Assembly: GCA_963750165.1 (NCBI GenBank)
Contig: CAVVPN010000003.1
Location: 3,232,001 to 3,296,000 of the forward strand
Reading direction: 5' to 3'
Origin: an uncultured Gemmataceae bacterium
GTDB lineage: Bacteria; Planctomycetota; Planctomycetia; Gemmatales; Gemmataceae
Length of the DNA: 64,000 nucleotides
In this document: piece by piece, positions 1 through 64,000 of the stretch
Numbering within the stretch: position 1 is the stretch's first letter
How the letters are laid out: every line of letters begins with the position of its first letter
Made by a program: the position numbers and the translations under genes
The notes under the pieces: model-generated
What the model was told of the DNA's origin: nothing
Database searches by the model: none
The model's input: the letters and a program-made list of their open reading frames with translations, nothing else

Positions 1-1
1 C

Positions 2-3000
2 AACACGGCCACGGGCTACACCGGCACCGTCCACTTCACCAGTAGCGACGTCCAGGCCGTGCTGCCCGCCAATAGCACCCTGACCAACGGCACCGGTACC
101 TTCAGCGTGACGCTCAAGACCGCTGGCAACCAGACCGTGACCGCCACCGACACGGTGACCAGCACGATCACCGGCACCAGCGCCGCCATCACCGTCAGCG
201 CCGCCGCCGCCACGCACTTCAGCGTCACTGCTCCGTCCACGGCCACGGCGGGCAGCGCCTTCAACTTTACAGTGACGGCCCTGGACGCCTTCAACAACAC
301 CGCCACGGGCTACAGCGGCACCGTCCACTTCATCAGTAGCGACGGCCAGGCCGTGCTGCCGGCTAATAGTACGCTCACCAGCGGTGTCGGCACCTTCAGC
401 GTCACGCTCAAGACCGCTGGCAACCAGACCCTGACGGCCACTGATACGGCGACCAGCACGATCACCGGCACCAGCGCCGCCATCGCCGTCAGCGCCGCCG
501 CCGCCACCCACTTCAGCGTCACCGCCCCGGCCACGGCCACGGCGGGCAGCGCTTTCAACTTCACCGTGACGGCGCAGGACCAGTTCAATAACACGGCGAC
601 GGGCTACAGCGGCACCGTCCACTTCACCAGCAGTGACGGTCAGGCCGTGCTGCCGGCGGACGCCACCCTGACCAGCGGCACCAGCACCTTCAGCGCCACG
701 CTCAAGACGGCCGGCAGCCAGACGCTCACGGCCACCGACACCACTACCAGCACGATCACCGGCACCAGCGCCGCCATCACGGTCAGCGCCGCCGCCGCCA
801 CGCACTTCAGCGTCACTGCTCCGGCCACGGCCACGGCGGGCAGCGCCTTCAACTTCACGGTGACGGCGCAGGACGCCTTCAACAACACCGCCACGGGCTA
901 CAGCGGCACCGTCCACTTCACCAGCAGTGACGGTCAGGCCGTGCTGCCGGCGGACGCCACCCTGACCAACGGCACCAGCACCTTCAGCGTCACGCTCAAG
1001 ACGGCCGGCAGCCAGACCCTCACGGCCACCGACACCACTACCAGCACGATCACCGGCACCAGCGCCGCCATCACGGTCAGCGCCGCCGCCGCCACGCACT
1101 TCAGCGTCACTGCTCCGGCCACGGCCACGGCGGGCAGCGCCTTCAACTTTACGGTGACGGCGCAGGACGCCTTCAACAACACCGCCAGTGGCTACAGCGG
1201 CACCGTCCACTTCACCAGCAGCGACGGCCAGGCCGTGCTGCCGGCGGACGCCACCCTGACCAACGGCACCGGCACCTTCAGCGTCACGCTCAAGACGGCC
1301 GGCAACCAGACGCTCACGGCCACCGACACGGTGACCAGCACGATCACCGGCACCAGCGCCGCCATCGCCGTCAGCGCCGCCGCCGCCACGCACTTCAGCG
1401 TCACGGCTCCGGCCACGGCCACGGCGGGCAGCGCCTTCAACTTCACGGTGACGGCGCAGGACGCCTTCAACAACACCGCCACGGGCTACAGCGGCACCGT
1501 CCACTTCACCAGCAGTGACGGTCAGGCCGTGCTGCCGGCGGACGCCACCCTGACCAACGGCACCAGCACCTTCAGCGTCACGCTCAAGACGGCCGGCAAC
1601 CAGACCCTCACGGCCACCGACACCACTACCAGCACGATCACCGGCACCAGCGCCGCCATCGCCGTCAGCGCCGCCGCCGCCACGCACTTCAGCGTCACCG
1701 CCCCGGCCCCGGCCACGGCGGGCAGCGCTTTCAACTTCACGGTGACGGCGCAGGACGCCTTCAACAACACGGCCACGGGCTACACCGGCACCGTCCACTT
1801 CACCAGCAGTGACGGTCAGGCGGTGCTGCCGGCGGACGCCACCCTGACCAACGGCACCGGCACCTTCAGCGTGACGCTCAAGACCGCTGGCAACCAGACC
1901 CTGACGGCCACCGATACGGTGACCAGCACGATCACCGGCACCAGCGCCGCCATCGCCGTCAGCGCCGCCGCCGCCACCCACTTCACCGTCACTGCTCCGT
2001 CCACGGCCACGGCGGGCAGCGCCTTCAACTTCACGGTGACGGCGCAGGACGCCTTCAACAACACCGCCACGGGCTACAGCGGCACCGTCCACTTCACCAG
2101 CAGTGACGGCCAGGCCGTGCTGCCGGCGAACAGCACGCTGACCAACGGCACCGGCACCTTCAGCGTGACGCTCAAGACCGCTGGCAACCAGACCCTCACG
2201 GCCACCGACACCACTACCAGCACGATCACCGGCACCAGCGCCGCCATCGCCGTCAGCGCCGCCGCCGCCACGCACTTCAGCGTCACGGCTCCGGCCACGG
2301 CCACGGCGGGCAGCGCTTTCAACTTCACCGTGACGGCGCAGGACCAGTTCAATAACACGGCGACGGGCTACGGCGGCACCGTCCACTTCACCAGCAGTGA
2401 CGGCCAGGCCGTGCTGCCGGCGGACGCCACCCTGACCAACGGCACCAGCACCTTCAGCGCCACGCTCAAGACGGCCGGCAACCAGACCCTGACGGCCACC
2501 GACACGGTCACCAGCACGATCACCGGCACCAGCGCCGCCATCGCCGTCAGCGCCGCCGCCGCCACGCACTTCAGCGTCACGGCTCCGGCCACGGCCACGG
2601 CGGGCAGCGCTTTCAACTTCACCGTGACGGCGCAGGACGCCTTCAACAACACCGCCAGTGGCTACAGCGGCACCGTCCACTTCACCAGCAGCGACGGCCA
2701 GGCCGTGCTGCCGGCGGACGCCACCCTGACCAGCGGCACTGGTACTTTCACCGTCACCCTCAGGACGGGCGGCAACCAGACGCTTACCGCCACCGACACG
2801 GTCACCAGCACGATCACCGGCACCAGCGCCGCCATCAGCGTCAGTGCCGCGGCGGCCACGCACTTCAGCGTCACCGCCCCGGCCCCGGCCACGGCGGGCA
2901 GCGCTTTCAACTTCACGGTGACGGCGCAGGACGCCTTCAACAACACGGCCACGGGCTACACCGGCACCGTCCACTTCACCAGCAGTGACGGTCAGGCCGT

Positions 3001-4905
3001 GCTGCCGGCGGACGCCACCCTGACCAACGGCACCGGCACCTTCAGCGTGACGCTCAAGACCGCTGGCAACCAGACGCTTACCGCCACCGACACGGTCACC
3101 AGCACGATCACCGGCACCAGCGCCGCCATCAGCGTCAGTGCCGCGGCGGCCACGCACTTCAGCGTCACTGCTCCGGCCACGGCCACGGCGGGCAGCGCCT
3201 TCAACTTCACGGTGACGGCGCTGGACCAGTTCAACAACACCGCCAGTGGCTACACTGGCACGGTGCATTTCACCAGCACCGACGGCCAGGCCGTGCTGCC
3301 CGCCGACAGCACCTTGACCAACGGCACTGGTACCTTCAGCGCCACGCTTGAGACCGCTGGCAGCCAGACGCTGACCGCCACCGATACGACCTCCAGCAGC
3401 ATCACCGGCACCAGCGCCGCCGTCACGGTCAGCGCCGCCGCCGCCACCCACTTCAGCGTCACCGCCCCGGCCACGACCACCGCCGGGACGGCGTTCACCT
3501 TCACCGTGACGGCGCAGGATGCCTTCAACAACACCGCCACGGGCTACAGCGGCACCGTCCACTTCACCAGCAGCGACGGCAGCGCCGTACTGCCGGCGGA
3601 CACCACTTTGACCAGCGGCACTGGTACTTTCACCGTCACCCTCAAGACTGCCGGCAATCAAACGATTACCGCCACCGACACCGTCACCAGCACGATCACC
3701 GGCACCAGCGCCGCCATCGCCGTCAGCGCCGCCGCCGCCACCCACTTCGCCGTCAGCGCTCCGAGCAACGCCACGGCGGGTGGCGCCTTCAACTTCACGG
3801 TCACGGCCCTGGATCCGTTCAACAACACGGACACGAGCTACACCGGCACGGTGCATTTCACCAGCAGCGACGGCCAGGCGGTATTGCCCGCCGACAGCAC
3901 CTTGACCAACGGCGCTGGCACCTTCAGCGCCACGCTCAAGACCGCTGGCAGCCAGACGCTGACCGCCACCGATACGACCTCCAGCAGCATCACCGGCACC
4001 AGCGCCGCCGTCACGGTCAGCGCCGCGGCGGCCACGCACTTTAGCGTCACCGCCCCGGCCACGGCCACGGCCGGGATCGCCGCCAGCTTCACGGTCACGG
4101 CCCTGGACCCGTTCAACAACACGGACACGGGCTACGGCGGCACCGTCCACTTCACCAGCAGCGACGGCCAGGCGGTGCTACCGGCCGACACGACGCTGAC
4201 CAACGGCACCGGCACGTTTAACGTCACGTTCCAGACGGCGGGCAGCCAGACGCTGACCGCCACTGACACGGTCACCAGCAGCATCACCGGCACCAGCGCC
4301 GCCGTCACGGTCAGCGCTGCGAAAGCCACGCACTTCAGCGTCAGTGCCCCGAGCAATGCCACCGCGGGCAGCGCCTTCAGCTTCACGGTCACGGCCCTGG
4401 ATCCGTTCAACAACACCGCCACCGGCTACACCGGCACGGTGCATTTCACCAGCAGCGACGGCCAGGCCGCCCTGCCCGCCGACAGCACCTTGACCAACGG
4501 CACCGGCACCTTCAGCGCCACCCTCAAGACCGCCGGCAGTCAGGCCCTCACCGCCACCGACACGGTGACCAGCAGCATCACCGGCAGCAGTGGCACCGTC
4601 AACGTGAGCCCCGCCGCCGCCAGCCACTTCAGCGTCAGCGCCCCGGCCGCGGCCACGGCGGGCAGCGCCTTCACCTTCACGGTCACGGCCCTGGACGCCT
4701 TCAACAACACCGCCACCGACTACACCGGCACCGTCCACTTCACCAGCTCCGACACCGCCGCCACCCTGCCGGCGGACGCCACCCTGACCAGCGGCACCGG
4801 CACCTTCAGCGCCACCCTGCAGACGGTCGGCGCCCAGACGCTGACCGCCACCGACACCGTGACCAGCAGCCTCACCGGCACCAGCGCCGCCGTCACGGTC
4901 AGCAG
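2..4905 (+). repeat. Intragenic tandem repeat, 294-bp unit, 16 full copies plus a partial copy
   Basis: CACTTCAGCGTC-type motif recurs every 294 bp. Confidence 0.95.
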
Positions 4906-6834
4906 CACCAACCCCAACACCACCTTCCTGGAAAACGCCTACCTGGACCTGCTCGGCCGGCCCATCGACCCGGTCGGCCTGTCGTACTGGTCGTCCGTCC
5001 TCGATCAGGGCTACTCCCGCACCTACGTCCTCGCGGGCATCCAGGCCAGCAACGAGTACAAGACGGATCTCGTCAATAAACTGTTCACGCAACTGCTCGG
5101 CCGCGCCGCCGACGCCACCGACGTGGCCAACTGGGTGTTGTTCCTCAACCAGGGCGGCACCGTGGAAGAACTCAAGGCGGGCATCATGGGCAGCGCCGAG
5201 TTCCTGGCCCACAACGGCGGCACCGACACCGGCTTCCTGCAGGGCGTCTACCAGGCCGCCCTCGGCCGCACTGGCTCCACGACCGAGCAGGCCGGCTGGC
5301 TAGCGGAACTGACGGCCGGGAACTCGCAGTACGACGTCGCGCTGCAAATCCTGACCACTCCCGAGGCCTACCAGTTCTACGTCAAGAGCGAGTTCGCCAG
5401 CCTGCCGCACGCCACCGCCCCCGCCAGCTCTGCCAGCCAGTACGTCACCCTGCTCCAGCAGGGGGTGCGCGACGAGTCCATCGTCGCTGGCATCTTCATC
5501 AACAACCTGGCCGGCTCGGCCAATTACGACGCGATCACCAAGACCGTGGCCTCCAGCAGCACGCCGCCGGACACGGGAAATGGCTTCCTGGCGCAGGTCT
5601 ACCAGGACGTGCTGGGCCGGGCCATCGACGCGACCGGTCTGGCGAGCTGGTCGCCGCTGCTCGACGAGGGCATCTCCCACCAGGACGTGGCGGCGGACAT
5701 CCTGGCCACACCGGAGGCGAACACGCACCTGGTGCAGGGGCTGTATACGCAGTTGCTGGGCCGGCCGGCGGACCCGACGGGCCTGGCGGGCTGGGTGGGG
5801 GTGCTGGCGCAGGGCGGGACCGTCGAACAGGTCAAGGCGGGCATCATGGGCACGGACGAGTTCCTGGCCCACAACGGCGGCACCGACACCGGCTTCCTGC
5901 AGGGCGTCTACCAGGCCGCCCTCGGCCGCTCCGCCTCCGCCAGCGAGTTGGCCAACTGGCAACAATTGCTGAACGCCGGCACGTCGCGTTCCAGCGTCGC
6001 GTTGTTTATCCTGACCTCCGACGAGGCCCACGGTTACCTGGTGCAGACCTACTACCAGGACCTGCTGTTCCGCGACGGCCAGAGCGCCGAGGTGATCGGC
6101 AACGCCCTGGCCCTGAAGGGAATCGGGACCGACCAGTCGGTCGAGGCCGCGGTGCTGGGCTCGGCGGAGTATCTCTCCTACACCGACAGCAGCACGCTGA
6201 ACAATCCGGTGCTGTCCACGGAGTCTGCCTTCCTGGGGCAGTTGTACCAGGACGAACTGGGGCGGGCGATCAATGCGTCGGAGGAGGCGGGCTGGTCGTC
6301 GTTCCTGGCCCAGGGCACCACGCGCGAGATGGTGGCCGAGTCGGTCGTGAACTCGACGGAGGCGCAGACATATCTGGTGCAGGGGCTGTACCAGCAGTTG
6401 CTGGGTCGGGCGGCGGACCCGACCGGGCTGGCCGGTTGGGTGAACGCGCTGGCCGCGGGGGCGACGGTCGAGCAGGTCAAGGCGGGGATCATGGGCAGCG
6501 ACGAGTTCCTGGCGCACAACGGCGGCACCGACACCGGTTTCCTGCAGGGCGTCTACCAGGCGGCCCTCGGCCGCTCCGCCTCCGCCGCCGAACTGGCCGG
6601 TTGGCAGCAACAGTTGGCGGCGGGTACGTCGCGGACGAGTGTCGCCCTGCAGATTCTGACCACCACGGAGGGCCGCGGCTACCTGGTGAGCAGCCTCTAC
6701 CAGTCCCTGCTGCACCGCACTCCCAACCCCACCGAGCAGCGCAGGGGGCCGCCGCCCTCCAGAGCGGCGCCACCGACCAGGTGCTGGAGACGGCCATCCT
6801 CTCGTCGCGGGAATTCGACGTGAACCTGCAATGA
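2..6834 (+). CDS. Giant repetitive surface protein/adhesin (5' partial): at least 16 Thr/Ala/Ser-rich 98-aa Ig-like repeats plus three DUF4214-type C-terminal modules; probable frameshift near 6740
   Basis: Frame is open from the window edge; 294-bp repeat unit (AAATHFSVTAP...DAFNNTATGYSGTVHFTSSD); LYxxLLGRxxDxxG motifs; protein-like sequence continues in another frame (ALQSGATDQVLETAILSSREF) to a stop at 6834. Confidence 0.9.
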
Positions 6835-6927
6835 CCCGGGCCGGTGTATCACATCCGGCAGACCCTGGAGTTGCGGATTTCCCCGCGAGCGCCTCCGAGC
6901 CGCGCACGGAGCGTGCTCGCGGAGTAA

Positions 6928-6998
6928 GTGACTATATTGGCGTCGAGGGCCTTGAATTCACCGTAAGTCCTGATGGCCCTTGACGCCAATATAGTCAC
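6928..6998. repeat. 24-bp inverted repeat with 23-bp spacer
   Basis: GTGACTATATTGGCGTCGAGGGCC ... GGCCCTTGACGCCAATATAGTCAC, 1 mismatch. Confidence 0.9.
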
Positions 6999-7203
6999 AA
7001 ACGTCTCCTACGGAGATACCAGGCGGGCTGGAACCCGGACGCCGTGATATGGATGCTCTGCGCCTTCGCCAACGACTTCGAGAACCTTTAGAATTGCCAG
7101 TACACCCACAGATGCCAGAAGTGCAGGCGCATGGTGGGGCGCGTCAGGAACTCACGGAAACCGCGGCCAGCATCAACCACCTAACGCGGGCGATTGCCCA
7201 AAT

Positions 7204-7425
7204 TCAATCCTCCAGGAGTCGCTTGAACTCTCGCCGCTGCGCCGGGGTCAACTTCTTCAACAATTGTTCCACCCCCACCTCGTCAACGACCCGCGGCAAC
7301 CCGAATTGCTCAACGACCCGCTTGAGGCCCAGTTGCTCGACGACCCAGGTCATGCCCATCAACTCGACGATCGGATTCAGGTCGATCGTTCGGTAGTGGC
7401 TCTCCACCGCTGGAGCGGTTCGCAC
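7204..7425 (-). pseudogene. Probable C-terminal remnant of a hypothetical protein with 9-aa repeats (VVEQLGLKR)
   Basis: Protein-like repeats VVEQLGLKR/VVEQFGLPR/VVDEVGVEQ, no convincing start; ends next to the 110-bp repeat. Confidence 0.45.
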
Positions 7426-7451
7426 GCGGATCGCGCACGCGGTGGGACGGC

Positions 7452-7660
7452 GGGCACAGCTTGACCAGCAGGGGCCTGCGCTGTCGCAGCAAGGGGGCCA
7501 AGGAGGCCAAGGGGGCCAACTTTTTCATACGTCGAGATGCGGCGCCCTGGCCCCGTTCGGCTGGCACGGCGCGACCACCACCGGCGGCGGTTGCCACAGC
7601 AAGGACGCCAAGAACGCCAAGAACGCCAACGTTTTCATACGTCGAGATGCGGCGCCTGGC
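7452..7660 (+). repeat. Two tandem copies of a ~110-bp dispersed element
   Basis: TTTTCATACGTCGAGATGCGGCGCC at 7522 and 7632, each preceded by three 9-mers AAGnnnGCC. Confidence 0.9.
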
Positions 7661-7833
7661 AGCGCCGGCCTGCCGTTTGTGGGCCACGCGACTGCGAACC
7701 GCGCTGGCCGCAGTAACTCAGCGAACACCGGGTGCCATTGCTTCTTCGCGGCCAACACCCACCTCCTTGCAGAACCGCCGTCAAAAATCGATATTACACC
7801 TGGGGCCGCCCCGATGCCACCCGAGTCCCCGCG

Positions 7834-9027
7834 ATGAGCATTTACGACGACCTCGGCCTGGAACCGATTATCAACGCCGCCGGCGCCGTGACCCGCCTGG
7901 GCGGCGCCCCGATGCCGGACGCGGTGCTGCAAGCGTTCTGCGCCGCGGCCCATGAATCGGTGCCGCTCGACGCGCTGCAGGGCGTCGCCGCGCGCGCCAT
8001 CGCCGCCGCTACCGGCGCCGAGGCCGGGCTGGTGACCGCCGGCGCCGCGGCCGCGCTGACGCTGGGCACCGCCGCCATCCTCACCGGCTACGACCTGGGA
8101 CGCATGGAACGGCTGCCGCACTGCGACGGCTTCGCGCACGAGTTCGTCGTCGCCCGGGAGCAGCGCAACGGCTACGACCATGCGGTGCGCGCCGCCGGGG
8201 CGCGGCTGGTCGAGATCGGCTTCAATGAAATCGCGGCCGGCGCCGGCGTTCGCCGCACGGAGGGCTGGGAGTACGCCGCTGCCTTCGGGCCGATGACCGC
8301 GGGCGTGCTGTACGTCCACGACCCCGAATCGCGGCCGCCGCTGGCCGAGGTGGTCGCCGTCGCCCACCGCCACCACCTGCCGGTGCTGGTGGACGCCGCC
8401 GGGGAACTGCCGCCGCGCGCGAATCTGCGCGACCTGCTGGCGAGCGGCGCCGACCTGGTATGCTTCAGCGGCGGCAAGGCGATCCGCGGGCCCCAGGCGA
8501 CCGGCATCCTGTGTGGCCGCCGTGATTTGATCGGGGCCGCGGCCGTGCAGATGCTCGACCTGGACGACCACTGGGAACTGTGGGAGCCGCCCGCGGACCT
8601 CATCGACAGGGGCCGGCTCCCAGGGCTGCCGCGCCACGGCATCGGCCGGGCCATGAAGGTGTCGAAGGAGCAAATCGTGGCGCTGCTGACGGCACTGCGG
8701 TTGTTCGCCGCCGGGGCGTACAGTGCGGAACTGCCGGCCCAGCGCCGCCGGCTCGAACAGCTGGCCGCCGACCTCGCCGGGCTGCCGGTGCAGTGCCGCG
8801 TCTGCGCTCCGGCGGACGGCGAGAGTCTGCCGCTTCTCCTCATCACCCTGGACCGGCCGGACGCGACGCTGGCGGTCTGCCGGCGACTGCGGCGCGGCCA
8901 ACCACCGGTCCACGTCGGTCACGGTCTGCTGCACCAGGGCAAATTGACGATCAACCCGCTGCACCTGAATGACGAGCGCACGGCCGCGTTGACCCTGCGC
9001 CTGCGGGAAGAGCTGGGAAGATTATGA
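7834..9027 (+). CDS. SelA-like PLP-dependent enzyme (DgaE/selenocysteine synthase-like family)
   Basis: IINAAGAVTRLGG, VLVDAA, DLVCFSGGKAIRGPQATG (PLP lysine), GIGRAMKVSKE. Confidence 0.85.
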   Translation: MSIYDDLGLEPIINAAGAVTRLGGAPMPDAVLQAFCAAAHESVPLDALQGVAARAIAAATGAEAGLVTAGAAAALTLGTAAILTGYDLGRMERLPHCDGFAHEFVVAREQRNGYDHAVRAAGARLVEIGFNEIAAGAGVRRTEGWEYAAAFGPMTAGVLYVHDPESRPPLAEVVAVAHRHHLPVLVDAAGELPPRANLRDLLASGADLVCFSGGKAIRGPQATGILCGRRDLIGAAAVQMLDLDDHWELWEPPADLIDRGRLPGLPRHGIGRAMKVSKEQIVALLTALRLFAAGAYSAELPAQRRRLEQLAADLAGLPVQCRVCAPADGESLPLLLITLDRPDATLAVCRRLRRGQPPVHVGHGLLHQGKLTINPLHLNDERTAALTLRLREELGRL

Positions 9028-9179
9028 GAAGCGGTGGCAAAGAAGCACCTGTCGCGGGGATTTTCTATGGCAGCCCGGCGGCCGACGGGTATACTAAATC
9101 ATCAGTCCCGCCCGGATTCCCGCAACCATTCCCGCCCGGACGACCTCTCACGTCTGCGCGGCCCCAACCTGGTGCGATC

Positions 9180-11428
9180 ATGCCAGCGCTGCCTGCACAC
9201 CCTCGGCCCTTGCTGCGTCTCACCCTGGTGACCCTGGCCGCCCTGGCGTGGTTCGCCCCGGCTGCGACCGTCCGCGCCGATGAGGTGAGCTTTCGCAACG
9301 AGGTCATGGCGGTGCTGTCGCGGGCCGGCTGCAATCAGGGAACCTGCCACGGCAACCTGAACGGCAAGAACGGCTTCAAACTGTCGCTGCGCGGCCAGGA
9401 TCCCGACTTCGACCTGGCCGTGCTGACGCGCCAATCGTTCGGCCGCCGCACCAACCCGCAGCGGCCCACCGAGAGTCTGCTGCTGCTCAAGGCCACCGCG
9501 ACCGTGCCGCATGAGGGCGGCAAACGCTTCGCCGTCGGCAGCCGTGAGTACAACCTCCTGCGCGCCTGGATCAGCGCCGGCCTGCATCCCGACGCGCCCG
9601 GCACGCCGACGCTGCAGCGGCTCGACGTGACGCCAACCGAGGCGGTGCTGGTGATGCCGGCGCGGCAGGTGGCCGTGCGGGCGAAAGCGCTGTTTTCCGA
9701 CGGCAGTCGTCGTGATGTGACCGGGCTGGCGGTGTTCGAGACCAGCAACCCGGACGTGGAGGTCGGCGGCGACGGCGTGGTGCGCGTCGAGAAGGCGGCG
9801 CAAACGACCGTGGTGGTGCGCTACCTTGACCAGCAGGTGAGCGTGCCACTGGCGTTCGTGCCGGCCCGGCCCGATTTCGTCTGGAGCAACCCACCCACGG
9901 TCAACTACATCGACCGGCACGTCTTCGCCCGCCTCAAGCAGCTGCGCATGAACCCGTCCGCGCTGGCGGCCGACGAGGTCTTCGTGCGCCGCGCCTACCT
10001 CGACGCCCTCGGCGTGCTGCCGACCGCCGCCGAGACGCGCGCCTTCCTCGCGGACAAACGGCCGGACAGGCGCGCCCGCCTCATCGACGCCCTGCTGGAG
10101 CGGCCGGAGTTCGCGGACCTGTGGGCGCTGCGCTGGTCGGACCTGCTGCGCAACGAGGAGAAACAGCTCGACCGCCGCGGCGTGAAACTGTTCCACCAGT
10201 GGATTCGCCAGAGCGTCGCCACCAACAAGCCGCTCAACGAGTTCGCCCGTGAGTTGATCGCCAGCCGCGGCAGCACCTACACGCGCCGGCCAGCAACTAC
10301 TACCGGGCCCTGCGCGACCCGCAGATTCGCGCCGAGGCGACGGCGCAGGTGTTCCTCGGCATCCGCATGCAGTGCGCCAAATGCCACAACCACCCGTTCA
10401 ACCAGTGGACGCAGACGGACTATCACCGGTTGGCGGCGTTCTTCCCGCGCGTGCAGTACAAGATTCTCGGCAACAACCGCCGGGACAAACTCGACAAGCA
10501 CGAGTTCGACGGCGAACAGGTCGTGTGGATGGACCGCGAGGGTGAGGTCAAGCACCCCGTCACCGGGGCGGTGCTGGCGCCGCGCTTCCTCGGCGCCGAC
10601 ACGCCGCCGTTGAAGGCTACGGACGACCGGCTATTGCTGCTGGCCGACTGGGTGGCGCGGCCGGACAACCCCTTCTTCGCCCGGACCCAGGCCAACCGTA
10701 TCTGGAGCTACCTGCTGGGCCGTGGCATTGTCGATCCGAACGACGACTTCCGCCTGTCGAACCCGCCCGTCAACGGCCCGCTGCTGGAGGCGCTGGCCCA
10801 GGACCTCGTCAAGCACAAGTTCGACCTGAAACATCTGGTGCGAACGATCATGAACTCGCGGACCTACCAGCTGTCGGCGGTGCCCAACGACACCAACCGC
10901 GACGATGAGGTGAATTTCAGCCGCGCTGCTGTGCGGTCGCTGCCTGCGGAGCAGCTGCTCGACGCGATCGCGCAGGTGACGGGCGTGCCGGCCCAGTTCG
11001 AGGGGTATCCGCCGGGCACGCGCGCCGGCCAACTGGCGGGGATGCGCATCGTGCGGCGCGGCGACGCCAGATCGACGGACGGCGAAAAATTCCTGAAACA
11101 GTTCGGCAAGCCCGAGCGTCTGCTAAACTGCGATTGCGAGCGCAACGACGACCCGACGCTGGGCCAGGCGCTGCAGATGATGACCGGGGCGCTGGTGAAC
11201 AAGGCGGTCAGTGCGAAGGACAACCGCGTCGGTAAGCTGCTGGCGGCGGGCAGGACGAACGCGGAGATTGTGGAGGAGTTGTACCTGGCGGCGTTCAGCC
11301 GGCGGCCGACGGCGGCGGAACGGGCGGGGTTGGTGGCGCGCGTGGAGCGGGCGGAGGATCGGCGGACGGCGCTGGAAGATTTGCTGTGGGCGCTGGTAAA
11401 CGCCAAGGAGTTTCAGGTGCGGCAGTGA
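9180..11428 (+). CDS. DUF1549/DUF1553 planctomycete protein with Ig-like domain; frameshift near 10283
   Basis: Signal peptide, SFRNEV..GCNQGTCHG..GFKLSL, FVRRAYLD..G..PT, FLGIRMQCAKCHNHPF, NPFFAR..ANRIW, LEDLLWALVNAKEF. Confidence 0.9.
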
Positions 11429-11478
11429 CCTGGCGGAATTGGCCCTGTTCGTTGACCGTGGCGGAGAAGGGACTCATC

Positions 11479-11775
11479 ATGTTACTCTTACTGGACATCT
11501 GGGGCATCCGTGGCCCGGCCTGCTTTGACCGCATCCGTAACCTCCTCCTGGCCACCCCCGGCGTGCTCGGTGCCCGCGTGTTCGCCGAGGCCAACCAGGC
11601 GGAAGTGCTCCTGGACGGCGGGCCGTCGGCGTCGCTGGAGTTGGTGGTAGAGCGATTGCGGGCCGCGGGGTATCCGGCGCAGGCCAGCCTGGTGCCCGAC
11701 CCGGACGAGAACCCGGTTTACGCCCGCTATTACCACGCGGCGTCCGACTCCTCGGACGCCCTCTGGGTGGACTGA
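11479..11775 (+). CDS. Small HMA (heavy-metal-associated)-like protein
   Basis: IxGIRGPAC..RI..L...PGV..A.V.....A.V....LRAAGY pattern; GGAGAAGG upstream. Confidence 0.6.
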   Translation: MLLLLDIWGIRGPACFDRIRNLLLATPGVLGARVFAEANQAEVLLDGGPSASLELVVERLRAAGYPAQASLVPDPDENPVYARYYHAASDSSDALWVD

Positions 11776-11805
11776 GTTTTGCGATACCGACGAACGGGAG
11801 TCACC

Positions 11806-12408
11806 ATGAAACGCAGCCTCCTGGCATTCGCTCTCGTCGCCCTGCTGCTGGCCATCGCCCCGGCCCCCGGCAGACCGTCCGGGGAGCAGAAGAAGGCCGC
11901 GACCGGGCCGCAGTACAACGACAAGGGCGAACTCCTGCGGCCCACGGGCTATCAGACCTGGGTGTTCGTCGGCTCCAACCTCGGCATCCAGTACGGCAAG
12001 GAAGTGATCGACAAGGAACGCGCCAACAGCAACCCCGGGACGTTTCACAACGTCTACATCAACCCGGAAGCGTATCAGACTTATGTGAAAACGGGCAAGT
12101 TCCCGGACAGGACGATCCTGGTGATGGAGGTCTACGAGGCGGTGGAACGCGGGCCGCAGAAGATCGTCTCCAAGGGGTTCTTCCCCGGCAAGCTCCTGAG
12201 TGTTGAGGCGGCGATCAAGAACAGCAAACGGCCGGACGGCGCGAACACCGACTGGGCCTATTACGACTTCGGCACCAAGCGCACGAGCGCGAAGGCGTTC
12301 GCGGACGGGGCCTGTTACCAATGCCACCGCAAGCACGCCAGCGACGATAACGTCTGGGTACAATTCTATCCCATCCTGGGCCAGCACAAGAAAACGCCCG
12401 CACCGTGA
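11806..12408 (+). CDS. Cytochrome P460/c'-beta family protein
   Basis: Signal peptide, G.L.RP.GY..WVFVG, FHNVYINPEAY..Y..TGKFPD.T.LV.E, C-terminal CYQCH, VWVQFYP. Confidence 0.9.
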   Translation: MKRSLLAFALVALLLAIAPAPGRPSGEQKKAATGPQYNDKGELLRPTGYQTWVFVGSNLGIQYGKEVIDKERANSNPGTFHNVYINPEAYQTYVKTGKFPDRTILVMEVYEAVERGPQKIVSKGFFPGKLLSVEAAIKNSKRPDGANTDWAYYDFGTKRTSAKAFADGACYQCHRKHASDDNVWVQFYPILGQHKKTPAP

Positions 12409-12420
12409 ACGGCGGCGTGA

Positions 12421-13575
12421 TCAGCGTGTGGCCAGAATAACCGCACGGTTAAAGGTCTGCCAGGCGCGGCGGAGGACGCCAGAGTAATTGCCGACGACCG
12501 AAACGTTCTGGAACCCCAGGCGGCGCAGGATCAACTCGACGCAGGGCACGTTGAGCTGCCACCACACCCGACAGTGTTTGGAACTGCCGATGAAGCCCAT
12601 CATCGGAAACGGACCCGGCCCTCCCAGGAACGGCACTTCGACGGTCACCATGAGGGAGCCGCGGCACAACCCCGCCAGCACGTCCAGCGCCTTCAACGGG
12701 GAGAACAGGTGGACGAGGATGTCGCCGGCGTAGATGAAATCGAACTGGGTCTCGCCCAGGGGGGTCTTCCCCAGGTCGTAAATGGTGGAATAGCAGCGCT
12801 GCACCCGGGACTTCAGGATGGAGTGGCAGAACTGGAACGGCCCGTCCAGGTGGTTTTGGTAAGCCAGTCTCCGGGTGTCGGCCCCGGAAGCTGCAACCAG
12901 ATCCTTTAAGTGTCGTTCCCGGTCGCACGTGAGCATGTCCCAGTCTTCGAGCGAGGGTAGCTCGACGGAGGTGACCTCGGCCCCACGCCGCTCGAACTCG
13001 AACGCGAAAAAGCCGGTCGCCGAGCCCACGTCCAGGGCGCGCAGCCCCTTCATGTCGGCCGGGAAGCTGAACGCGGCGATCTGGTCGCGAAAGTCGTAGT
13101 CACCCGGGGTGATCAGCCCGTTGCCCAGGTCAATCGTGTGGTACCAGTAATAGTCGTCAAAACCCTTGGGGTTGGGGCCCCGCGTCCGTTCACGAAAGGC
13201 CTGGACCTGCTGTCCGTACACGATTTTCTGCGCCTCAAGTTGGCGCTGCCGCTCCTGCTCGGCCTTCTGGGCGGCCTGCGCCTGGAGGGCGGCTTGCGTT
13301 TCCGCCCGGCGGGCCTCCTCCAACCGCTGCGCGTCCGCCCGGCGGATCTCCTCCAACTGCTGCGCGTCGATCCGGCGGGTCTCCGCCAACCACAATTCGT
13401 CCGACCGGCGGAGTTCGGACACCTGGCGATGCACTTCCTGGGCCATGGCCGCTCGCCGTTGCTCCACCCCGAAGGGGTCGCTGACCCGGCGTTGGATTTT
13501 CCTGGAAACCCGGCGCACCAGGCTCCCCAGGCCTTCATCCGCGACCACGCGCATTGCTCGCTGCAATGAACTCAT
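12421..13575 (-). CDS. Class I SAM-dependent methyltransferase (CmoB/DUF1698-like) with N-terminal coiled coil
   Basis: WYHTIDLG.G..TPG, ALDVGSATGFFAFEFERRGA, FDFIYAGDILVHL. Confidence 0.85.
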   Translation of the reverse strand: MSSLQRAMRVVADEGLGSLVRRVSRKIQRRVSDPFGVEQRRAAMAQEVHRQVSELRRSDELWLAETRRIDAQQLEEIRRADAQRLEEARRAETQAALQAQAAQKAEQERQRQLEAQKIVYGQQVQAFRERTRGPNPKGFDDYYWYHTIDLGNGLITPGDYDFRDQIAAFSFPADMKGLRALDVGSATGFFAFEFERRGAEVTSVELPSLEDWDMLTCDRERHLKDLVAASGADTRRLAYQNHLDGPFQFCHSILKSRVQRCYSTIYDLGKTPLGETQFDFIYAGDILVHLFSPLKALDVLAGLCRGSLMVTVEVPFLGGPGPFPMMGFIGSSKHCRVWWQLNVPCVELILRRLGFQNVSVVGNYSGVLRRAWQTFNRAVILATR

Positions 13576-13851
13576 CCTGAATTCCTGGTACTCGGTTGGA
13601 GGACTCCCTTCCCCTGGCTTTAATCCGTGAGCCAGTCAATCTGGCGAGCAAGGGAATGTGTTAGCCATCGCCCCCCAACGATCCCAACTTGAGTACAGCC
13701 CGGAATCGTTGGAGGGGCCGATGATTATCACATTCCCTGAGCTGAGTACAGGGCAAAACGCGCCGCGGCCCAGGGCGACTGAAAGGTTGATCTTGAGTCA
13801 ATCGGGCAGAATGTGCATGAGGGGACAAGTCCATGTCCCGGAGGATGCCCT

Positions 13852-14136
13852 ATGCCCCTGTTTGCTCCTGGCAGCCTGTTCGCCGCGCTGGCCGACCTGC
13901 CCGACTCCCGCAGCCCCCACGGCCGGCGCTTTACCCTCAGCTCCGTGCTCGCCTCCGCTTGCGCCTCATCCCCGTCACGCCCGAGCAACTCCGCCTCTCG
14001 CCCCTGGACGGCAAGACCCTGTGTGGCAGCGATGACCGCCGCGACATCGCGTCGGCAGTGCTTCGTGGGACGGCTCTCCAGAGCCGTCCCACGAAGATAA
14101 TTCGCTGCTCCTGCAACTACGGAGTTGCACCCCCTG
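13852..14136 (+). mobile_element. Degenerate ISAs1-family transposase remnant
   Basis: LADLPDSRSPHGRRFTLSSVL and, in another frame, LDGKTLCGS resemble the ISAs1 N-terminal and DGKTLRGS motifs; heavily deleted. Confidence 0.7.
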
Positions 14137-14257
14137 GCGTGGTCCATTGATTCCGGATATACTGGGGATTAATGGGCGGCATCCTTGGCCGTCCGACGCG
14201 TTGCCCTCACCCCCGGCAGACACCCCTAAAACAAGGCAGCGGTCGGAGGAAGACTCC

Positions 14258-15657
14258 ATGAACTGGTCGGGAACATGTGCGAACGGACGGGCGGCCCTGT
14301 CGGGCCTGACGCGGCGCCAGGCGCTGCAGGTCGGCGGCCTCGGTCTCCTCGGGCTGAGTCTGCCAAACTTCCTCCGCGTGCAGGCCCAGCAGTCGGGCCG
14401 CCGTGCCCGCGCGAAGTCCGTCATCTTCCTGCACCAGTACGGCGGCCCCAGTCAGCTCGACAGCTTTGACATGAAACCGGACGCCCCGGCCGCCATCCGC
14501 GGCGACTACCGGCCCATCGCCACCCGCGCCCCGGCATTCAGATTTGCGACCGCTTGCCGGCCATGGCGCCGCACATGGATAAAGTCACGCTGATCCGTAG
14601 CCTGTGGCACGGTATGCGCAACCACAACTCGGCGGGCTATTACAGCCTGACCGGCCACGCCCCGGCCATCGACGACCAGCGCCTGCGCGACTCGCGCGAG
14701 CTGTTCCCCGCTTACGGCTCCGTCGTGGACCGCTTCGCGCCGTGCCCGGCCGGCGTGCCAACCTTCGTGTCCTACCCGCACGTCATCCGCGATGGCTCCA
14801 TCACGCCCGGCCAGCACGCCAGCTTCCTCGGCCAGGCTCATGACCCGTTCTTCATCAACCAGGATCCCAACAGTCCAGAATTCCGCCTGCCCGAACTCAG
14901 TCTGCCCGGAAACGTCACGCCGGCGCGGCTGGGCAATCGTGAGGAGATGCTCAGCCTGGTCGAAGGGCAGTCGCGGCTGCTCGACTACTCGGCGCAGGCG
15001 CGCGGCATTGACACCTTCCACCAGCGGGCGATCGCGCTGCTGACCTCGACGGCGGTGCGGCGGGCGTTCGATCTGTCGAGCGAACCGGCGGCGGTGCGCG
15101 ACCGCTATGGCCGCACCACCTATGGTCAGGGCTGCCTGCTGGCCCGGCGGCTGGTTGAGGCCGGCGTCAAGTTCGTGACGGTCTACTTCGCGGCCAGCAT
15201 CGGCGGTCAGAGCTTCACGTCCGGCGGCTGGGACACACACGGCTTCAACAACAACCCGATGTACCCGGTGCTGAACAACTACCTGATGCCGATCACCAAC
15301 CAGACGCTGCCGGCGCTGCTGACCGACCTGCAGGAGCGCGGCCTGCTGCGCGACACCCTCGTCGTCTGGGTCGGCGAGTTCGGCCGGTCGCCGCGCATCA
15401 ACAACATGGCCGGCCGCGATCACTGGCCGCAGTGCTACACGGCGCTGCTGGCCGGCGGCGGCGTCAAGGGCGGCCATGTCCACGGCGCCTCCGACCGCAT
15501 CGGCGCTTTCCCGGCGCGCGACCCGGTGCGACCGGACGACCTGTCCGCGACATTGTTCCACCTGCTTGGCATCGACCCGCGCACGGAGGTGCGCGACGCC
15601 TTGCAACGACCGCTGCCGATCAGCTCCGGCTCGGTCATCGAGGGCATCCTGGCGTAG
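14258..15657 (+). CDS. DUF1501 domain protein with twin-arginine signal; frameshift near 14530
   Basis: TRRQALQVGGLG, AKSVIFL...GGPSQLDSFDMKP, CLLARRLVEAGV, WDTH, GEFGRSP, GRDHWP; GGAGG upstream. Confidence 0.92.
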
Positions 15658-15693
15658 CGGTGCCCCGGTCTCGCTTGGAACTGCCGGAACGAT

Positions 15694-15749
15694 GGAGCCC
15701 CGTTGACGTTTCGCGTGGCCCACCCCGCGCGAACCATCAACGGGGCTCC
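15694..15749. terminator. Stem-loop downstream of the DUF1501 gene (terminator or REP-like)
   Basis: GGAGCCCCGTTGA ... TCAACGGGGCTCC, 13-bp perfect stem. Confidence 0.5.
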
Positions 15750-15922
15750 GGCTTTCGTGGTCCGCTTACCGAAATTCTATTATCTATCCAAATTGCCTTA
15801 TTGCCAGGCGAGCGCCAGAGTCCCCATAATGAATCTATTGGTTCAATGGTGAACGCCGGCGGCGCCCGGAGGGCGTTCGGCGGTCAGAACCTTCCCCCCC
15901 CAGTGCGCCCAGGTAAGTCATT

Positions 15923-18900
15923 ATGTCCCCAGGCTTTCGCGTCATCATCCTCGATGACAACGCGGCATACGCACAACACCTGGCGCAGGAACTCCGGAGT
16001 GCCGGCTTCGCCCACGACTGGCAATGGGTGAACTCCGAGGCCGACTTCCGCGCCCGCCTCGCCGCCGCGCCCGACCTGATCCTGTCCGATTACCATCTGT
16101 CCCGGCTGACCGCCCTGCGCGCCCTGGAGATGCTGCGCGAGGCCGGTCACGACGCGCCGTTGATCGTCGTCTCGGGCAGTGACGGCGTGGACCAGGCCGT
16201 CACCGCGCTGCAGCACGGCGCGGCCGACTACCTGCGCAAGGACCGCCTCGACCGCCTGGGGTTGGCGATCACCGGGGCCCTGGAGCGGCGCCGCCTCGGC
16301 GCCGAGCGCCGCCGGACCGAGATCAACTACCGCCGACTGGTCGAGACCGTCCCCGACGGCATCTGGACCATTGACGCCGACAGCAACACCACCTTCGTCA
16401 ACCGGCCGATGGCGGAGATGCTCGGCTACACCGTGGATGAGATGCTCGGCCGTCACCTGTTCGCCTTCATCGACACGGAGAACCGGCCGCTGGCGGCCAC
16501 AAAGGTCGAGCGCCGCCGCCAGGGCATCGCCGAGCACCACGACTTCAAGTTCCGCCGCAAGGACGGTGGCGAACTGTGGGCGCACCTGGCCACCAAACCC
16601 ATGTTCGAGGGCGACCGCTACGCCGGCGCCCTGGCCGTGGTCACCGATGTCACCGAGCAGCGCCGCCGGGAGGAGGAACTGCGGCAGAGCGAGGAGCGTT
16701 TCCGAATGGCCTTCGCCTACGCCGCGGTTGGCATGGCGGTCAGCACGCCGGAGGGCCGCGTCGTCCAGGTCAACCCCGCCTACTGCGCCATCACCGGCTA
16801 CGGCGAGGCGGAACTGCTGGACGGCAGCGCCGGCAGCCCGACTCATCCCGACGACCGGCCGGCCCAGCACGAGGCCGTGGCCCGGCTCGTGGCCGGCGAG
16901 GCGCCCGCCTTCCTCCTGGAAAAGCGCTACCTGCGCAAGGACGGCAGCATCGTCTGGGTGCTCAACAGTGTCTCACTGGTGCGCGACCGTGCGGGCCGGC
17001 CGGCCCACCTCGTCACGTTGGTGCAGGACGTGACCGAGCGCCATCTGGCGGAGCAGCGGCTGCGCGAGGAGACCGAGGTCGCCGAGACGCTGCACCGCAT
17101 CGGTGCCATCCTGGCGGCCGAGCTGAACCTGTACAAACTGGTGCAGGCGATCACCGACGCGGCGACCCGACTGGTCAACGCCCAGGTCGGCGCCTTCGTC
17201 TCCCCTGACCTGGGCGAAGGGGTGTCCTGGAGCCAGTTCACACTGGCGGAGGCTCTGGCAGGAGTGGTGCCCGAGGCCAGCCGCGGTTGGGATCCCGGCC
17301 TGGTGGTTCAGGTCTGCCGCGAGGGCCAGCGGGCCCGCGTGGACGACGTGACCGGCGACCCGCGCTTCCGCCAGCGGCCAGCGTTCTTCGGCCTGCCCGA
17401 AGGCCATCCGCCGGTGCGCAGCTTCCTGGCAGTGCCGGTGGTCTCACGGGACAATGTGCTGCTGGGCGGCCTGTTCTTCGGCCACACCGAGCCGGGCCAC
17501 TTCAGCGCCCGCGATGAGCGCGTCATCACTGGCCTGGCTGGCCACGCTGCGGTCGCCATCGACAACGCCCGGCTGTACCAGCAGGCCCAGGACGCCGGTC
17601 GGCTACTGGCGGCGCTGGTGGAAAGTTCCGAGGACGCCATCATCGGCCTGTCGGCGCAAGGAGCGATCACCAGCTGGAACCCCGGCGCCGAGCGGCTCAC
17701 CGGCCTGCCGACCGCGGCCGCGCTCGCCCGGCCGGTGACATCCCTGGTCGCCCCGGATTGCCTTGCCGAGTTCCACCAGGCCCTGGCCCGGCTGCAAAGC
17801 GGCGAGCGCGTCTCGTCCTTCGAGAGCACCTGGCTGTATCGCGACGGCCGCCGCGTCGAGGTAGCCGTCAGCCTGGCGCCGCTGCGCGACCGCGACGGCC
17901 GCGACCTCGGCGCCTCCGCCATCGCCCGCGACACCACCGAGCGCAAACACCTGGAGGAGCAGTTCCGCCAGGCCCAGAAGATGGAGGCCATCGGCCGGTT
18001 GGCCGGCGGCGTGGCCCACGACTTCAACAATCTGCTGACGGTCATCAACGGCTACGGCGAGATGCTGCTGGCCAGCCTGCCGCCAGGCACCGCGACGCGC
18101 GAGCTGATCCAGCAGATCACCGCCGCCGGCGACCGGGCGGCGGCGCTGACGCGGCGAGCTGCTCGCCTTCAGCCGCAAGCAGGTCGTGGCGCCGCGGGTG
18201 CTGGACCTCAAGGCGCTCGTGGCCGACATTGGGCAGTTGCTGCGCCGGCTGATCGGCGAGGACATCGAACTGGTGACGGTGATGGCCCCGGACCTGTGGC
18301 TGGTGCGGGCGGACCCGGGCCAGATGGAGCAGATCATTATCAACCTGGCGGTCAACGCCCGCGACGCCATGCCGCGGGCCGGCAAGCTCACCCTGGAACT
18401 GCGCAACGTCGAACTGGACGAGCACTACGCCCGGACGCACGCCGAGGCCCGGCCCGGGCCGCACGTGCTGCTGTCGATGAGCGACACCGGCGTCGGCATG
18501 GACGCCGCCACGCAGGCGCGGGTCTTCGAGCCGTTCTTCACCACCAAGGGCGACAAGGGCACCGGCCTGGGGCTGGCGACGGTCTACGGCATCGCCCGGG
18601 GCCACGGCGGCCACATCGCGGTCTACAGCGAACCTGGCCTCGGCGCCACCTTCAAGGTGTACCTGCCGCGCGCCGAGGAGCGGCCGGCGGCGGCGCGCAA
18701 GTCGAGCGTCGGGGCGCCGGTCCTGCCGCGCGGCACCGAGACGCTGCTGTTCGTCGAGGATGAAGAGGCGGTGCGGGCGCTCGTGCGGCACGTGCTGAAG
18801 GCTTGCGGCTACACGCTGCTGGAGGCGGCCGACGGCCAGGAGGCGCTGCGCCTGGCGGGCCAGCATGCTGGATCGATCGACATGTTGGTGACGGACGTGG

Positions 18901-19115
18901 TGATGCCGCAGATGGGCGGCCGGGAAGTGGCGGAGCGGCTGACCGCGCTGCGGCCGAGGCTGCGCGTGCTGTACCTGTCGGGCTACACCGACGACGCGGT
19001 GGTGCGGCACGGCATCCTGCAGGCGGACGTGCATTTCTTGCAGAAGCCGTTCACGCCGACGGCGCTGGCGCTGCGCGTCCGCGAGGTGCTCGACGCCGAG
19101 GCCCCGCGGGCGTGA
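15923..19115 (+). CDS. Hybrid sensor kinase REC-PAS-PAS-GAF-PAS-HisKA-HATPase-REC (CckA-like); frameshift near 18153
   Basis: [49 protein letters not shown]-terminal REC. Confidence 0.92.
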
Positions 19116-19160
19116 CGTGTGCCTTCTGGTTCCTGGTCGGAGCCCGAAAAACAAGGACCC

Positions 19161-19787
19161 CTATTCCCGGCCGTCGTCCGGCGGCTGGGCGGCATACCGG
19201 CTCAGCTGCGGCTTCACTTCTGTCTCCCAGCAGTCCGGACAGATGCCGTGGCTGAAGCGCATCTGCGTGTGTCGCGATACGTAGGTTTCCACCTGCTGCC
19301 AGTAATTGCGGTCGTCGCGGATTTTCTTGCAGTACGAGCAGATGGGTAGCAGCCCCTGCAACTGCTGCACCTGCGACAGCGCTTCCTCCAATTCGCGCAC
19401 CCGTTGCGCCAGGCTGCGCTGCAGTTCGACCACGTTCTGGCCGACGCGCACCCGGGCCTGCAACTCGGCGCGGTCGAACGGCTTGATGACGTAGTCGTTG
19501 GCCCCGCTCTGCAAGCCGGCGACGACGTCCGCCTTGGCGTCGCGCGCGGTCAGCAGGATGACGTAGACCGGCTCGGAGGTCGGCTGCGCGCAGCCGCCGG
19601 CACACCTCCACGCCCTGCAGCCCCGGCATCACCCAGTCGAGCACGGCCAGGCGCGGCGCCTGCGGCCCCGACAGGATCTCCCAGGCGTCCAGGCCGTCGT
19701 TGACCACGACGACGTCGTAGCCCCAACTCTCCAGGGCCCCCTGCAGCATGCGCCGCGGGATCAGGTCGTCGTCGGCAATCAGCACCC

Positions 19788-19791
<4 letters not shown>
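19161..19791 (-). CDS. Response regulator with Cys-rich C-terminus; frameshift near 19585
   Basis: [37 protein letters not shown]...SHGICPDC. Confidence 0.88.
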
Positions 19792-22996
<3,205 letters not shown>

Positions 22997-23013
<17 letters not shown>

Positions 23014-25270
23014 GGAAAATCACCTCGAAGTGCGGGGCGCAGCGCAGGAAGACCTGAACCAGCGCGGGGTCAAACTGGCCCTGACAGCCCTCGGCCATCA
23101 CCTGCAGGGTGGCGGCGTGCGACAGCGCCGGTTTGTAGACGCGCCGCGACCGCAGCGCGTCGTACACGTCGCCGATGGCCACCAGGCGGGCCGCCAGCGG
23201 GATGTCGGTGCCGGTCAGCCGGTCGGGGTAACCGCGGCCGTCCCAGCGCTCATGGTGGTGGCGGGCGATGTCCGCCGCTGTCTGCAGAAACGCCAGCGCG
23301 AAGCCGTGCTGTTTGGCCACCGCCCGCAGCGTGTCGCTGCCGATGACCGTGTGCGTCTGCATGATGACGCGCTCATCGGCGTCGAGCTTGCCCGGCTTCA
23401 TCAAAATGTGATCTGGCAGGCCGACCTTGCCGATGTCGTGCAGCGGAGCGCAGCACTCCAGCATCTCCAGGAAGCCCGGGGTGATCTGGGTGGCGAAGTT
23501 CGGGTTGCTGGCCGCCTCCTCCGCCAGGCAGCGGCTGAAGCGCTGCAGGCGGTGCAGGTGGGAGCCGGTCTCGCTGTCGCGGTAGGACACGAGCTTGGCC
23601 AGGGCCAGCACCAGGGCGTTGCGGGCATGCACCAGATCGCTGTCGCGGTGGTTGAGATTCTTCTCCAGTTCCTGGTTGACCGTCAGCAGGTGGCGCGTCA
23701 TCAGGTCGGAGCGGTCCTGAGCTTCCTTGAGCCGCAGCGCCGCCTTGACCCGCGCCCGCAGCTGCATGACACTGAGCGGCTTGGTCAGGTAGTCGTCGGC
23801 GCCGGCGAGCAGAACCTGGGCCATGTCATCGCCGCTGACGCGGCCCGAGCACAGAATGATCTTGAGATGGGCGCTGGGCGGCTGCTCGCGCAGACGGCGG
23901 CACAGGTCCGGCCCCTTCAGCTCGGGCATCTCGAAGTCGCTGAGCACCAGGTCGTAGGGCTTGCGGTGCAGCGTTTCCAGGGCGACGCGGCCGTTCTCGG
24001 CCTCGTCGCAGGCCAGTCCCTCGGCCTGCAACGCGAAGCGGCAGAACAGGCGGATGGACGGCTCGTCGTCCACGACCAGCACGCGGGCTTTGCGTACCGA
24101 CTCGGCCACTTCCAGCGACGGCAGGCCGCCCGCAGGGGTGCCGTCGGCGGACAGCTGCAGGTGCTCGCGCAGCTCCGGCTGGAAGAACGGCAGCAGGGCG
24201 CGCATGACGGCCTGTGGTGTTGGGAAGCGGTCGTCGGGCCGGACAGCCATCATGCGGGCGAGGAGGGCGTCGAGGTCGCCGGGCAGCTCCGGCCGCCACT
24301 GCCGCGCGGAGGGCGGCGGTTGCGTCAGGCGGGCGCTCACCTGCTGGACGATGTTGTCCTTCCACTCGAACGGCGGCCGGCCGGTCAGGCACCAGAACAG
24401 GGTGCCGCCCAGGCCGTAGATGTCGGCGCGGATGTCCACGGAGCCGGCGTCCTGGGCCTGCTCGGGCGCCATGTAGTCCAGGGTGCCGAGCATGGTGCCC
24501 GCCTCGGTCTGGCGATGGCGGAAGTGGCGGGCCAGGCCGAAGTCGAGCAGTTTGGCCTGGCCCTCGGGCGTGATGAGGACATTGGACGGCTTGATGTCGC
24601 GGTGGACCAGGTTGTGCTTGTGGGCCTCGGCCAGCGCCGAGGCGACCTGGTGGATGAGATCGCAGGCGAAGCTGGGCTCCAGCGGGCCGCGGCCGTTCAC
24701 CAGGTCCTCGAGGTCCTGGCCGGGCACGTATTCCATGACGAAGTAGTGCAGCACCTGGCCGTCCGGCCCCGGCGAGACGGCCTTGCCTGCCTCGACGGCA
24801 CCGACGATGTTGGGGTGCTGCAACTGGGAGATGGCACGCATCTCCGTGTAGAAACGGCGCACCAGGAAGGTCGGGTCGTCCGGCGAGGCGGCCAGTACCT
24901 TGATGGCGACCACCCGGCGCATGAGCAGGTGCTCGGCCCTGAAGACCACGCCCATGCCGCCGGCGCCGATGCGCTCCAGGATGCGGTAATTGCCCAGCAG
25001 CAGGCCGAAGGTTTTGCCAGCCTCGATGCGGGCGGCCTGGTAATCGGTCAGCAACCGCTGCTCGACCAGCAGCGTCAACACGCCCAAACGATCAACGCGG
25101 TGCAGCAGGAGTTCGCGCACCGCGTCGGGCAGGGCCTCCCAGTCCTCGGTCAGCACCAGCGACGTACCAAGCAGGTCTTGCAGCAGGGCCTGGCCAGACG
25201 AAAGGGTGGTCGTCCCGATGGTAAACTGGGTGGGGTGCGATGACGACCGGCCGTTGGACACGCCCTTCAT
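22997..25270 (-). CDS. Ser/Thr protein kinase - receiver - HD-GYP phosphodiesterase fusion
   Basis: GAGGMG, VAIK, HRDIKPSN, DFG, YMAPE; VVDDE, LSDFEMP, KP; LHDIGK, HHERWDGRGYP, DVYDAL. Confidence 0.93.
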
Positions 25271-25493
25271 GGAGAATTCCTGGGTAACGAGAGCAAGGTT
25301 CCGTGCGGACAATCCGGCGGCGCGGCATTACGTTCCTGCCAAACTATAGAACGCGAACCTCGCCCCGGACGGCGGTGGCGCTGTGAAAATCCCGCCACGC
25401 ACGGCGGCGACCGGCTCGTTGAGGCCGGGACGGAAGAATCGTGGCCAGACCGGAAGGGGGTGAAGGGATGGGTAAGAAGGCCTGACGGAAAGA

Positions 25494-25561
25494 GGCGAGC
25501 GGCGCGGCGTCAGCCCGCCGGTGCTTCCGAGTACCGGCGGGCTGACGCCGCGCCGCTCGCC
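25494..25561. repeat. REP-like perfect palindrome
   Basis: 29-bp arms GGCGAGCGGCGCGGCGTCAGCCCGCCGGT, 10-nt loop. Confidence 0.9.
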
Positions 25562-25604
25562 AGCGCCCGTTTCCGTTTCGGGCCGGCATGGGCGGCGGCT
25601 GCGG

Positions 25605-25856
25605 TCAGCCCTGCGGGGACTCGCCGCGGCCGTTGCGACCGCGGGAGTGCTGGCCGCCCCGGCGGCCGATCGCGGCCATGTGTCCGCGGTCGCGGCTGAC
25701 CGCCTCACCGCCGCGCCGGCCAGCCTCGCGCGCCTCCTGCGGCGTAAATTCGTGGGCCGTGCCGCGTTCGTGCGCCGCCCGCCCACCCTTACTGGCAATC
25801 GCGCGCTGGCGCTCCGCGTCCATGGCCGCGAACCCTCGCCTGTTCTTTTCTGGCAT
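25605..25856 (-). CDS. KGG-repeat general stress protein
   Basis: RGFAAMD.ERQRAIASKGG, AHEF...EAREAGRRGG, HMAAIGRRGG. Confidence 0.9.
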   Translation of the reverse strand: MPEKNRRGFAAMDAERQRAIASKGGRAAHERGTAHEFTPQEAREAGRRGGEAVSRDRGHMAAIGRRGGQHSRGRNGRGESPQG

Positions 25857-25937
25857 GATTACGCTCCCTGGGGCACCTGCCCGGCGTCCGAATATCAGAC
25901 GAGATCCGGGAAATGGTAGGTTTCTGGCAATGGCGGT

Positions 25938-25953
25938 TGCACATCACGTGCCA
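25938..25953 (-). promoter_or_regulatory. Putative sigma54 promoter of the KGG gene
   Basis: TGGCACGTGATGTGCA versus consensus TGGCACG-N4-TTGCW. Confidence 0.65.
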
Positions 25954-26124
25954 GGCGACCGGGACGGCTCGCTTTTCGTGCCAGGGTTGCTCCGCGAGCA
26001 AAAACGCTGGCGTGGGGGGTGGAAAACGGCACGCGCACCGGCAGGTGATGGACCTGTGGATGCGCAGTCGTGAACCATCTCGTGCGCAGGGGTGCGGAAC
26101 TGGCGCCAAAACGGGTCTGGTTCC

Positions 26125-26140
26125 TGGCATTGGAGTTGCA
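26125..26140 (+). promoter_or_regulatory. Putative sigma54 promoter of the TIGR03000-type gene
   Basis: TGGCATTGGAGTTGCA. Confidence 0.65.
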
Positions 26141-26216
26141 TAGTCTGGAGGTGTCCGGAGGAGGTGGGGCAGCGGTTGCCCTGCGCACCAAGCATCACAC
26201 GGGAGGAAGGGACACG

Positions 26217-27026
26217 ATGAACACTCGCATTGGGTCGATCGCCGGGATGGTGGCCCTGGCCGGGGCACTGGTGCTGCTCTGCCCTGGGAAGAGCGAAGCG
26301 CAGCGGCGTGGCTTCTACGGCGGATTCGGAGGCTATCCAGGCTACGGCTACGGCGGCTATGGCGGCTGGGGCAACCCGGGCAGCAGCGGTTGGGGCTACG
26401 GCGGCTACGGCGGCCTTGGCGGCTTTGGTGTCGGCGGCTACGGCAGCGGCATGGGCAACTACCTCGGCAACGTTTCCGGCTACGGCTATCTCAACTCGCC
26501 GTACTACAACTACCTCGGCTACGGCTACGCCCCGGGGATCTACGGCTCTTCCAGTTCGCCTCCCTACAACTACCTCGGCTATGGCTACGCCTCAGGGATC
26601 TACGGCTCGTCCAGCTCGCCTATCTCCAACTACACCCACTACAGCCCGGAGTCCTACAGCCACAATTTCGCCCCGACTTTTTACTACGGCGGCACCTACA
26701 CCAGCCCGCCGAGCTACGCTTACAACTCGCCGACGAACGCCTACCTGTCCTACTACCCGGCGACCAGCGGCCAGCAGCTGGGCAACAGCGCCGAAATCCG
26801 GGTGACGGTGGCGCCGGACGCCGAGATCTGGTTTGACGGCACCAGGACGAAGCAGACCGGTTCGGTACGCGAGTTCATCACGCCGCCGCTGACACCTGCT
26901 CACACCTACACCTATCAGGTGCGTGCCCACTGGACCCAGAACGGCAAGGCGATGGACCAGACGCGCACCGTGACGGTCCAGCCAGGCCGCCACTCGTTGG
27001 TGGACTTCACCATCCCACAGAAGTGA
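26217..27026 (+). CDS. Secreted Gly/Tyr-rich protein with planctomycete TIGR03000-type domain
   Basis: Signal peptide; A.I.V.V..DAEIWFDG..T.QTG..R.F.TPPL.....Y.Y.VRA.W; GGAGG upstream. Confidence 0.88.
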   Translation: MNTRIGSIAGMVALAGALVLLCPGKSEAQRRGFYGGFGGYPGYGYGGYGGWGNPGSSGWGYGGYGGLGGFGVGGYGSGMGNYLGNVSGYGYLNSPYYNYLGYGYAPGIYGSSSSPPYNYLGYGYASGIYGSSSSPISNYTHYSPESYSHNFAPTFYYGGTYTSPPSYAYNSPTNAYLSYYPATSGQQLGNSAEIRVTVAPDAEIWFDGTRTKQTGSVREFITPPLTPAHTYTYQVRAHWTQNGKAMDQTRTVTVQPGRHSLVDFTIPQK

Positions 27027-27046
27027 CCGGCGGTGCCCCCAGGTGT

Positions 27047-27089
27047 GCCCGGCGAACCAGGGCCCGTCCCCGGTTCGCCGGGCTTTTTT
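27047..27089 (+). terminator. Intrinsic terminator
   Basis: GCCCGGCGAACC ... GGTTCGCCGGGC followed by TTTTTT. Confidence 0.8.
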
Positions 27090-27115
27090 CAGGACTTTGC
27101 GACGGAACTACCGCG

Positions 27116-28030
27116 ATGAACGCCAGGGCACTGTTCGGACTGATCAGGGACACCTTCATTGAGTGGAACAACGACCGGGCGCCGCGGATGGGCGCGGCGC
27201 TGGCCTATTACACGGCGTTCTCCCTGGCGCCGCTGATGGTCATCGCCATCGGCATCGCCGGTCTGGTGTTCGGCGAACAGGCGGCGCGCGGCGAGATCGT
27301 CACGGAGCTGGCGGCCACCCTCGGCCGGCCCGCGGCGACGGCCATCGAAAACATCCTGCGTGAGAACGACCAGACCGGCAACTACCTGGCGTCCCTGCTC
27401 GGACTGGTCATGCTGCTGGTCGGCGCCTCCGGCGTGTTCATGGAACTGGAGGACGCCCTGAACACCATCTGGAAAGTGCCGCCGAGCAAGAGCGCCACCT
27501 GGCTCGCGTTCCTCCGCGACCGGGCGCTGTCGTTCACACTGGTGCTGTGTACCGGTTTTCTGCTGCTGGTGTCGCTGCTCATCACCGCGGCGCTGGCGGC
27601 CGTCGATCACCTGTTGACGCCGGCGTCGGTCCCCGGCGGCGTGCTGCTCTGGCGGCTCAGCAACGCCGCGGTCACGTACCTGTTTATCACCCTGCTGTTC
27701 GCGCTGCTCTTCAAGTATGTGCCCCACGCCCGCGTGGCCTGGAAGGACGTGTGGCTCGGCGCCGCGGGGACGGCCCTGCTGTTCACGGCTGGCAAGTATT
27801 TGCTGGGGCTGTATCTGGGGGTGAGCACCATCGTGTCCGCCTTCGGCGCCGCCGGCTCGCTGGCAGTCGTGCTGGTGTGGGTCTACTTCTCGGCGCAAAT
27901 CCTGCTGCTCGGCGCCGAGTTCAGCCACCTGTACGCCCAGCGTTTCGGCTCGCACCGCGGCGAGCCAGAACCCAAGCCCTGCCCCGCGCCGCCGGCGACG
28001 CCGCAGCAGGCCGACAAGGTGACGGTGTAA
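27116..28030 (+). CDS. YihY/BrkB family membrane protein
   Basis: GAALAYYT.FSLAPL, LEDALN.IW, FGAAGSL...LVWVYFSAQILLLGAEF. Confidence 0.92.
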   Translation: MNARALFGLIRDTFIEWNNDRAPRMGAALAYYTAFSLAPLMVIAIGIAGLVFGEQAARGEIVTELAATLGRPAATAIENILRENDQTGNYLASLLGLVMLLVGASGVFMELEDALNTIWKVPPSKSATWLAFLRDRALSFTLVLCTGFLLLVSLLITAALAAVDHLLTPASVPGGVLLWRLSNAAVTYLFITLLFALLFKYVPHARVAWKDVWLGAAGTALLFTAGKYLLGLYLGVSTIVSAFGAAGSLAVVLVWVYFSAQILLLGAEFSHLYAQRFGSHRGEPEPKPCPAPPATPQQADKVTV

Positions 28031-28039
28031 CTGTGTCCC

Positions 28040-28137
28040 TTCTTTTCTGTCGCTTGCGGCTTGGCGCGTTCGGAAGAAAAGAGCGCCTCCGAGTCGTCTT
28101 TGTTTCCGAGCGCGCAAGCCGCAAGCGGCAGAAAGAA
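28040..28137. repeat. REP-like imperfect palindrome between convergent genes
   Basis: TTTCTGTCGCTTGCGGCTTG ... CAAGCCGCAAGCGGCAGAAA. Confidence 0.75.
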
Positions 28138-28145
28138 CAACCGGG

Positions 28146-31602
<3,457 letters not shown>

Positions 31603-31651
31603 GGCATGATCTCCGTTTCCCAGGTTGCGCGGGCGCGCTAATGAGGCTGCG

Positions 31652-31667
31652 TGCTAGTTCTGTACCG
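31652..31667 (-). promoter_or_regulatory. Possible sigma54 promoter of treS
   Basis: CGGTACAGAACTAGCA keeps GG-N10-GC spacing. Confidence 0.4.
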
Positions 31668-31676
31668 GGTATTTTG

Positions 31677-31692
31677 TGGCACTGGATTTGCC
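31677..31692 (+). promoter_or_regulatory. Putative sigma54 promoter of the treZ operon
   Basis: TGGCACTGGATTTGCC. Confidence 0.7.
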
Positions 31693-31732
31693 TGACAAGC
31701 GGCAAGGTGATTCTCAGGCGGAGAACTTGATG

Positions 31733-31795
31733 GGTCCGAGCCCGAGCGCCAGCGCGGGGCCAGCGCTGCCCCGCGCTGGCGCTCGGGCTCGGACC
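31733..31795. repeat. REP-like perfect palindrome upstream of treZ
   Basis: 28-bp arms GGTCCGAGCCCGAGCGCCAGCGCGGGGC, 7-nt loop. Confidence 0.9.
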
Positions 31796-31845
31796 AGGAA
31801 CCAGAATCGCCAAGGCACTGTTGTATTGGGAAAAAGGATTTCGGT

Positions 31846-33731
31846 ATGAAACGAAGGAAGTTTCCCATCGGGGCGGAGGTGCAGGAGGGCGGCGTCCATT
31901 TCCGCGTGTGGGCGCCCGAACGGCGGCGCGTGGAAGTGGTGCTGGAATCGGCGGACGGCGGCGAAAGCCAGGTCCACGAGCTGGCGGCGGAGGCGGACGG
32001 CTATCACGCCGGCTTCGTGGCTGGCGTCGGTGCCGGGGCACGCTATCGCTACCGTCTCGACGGCGACAGGCAGCGCTACCCCGACCCGGCATCGCGCTTC
32101 CAGCCGGAGGGGCCGCACGGCCCGTCGCAGGTGATCGACCCGACCGCCTTCGCCTGGACCGACCAGGGCTGGCGCGGCGCCGGTATCGCGGGACAGGTGA
32201 TTTACGAGATGCATCTCGGCACCTTCACGCGGGAGGGCACCTGGGAGGCGGCGGCGCGCGAGTTGCCGGAACTGGCCGCCGCCGGCATCACTGTTCTGGA
32301 GGTGATGCCCGTGGCGGAGTTCGCAGGCCAGTTCGGCTGGGGCTACGATGGTGTTGATCTGTTCGCGCCGACGCGGCTGTACGGCACGCCGGATGACTTC
32401 CGCCGTTTCGTCGATCGCGCCCACGCGGCGGGGCTCGGCGTCCTCCTCGACGTGGTGTACAACCACTTCGGCCCGGACGGCTGTTATTTGCGGCCGTTTT
32501 CCGAGCACTACTTTACCGACCGTCACGAGAACGAGTGGGGCGAGGCCATCAATTTCGACAGCGAAGCCGCCGGCCCGGTGCGCGAGTTCTTCGCCACCAA
32601 CGCCGCATACTGGATCGACGAGTTCCATCTGGATGGCCTGCGCCTGGACGCGACGCAGCAGATTTTCGACAACTCCAGGGAGCACATTTTGACGGTCATC
32701 GGCCGGCGCGTGCGCGCGGCGGCCCGCGGCCGGGCGACACTGATTGTCGCGGAGAACGAGCCGCAGGAGACACAGCTGGTGCGGCCGGTGGAGCGCAGCG
32801 GCTACGGCCTGGACGGCCTGTGGAACGACGACTATCACCACAGTGCGATGGTCGCGCTGACGGGGCACAACGAGGCGTATTACACGGACTATCTGGGCGA
32901 CCCACAGGAGTTCATCTCGGCGGTGAAATGGGGCTACCTGTTCCAGGGCCAGCGTTACCTGTGGCAGAAAAAGCGGCGCGGCACACCGGGGCTGGACCTG
33001 CCGCCGGCGGCGTTCGTCAACTTCCTGCAGAATCACGACCAGGTGTCCAACTCCGGCCATGGCCAGCGCTGCCACCTGCTCACCAGCCCGGGCGCTGCAA
33101 GGCGCTGACGGCGCTGACCCTCCTTGGCCCCGGCACGCCCATGCTCTTCCAGGGGCAGGAATTCGCCAGCAGCAGCCCGTTCTTCTACTTCGCGGAGCAC
33201 GAGCCGGAGCTGGCCAAACTGGTACACCAGGGCCGCACCAAGTTCCTGTCGCAGTTCCGCAGCCTGGCGCACTCCGAGGACCAGGCGTGCGTGCCGGACC
33301 CGGCCGACCCGCAGACGTTCGAGCGCTGCAAACTGGACTTCACGGAGCGCGAAACGCATCAACCCCTTTACGACCTGCACCGCGATCTGTTGCGGCTGCG
33401 GCGGGAGGATCCGGCGTTCCGGGCGCAGCGGCCGCGCGGCGTGGACGGGGCGGTGCTGGCGTTCCGGGCTTTCATGCTGCGTTTCTTCGTGGACGGCGGA
33501 GCGGATCGGCTGCTGCTCGTCAACCTGGGACGCGACCTGCACCTGGACCCCGCACCCGAGCCGCTGCTGGCGCCGCCCGCGGGGTGTCGGTGGGAGGTGC
33601 TGTGGTCGAGTGAGGACCTGAAGTACGACGGCGGCGGCACGCCACCGCTGGACACGGAGGAGAACTGGCGCATCCCGGGCGAGGCGGCGGTGGTGCTGCG
33701 ACCACGCCCGGCAACGGCGGACACGGCCTGA
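31846..33731 (+). CDS. treZ: Malto-oligosyltrehalose trehalohydrolase; frameshift near 33093
   Basis: [51 protein letters not shown]. Confidence 0.92.
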
Positions 33732-33842
33732 GTCCGTTGGGCATCACGAGGCCACGTCTGACACGGGGGGTGTGGTGAAAACGTGAGATGAAATGAGTAG
33801 CATCAAGGGCGGCAAGGAGTTATTTCATCTCACCCCCTTGAG

Positions 33843-35900
33843 ATGAAACGGAGAGTGGACATGGAAGACTCAGTGTTGCACATCCCGTGGTCGGCGGACA
33901 ACCGGACGGAGCAACTGGTCAACCGCGAGTGGCTGGTGGCCAACGGCCTGGGCGGCTACGCCTCGGGCACCATCGCCGGGGTGGCCTCGCGCCGCTACCA
34001 CAGTCTGCTGATCGCGGCACTGCCGGCGCCGTTTGGCCGTCGCGTCATGCTCAACCACCTGTCGGAGCTGGTCCGGCTGCCCGACGGCAAGACGTTCCTG
34101 TTTGGCGGCGAGGAGCACACCGGCACGCTGGAGTTGCACGGGGCCGAGTACCTGAAGGGGTTCCGGCTGGAGCAGGGGCTGCCGGTGTGGCGTTACGAGG
34201 TGGGCGGCGTGGCCTTCGAGAAGCGTGTCCTGCTGCCGCACATGCAGAACACCGTCCACGTCAACTATCGCCTGGTGGCGGGCGTGGGTGTGGTGCGGCT
34301 GAAGCTGCGACCGTCGGTCCACTTCCGCCCGCACGAGGCCCCGGTCAGCGACCAGCACGTGGGGCCCTACACCCTCACCTGCGTCGATGGCCGCTATGAA
34401 CTGTCGGACAAATCCACCCTGCCGCCGCTGCGGATGTACCTGCACGGCAGCCAGCCGGCGTTCACCCTGGACGGCAAGGAACTGAGCAACATCCTCTACC
34501 GCGTGGAGGAGAACCGCGGCTATGAGCACGTGGGCACTCTCTGGAGCCCTGGGTATTTCCGTGTGGACCTGAGCCGGGACCACGCGGCCACGCTCGTCGC
34601 CTCGACCGAGTCGTGGGAAACCATCCTGGCGCTGCACCCGGCCGAGGCGCTGCACGCAGAGCGCGAGCGGCGGCACCGGCTGGTGGCGGCGGCGCTGCCG
34701 GAGCTGCGCGACGGCCCGGCCCGCGAGCTGGTGCTGGCGGCGGACCAGTTCCTGATTACGCCGGCGGGCCGCATCGCCGACGCCGCCCGCGCCCACGCCG
34801 CCGGTGACGAGGTGCGGACAGTGATCGCCGGCTATCACTGGTTCACGGACTGGGGCCGTGACACCATGATTAGCCTGGAGGGCCTGACCCTGGTCACGGG
34901 CCGACAGGCCGAGGCCGGTTACATCCTGCGCACCTTCGCGCACTACGTCCGGGACGGCCTGATTCCCAACATGTTCCCCGAGGGCGAGAAGGAGGGCCTG
35001 TACCACACCGTGGACGCGACGCTGTGGTTCTTCCACGCCCTGGATCGCTATCTGCAAGCGACCAATGACCGCGTGACGCTGCGGCTGTTGCTGCCCAAAT
35101 TGCAGGACATCATCGACCACCACGTCAAGGGGACGCGCTTCAACATTCACGTGGACCCGAAGGACGGACTGCTGAGCCAGGGGGCCGACGGGTATCAGTT
35201 GACGTGGATGGACGCCAAGGTTGGCGACTGGGTGGTGACGCCGCGGCGCGGCAAGGCGGTGGAGATCAATGCGCTGTGGTACAACGCCCTGCGGCTGCTG
35301 GAGGGCTGGCTGCGTGAGGAACGCGACGCGCATGCGGCCGAAAAAGCCGGCGAGTTAGCGGAGCGCGCGCGGCAGTCGTTCAACGAGCGTTTCTGGTACA
35401 CTCGGGGCGGCTACCTGTATGACGTGGTGGACGGCGAGCACGGCGGCGATGATCCGGCGTGTCGGCCCAACCAGGTGTTCGCGATTTCGCTACCGCATCC
35501 GGTGCTGGAGCAGTCGAAATGGCGGCCGGTGCTGGACGTGGTGACGGAGCGGCTGCTGACGCCGGTGGGGCTGCGGTCGCTGGCGCCGGGCAGTCCGGAC
35601 TACAAGACGAAGTACTACGGCGACCTGCGGGCGCGCGACGCGGCCTATCACCAGGGGACGGTGTGGGCCTGGCTCATCGGCCCGTACCTGGACGCCCGCC
35701 TCAAGGTGTACCCGGAGGACCGCGACCACGCCCGCCGTTACCTGGAGGGCTTCGTCGATCACCTGCACGAGGCGTGTATCGGCTCGATCAGTGAAGTCTT
35801 CGACGCCGAGGCGCCGTACACGCCGCGCGGCTGTGTGGCCCAGGCGTGGAGTGTGGCGGAGGTGTTGCGCTGCTGGGCGAAGGAAGGCATTCGGTCGTAG
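33843..35900 (+). CDS. Glycogen debranching enzyme (amylo-alpha-1,6-glucosidase family); alternative start 33861
   Basis: REWLVANGLGGYASGT, AGYHWFTDWGRDTMISL, QLTWMDAK, YHQGTVWAWL, GCVAQAWS. Confidence 0.92.
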   Translation: MKRRVDMEDSVLHIPWSADNRTEQLVNREWLVANGLGGYASGTIAGVASRRYHSLLIAALPAPFGRRVMLNHLSELVRLPDGKTFLFGGEEHTGTLELHGAEYLKGFRLEQGLPVWRYEVGGVAFEKRVLLPHMQNTVHVNYRLVAGVGVVRLKLRPSVHFRPHEAPVSDQHVGPYTLTCVDGRYELSDKSTLPPLRMYLHGSQPAFTLDGKELSNILYRVEENRGYEHVGTLWSPGYFRVDLSRDHAATLVASTESWETILALHPAEALHAERERRHRLVAAALPELRDGPARELVLAADQFLITPAGRIADAARAHAAGDEVRTVIAGYHWFTDWGRDTMISLEGLTLVTGRQAEAGYILRTFAHYVRDGLIPNMFPEGEKEGLYHTVDATLWFFHALDRYLQATNDRVTLRLLLPKLQDIIDHHVKGTRFNIHVDPKDGLLSQGADGYQLTWMDAKVGDWVVTPRRGKAVEINALWYNALRLLEGWLREERDAHAAEKAGELAERARQSFNERFWYTRGGYLYDVVDGEHGGDDPACRPNQVFAISLPHPVLEQSKWRPVLDVVTERLLTPVGLRSLAPGSPDYKTKYYGDLRARDAAYHQGTVWAWLIGPYLDARLKVYPEDRDHARRYLEGFVDHLHEACIGSISEVFDAEAPYTPRGCVAQAWSVAEVLRCWAKEGIRS

Positions 35901-35934
35901 TGCAGGGCCGCCTGCACCACGAAATGAGGGACCC

Positions 35935-37695
35935 ATGCGTTACCATGCTCTGGCGACCGACTATGACGGCACCCTGGCGCATCACGGCAAGGTGGACGAG
36001 CCGACGCTGGCGGCGCTGGAGCGGCTGCGCGCCACGGGCCGCCGACTGCTGCTCGTCACTGGCCGCGAGCTGGAAGAGTTACTCGGCATCTTCCCGGAGG
36101 TCACACTGTTCGAGTGGGTGGTGGCCGAGAACGGCGCTCTGCTCTACCGACCCGCCGACCGGCAAACCAAACTCCTCGGTGAGTCGCCGCCGGAGCGGTT
36201 CGTTGCGGAACTGCGGCGCCGCGGTGTCGCGCCCTTGTCGGTCGGCCGCAGCATCGTTGCCACCTTTCATCCGAACGAGACGAAGGTGCTGGAGACCATC
36301 CGCGACCTGGGCCTGGAATTACAGGTGATCTTTAACAAGGACGCGGTCATGGTGCTGCCCGCCGGCGTCAACAAGGCGACCGGTCTGCGGGCGGCGCTCC
36401 AGGAACTGGGGCTGTCGCCGCACGAAGTGGTCGGCGTCGGCGACGCCGAGAACGATCACGCCTTCCTGTCCCTGTGCGAGTGCTCCGCGGCCGTGGCCAA
36501 CGCGCTGCCGGCGCTCAAAGATCGGGCCGACCTGGTGACCCGCGGCGCCCAGGGCGCCGGCGTGGCCGAGTTGATCGACCGGCTGGTGGACAATGACCTG
36601 GCCGACCTGGAAGGCAAGATCGCGCGGCACCAGTTGCTGCTGGGCAACCGGGCGGATGGCGGCGAGGAGCGTATCCCGTCTTACGGGCTCAACCTGCTCA
36701 TCGCCGGCCCCTCGGGCAGCGGCAAGTCCACGGCGGCGACCAGTCTCCTCGAACGGCTGGCCGGGCACAAGTATCAGTTCTGCATCATCGACCCGGAGGG
36801 GGACTACGAGGGCCTGAGCGGGGCGGCGGTCCTGGGCAACGCCCAGCAACCGCCGAACGCGGACGAGGTGCTGCAACTGCTGGCCGACCCCGACAAGCAC
36901 GTGGTCGTGAACCTGATCGGACTACCCCTTGCCGACCGGCCGACGTTTTTCCTGTCGCTGCTGCCGCGTCTGCAAGAGATGCGGGCCAGGACGGGCCGGC
37001 CGCACTGGCTGCTGGTGGACGAGGCCCATCACCTGCTACCCGCGGCGTGGGAGCCCGCCCAGATGGCGCTGCCGCAGGAGATGAAGCGCATGGCGTTTGT
37101 CACGGTCCACCCGGACCAGATGTCGGCTGCGGTACTCCACTCGGTAGACCTGGTCATGGCCGTGGGCGAGGAGGCCGAGAAGACCATCGCCAAATTCTGT
37201 GGGGTGGTGGGCGAGCGGCCGCCGCGCGTCCCCGCCGAGTCTGCCGAGTCCACCGAGGTGGTGGTCTGGCGCCGCGACGGCAAGCAGGCCCCGTGTCGGG
37301 TCAAGCTCATCCCGAGCAAGCTGGAGCACCACCGCCACACGCGCAAGTACGCCGAGGGCGAACTGCCGCCGGAGCGGAGCTTTTACTTTCAGGGACCGGA
37401 GGGCAAGCTCAACCTGCGTGCCCAGAACCTCATCCTGTTCCTGCAAATGGCCGAGGGGGTGGACGACGATACCTGGGACTACCATCTGCGCCGCGGCGAC
37501 ATATCCAAATGGTTCCGCGAGAGCATCAAGGATGAAGTGATGGCGGCGGAGGCGGCGGAGGTGGAGGAGCGGCAGGGGTTCTCTGCCGAGGAGAGCCGCA
37601 AGCAGATCCTGGAGATTGTGGAACGGCACTACACGCTGCCCACCTCGGCGCCGCTGCCGATGCCCGGGACGGACACGGAGCCGACGCGGTCGTAG
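35935..37695 (+). CDS. HAD-IIB hydrolase fused to P-loop ATPase domain
   Basis: DYDGT, TGR, GVNKATG, GDAEND; GPSGSGKST and LLVDEAH. Confidence 0.88.
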   Translation: MRYHALATDYDGTLAHHGKVDEPTLAALERLRATGRRLLLVTGRELEELLGIFPEVTLFEWVVAENGALLYRPADRQTKLLGESPPERFVAELRRRGVAPLSVGRSIVATFHPNETKVLETIRDLGLELQVIFNKDAVMVLPAGVNKATGLRAALQELGLSPHEVVGVGDAENDHAFLSLCECSAAVANALPALKDRADLVTRGAQGAGVAELIDRLVDNDLADLEGKIARHQLLLGNRADGGEERIPSYGLNLLIAGPSGSGKSTAATSLLERLAGHKYQFCIIDPEGDYEGLSGAAVLGNAQQPPNADEVLQLLADPDKHVVVNLIGLPLADRPTFFLSLLPRLQEMRARTGRPHWLLVDEAHHLLPAAWEPAQMALPQEMKRMAFVTVHPDQMSAAVLHSVDLVMAVGEEAEKTIAKFCGVVGERPPRVPAESAESTEVVVWRRDGKQAPCRVKLIPSKLEHHRHTRKYAEGELPPERSFYFQGPEGKLNLRAQNLILFLQMAEGVDDDTWDYHLRRGDISKWFRESIKDEVMAAEAAEVEERQGFSAEESRKQILEIVERHYTLPTSAPLPMPGTDTEPTRS

Positions 37696-37749
37696 TACGG
37701 GCGGCCCGGCTGCACACCCTGGTTGTGCAGGTGGGCCGCCCGCACTACG
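37691..37749. repeat. GTAG-type REP-like palindrome (short relative at 35896-35921)
   Basis: CGTAGTACGGGCGGCCCGGCTGCAC ... GTGCAGGTGGGCCGCCCGCACTACG, 22 of 25 paired. Confidence 0.75.
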
Positions 37750-38024
37750 GAAGTCGCAAACGCTGCGCGAGCTACACTGCCGCAGGTTGTCCCCGCCGCC
37801 GCCGCCCTTCTTCCAGCAAGTATTCCAACGACTTTTCCAACCGCTCCAGACCCTGATCGGTGTCGTCGCACGCCGCCTCAAGGTACACGGAAAGCCGTGC
37901 GCCGGGCCGACGTTCCCCCATCAAATCACGACGATGCGCATGGTGGTTTCCTTTCAACTCAAAAGTCGTTTGAGGCCGGTGAAGATGCGCAGATTTTGCG
38001 CGTACTGACAGATTCGCGTTTCCC

Positions 38025-41000
38025 TCACCCCAGAAGCAGCGCCACCGGGAACTGGGCAAACACCTCCGATAGCGCCAGGGATGGCTGTCCGTCCCGGTTC
38101 GCCACCGCCACCATCTCCCCGGTGAACGGACTGCCCAGTCGAGACCTCTCAGACAATCCCGCCAACACCAGCCGCGTGTCCTGCCAGAACTCCCGTCCCA
38201 GCGGCAGGTCGGTCGAGGACATCCACGCCCGGCACAGCAGTCTCGGGACGGCCACGACCGCCCAGCGCTCAGCCTGCCGCCGGGCGAAGGCGAAGACATG
38301 CTCCGCTCGCGGCCCGACCGCCTCCAGCGGCACATATTCCCCCGTGGCGAACAGTCCCGGGTGGTCGCGGCGCTCCTTCAGGGCACGCATGGTCACGTAC
38401 AGCTTGGCACGGCCGTCCTCCAGGGAGCCGAGCAGTTCGCGGGCCAGCGCGGCCAGACCCTTCCCGGAGGCGGTGCGCTCACGCAGCTCGGCCAGCAGTC
38501 GGCGGCGGCGCTCGTAGTCCACCGGCCGCCGATTGTCGGGATCGACCAGGCTGAAGTCCCACAGCTCACAGCCCTGGTAAAAGTCCGGCACCCCCGGCGC
38601 CGCGATCTTCACCAGGGTCTGCGCCAGGGAGTTGAGCAGACCGAAGCGGCTGACCCGGCGCACGAAGGGACGCAGATCGCCCAGGAACGACTTGCTGACC
38701 TGCTCGTCCAGAATGCGTGCGATGAACTGACTCAGGGCGGTATCGTAGTCCTTGTCAGGGTTGATCCAGCTGCTGTGGACCTTGGCCTCATGCAGGGCCT
38801 TGTGCATGTAGTCCTGGATGCGGCGCACGAACGCGGCATGCTCCTCCGGTCCCGGTTCGCCCAGCGGCCAGGCGCCGACCAGGGTCTGGTAAATGAAATA
38901 CTCCTCATTCGGGTCCGGTGCCACGCCTTCTTCCAGGGCCACGCGATGCGGCAGGTTCAGGTGACTCCAGCGCCGCAGACAATCGCGCCACTCGCCCGGC
39001 AGTTCCGAGAGCACGTTGAGCCGGGCGCGCACGTCCTCGCTGCGCTTGGTGTCGTGCGTTGAGGTGGCCGACAGCGCCCACGGCCAGCGCGCCTGCCGCT
39101 CCTGGAAAACGTTGTGCAGGGCGGTCGGCGGCAGACCGAAGCGGCCCGGATCGCCGCCCACCTCGTTCAGCGATAGCAGCCGGTTGTAGATGTAGAAGGC
39201 CGTGTCCTCCATGCCCTTGGCCATGTCCGGCGCCGTCACCTGCTGGAACTTGCCGGCGAAGCGGGCCTGCTCGGCGCGCTGGCGTTCGTCGGCGGCGTCG
39301 GGGTACTTCAGCAGCAGCATGTCGCGGATGAAGAGGTAGTACGCTCGGTTCTGGGCGGGGTTGCGCACCGCGCCCGCTGCACCGCGCGTACGACGTACTT
39401 GCGATCCGAGTCGCTCACGTCGTCCGCGGTGATGTAGGAGCGGTAGACGGGGAAACAGGCGATGACCTCGCGCAGGGCGTGCCGCAGGCTGTGCAACGTG
39501 AAGTCGCGCGACCAGCGGTCGCGCTGCGCCAGCCGGTCCAGCTGGTAGGCCAGCGTGTGCAGTTCGCTCGACAGCGACACCTGCAGAATCAGGAACTTTT
39601 TGCGATAGACGACCTCCGCGAACGGCGTGTCGTCCTGGGTCCAGTCGCGGTACAGCCGGGTGAACTCCTCGGCGTTGGCGGCGTCCACGAACAACCCGTT
39701 TAGCTGGTTGAGGAAGTCGTAGCCGCTGGTGCCGTGGGTCGCCCAGTCCACGGGCAGCGCCTCGGCGGCGCCGAGGATTTTTTCCACGACGACGTACAGG
39801 GGCCAGCCTGCCGGTCCCTCGGCAGGCTGGAAAGCCTGCCCCACGAAAGCGGCGACACGCTCGCGCAGCGGCCCCTCCAGCACCGCCCAGTCCTGGTCCT
39901 CCGCCAGCTCCCGGGCGCGGGCCAGGACGAAGTGCTCCTGCAGCCGGCGCAGGTACTGCCGCGGATCGTACAGGCCGTCGGGGTGGTCGATACGCAGGCC
40001 GTCGATCTGGCCCTCGGCCAGCAGCTTCAGCACCAGGGCGTGCGTGGCCTCGAACACCTCCGGCCGCTCCATGCTCAGCGCCGCCAGGTCGTTCACGTCG
40101 AAGAAGCGGCGGTAGTTGATCTCGTCGGCGGCGACGCGCCAGAAGCACAGTCGATACGCCTGGTCGTCGAGCAGTTCGTCAAGCAGGTCGAAGCTGCGTG
40201 GGTCGCCCGGCGTGCCGTTGAACTGCGCCACCGTCTCGGCCAGGAAGTCGCCCACCGCGGCGCTCTCCTGCGTCAGCACTGCCAGGCGGCGCTTGATGAC
40301 CTCCTTCTCGCGCTGCCGTTCGGCCACCTTTTCCGGGCCCGTCTCGGTGCGCCGTGGCAGGTGCTTCACCGCGGTCAGGATGCTCTGGTACTCCACCAGT
40401 GCCGGGTCATCCTTGCCCAGGCGCCGTTCCAGTTCCTCCAGGCGGTAGCCGAGGATGAGGCCGTAACTGCGCGGCGCCACCGGCCAGCTGTGCTCGAAGT
40501 AGGTCACGGTGAAAGCGCCCGCGGCGTATTCCAGCTTGATCTGCTGCGACTCCAGTACCTTGCCGTAGGGCTCGCCCAGCACCGGCAGCAGCACACGGCC
40601 GTGCAGTTCCGGCCGCGGCGAGGCGAACCAGGAGATGTCGAAGAAATTGGCGTAGGGCGAGGCCGGGCCGTTCTCCAGCACGTCGTTCCACCACGGGTTC
40701 TCGTTGCCGAGCACGCCCATGTGGTTCGGCACCATGTCGAGGATCTGGCCCAACCCGTTCTGGTGCAGCGCGTCCACGAACGCGGCGTAGGCCGCGTCGG
40801 TGCCGATCTCGGGGTTGAGGACACGGTGGTCGATGATGTCGTAACCGTGCTGGCTACCGGGTCGCGCTTTCAGGTACGGCGAGGCGTAGCAGTGGGTGAT
40901 GCCCAGGTCGCGCAGGTACGGCACCAGTCGGGCGGCGTCACGGAAGGTGAAGCCGGCGTGGAACTGCAACCGATAGGTCGCCTCCGGGAAGCGCCGCGGC

Positions 41001-41055
41001 GCGCGGCCAGATCCTGGAGCGTCCGGTCCAGCAGCGCGTCGATCACCTGATCCAT
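38025..41055 (-). CDS. treY: Malto-oligosyltrehalose synthase; frameshifts near 40995 and 39367
   Basis: PEATYRLQF, GSQHGYD, INYRRFFDVNDL, GLRIDHPDGL, STHDTKRSEDVRAR, SLVDPDNRRPVDY. Confidence 0.92.
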
Positions 41056-41060
41056 GATTT

Positions 41061-41164
41061 TGTCATTAGTCATTAGTCATTAGTCATTAGTTATTAGTTA
41101 TCAGGCTTCAAGGCCCGGAGGTTTCGCCCACCACTTCAACCCTGATAACGAATGACTAATGACA
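41061..41164. repeat. Inverted heptamer tandem repeat (GTCATTA)n/(TAATGAC)n between glgX and treY
   Basis: 6 units at 41062-41103 facing 3 units at 41143-41163. Confidence 0.93.
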
Positions 41165-41170
41165 TCCTCC

Positions 41171-43402
<2,232 letters not shown>

Positions 43403-43580
43403 GGATTTTCCTCAATTTGAGTCGTTGCCTTCCCAGACAGATCGGGCCGCCGTTTGCCGGCGGCGCTGTGGGATTGTGCGTATTTCACCACGCCCGTCCA
43501 CGCTGCACACCACGGTGCAAGAACCCGCGGACGCGCTCTGCGTCTCAGGGGAAGGCGACCTTTTTGCCGCCGGCCCAGTG

Positions 43581-43596
43581 AGCAAACACGGTGCCA
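43581..43596 (-). promoter_or_regulatory. Putative sigma54 promoter of glgX-treY
   Basis: TGGCACCGTGTTTGCT, near consensus. Confidence 0.72.
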
Positions 43597-43649
43597 GGAA
43601 CGCGGCGCTCCGGAGGTTTGGCGCGGTCGTTCCCCGAACCCGCGCTGCC

Positions 43650-43748
43650 TGGTATAATGTATAGAGGAAGTGCCAGGGAAGGCTTTCATCTCGTATCATC
43701 TCACAGACACCCCTACCAGCCCAGGGGTCGCGCAGATTCCCCGCCCAC
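43650..43748 (+). promoter_or_regulatory. Extended -10 promoter (TGgTATAAT) followed by a conserved ~85-nt non-coding motif (copy A)
   Basis: Aligns with 58094-58179. Confidence 0.6.
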
Positions 43749-43866
43749 AACCCCTGACCCCGCACTATCACAGGTTCGGACGAACTCACGGCAGCAGGCG
43801 GTATCCAGGTGAGCCGGGCGGAGCTACAACAGTGGAAGCCCCACTCCGAGCAACCGGGAGATTCAC

Positions 43867-45906
43867 ATGTCGCACTGCAGCCCCTGGCGTCCCGTCCGTG
43901 GGCCGCGCCCCGTGCCGTTCCGTCCCTGGCTGGAAGCGCTTGAGGCCCGCACCCTGCCCAACAACCGTTTCGTGGTGCCGCTCGGCACCGCCATCGACAA
44001 CGCCACCACCTTCGGCACCCTGCACGCGGCGCTGACCACCGGCGTCCACAGCGCCGGCGAGGTCATTCAGATTGAGCCGGGTTCCCACCCCGGCGTCGTC
44101 GGCAACGCCGACCTGACGGCCCCGGGCGTGGCCAACCTCACCATCCAGGGCGACCCGAACGCGCCGCTGACCGCCATCCCGACGTTCACCGTCAGCAACG
44201 TGGTGACCATCGGCAGCGCCGAGTCGGGCTTCACACTCAAGAACGTCAACGTCGAACTGATGACGGCCGCCAGCTTTTCCTTCGACAGCTCCACCACCAT
44301 CACCGGCTCGGCCATCGTCAGCTACTCCGGCCCCCCCACCTCGATCTTCTTCGTCCCCGGGACGGCCAACAACGTCGTCAACACCGTCACCGACTCGACG
44401 CTGGCCTCGCTGGACGGCGGCATCATGGTGCTGGTCGATCTGGCCAACGGCGACGGCAGCGGCGACAGCAACGTCTTCAGCAATGACGTGTTCGAGATGG
44501 CCAGCCCCTCCGCCAACGGCGAGTACCTCCTGGACTACACCAGCGGCGGCAGCCCGACGGTGCCGACGCCCGCGGACCAGGTGGTCAACAACACCTTCCT
44601 GGCCGCCCCCGGGCAGGACCTCTTCGCCATGTTCTACGACAGCGGCAACGCCAGCGGCCTGACGGTACAGGGCAACACCTTCAGCGACTCCGACACGAAG
44701 ACCATCGGCATCGAGCTGAACCACGGCGGCGACCTCGCGACCCAGAGCACGAACGTGATCGGCAATACGCTGCGGCTGACGGGCACGAGCGCGGTCGGCA
44801 TCAGCGTCAGCGGCGGCGCCGCCGGCTCGACCACCAGCGCCGTGCTGCTCAACAACCAGATCAGCACCAGCACGGGGCCGAACGGCGGCACGGGATTGCT
44901 GCTCAACGCGGGGTCGGTGGCGGGGGCCGTGGTGGGCGTTACGGCCCAGGGCAACGACTTCCACGACAACACCATCGGCGTCCACGCGACGGTGCAGAGC
45001 TTCACGAGCCCGGCGGTCTTCGGCGCGGACCTCGGCGGCGGCGGCCAGAGCGGCGGCGGCAACGATTTCCGCCTCCTCGGCCCCGCCAACTCCACCCAGG
45101 GGCCACTGGTCGTCACGGGCACCAACCCCTCCGTCCCGGTCACCATCGTGGCCGAGCACGACACCTTCAGTAACACGCCGCCGCTCTCGTTCGTTCAGGG
45201 CGGGCTGATCCACGTGACGGCGGACACGTCGAACGCGCTGTCGGCCAACGCCGCCTTCGTCGAGACGCTGTACGAGAACGAGTTGCACCGTTTCGGCGCC
45301 ACCACCAACCCCAACGACGCCGGCTACTGGGTGAATGTCCTCAACGCCAACACCATGACACCGGCGCAGGTGGCTGCCGCCATCAGCCACACGCCGGAGG
45401 CGCTTGGTGTGGTGGTCGATGGCCTGTATCTGAAGTTCCTGAACCGCGCCGCCGACCCCAACGGCCGGGCCGGGCTGGTCAATTACCTGAAGAACGGCGG
45501 CACCATTGAGCAGGTCATTGTCAGCCTGGTCACCTCGGCGGAGTACGCGGCGGACGTGGGCGGCACCGATTACGGCTACATCGAGTCCCTGTACGTCAAG
45601 CTGCTGGGCCGCACCGGCTCCAACGCCGAGGTATCGGGCTGGCTGGCGGCGTTGCCGATGCAGGGACGCTCCGGTGTGGCCAACGCCCTGCTGGTCTCGG
45701 CGGAGTTCCGTGGCGACGCGGCGCAGCAGTTCTACGGCTTCACCCTGGCGGCGCCGGCGTCGGTGCTGAGTCTGCTGCCGCCGCTGCTGCACCGCACCAC
45801 AGCGCCGTCGGCTGCCGACATCACCAGCTGGGTCAACTCGGGGCTGGACGTGCTGAGCATGGCGGTCGCGTTCGCCCAGACCGGGGAGTATTTCAGCAAC
45901 GGCTGA
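43867..45906 (+). CDS. Planctomycete extracellular protein: LEARTL N-terminus, beta-helix-like core, DUF4214-type tail
   Basis: RPWLEALEARTL; repeated xxGNTF/NNQI turns; LYLKFLNRAAD, SAEY. Confidence 0.85.
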   Translation: MSHCSPWRPVRGPRPVPFRPWLEALEARTLPNNRFVVPLGTAIDNATTFGTLHAALTTGVHSAGEVIQIEPGSHPGVVGNADLTAPGVANLTIQGDPNAPLTAIPTFTVSNVVTIGSAESGFTLKNVNVELMTAASFSFDSSTTITGSAIVSYSGPPTSIFFVPGTANNVVNTVTDSTLASLDGGIMVLVDLANGDGSGDSNVFSNDVFEMASPSANGEYLLDYTSGGSPTVPTPADQVVNNTFLAAPGQDLFAMFYDSGNASGLTVQGNTFSDSDTKTIGIELNHGGDLATQSTNVIGNTLRLTGTSAVGISVSGGAAGSTTSAVLLNNQISTSTGPNGGTGLLLNAGSVAGAVVGVTAQGNDFHDNTIGVHATVQSFTSPAVFGADLGGGGQSGGGNDFRLLGPANSTQGPLVVTGTNPSVPVTIVAEHDTFSNTPPLSFVQGGLIHVTADTSNALSANAAFVETLYENELHRFGATTNPNDAGYWVNVLNANTMTPAQVAAAISHTPEALGVVVDGLYLKFLNRAADPNGRAGLVNYLKNGGTIEQVIVSLVTSAEYAADVGGTDYGYIESLYVKLLGRTGSNAEVSGWLAALPMQGRSGVANALLVSAEFRGDAAQQFYGFTLAAPASVLSLLPPLLHRTTAPSAADITSWVNSGLDVLSMAVAFAQTGEYFSNG

Positions 45907-45996
45907 GGCGCCTGAGGGGGGTCGCGTCAGCGCCCCGTGGTCGCGCACGGGGCGCTGACGCGCACGGGGCGCTGACGCGACCCCCCTCAGGCGCCT
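45906..45996. repeat. REP-like palindrome with internal 17-bp tandem duplication
   Basis: 34-bp perfect arms; GCGCACGGGGCGCTGAC twice at 45943-45976. Confidence 0.92.
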
Positions 45997-46037
45997 ACAA
46001 CAGCCGCAGCCCCGTCGCACATTTTTCGGAGGCCGCC

Positions 46038-47990
46038 ATGCCACACCGCATCGCCGCGCGCCCCGCCCTGTACCGCCCCCGCCTGGAAGTGCTCGAAGCC
46101 CGCACCCTGCTCAACAACCGTTTCGTGCTGCCGCTGGGCGTGCCCGTCGATAACACGACCACGTTCACCACCCTGCAGGCCGCGCTCGCGACCGCCGGCC
46201 TGACCGCTGGCGACACCATCCAGATCGAACCCGGTTCCGCCCCCGGCAACGTCACCGCCATGGCGCCGCCCGTGGCCAGCCTGACCATCCAGGGCGACCC
46301 GAACGCGCCGCCCGGCGCCATCCCGCTGTTCACCATCAGTGGCCCCTTCACCGCCGTGCCGGGCCTGGGCCGCTTCACGCTGAAGAACGTCAACGCCGGC
46401 CTGGTGGACAGCGGCGCCCTCACGATTCAGGCCAACTTTACGCTCACCAACTCCGTGCTCGTGGACATCAACTCTACCAGCACGCTGCCCATCACCCTGT
46501 CGGGCGGCGCCAACGTGGTCACCGGCTCGACGGTGGTGAACGACGTCACCGTCAGCAACGGCATGCTGACCGTCGAAACGCCCGCCGGCGGCAGCAGCAA
46601 CCTGTTCAGCGGCGATACGTTCGTGGTGAACGCCTTCAGCAACGACGAGTTCGGTTACGCCGACGGCTCCGCCGCCACCGTCACCGACCAGGTGATCGGC
46701 AACACCTTCCTTGTCAGCCCGGGGGCATCCGCGAACTCACTGCTGACGGTGGAGGAATCGCTCACCAACCTGACCATCGCGGACAACACCTTCTCCGGGC
46801 CTGGCTCCACGGGCATCTACCAGGTGCCGTTCTTCTACCCGCAGAACCTGCAGATCGTCGGCAACACGCTGCGGTTGACGGCCGCGTCAGCGATTGACAT
46901 CGACCTGCAGGGCGGCGGACCCAACAGCAGCGTCAGCGCCGTCGTCGCCAACAACCAGATCAGCACCAACGGCACGAACGGCTACGGGCTGCGCTTCGAC
47001 CTGAGTGCCGCGGCGACGGGGGCGTTGAACGTCAAGGTCCAGGGCAACGACTTCCACGACAACGCCTTCGGCATCGAAATCGGCGGCGCGACGGGGCCGG
47101 CCGGCGGTATTGACCTGGGCGGCGGCAACCAGGGCAGCCTCGGCGACAACGACTTCCGCGGTTTCACCGTTCCCAACATGCCGAGCAACGTCGCCATCCA
47201 GGTGGCCGGGGTGGCGCTGTCCCAGGGGACCGTCCGGGCCCAGCACAACGCCTTCGCCGGCAGTGTCACGCCCGCCAGCGTGGTCTCGGACCCGAACCAC
47301 AACCTGAACCTGGCCAACCCGCTGTCCGCCAACGCGGCGTTCGTGGCGGCGCTGTACAACGACTTCCTCAAGCGCGCCGGCGACACTACCAATGCGAACG
47401 ACGCCGGCGGCTGGGTCACCGCCCTGAACGGCAACACGATGACGCCGGCGCAGGTGGCGGCGGCCATCAGCAAGACGCCGGAGGCGCTGGGCGTGGTCGT
47501 GGACGGCCTGTACCAGAAGTTGCTGAACCGGGCCGCGGACCCCAACGGCCGGGCGGAGTTGGTCACCTACCTGAGCAACGGCGGCACGCTGGAGCAGGTG
47601 GTGGACAGCCTGGTCACCTCGGCGGAGTACGCGGCCGACACGGGGGGCACCGACTTCGGCTTTGTGGAGTCGCTGTACGTCAAGCTGCTGGGCCGCACCG
47701 GCTCCAACGCCGAGGTGGCCTACTTCCTGTCGCAGTTGCCGGGCGGCGGCCGGGCGGGCGTGGCCAATGTCATCCTGTACTCGGCGGAGTTCCGCGGCGA
47801 CGCGGCGCAGCAGTTCTACGGCTTCGCGACGCCGCCGGCGATGTCGCTGCTGAGTGCGCTGCCGCCACTCCTGCACCGCACGACGGCGCCGTCAGCAGGG
47901 GACATCACCAGCTGGGTCAACTCCGGCCTGGCCGTGCTGAGCATGGCGTCCGTCTTCGCCGAAACGCAGGAGTTCTTCACCAACGGCTGA
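46038..47990 (+). CDS. Paralog of the preceding DUF4214-type extracellular protein
   Basis: RPRLEVLEARTLLNNRFV; C-terminal ~220 aa highly similar to the upstream gene. Confidence 0.87.
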   Translation: MPHRIAARPALYRPRLEVLEARTLLNNRFVLPLGVPVDNTTTFTTLQAALATAGLTAGDTIQIEPGSAPGNVTAMAPPVASLTIQGDPNAPPGAIPLFTISGPFTAVPGLGRFTLKNVNAGLVDSGALTIQANFTLTNSVLVDINSTSTLPITLSGGANVVTGSTVVNDVTVSNGMLTVETPAGGSSNLFSGDTFVVNAFSNDEFGYADGSAATVTDQVIGNTFLVSPGASANSLLTVEESLTNLTIADNTFSGPGSTGIYQVPFFYPQNLQIVGNTLRLTAASAIDIDLQGGGPNSSVSAVVANNQISTNGTNGYGLRFDLSAAATGALNVKVQGNDFHDNAFGIEIGGATGPAGGIDLGGGNQGSLGDNDFRGFTVPNMPSNVAIQVAGVALSQGTVRAQHNAFAGSVTPASVVSDPNHNLNLANPLSANAAFVAALYNDFLKRAGDTTNANDAGGWVTALNGNTMTPAQVAAAISKTPEALGVVVDGLYQKLLNRAADPNGRAELVTYLSNGGTLEQVVDSLVTSAEYAADTGGTDFGFVESLYVKLLGRTGSNAEVAYFLSQLPGGGRAGVANVILYSAEFRGDAAQQFYGFATPPAMSLLSALPPLLHRTTAPSAGDITSWVNSGLAVLSMASVFAETQEFFTNG

Positions 47991-48231
47991 GGTATCGGGG
48001 AGCGTATGTTAGCCCAGCCGTTGTCTGGATCATCTAAGGGAATTCCCAATACGCAATGGGATCACTACCGGCGCTCAGAATCCAATAACCGGAACCAAGC
48101 GAGTCAACTCCTTAACAACGCCCGGCGTTGCCGAAATGTTGGGCAGTAACGGCCGGCACTGCACTGCTCAATTCGATGGGAATCAAAGCTCCCATTTTGA
48201 AGCGCGGCCATTGAGATTCCAAATCCTTCTC

Positions 48232-48365
48232 TGCTGTGGCAGGCCACGCCAACCGGTGCCTGACTGTGCCCCCTCGGTAGTGCCAGGGGGTGACATCTCG
48301 ACGTGTAAAAAAGTTGGCATTCTTGGCCCCCTTGGCCCCCTTGCTGTGGCAACCGCTGCCGGCCG
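48232..48365 (-). repeat. Third (inverted) copy of the ~110-bp element plus the start of a fourth
   Basis: Reverse complement GCGGTTGCCACAGCAAGGGGGCCAAGGGGGCCAAGAATGCCAACTTTTTTACACGTCGAGATG matches 7587-7649. Confidence 0.88.
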
Positions 48366-48680
48366 GCGACGAGCCGGGACACGTCATGGCGCCGCCCCAT
48401 CGCGGCGGGCTTTCTTGCGGGAGCGCAGGCGGATTGAGCAACTTGTTGCGCAACCCGGAATCTTGCCAATGGGAGTCCCAATCTTTCATTCTTCTGATTG
48501 CTCGCCGCTTCCTCAGGCAGTATACTTCTAACACATCATTAGTCACCCCGGGAGGAAGTTAACACTTCCGCGGAAAGTCTCACCGGTGGCGGGCTCCCAT
48601 GAAGAACCTCCTCGTCTCGACCTCGGAAACGCATGCCCCGCTGCCGATTCGATGAAGGTCGCCCCTGGTCGGAGAAGCAC

Positions 48681-55831
<7,151 letters not shown>

Positions 55832-55835
<4 letters not shown>

Positions 55836-55922
55836 TCATTAGTCATTAGTCATTAGTACGGGGCACCCGCTTCGGACCAATGACCAATGACCAATGACTA
55901 ATGACTGATGACTAATGACTGA
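55832..55922. repeat. Inverted heptamer tandem repeat (TAGTCAT)n/(CTAATGA)n overlapping a stop and a start codon
   Basis: Left arm 55832-55857, right arm 55876-55922. Confidence 0.93.
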
Positions 55923-58058
55923 CAAGATCAACATCCTGGTGGTGGACGACCTGCCGGAAAAGCTGCTGGTGCTACAGTCCGTCCTGGAGGAACTGGGGCA
56001 GAACGTCATCACCGCACGCTCGGGCGAGGAAGCGCTGCGCAAGGTCCTGGAACACAAGTTCGCCGTCATCCTGCTCGACGTGAACATGCCGGGCATGGAC
56101 GGCCTGGAAACCGCCGCCCTCATCCGCGGCCGCAAGAAGTCGGCGCACACGCCCATCATCTTCGTCACCGCCTTCGCCGATGAAATGCACACCGCCCAGG
56201 GCTACGAGTTGGGCGCCGTCGATTACATCCTGTCGCCGATCGTGCCGGAAGTGTTGCGCACCAAGGTCCGCGTCTTCGTCGAGCTGTTCCGCATGACGCA
56301 GCAGGCCCACCGCCAGGCCGACGAGCGCGTCGCCCTGGCGCGGCGCAGGCGGCCCGCGCCGCCGCCGAGGAGGCCACGCGCCGCTCCGCCTTCCTGGCCG
56401 AGGCCAGCACCGTCCTGGCCAACTCGCTCGACTTCGACGCCACCGTGCGCGGCCTGCTCCAACTGGTGGTGCCGTTCCTCGGCGACCTGGCCGCGGTCAC
56501 GCTCGCCAGCGAGGCCGGACTGCCCTGGCGCAGTCAGTTCGCTTACCTGTTGCTGGACGACGGCGGCCTGCACCAGGGCGCACTTACCGCCGCCGAAGGG
56601 CCGCAGGATGAACTGCGGACCGCCGTGGAGCGCGTGCTGACCGGCGGCCGGGCCGAGACGCTGGATCGACCGCGTCGGTTGTCCGTGGTCCGTGGTCCGT
56701 CGCCAGGGGCGGGAGCGACGGACCACGGACCACGGACCAGGGACGAAATCGAATTGCACACAGCCGTCGTCCTGCCGCTGCTGGCCCGCGGCCGCACACT
56801 CGGGGCGCTGACGCTGGCCCACGGCCCTTCCGGGCGCCACTTCACACCGGCCGAGTTGTCCCTGGCCGAAGACCTCGCCGGCCGCGCTGCCATCGCCCTG
56901 GACAACGCCCGGCTGTACCGCGACATCCAGCAGGCCGACCGCCACAAGAACGAATTCCTGTCCATGCTGGCGCACGAGCTGCGCAACCCGCTGGCGCCCA
57001 TCCGCAATGCCGTGCAGATTCTTCGCCTCAAGTGCGCCCACGACCCGGAGTTGACGCAGATCCGCGACCTGATCGACCGCCAGGTGCAGCAGCTCATCCG
57101 GCTGGTGGACGACCTGCTGGACATCTCGCGCATCACCCGCGGCAAAATCCGCCTGCAAACCGAGCCGGTGGATGTGGCCACAGTGGTCACCCGCGCCGTC
57201 GAGACCAACCGGCCGCTGATCGACACCCGCCGCCACGAGTTGACGGTGACGCTGCCGGTCGAGTCGCTGCGCGTCGAGGGCGACCTGGTACGGCTGGCCC
57301 AGGTGCTCGGCAACCTGCTCAACAACGCGGCCAAGTATACCGAGGACGGCGGCCACATCTGGCTGACGGCGGAGCGCGACGGCACCGAGGCAGTGCTGCG
57401 CGTGCGCGATACCGGTGTGGGCATTCCACCGGACATGCTGGCCTCCATCTTCGAGTTGTTCACGCAGGTCGATCGGACGCTGGACCGCAGCCAGGGCGGT
57501 TTGGGCATCGGCCTGACACTGGTGCGGCGGCTGGTGGAGATGCACGGCGGCCGCGTCCAGGTCCACAGCGAGGGCCCCGGCCAGGGCGCCGAGTTCGTCG
57601 TCCGGCTGCCGGCGCTGGTGGGAGAGCGGCGGTCGGTGGCGACGGCCAACGGCATCGTCAGTTCGCTGGCGCGGTGCGGCCCGGTGCGCGTGTTGGTGGT
57701 GGACGACAACCACGATGCGGCCGACAGCCTGGCACTGCTGCTGCGGCTGGGGGGCCACGAGGTGCGCATCTGCCACGACGGCGCCACGGCGGTCGCGGTC
57801 GCGGCGGCGGATCGGCCGCGGCTGGTGCTGCTGGACATCGGCCTGCCCGGCATGGACGGCTACGCGGTGGCGCGCCAGCTGCGCCAGCTGCCCGAGCTGG
57901 CCGGCACGGTGCTGGTGGCGCTGACCGGCTACGGCCAGGCAGAGGACGTGCGCCGCTCGCACGAGGCCGGCTTCGACCACCACCTCGTCAAGCCCGCCGA
58001 CCCGGAGACGCTGGTCAACCTGTTTGCCTCGCTCGAACGCGCCGCGTCGGTTTCGTGA
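55915..58058 (+). CDS. Hybrid kinase REC-GAF-HisKA-HATPase-REC; frameshift near 56343
   Basis: ILVVDD, LLDVNMPG; KNEFLSMLAHELRNPLAPI; NLLNNAAKYT; GGLGIGL; C-terminal REC. Confidence 0.9.
56681..56737. repeat. Inverted heptamer tandem repeat (GTCCGTG)n/(CACGGAC)n, intragenic
   Basis: 23-bp perfect arms, 11-nt loop. Confidence 0.93.
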
Positions 58059-58082
58059 GCCCTTCCCTGTGCCCGTTCGTTG

Positions 58083-58179
58083 TGTTATCCTGAAGGAAGT
58101 GTGCCACGGAGGGCTTGCGTCTCATATCATTTCACACACCCCCTTCGGCCAGTCGGGTGAGCGTGGATTCCCTACCCAT
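58083..58179 (+). promoter_or_regulatory. Possible extended -10 (TGtTATCCT) followed by the conserved non-coding motif (copy B)
   Basis: Aligns with 43665-43748. Confidence 0.55.
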
Positions 58180-58385
58180 AGGGCAGCACATTTTCCGTGA
58201 AACCATGCAACTCTGAATCCCTTTCGCACATTGCATGCTCTAACTACTGCGGGACTTTCGACGACCAGGAAGCGTTTGCCGGGGCCCTGGACCGCGTGAC
58301 TCCCGCCGGACAACCTTGCCGGCCGCCTGCTCGTCAGGCACCGGCTCATGAGTATTGGCAAAGCATCACCCGAGAAGGAGTGTTT

Positions 58386-58874
58386 ATGTTGTACCAGCAA
58401 GACGGCGACCTGGTCCGTGCCGCCGACCAGGAACTGCAGACGAACGCCACGCCCGCAGCGCCCTCTCCGGTGGAGCCGGTGGCGGCGGACGTGGGCGCCG
58501 CGGTCGAGGCGAACGGCGATGCCGTGGCGACGCCGAGTCGCTATGCCGAGGCAGGCCGCAAGGGGGCGCGCCGCATTCACGAGCTGATTCAAGAGGGACG
58601 GTTGTATGAGCAGGAGCACGGCCTGAAACGCGGCCGGCAGCGCATCCGCCAGTTGATCGAGTTGGGCAAACTCTATGAGGAGGAGCACGGACTGCGGCCC
58701 GTCCAGTGCGCGACGCTGGCCGACCGCGTGGCCCAACTGAGCGAGGAGGACGCGCTACAGACGTTCCTGCACGCCCTGCTGCCGCTGGTGAAGCCCGGCT
58801 ACCGCGGCCGGCTGCTGGAGGTGCTCCAGGGACTGGACGTGGCCGCCGTGAAAGAGGTGGCGCAGGCGTCGTGA
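58386..58874 (+). CDS. Hypothetical protein with tandem 22-aa repeat
   Basis: GAAGGAG upstream; RIHELIQEGRLYEQEHGL / RIRQLIELGKLYEEEHGL. Confidence 0.75.
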   Translation: MLYQQDGDLVRAADQELQTNATPAAPSPVEPVAADVGAAVEANGDAVATPSRYAEAGRKGARRIHELIQEGRLYEQEHGLKRGRQRIRQLIELGKLYEEEHGLRPVQCATLADRVAQLSEEDALQTFLHALLPLVKPGYRGRLLEVLQGLDVAAVKEVAQAS

Positions 58875-59104
58875 AGCTCGTGGCCTTCGTTGGCGTTCAT
58901 GGGACGTTCAGCCTTTGCTGAATGTCCCATTTCGTTTTCCGAAGGCGAACCGTTCCGGTCACGGGGCGCGCACATGATGCAGGCTCCGGGGCGTCAATCT
59001 CCCACCAGAGATATTGCCCGCGGCACCTGGCGGACGTACCCGGCCTCTGGTACGATCCTGGCAGCACGGTTCCCGAAAACGCCACTCAAGGACCGAGGCC
59101 AATC

Positions 59105-60559
59105 ATGAGCATCGCCAGCACGCGAATCGGAACGCTGTCCGTCCTTCTTGCCTGGGCGTGCGTGACCCAGGCGACGTTCAGCCAGGACCAGAAAACCCCG
59201 CCGCCCAAACCCACCGAACAGCCCGCCCCGAAACTCGACGCCGCCACGGTTCGCCAGCTGGTGGAAGACCTCAAGAGCGGCGAGTTCAAGAAGCGGGACC
59301 GGGCGACGCGCGAGCTGTCCAAACTGGACGAGGTGCCGGACGCCCTGCGCGAGCTGAGCAACAAGGGCGACCTGGAGGCGCGCCGCCGGGCACAGGCCAT
59401 CGTGGGCGTCATCACGGTCCGCCTGGAGGAAAAAGCCTTCCAGGCGATGCTCGCCGACGTGCAGAAGATCGAACTGGATCGTCTCATCCGCCGCCTGGTC
59501 GCCAAGCCGAACGCGCCCGGCGACCGGGAGTGGGACTTGCTGCAGGCCGTGGTCCGGTCGGTGACGAAGCGGGCGAACGACCTGGGCGGCCGGCAGTTCG
59601 GGCCGCCCGTGCTGGACCCGAAAGCACTGCCGCTGCACAAGCCCGGCAACATCGCGGCCAACAAACAGCGCGTGCTGGTGCCTGGCCCGGACCTGAAGCT
59701 GGTGAGTGTGCAGGACTCCGTGGTGCTGTGCGTCGGGCCGACGCCGCGGATGGCCGGCGTGAGCAATTCGATCATCATCGTGGATGGCGATTTCACCGGC
59801 GTCACCAGCCTGACCAATTCGCTACTGATCGTCCGCGGCAACGTCGGACGGATGACCGGCGTGCGCAACAGCATTATCCTGGCCACCGGGAATTTCGTGG
59901 GCGCCACCGTCTGTGACGACAGCTTCCTCCAGGTGAACAACCAGCGTATTCGCTTCACCGGCTCCAAGAACTGCCTGCTGGTCAAGACGCAGGTGCGCAC
60001 GACCGGGCAGACCAACAGCCAGGTTCTGGAAACCGACCGCGGCCCGCTGCAACTGCTGAAATTCAGTGCGCGGCCGGCCGACGCCCAGCTCCACTGGGGC
60101 AAGGAGGTCAACGGCCTGGCCCTCGCCATTACGGCGACCGACCAGCCGGACAAAATCCTCCTCCGCTGGAAGAACGTCGGGAAAGAATGGATTACCATCC
60201 CAGGAACCCGGCGGCACGGAGACCTCATCGACCGGAACGCCGATGACCTGCTGGGGCAGGTCGCGTTAAAAGGCCCCGACGGCAAACTCGTGGCCGCCCG
60301 GAAATACGAGCCCCCGGCGCGCCCCGGCCTGCCGACGTTCCTCAACGACATCCTGCTCGGTCCTGGACAGACCCACGAGGAAATCATCGATGTGTGGGCT
60401 TACGTCCAGAGGCCGATGGCAGGCGGGGCCTATCAGCTGTCGATCCAGTTGGACATGCCCGGGGGCCGCCGCCGTCTGGAGACGGACGCGAAAGCCTGGA
60501 CTGGGAAAGTCGAGTCCAACGTGATCGGCCTCCAACTGGATGCCGCGGGCGGCCGCTGA
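59105..60559 (+). CDS. Secreted hypothetical protein (HEAT-like N-terminus, beta-solenoid-like middle, Ig-like C-terminus)
   Basis: Signal-like N-terminus, LVEDLKS..FKKRDRAT.EL, repeated NSIII..G motifs, WGKEVNGL. Confidence 0.75.
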   Translation: MSIASTRIGTLSVLLAWACVTQATFSQDQKTPPPKPTEQPAPKLDAATVRQLVEDLKSGEFKKRDRATRELSKLDEVPDALRELSNKGDLEARRRAQAIVGVITVRLEEKAFQAMLADVQKIELDRLIRRLVAKPNAPGDREWDLLQAVVRSVTKRANDLGGRQFGPPVLDPKALPLHKPGNIAANKQRVLVPGPDLKLVSVQDSVVLCVGPTPRMAGVSNSIIIVDGDFTGVTSLTNSLLIVRGNVGRMTGVRNSIILATGNFVGATVCDDSFLQVNNQRIRFTGSKNCLLVKTQVRTTGQTNSQVLETDRGPLQLLKFSARPADAQLHWGKEVNGLALAITATDQPDKILLRWKNVGKEWITIPGTRRHGDLIDRNADDLLGQVALKGPDGKLVAARKYEPPARPGLPTFLNDILLGPGQTHEEIIDVWAYVQRPMAGGAYQLSIQLDMPGGRRRLETDAKAWTGKVESNVIGLQLDAAGGR

Positions 60560-60647
60560 TCCGCGCCGTGGACGCGGCAGCGTTCGGCGGGACCGGGTAC
60601 AATCCAGACGGAGACACCTTCGTCCGGTCACAACCCCGGTGAGTTGC

Positions 60648-61622
60648 ATGAACCCCCCGCCCGCCCAAACTCTGACGGTCGCCGCCGAGCAGGCCGGCCA
60701 GACGCTCGCCGCCGTGCTGCGGGCGCTGTTGTCGGGCCAGTCCTGGAACCAGGTGCGCCGCCTGATCGAGACCCGCCACGCCCGCATCGGCGGCGAACTG
60801 GTCCTCGACCCCGCCCGCCGCGTCAAGGAGGGCGAGATTGTCGAGTTGCTCGCCCACCCCGCGCCGCCGCCGCGGCATCGCGAGACCATCAACCTCCGCT
60901 ACCTCGACACGCACCTGGTCGTCGTCGAGAAGCCGCCCGGCTTGCCGACCGTCCGCCACCCCGCCGAGCGCGACTGGGACACGCGCCGCCGCGCCCTCAA
61001 CCCGACCCTTGACGAACTGGTGGCGGCGCTGGTCGCCCAGCGCGAGGACCGGTCGCGCAAGGGGCCGCCGCCGCGGTTGCGCATCGTCCACCGTATCGAC
61101 AAGGACACCAGCGGCCTGGTGGTCTTCGCGCGCACCGTCGTGGCCGAGAGCGGCCTGGGCAAGCAGTTCAAGGCCCACACGGTCACGCGCCGCTACCTGG
61201 CGGTGGTGCCGGGCAAGGTGGCGTCGCAGCGGATCGTGTCGCGGCTGGTGCGCGACCGTGGCGACGGCCGCCGCGGCAGCACGCCGCTGGAGCATGTCCC
61301 CGGCAAGGACGCGGTGACGCACGTGGAGGTGGCCGAGCGACTGCCCGGCTACACGCTGCTGGCGTGCCGGCTGGAGACGGGTCGCACGCATCAAATCCGC
61401 ATCCACCTGGCCGAACGCGGGCACCCCATCTGCGGCGACAAGGTGTACCACCGCAAGCCCGACGGCAGCGTGCTGCCGGACGCCAGCGGCTCCCCGCGGT
61501 TGGCGCTGCACGCGGCCGAGCTGGGTTTCACGCACCCGGTCAGCGGCGAGGAGCTGCACTGGGAGATGCCGCTGCCGCCGGACTTGCAGGACTTCCTGGA
61601 CCGGCTGCGCCAGGGCGGGTAA
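60648..61622 (+). CDS. RluA-family pseudouridine synthase (RluD-like)
   Basis: S4-like N-terminus, VVEKPPGL, VHRIDKDTSG, LETGRTHQIRIH, GHPICGD, LHAAELGFTHP. Confidence 0.93.
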   Translation: MNPPPAQTLTVAAEQAGQTLAAVLRALLSGQSWNQVRRLIETRHARIGGELVLDPARRVKEGEIVELLAHPAPPPRHRETINLRYLDTHLVVVEKPPGLPTVRHPAERDWDTRRRALNPTLDELVAALVAQREDRSRKGPPPRLRIVHRIDKDTSGLVVFARTVVAESGLGKQFKAHTVTRRYLAVVPGKVASQRIVSRLVRDRGDGRRGSTPLEHVPGKDAVTHVEVAERLPGYTLLACRLETGRTHQIRIHLAERGHPICGDKVYHRKPDGSVLPDASGSPRLALHAAELGFTHPVSGEELHWEMPLPPDLQDFLDRLRQGG

Positions 61623-61675
61623 GATCAAATCCAGACGTGCTCATCCATTCACCCTTGGCCCCGGGGGCAAATCGC

Positions 61676-63592
61676 ATGGGGATTCAGGAAGCGCATCCCG
61701 CGCCCACCGTTCCGGTCAACCCATACGGCATCCGCGGCGGCGACCCCAACGCCCGGACCATCGCGGGCCTGAAATTGCTGCGGACACGCGGCGTACTCAA
61801 CGAGGCCAGCGAGCAGCTGGCCGTCGAAGGTTCCGTGCCGCCGGAGGTGCTGGCACTCATCCCCGGCTCGGTGGCGCGTGAGAACGTCATCATGCCGCTG
61901 CACTTCGATGGCGAAACCATCACCGTCGCCGCCGTCAACCCCAGCGACATCGCGACGGCGGACAAGTTGCGGTTCATTCTCGCCAAGGATGTCAAGCTGG
62001 TGCCCGCCCGGCGCGAGGTCATCCTGGAGATGATCGACCGCCATTACCCCGCCGCCGAAACGGAATCGGTGGACAGCATGTTGCAGGAGTTCACGGATAC
62101 CGCCATCGATTTCGGGAAGAACGAAACCTCCCTGGACCTGGCCGGCAGCCCCATGCGGGAGATGAGGCAAGTCAGTTTGTACGACCGCTTGAGAAACGCC
62201 CGCCGTTCCCTGGGCAAAGGCGTCGTTGAGTTCAAGAAGGGCGTCAAGGGGCTGAAGGATGAGGACGCGGGATTTGAATGCTCCTTGTTGGAAGACCTTG
62301 CGGATGAAGAACCCCTGCTCCCCGGCCAGGACCCCACGCGGCGAATCGGAGGCACCGGCATGTTTCACTACACCGTCGAGGAAGGGCAGCGCGTGCTGAT
62401 GTGGCGGCGCGACGGCACCATGCACATCATCGTCGGCCCGCGGCGCGTCTGGCGCGGCTGGAGCACGTTCCAACCGATGAAGCACTTCGTCGCGCACCCG
62501 GACAAGTTCCTGATGGTCCGCTTCCGCGACGGCCGTCAGGAGCACCTACCCGGACCCGCCGACATCTGGCTGGACCCGCGTATCCACCAGCAGATCACCG
62601 TCGAGGACGCGCTGCCGCTGGCCGCGAAGGAGGCGGTCGTCGTCTACACCAAGGCCCCGGACAGCGCCGCCGTGTCGCGCCGGTTGGTGTTCGGCCCGGC
62701 GCTGTTCGTGCCGCAGCCCGGCGAATGGCTGCACACGTTTTCCTGGCACGCCTCGAAGGGCGGATCGAAGGGAGTGCAGAAGGTGCCCAATGGACTGGTC
62801 TTCCAGAAGCTGTGGCTGATGCCGGACCAGATGTACCATGACGTGACGGACGTGCGCACCGCCGACGACGCGCTGCTGACGATCCGGCTGATGATCTTCT
62901 TCGAGCTGATCGACATCGAGCGGATGCTGGACGCGACGCACGACCCGATTGGCGACTTCGTCAACGCCGCCAGCAGCGATGTGGTCGCGTTCACCGGCCG
63001 TCACGATTTCGAGCGCTTCAAGGGCGTGACGCACCAGTTGAACGACCTGGAGAGCTACCCACAGTTGACCGGCCGGGCGGCGCAGTGCGGCTATCGCATC
63101 AACAAGGTGGTGTATCGCGGTTACGGGGCGGCGGCGTCGCTGCAGGCGATGCACGACCAGGCCATCGAGGCGCGGACGCGGCTGCAGCTGGACCGGGCGA
63201 CCGAGCAGCAGGCGCAGGAGCTGGAGAATTACAAGCTGGACTGTCAGCTGGCCCGCGCCGGCAAGCGGCGGCTGGAGCAGGTGGGCGAGGTGGAGCACGA
63301 CCTGGAGCTGGCCCGCCGGCGCCAGGAGGCGGAACTGCGGCAGCGCGAGGCGCAGATGGCGTTCGTGCGTGAGAAGGCGCGTCAGGACGCGGAGTTGCGG
63401 TTGACGATCCGCCGCGGCCAGGACGCCCAGCAGCGCGAGCACCTGGCGGCGCTGCGCGAGATGAGCGTGGACCTGACCGCGTATCTGACGCAGCATCGCG
63501 CCGACCGCGTGATCGAGCTGCGCGGCACGGCGGCGCCGCACGTCCACCTGGACCAGCTGACGGTCAACGGCAAGGAAGCGGGGAAGGACTGA
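61676..63592 (+). CDS. GspE/PilB N-terminal (MshEN/T2SSE_N-like) domain fused to a major-vault-protein-like/SPFH region with coiled-coil tail
   Basis: LIPGSVARENVIMPL...ITVAAVNPSD..D.LRFIL; repeated xxGP beta-repeats; VRTADDALL...DPIGDF..A..S; long Q/E/R/A helix. Confidence 0.75.
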   Translation: MGIQEAHPAPTVPVNPYGIRGGDPNARTIAGLKLLRTRGVLNEASEQLAVEGSVPPEVLALIPGSVARENVIMPLHFDGETITVAAVNPSDIATADKLRFILAKDVKLVPARREVILEMIDRHYPAAETESVDSMLQEFTDTAIDFGKNETSLDLAGSPMREMRQVSLYDRLRNARRSLGKGVVEFKKGVKGLKDEDAGFECSLLEDLADEEPLLPGQDPTRRIGGTGMFHYTVEEGQRVLMWRRDGTMHIIVGPRRVWRGWSTFQPMKHFVAHPDKFLMVRFRDGRQEHLPGPADIWLDPRIHQQITVEDALPLAAKEAVVVYTKAPDSAAVSRRLVFGPALFVPQPGEWLHTFSWHASKGGSKGVQKVPNGLVFQKLWLMPDQMYHDVTDVRTADDALLTIRLMIFFELIDIERMLDATHDPIGDFVNAASSDVVAFTGRHDFERFKGVTHQLNDLESYPQLTGRAAQCGYRINKVVYRGYGAAASLQAMHDQAIEARTRLQLDRATEQQAQELENYKLDCQLARAGKRRLEQVGEVEHDLELARRRQEAELRQREAQMAFVREKARQDAELRLTIRRGQDAQQREHLAALREMSVDLTAYLTQHRADRVIELRGTAAPHVHLDQLTVNGKEAGKD

Positions 63593-63597
63593 CGACC

Positions 63598-63885
63598 ATG
63601 CCCATCGAAATCAAGTGGACCGACACCGACCCGGACAGCGGCCAGCGCCGCTTCCTGTGCGCCGACAAGTTCGCGGGCGCGTGGCGCTTCAAGTGGAAGT
63701 TGCAGCGCCGCGGCGAATGGACGCGCGGCCTGGAGCCGACGCTGGAAATGTGGGAGCACGTCCTGGACAGCCTGCAGCGCCGCTACCGCCGCCGCGAGGG
63801 CGTCAGCGACGAAGATCTCGCGCAGGTCGAAAAAATCCTCAAAGAGCTGCGCCAGCGCCTCGCCAAGCTGGAAGAGGAAGACTGA
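63598..63885 (+). CDS. Small hypothetical protein, probably co-transcribed with the vault-like gene
   Basis: Starts 5 nt after the upstream stop; typical codon usage. Confidence 0.75.
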   Translation: MPIEIKWTDTDPDSGQRRFLCADKFAGAWRFKWKLQRRGEWTRGLEPTLEMWEHVLDSLQRRYRRREGVSDEDLAQVEKILKELRQRLAKLEEED

Positions 63886-63927
63886 CCTGCCGCCTGCCAC
63901 CGTGCCGCGGCGTTGCCGTCGCGGCCG

Positions 63928-63974
63928 GCGGCGCATTACGAAGTGGTCGGGCCGCCCACCTCGTAATGCGCCGC
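63928..63974. terminator. Stem-loop after the last gene
   Basis: GCGGCGCATTACGA ... TCGTAATGCGCCGC, 14-bp stem. Confidence 0.55.
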
Positions 63975-64000
63975 GGCCATCGGGAGGGGGCGGCTAGCGG

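Follow-up and report, generated by a model that had tools for sequence, protein, structure and literature searches.

A major vault protein homologue with three repeats in Planctomycetota carries copies of host PilB and TatA segments at its N-terminus

The window analysed here, 64,000 nucleotides of a contig from an uncultured Gemmataceae bacterium, contains a gene for a 638-residue protein whose C-terminal core is a truncated major vault protein (MVP) homologue and not a canonical MVP, because it has three vault repeats instead of nine and no Pfam match. We refer to it as mini-MVP. In front of the core lie an N1 domain of the PilB type and a helix resembling that of TatA, both close to the corresponding proteins of the same genome. 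Mini-MVP may form a cage of the vault type for which these copies of host surfaces serve as address or as bait, with the TatA copy kept in step with its host by selection, a reading that we hold with more doubt than confidence.

Results

Gene and domain architecture

As judged from its sequence, the open reading frame (Table 1) is real far beyond chance, because it has 1552 relatives at E ≤ 0.001 (7998 candidates scored) and a core dN/dS of about 0.09. Pooled over 19 close pairs, one of them a duplicate and three sharing genomes, dN/dS is 0.09 for the core, 0.30 for the N1 domain and 0.58 for the linker, which aligns unreliably, is very variable and contains many indels. Every motif quoted in the original prediction lies in this frame. 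Pfam recognises MshEN (E 1.5e-17) and, weakly, TatA at residues 171–198 (E 0.008), and the rest is without a match; the absence of an ATPase domain after the MshEN-type domain, already proposed, is borne out by Pfam. The TatA-like helix is an element that the prediction did not include. Relatives have their start codons near residues 28–30 of the frame, and translation may therefore truly begin downstream of position 61676. The motif pattern at residues 32–44 occurs in 93 of 167 fused proteins and in 12 of the 15 unfused loci of a Myxococcota-rich group. The gene is single-copy in its genome, and a promoter scan gave nothing above chance. An assembly chimera was rejected, since the fusion is present in many independent genomes.

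Table 1 Features of the mini-MVP gene and its downstream neighbour (positions in the window)
Feature	Position	Strand	Remarks
Whole gene, 638 residues	61676..63592	+	N-terminal motif, then PilB N1 domain, a variable linker with the TatA-like helix, and the mini-MVP core
Short N-terminal motif, residues 32–44	61769..61807	+	From column conservation; common to the fused clade and Myxococcota relatives without N1
PilB/GspE N1 alpha-beta domain (Pfam MshEN, residues 53–129) and acidic PilB linker to residue 152	61832..62131	+
Putative TatA amphipathic helix mimic, residues 171–196	62186..62263	+	FK motif; without TatA membrane anchor
Three predicted vault repeats, about residues 228–267, 268–312 and 313–379	62357..62812	+
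Shoulder (SPFH) domain, residues 380–485	62813..63130	+	Invariant D384
Cap helix, residues 487–595	63134..63460	+	From the AlphaFold model
Conserved C-terminal tail	63461..63589	+	Low model confidence
95-residue conserved protein, no known family	63598..63885	+	Chance neighbour, outside the system

Upstream of the gene lies an RluA-family pseudouridine synthase gene, and the 95-residue frame starts 5 bases downstream. This frame, once suggested as a partner, is a real gene, but we reject it in that role because it occurs in 122 of 151 genomes of the family (against 21 of 151 for mini-MVP, some as fragments only) and in none of the 80 loci related to mini-MVP, so that the conservation of neighbourhood proposed as a check is not found. 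Where the two genes share a contig they are 1.6 Mb (G371) and 3.8 Mb (G377) apart. In the Atlas, the 95-residue protein falls only in unnamed clusters rich in Verrucomicrobiota. Elsewhere in the window, positions 48633–55835 encode a 2400-residue hybrid histidine kinase whose HAMP-like repeats form a long array. After it, at 55915–58058, come frames of response-regulator and kinase type, which overlap one another in different reading frames and may represent a single frameshifted gene.

The core is a truncated MVP homologue

In profile searches with residues 228–638, the top-ranking PDB sequence is MVP (E 0.003 and 0.007). Identity to MVP is 16–19%, and the alignment is collinear from the last repeat through the shoulder to the cap helix. 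The AlphaFold model of the core (87 sequences, mean pLDDT 83.9) has MVP as its top 12 Foldseek matches (E 3e-14 to 3e-10), followed by flotillin (4e-7). VIA-align also places rat MVP first (Z 13.9, rmsd 15.0, 360 residues aligned), with a stomatin domain as the runner-up at Z 13.2 over 106 residues, less than one Z unit below. The matched stretch of the rat chain, residues 318–769, presumably comprises repeats 7–9, the shoulder and the cap helix. The MVP-like order of repeats, shoulder and cap helix, as originally predicted, is thus backed by sequence profiles and by predicted structure, and the coiled coil of about 110 residues appears in the model as one helix of 109 residues.

We folded the repeats separately from the core in order to see whether the GP repeats adopt the vault repeat fold. 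The 13 best Foldseek rows for this model are MVP, with TM-scores up to 0.62 and none at E ≤ 0.001, and in VIA the repeats align to MVP over 137 of 154 residues (Z 7.4, rmsd 4.7) while SPFH chains match about 43. The core is therefore modelled as containing three vault repeats. The original prediction would have yielded to best hits among ordinary band-7 or flotillin proteins and to GP repeats of another fold; we find that MVP ranks above these proteins and that the GP repeats match vault repeats. Three GP-bearing units are indeed present (residues 250–255, 289–294 and 335–341), but the GP lies inside each repeat and not at its end. The third repeat has an extended keyhole-like loop with invariant W357, H358 and K369.

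No match to Pfam Vault or MVP_shoulder above the curated cut-offs was obtained for the 638-residue protein; weak matches to these families occur in 5 and 2 of 13 relatives, respectively, and two longer relatives pass Vault_3. Mini-MVP has an SPFH domain with a helical region after it, as canonical SPFH/band-7 proteins do. No membrane anchor was found upstream of this domain, the highest 19-residue hydropathy being 1.38, inside a strand of the shoulder. The best matches in a viral fold library, giant-virus band-7 proteins, were not informative.

The N1 domain resembles that of the host PilB

Residues 53–152 are identical to the genome's own PilB (G000:C11:531685-533514) at 52 of 100 positions, acidic linker included, and sequence comparison indicates that the domain derives from the host pilus PilB. 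Across 50 sequences, its residues D96 and F100 do not vary. The PilB/GspE-type ATPase domain is absent from the 638-residue protein, and an RLG-type c-di-GMP-binding motif, in the form that we assume for it, was matched in only 3 of 167 fused N-terminal parts. In three genome pairs, dN/dS of N1 is 0.306 in the fusion compared to 0.016 in PilB, about 20 times faster. The substitution pattern indicates that purifying selection acts on the fused domain, and its fast evolution fits relaxed function or a decoy. Across 11 genomes the fused N1 is somewhat closer to its own PilB than to others (permutation p 0.005, median rank 3 of 12).

By analogy with GspE–GspL, N1 is thought to contact PilM (PMC11656802, PMC6145873). 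The predicted complex with the genome's PilM scores 0.36, compared to 0.00 for the best of 3 controls; the runs agree in at least 81% of contacts and the partner pLDDT is at least 70. Of 157 solved pairs, 116 attain the mark used for this score, as do 2 of 215 mismatched pairs; among those that attain it at ≤0.60 are only 18 solved pairs and both mismatches. PilM binding by N1 thus has weak predicted support, and the pass may stem from likeness to the solved GspE–GspL complexes. PilM is present in 38 of 41 genomes, in contrast to the patchy mini-MVP. The proposed tie to pilus machinery is carried by the fused N1, its closeness to the host PilB and the weak PilM prediction; no pilus genes lie nearby.

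The PilM domain itself (G000:C3:1035256-1036434) starts an 825-residue protein, seemingly fused to downstream PilN-like sequence (L127:124-2601; G000:C3:1033957-1036434). N1-like domains also occur in other frames of about 340–390 residues and in a 968-residue frame with the whole PilB N-terminus (G422:C8:304443, G377:C1:2995929, G447:C150:67519, G371:C6:495033, G441:C12:1968968 and G371:C9:9479), and the domain may be a mobile module in the family of these genomes. In the linker after N1, one subclade has, as a further borrowed module, a zinc ribbon of planctomycete type (6 of 119 relatives: P0005, P0012, P0013, P0022, P0026 and P0037), and a candidate third borrowed motif, for which no source gene was identified, is found in 7 of 167 linkers.

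The TatA-like helix tracks the host TatA

Over residues 171–196, 19 of 26 positions are identical to those in the amphipathic helix of TatA from the same genome (G000:C3:533689-533766, Pfam TatA). As in TatA, the helix is amphipathic and carries the FK motif, and its hydrophobic moment of 0.60 is tied for the highest in the protein. The TatA transmembrane helix is absent: the match spans only profile positions 21–48 and there is no hydrophobic segment. A TatA-like segment scoring at least 30 occurs in 41 of 105 fused proteins, compared to a maximum of 23 in 215 shuffles.

In a first set, 7 of 8 genera have their closest match in the host's own TatA, and so do 7 of 9 further genomes. Overall it is the best of 23 TatA variants in 13 of 17 genomes, which are kin and not fully independent, and the observed sum was reached in 0 of 20000 permutations. 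The comparison leaves aside genomes whose fused protein lacks a recognisable segment (in the first set 5 of 16, in the second 6 of 15), as well as two repeats of a genus and one genome without TatA. In eight disjoint pairs, sites that differ in both the TatA and the fused copies give 35 own matches and 2 cross matches; two of these pairs repeat one lineage contrast, and dropping one leaves 30 and 1 by hand count. Thirteen of the 35 are K/R sites, and in one genome (G447) the conserved F is replaced by V in both TatA and the fused helix.

Synonymous sites in the helix show no tracking (8 own versus 9 other), and the share of identical codons is 59% for own and 53% for other TatA. Recent gene conversion from tatA was therefore rejected. 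Because amino acids track the host TatA and synonymous sites do not, selection on the protein, or an old capture kept by selection, appears more likely, and the tracking suggests selected mimicry. Since the FK motif has been proposed to order contacts between TatA helices (PMC13186574), the partner of the helix is, by analogy, likely to be TatA, TatC or something that recognises TatA. Host-specific tracking predicts a species-specific interaction.

Distribution and gene neighbourhood

Searched with a profile, 1.84 billion representatives yielded 1468 matches, 373 of them at E ≤ 1e-30; the wider family has variable repeat numbers and includes some eukaryotic members. N1 shares an ORF with the core in 105 of 119 listed relatives and at 58 of 81 loci. 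Fifteen loci, mostly from Myxococcota, are without N1, and most of those remaining look frameshifted or cut by contig ends. Myxococcota relatives are without both N1 and the TatA-like helix, and N1 has been lost in L047. The fused forms make up one side of a branch with support 97 (FastTree, 251 rows), with Myxococcota outside; a quick IQ-TREE run on 49 chosen rows gives the same split a support of 90, which neither shows nor rejects it. The fusion thus recurs across Planctomycetota, probably from a single origin as far as the sequences indicate, and spans Pirellulaceae, Planctomycetaceae, Isosphaeraceae and Gemmataceae. Among named sequences, the nearest relatives come from Gemmataceae and other Planctomycetota, and the named loci include those of Limnoglobus roseus, Zavarzinella formosa, Gemmata algarum and Singulisphaera sp. 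In the phylum as a whole presence is patchy as well (6 of 301 genomes, 2 of the 6 fused).

The flanks of 80 related loci, 59 of them with at least 9 kb of sequence, contain no pilus, Tat or NAD genes, and an operon with any of these was rejected. The flanking scan covered the 108 ORFs that remained once 11 near-duplicate loci and 6 repeated trpB genes had been set aside; among the 108 are three DUF1559 prepilin-like genes, one TIR-domain gene and one integrase gene. Conserved neighbours occur in one Gemmata-like group only, where trpB and a carbon-nitrogen hydrolase gene are in local synteny with the gene.

C-terminal gene fragments occur near an intact copy or alone (L030:8340-8678, L061:12275-12607, L106, L112, L113 and L114), which suggests decay or local duplication. 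A search for longer fused forms returned a single match that looks frameshifted and was rejected. Relatives of 600–810 residues with more repeats (P0131, P0135, P0136, P0137, P0198 and P0205), two of which pass Pfam Vault_3, form a length series from mini-MVP to full MVP. Short MVP-like relatives also come from eukaryote datasets (P0244, P0233 and P0139; Picozoa, Paulinella), two of them with an N-terminal biotin-lipoyl domain, and the top Atlas cluster (404 residues) is 67% eukaryotic. Four loci labelled Alcaligenaceae (L003, L021, L025 and L030) lie inside the planctomycete clade, and these labels may be wrong.

A possible nucleotide pocket and a sister family

Human MVP is described as binding NAD behind the keyhole loop, with contacts from R504, K506, R507, P508, H509, R511, D521 and others (PMC12280208), and ADP-ribose has been seen at the MVP shoulder (bioRxiv 10.64898/2026.05.01.722283). 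Mapped by hand count through an alignment with rabbit MVP, the counterparts of K506 and D521 are K369 and D384, both of them unchanged in all 87 sequences, and those of R504, R507 and R511 are V367, V370 and L374, so that three basic pocket residues are lost. The keyhole loop is longer in mini-MVP than in MVP. A partly conserved nucleotide pocket may persist behind it, and such a pocket could tie mini-MVP to levels of NAD or ADP-ribose.

A sister family of stand-alone mini-MVPs of about 400 residues (loci L083–L085) is 46% identical to the core. In three of four loci its neighbours are genes for NAD synthase, nicotinate phosphoribosyltransferase, NrtR, Nudix, KptA and ADP-ribosylglycohydrolase. 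None of 11 sister-operon proteins found a match in 81 loci of the fused clade.

Discussion

The reading that we prefer, while placing it at somewhat less than an even chance, is that of a mini-vault dome docked at the cytoplasmic face of the pilus machinery and the Tat machinery, which it would cover or restrain. Subunits would assemble side by side into a small dome, as in the SPFH/MVP family, possibly closed at its top by the C-terminal tail that follows the cap helix. The rim, where the N-terminus would be placed, would display N1 as a docking tag for the pilus platform protein PilM and the TatA-like helix as a tag for the membrane or TatA, and the dome would act on these machines in the way in which SPFH cages treat their clients. 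We favour docking because a TatA mimic and a PilB docking domain stand upstream of the core in place of a transmembrane helix. Against it speak the lack of nearby pilus or Tat genes, the fast evolution of N1, a helix recognisable in only 41 of 105 fused proteins, a highly variable linker and a patchy gene beside a PilM found in 38 of 41 genomes. Further points against it are the Myxococcota relatives that have neither piece, a PilM prediction that may reflect likeness to GspE–GspL and the loss of three basic pocket residues of human MVP.

Several of these observations would be explained as well if mini-MVP were an integrated decoy, a cage that shows PilB N1, the TatA helix and sometimes a zinc ribbon and that traps or senses phage or predator proteins targeting pili and Tat. 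Amino-acid-level tracking of the host TatA, the weaker tracking of the own PilB, the fast N1, exchangeable linker modules such as the zinc ribbon and patchy presence all agree with this, and phage proteins are known to target PilB (PMC11656802). A decoy accounts for tracking, fast N1 and patchiness as well as the docking dome does, but it comes without a defence context: there is no PADLOC match, the 638-residue protein has no effector domain and, with one TIR-domain and one integrase gene among 108 ORFs, the flanks are not defence islands. In addition, the mapped site of Tip in PilB is N2 and not N1 (PMC11656802). We consider a decoy unlikely, although it is the strongest competitor of the docking dome.

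Improbable, in our judgement, is a mini-MVP that is closed and soluble and, like its sister family, would hold NAD or ADP-ribose in store, with its N-terminal pieces capturing PilM, TatA or other cargo off the membrane in the lumen. The setting of the sister family among NAD salvage and ADP-ribose genes and the invariant K369 and D384, aligned to NAD-contacting residues of MVP, would suit such a particle, but the sister-operon proteins have no counterparts in the fused clade. Moreover, MVP halves are reported to join via N-terminal residues (PMC12280208), where mini-MVP has three repeats and 227 extra residues.

The N-terminal pieces could also be passengers, acquired by recombination with host genes and slowly decaying on a functional core. 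The high dN/dS and many indels of the linker, the loss of N1 in L047 and the degenerate helices of most members point in this direction. Such passengers would not, however, be expected to keep an N1 domain at a dN/dS of 0.30 across four families from a likely single gain, nor to track the host in residues and not in synonymous codons, and we give this explanation little credence. That mini-MVP is an ordinary band-7/SPFH protein with incidental likeness to MVP is very improbable and, on the models, largely refuted by the repeat-only Foldseek and VIA comparisons: about a third of 104 distant relatives match Pfam Band_7 weakly, the top Atlas cluster is named Band 7 and the whole-core Z of MVP and stomatin are close, but the repeats align to MVP over nearly their full length, sequence profiles rank MVP first and no transmembrane segment lies upstream.

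If mini-MVP is indeed a cage addressed or baited by host-surface copies, capping the pilus and Tat machines or trapping their attackers, it would be an example of a vault with defined clients and would connect the open SPFH domes with the closed vault. To our knowledge vault function is still open, and eukaryotic knockouts show little. The mini-MVP family provides a three-repeat vault relative in cultured bacteria with two candidate clients within the protein itself, and it could help to test what vaults are for.

Compared to eukaryotic MVP (rat 6BP7/4V60, human 9BW5/9MXJ/9R86), mini-MVP keeps the succession of vault repeats, shoulder and cap helix and has a keyhole loop with the equivalents of K506 and D521. 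It differs in having three repeats instead of nine, in the loss of R504, R507 and R511, in its N-terminal PilB and TatA pieces and in a shorter cap helix, that of rat MVP being, we assume, about 155 residues long. Canonical MVP assembles into a 78-subunit closed barrel. Prokaryotic and phage homologues with the MVP fold are in print (PMC3762200, bioRxiv 10.1101/872010, 10.1101/2023.11.10.566534), with an average length of about 810–820 residues for those of bacteria and phages (bioRxiv 10.1101/2023.11.10.566534), and Asgard MVP, described with five repeats, shares with mini-MVP a number below nine (PMC12962969). The parts of these reports that we saw contain neither a PilB/TatA fusion nor a member from Planctomycetota, although the shoulder-domain tree of PMC12962969 may include members of the mini-MVP family. 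Our literature search, a few queries on prokaryotic MVP and none pairing vault with PilB or TatA, found no description of a three-repeat MVP fused to such pieces. The stand-alone sister proteins have the same three-repeat core without the N-terminal extension and, unlike the fused clade, sit in an NAD operon.

PilB/GspE ATPases share N1 with mini-MVP, which is without their ATPase domain and c-di-GMP motif; TatA shares its amphipathic helix but not its transmembrane helix. The SPFH cages and rings of HflK/C, QmcA, flotillin, stomatin, erlin and prohibitin have the SPFH domain and long helix in common with mini-MVP. Together with the FliL rings at flagellar stators (PMC8794807), they enclose or scaffold membrane machines. 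Those cages have one SPFH1-like unit and a membrane anchor, whereas mini-MVP has three vault repeats and, where the anchor would stand, borrowed host surfaces instead of a transmembrane helix, an architecture that lies between the membrane-anchored SPFH half cages and the closed vault.
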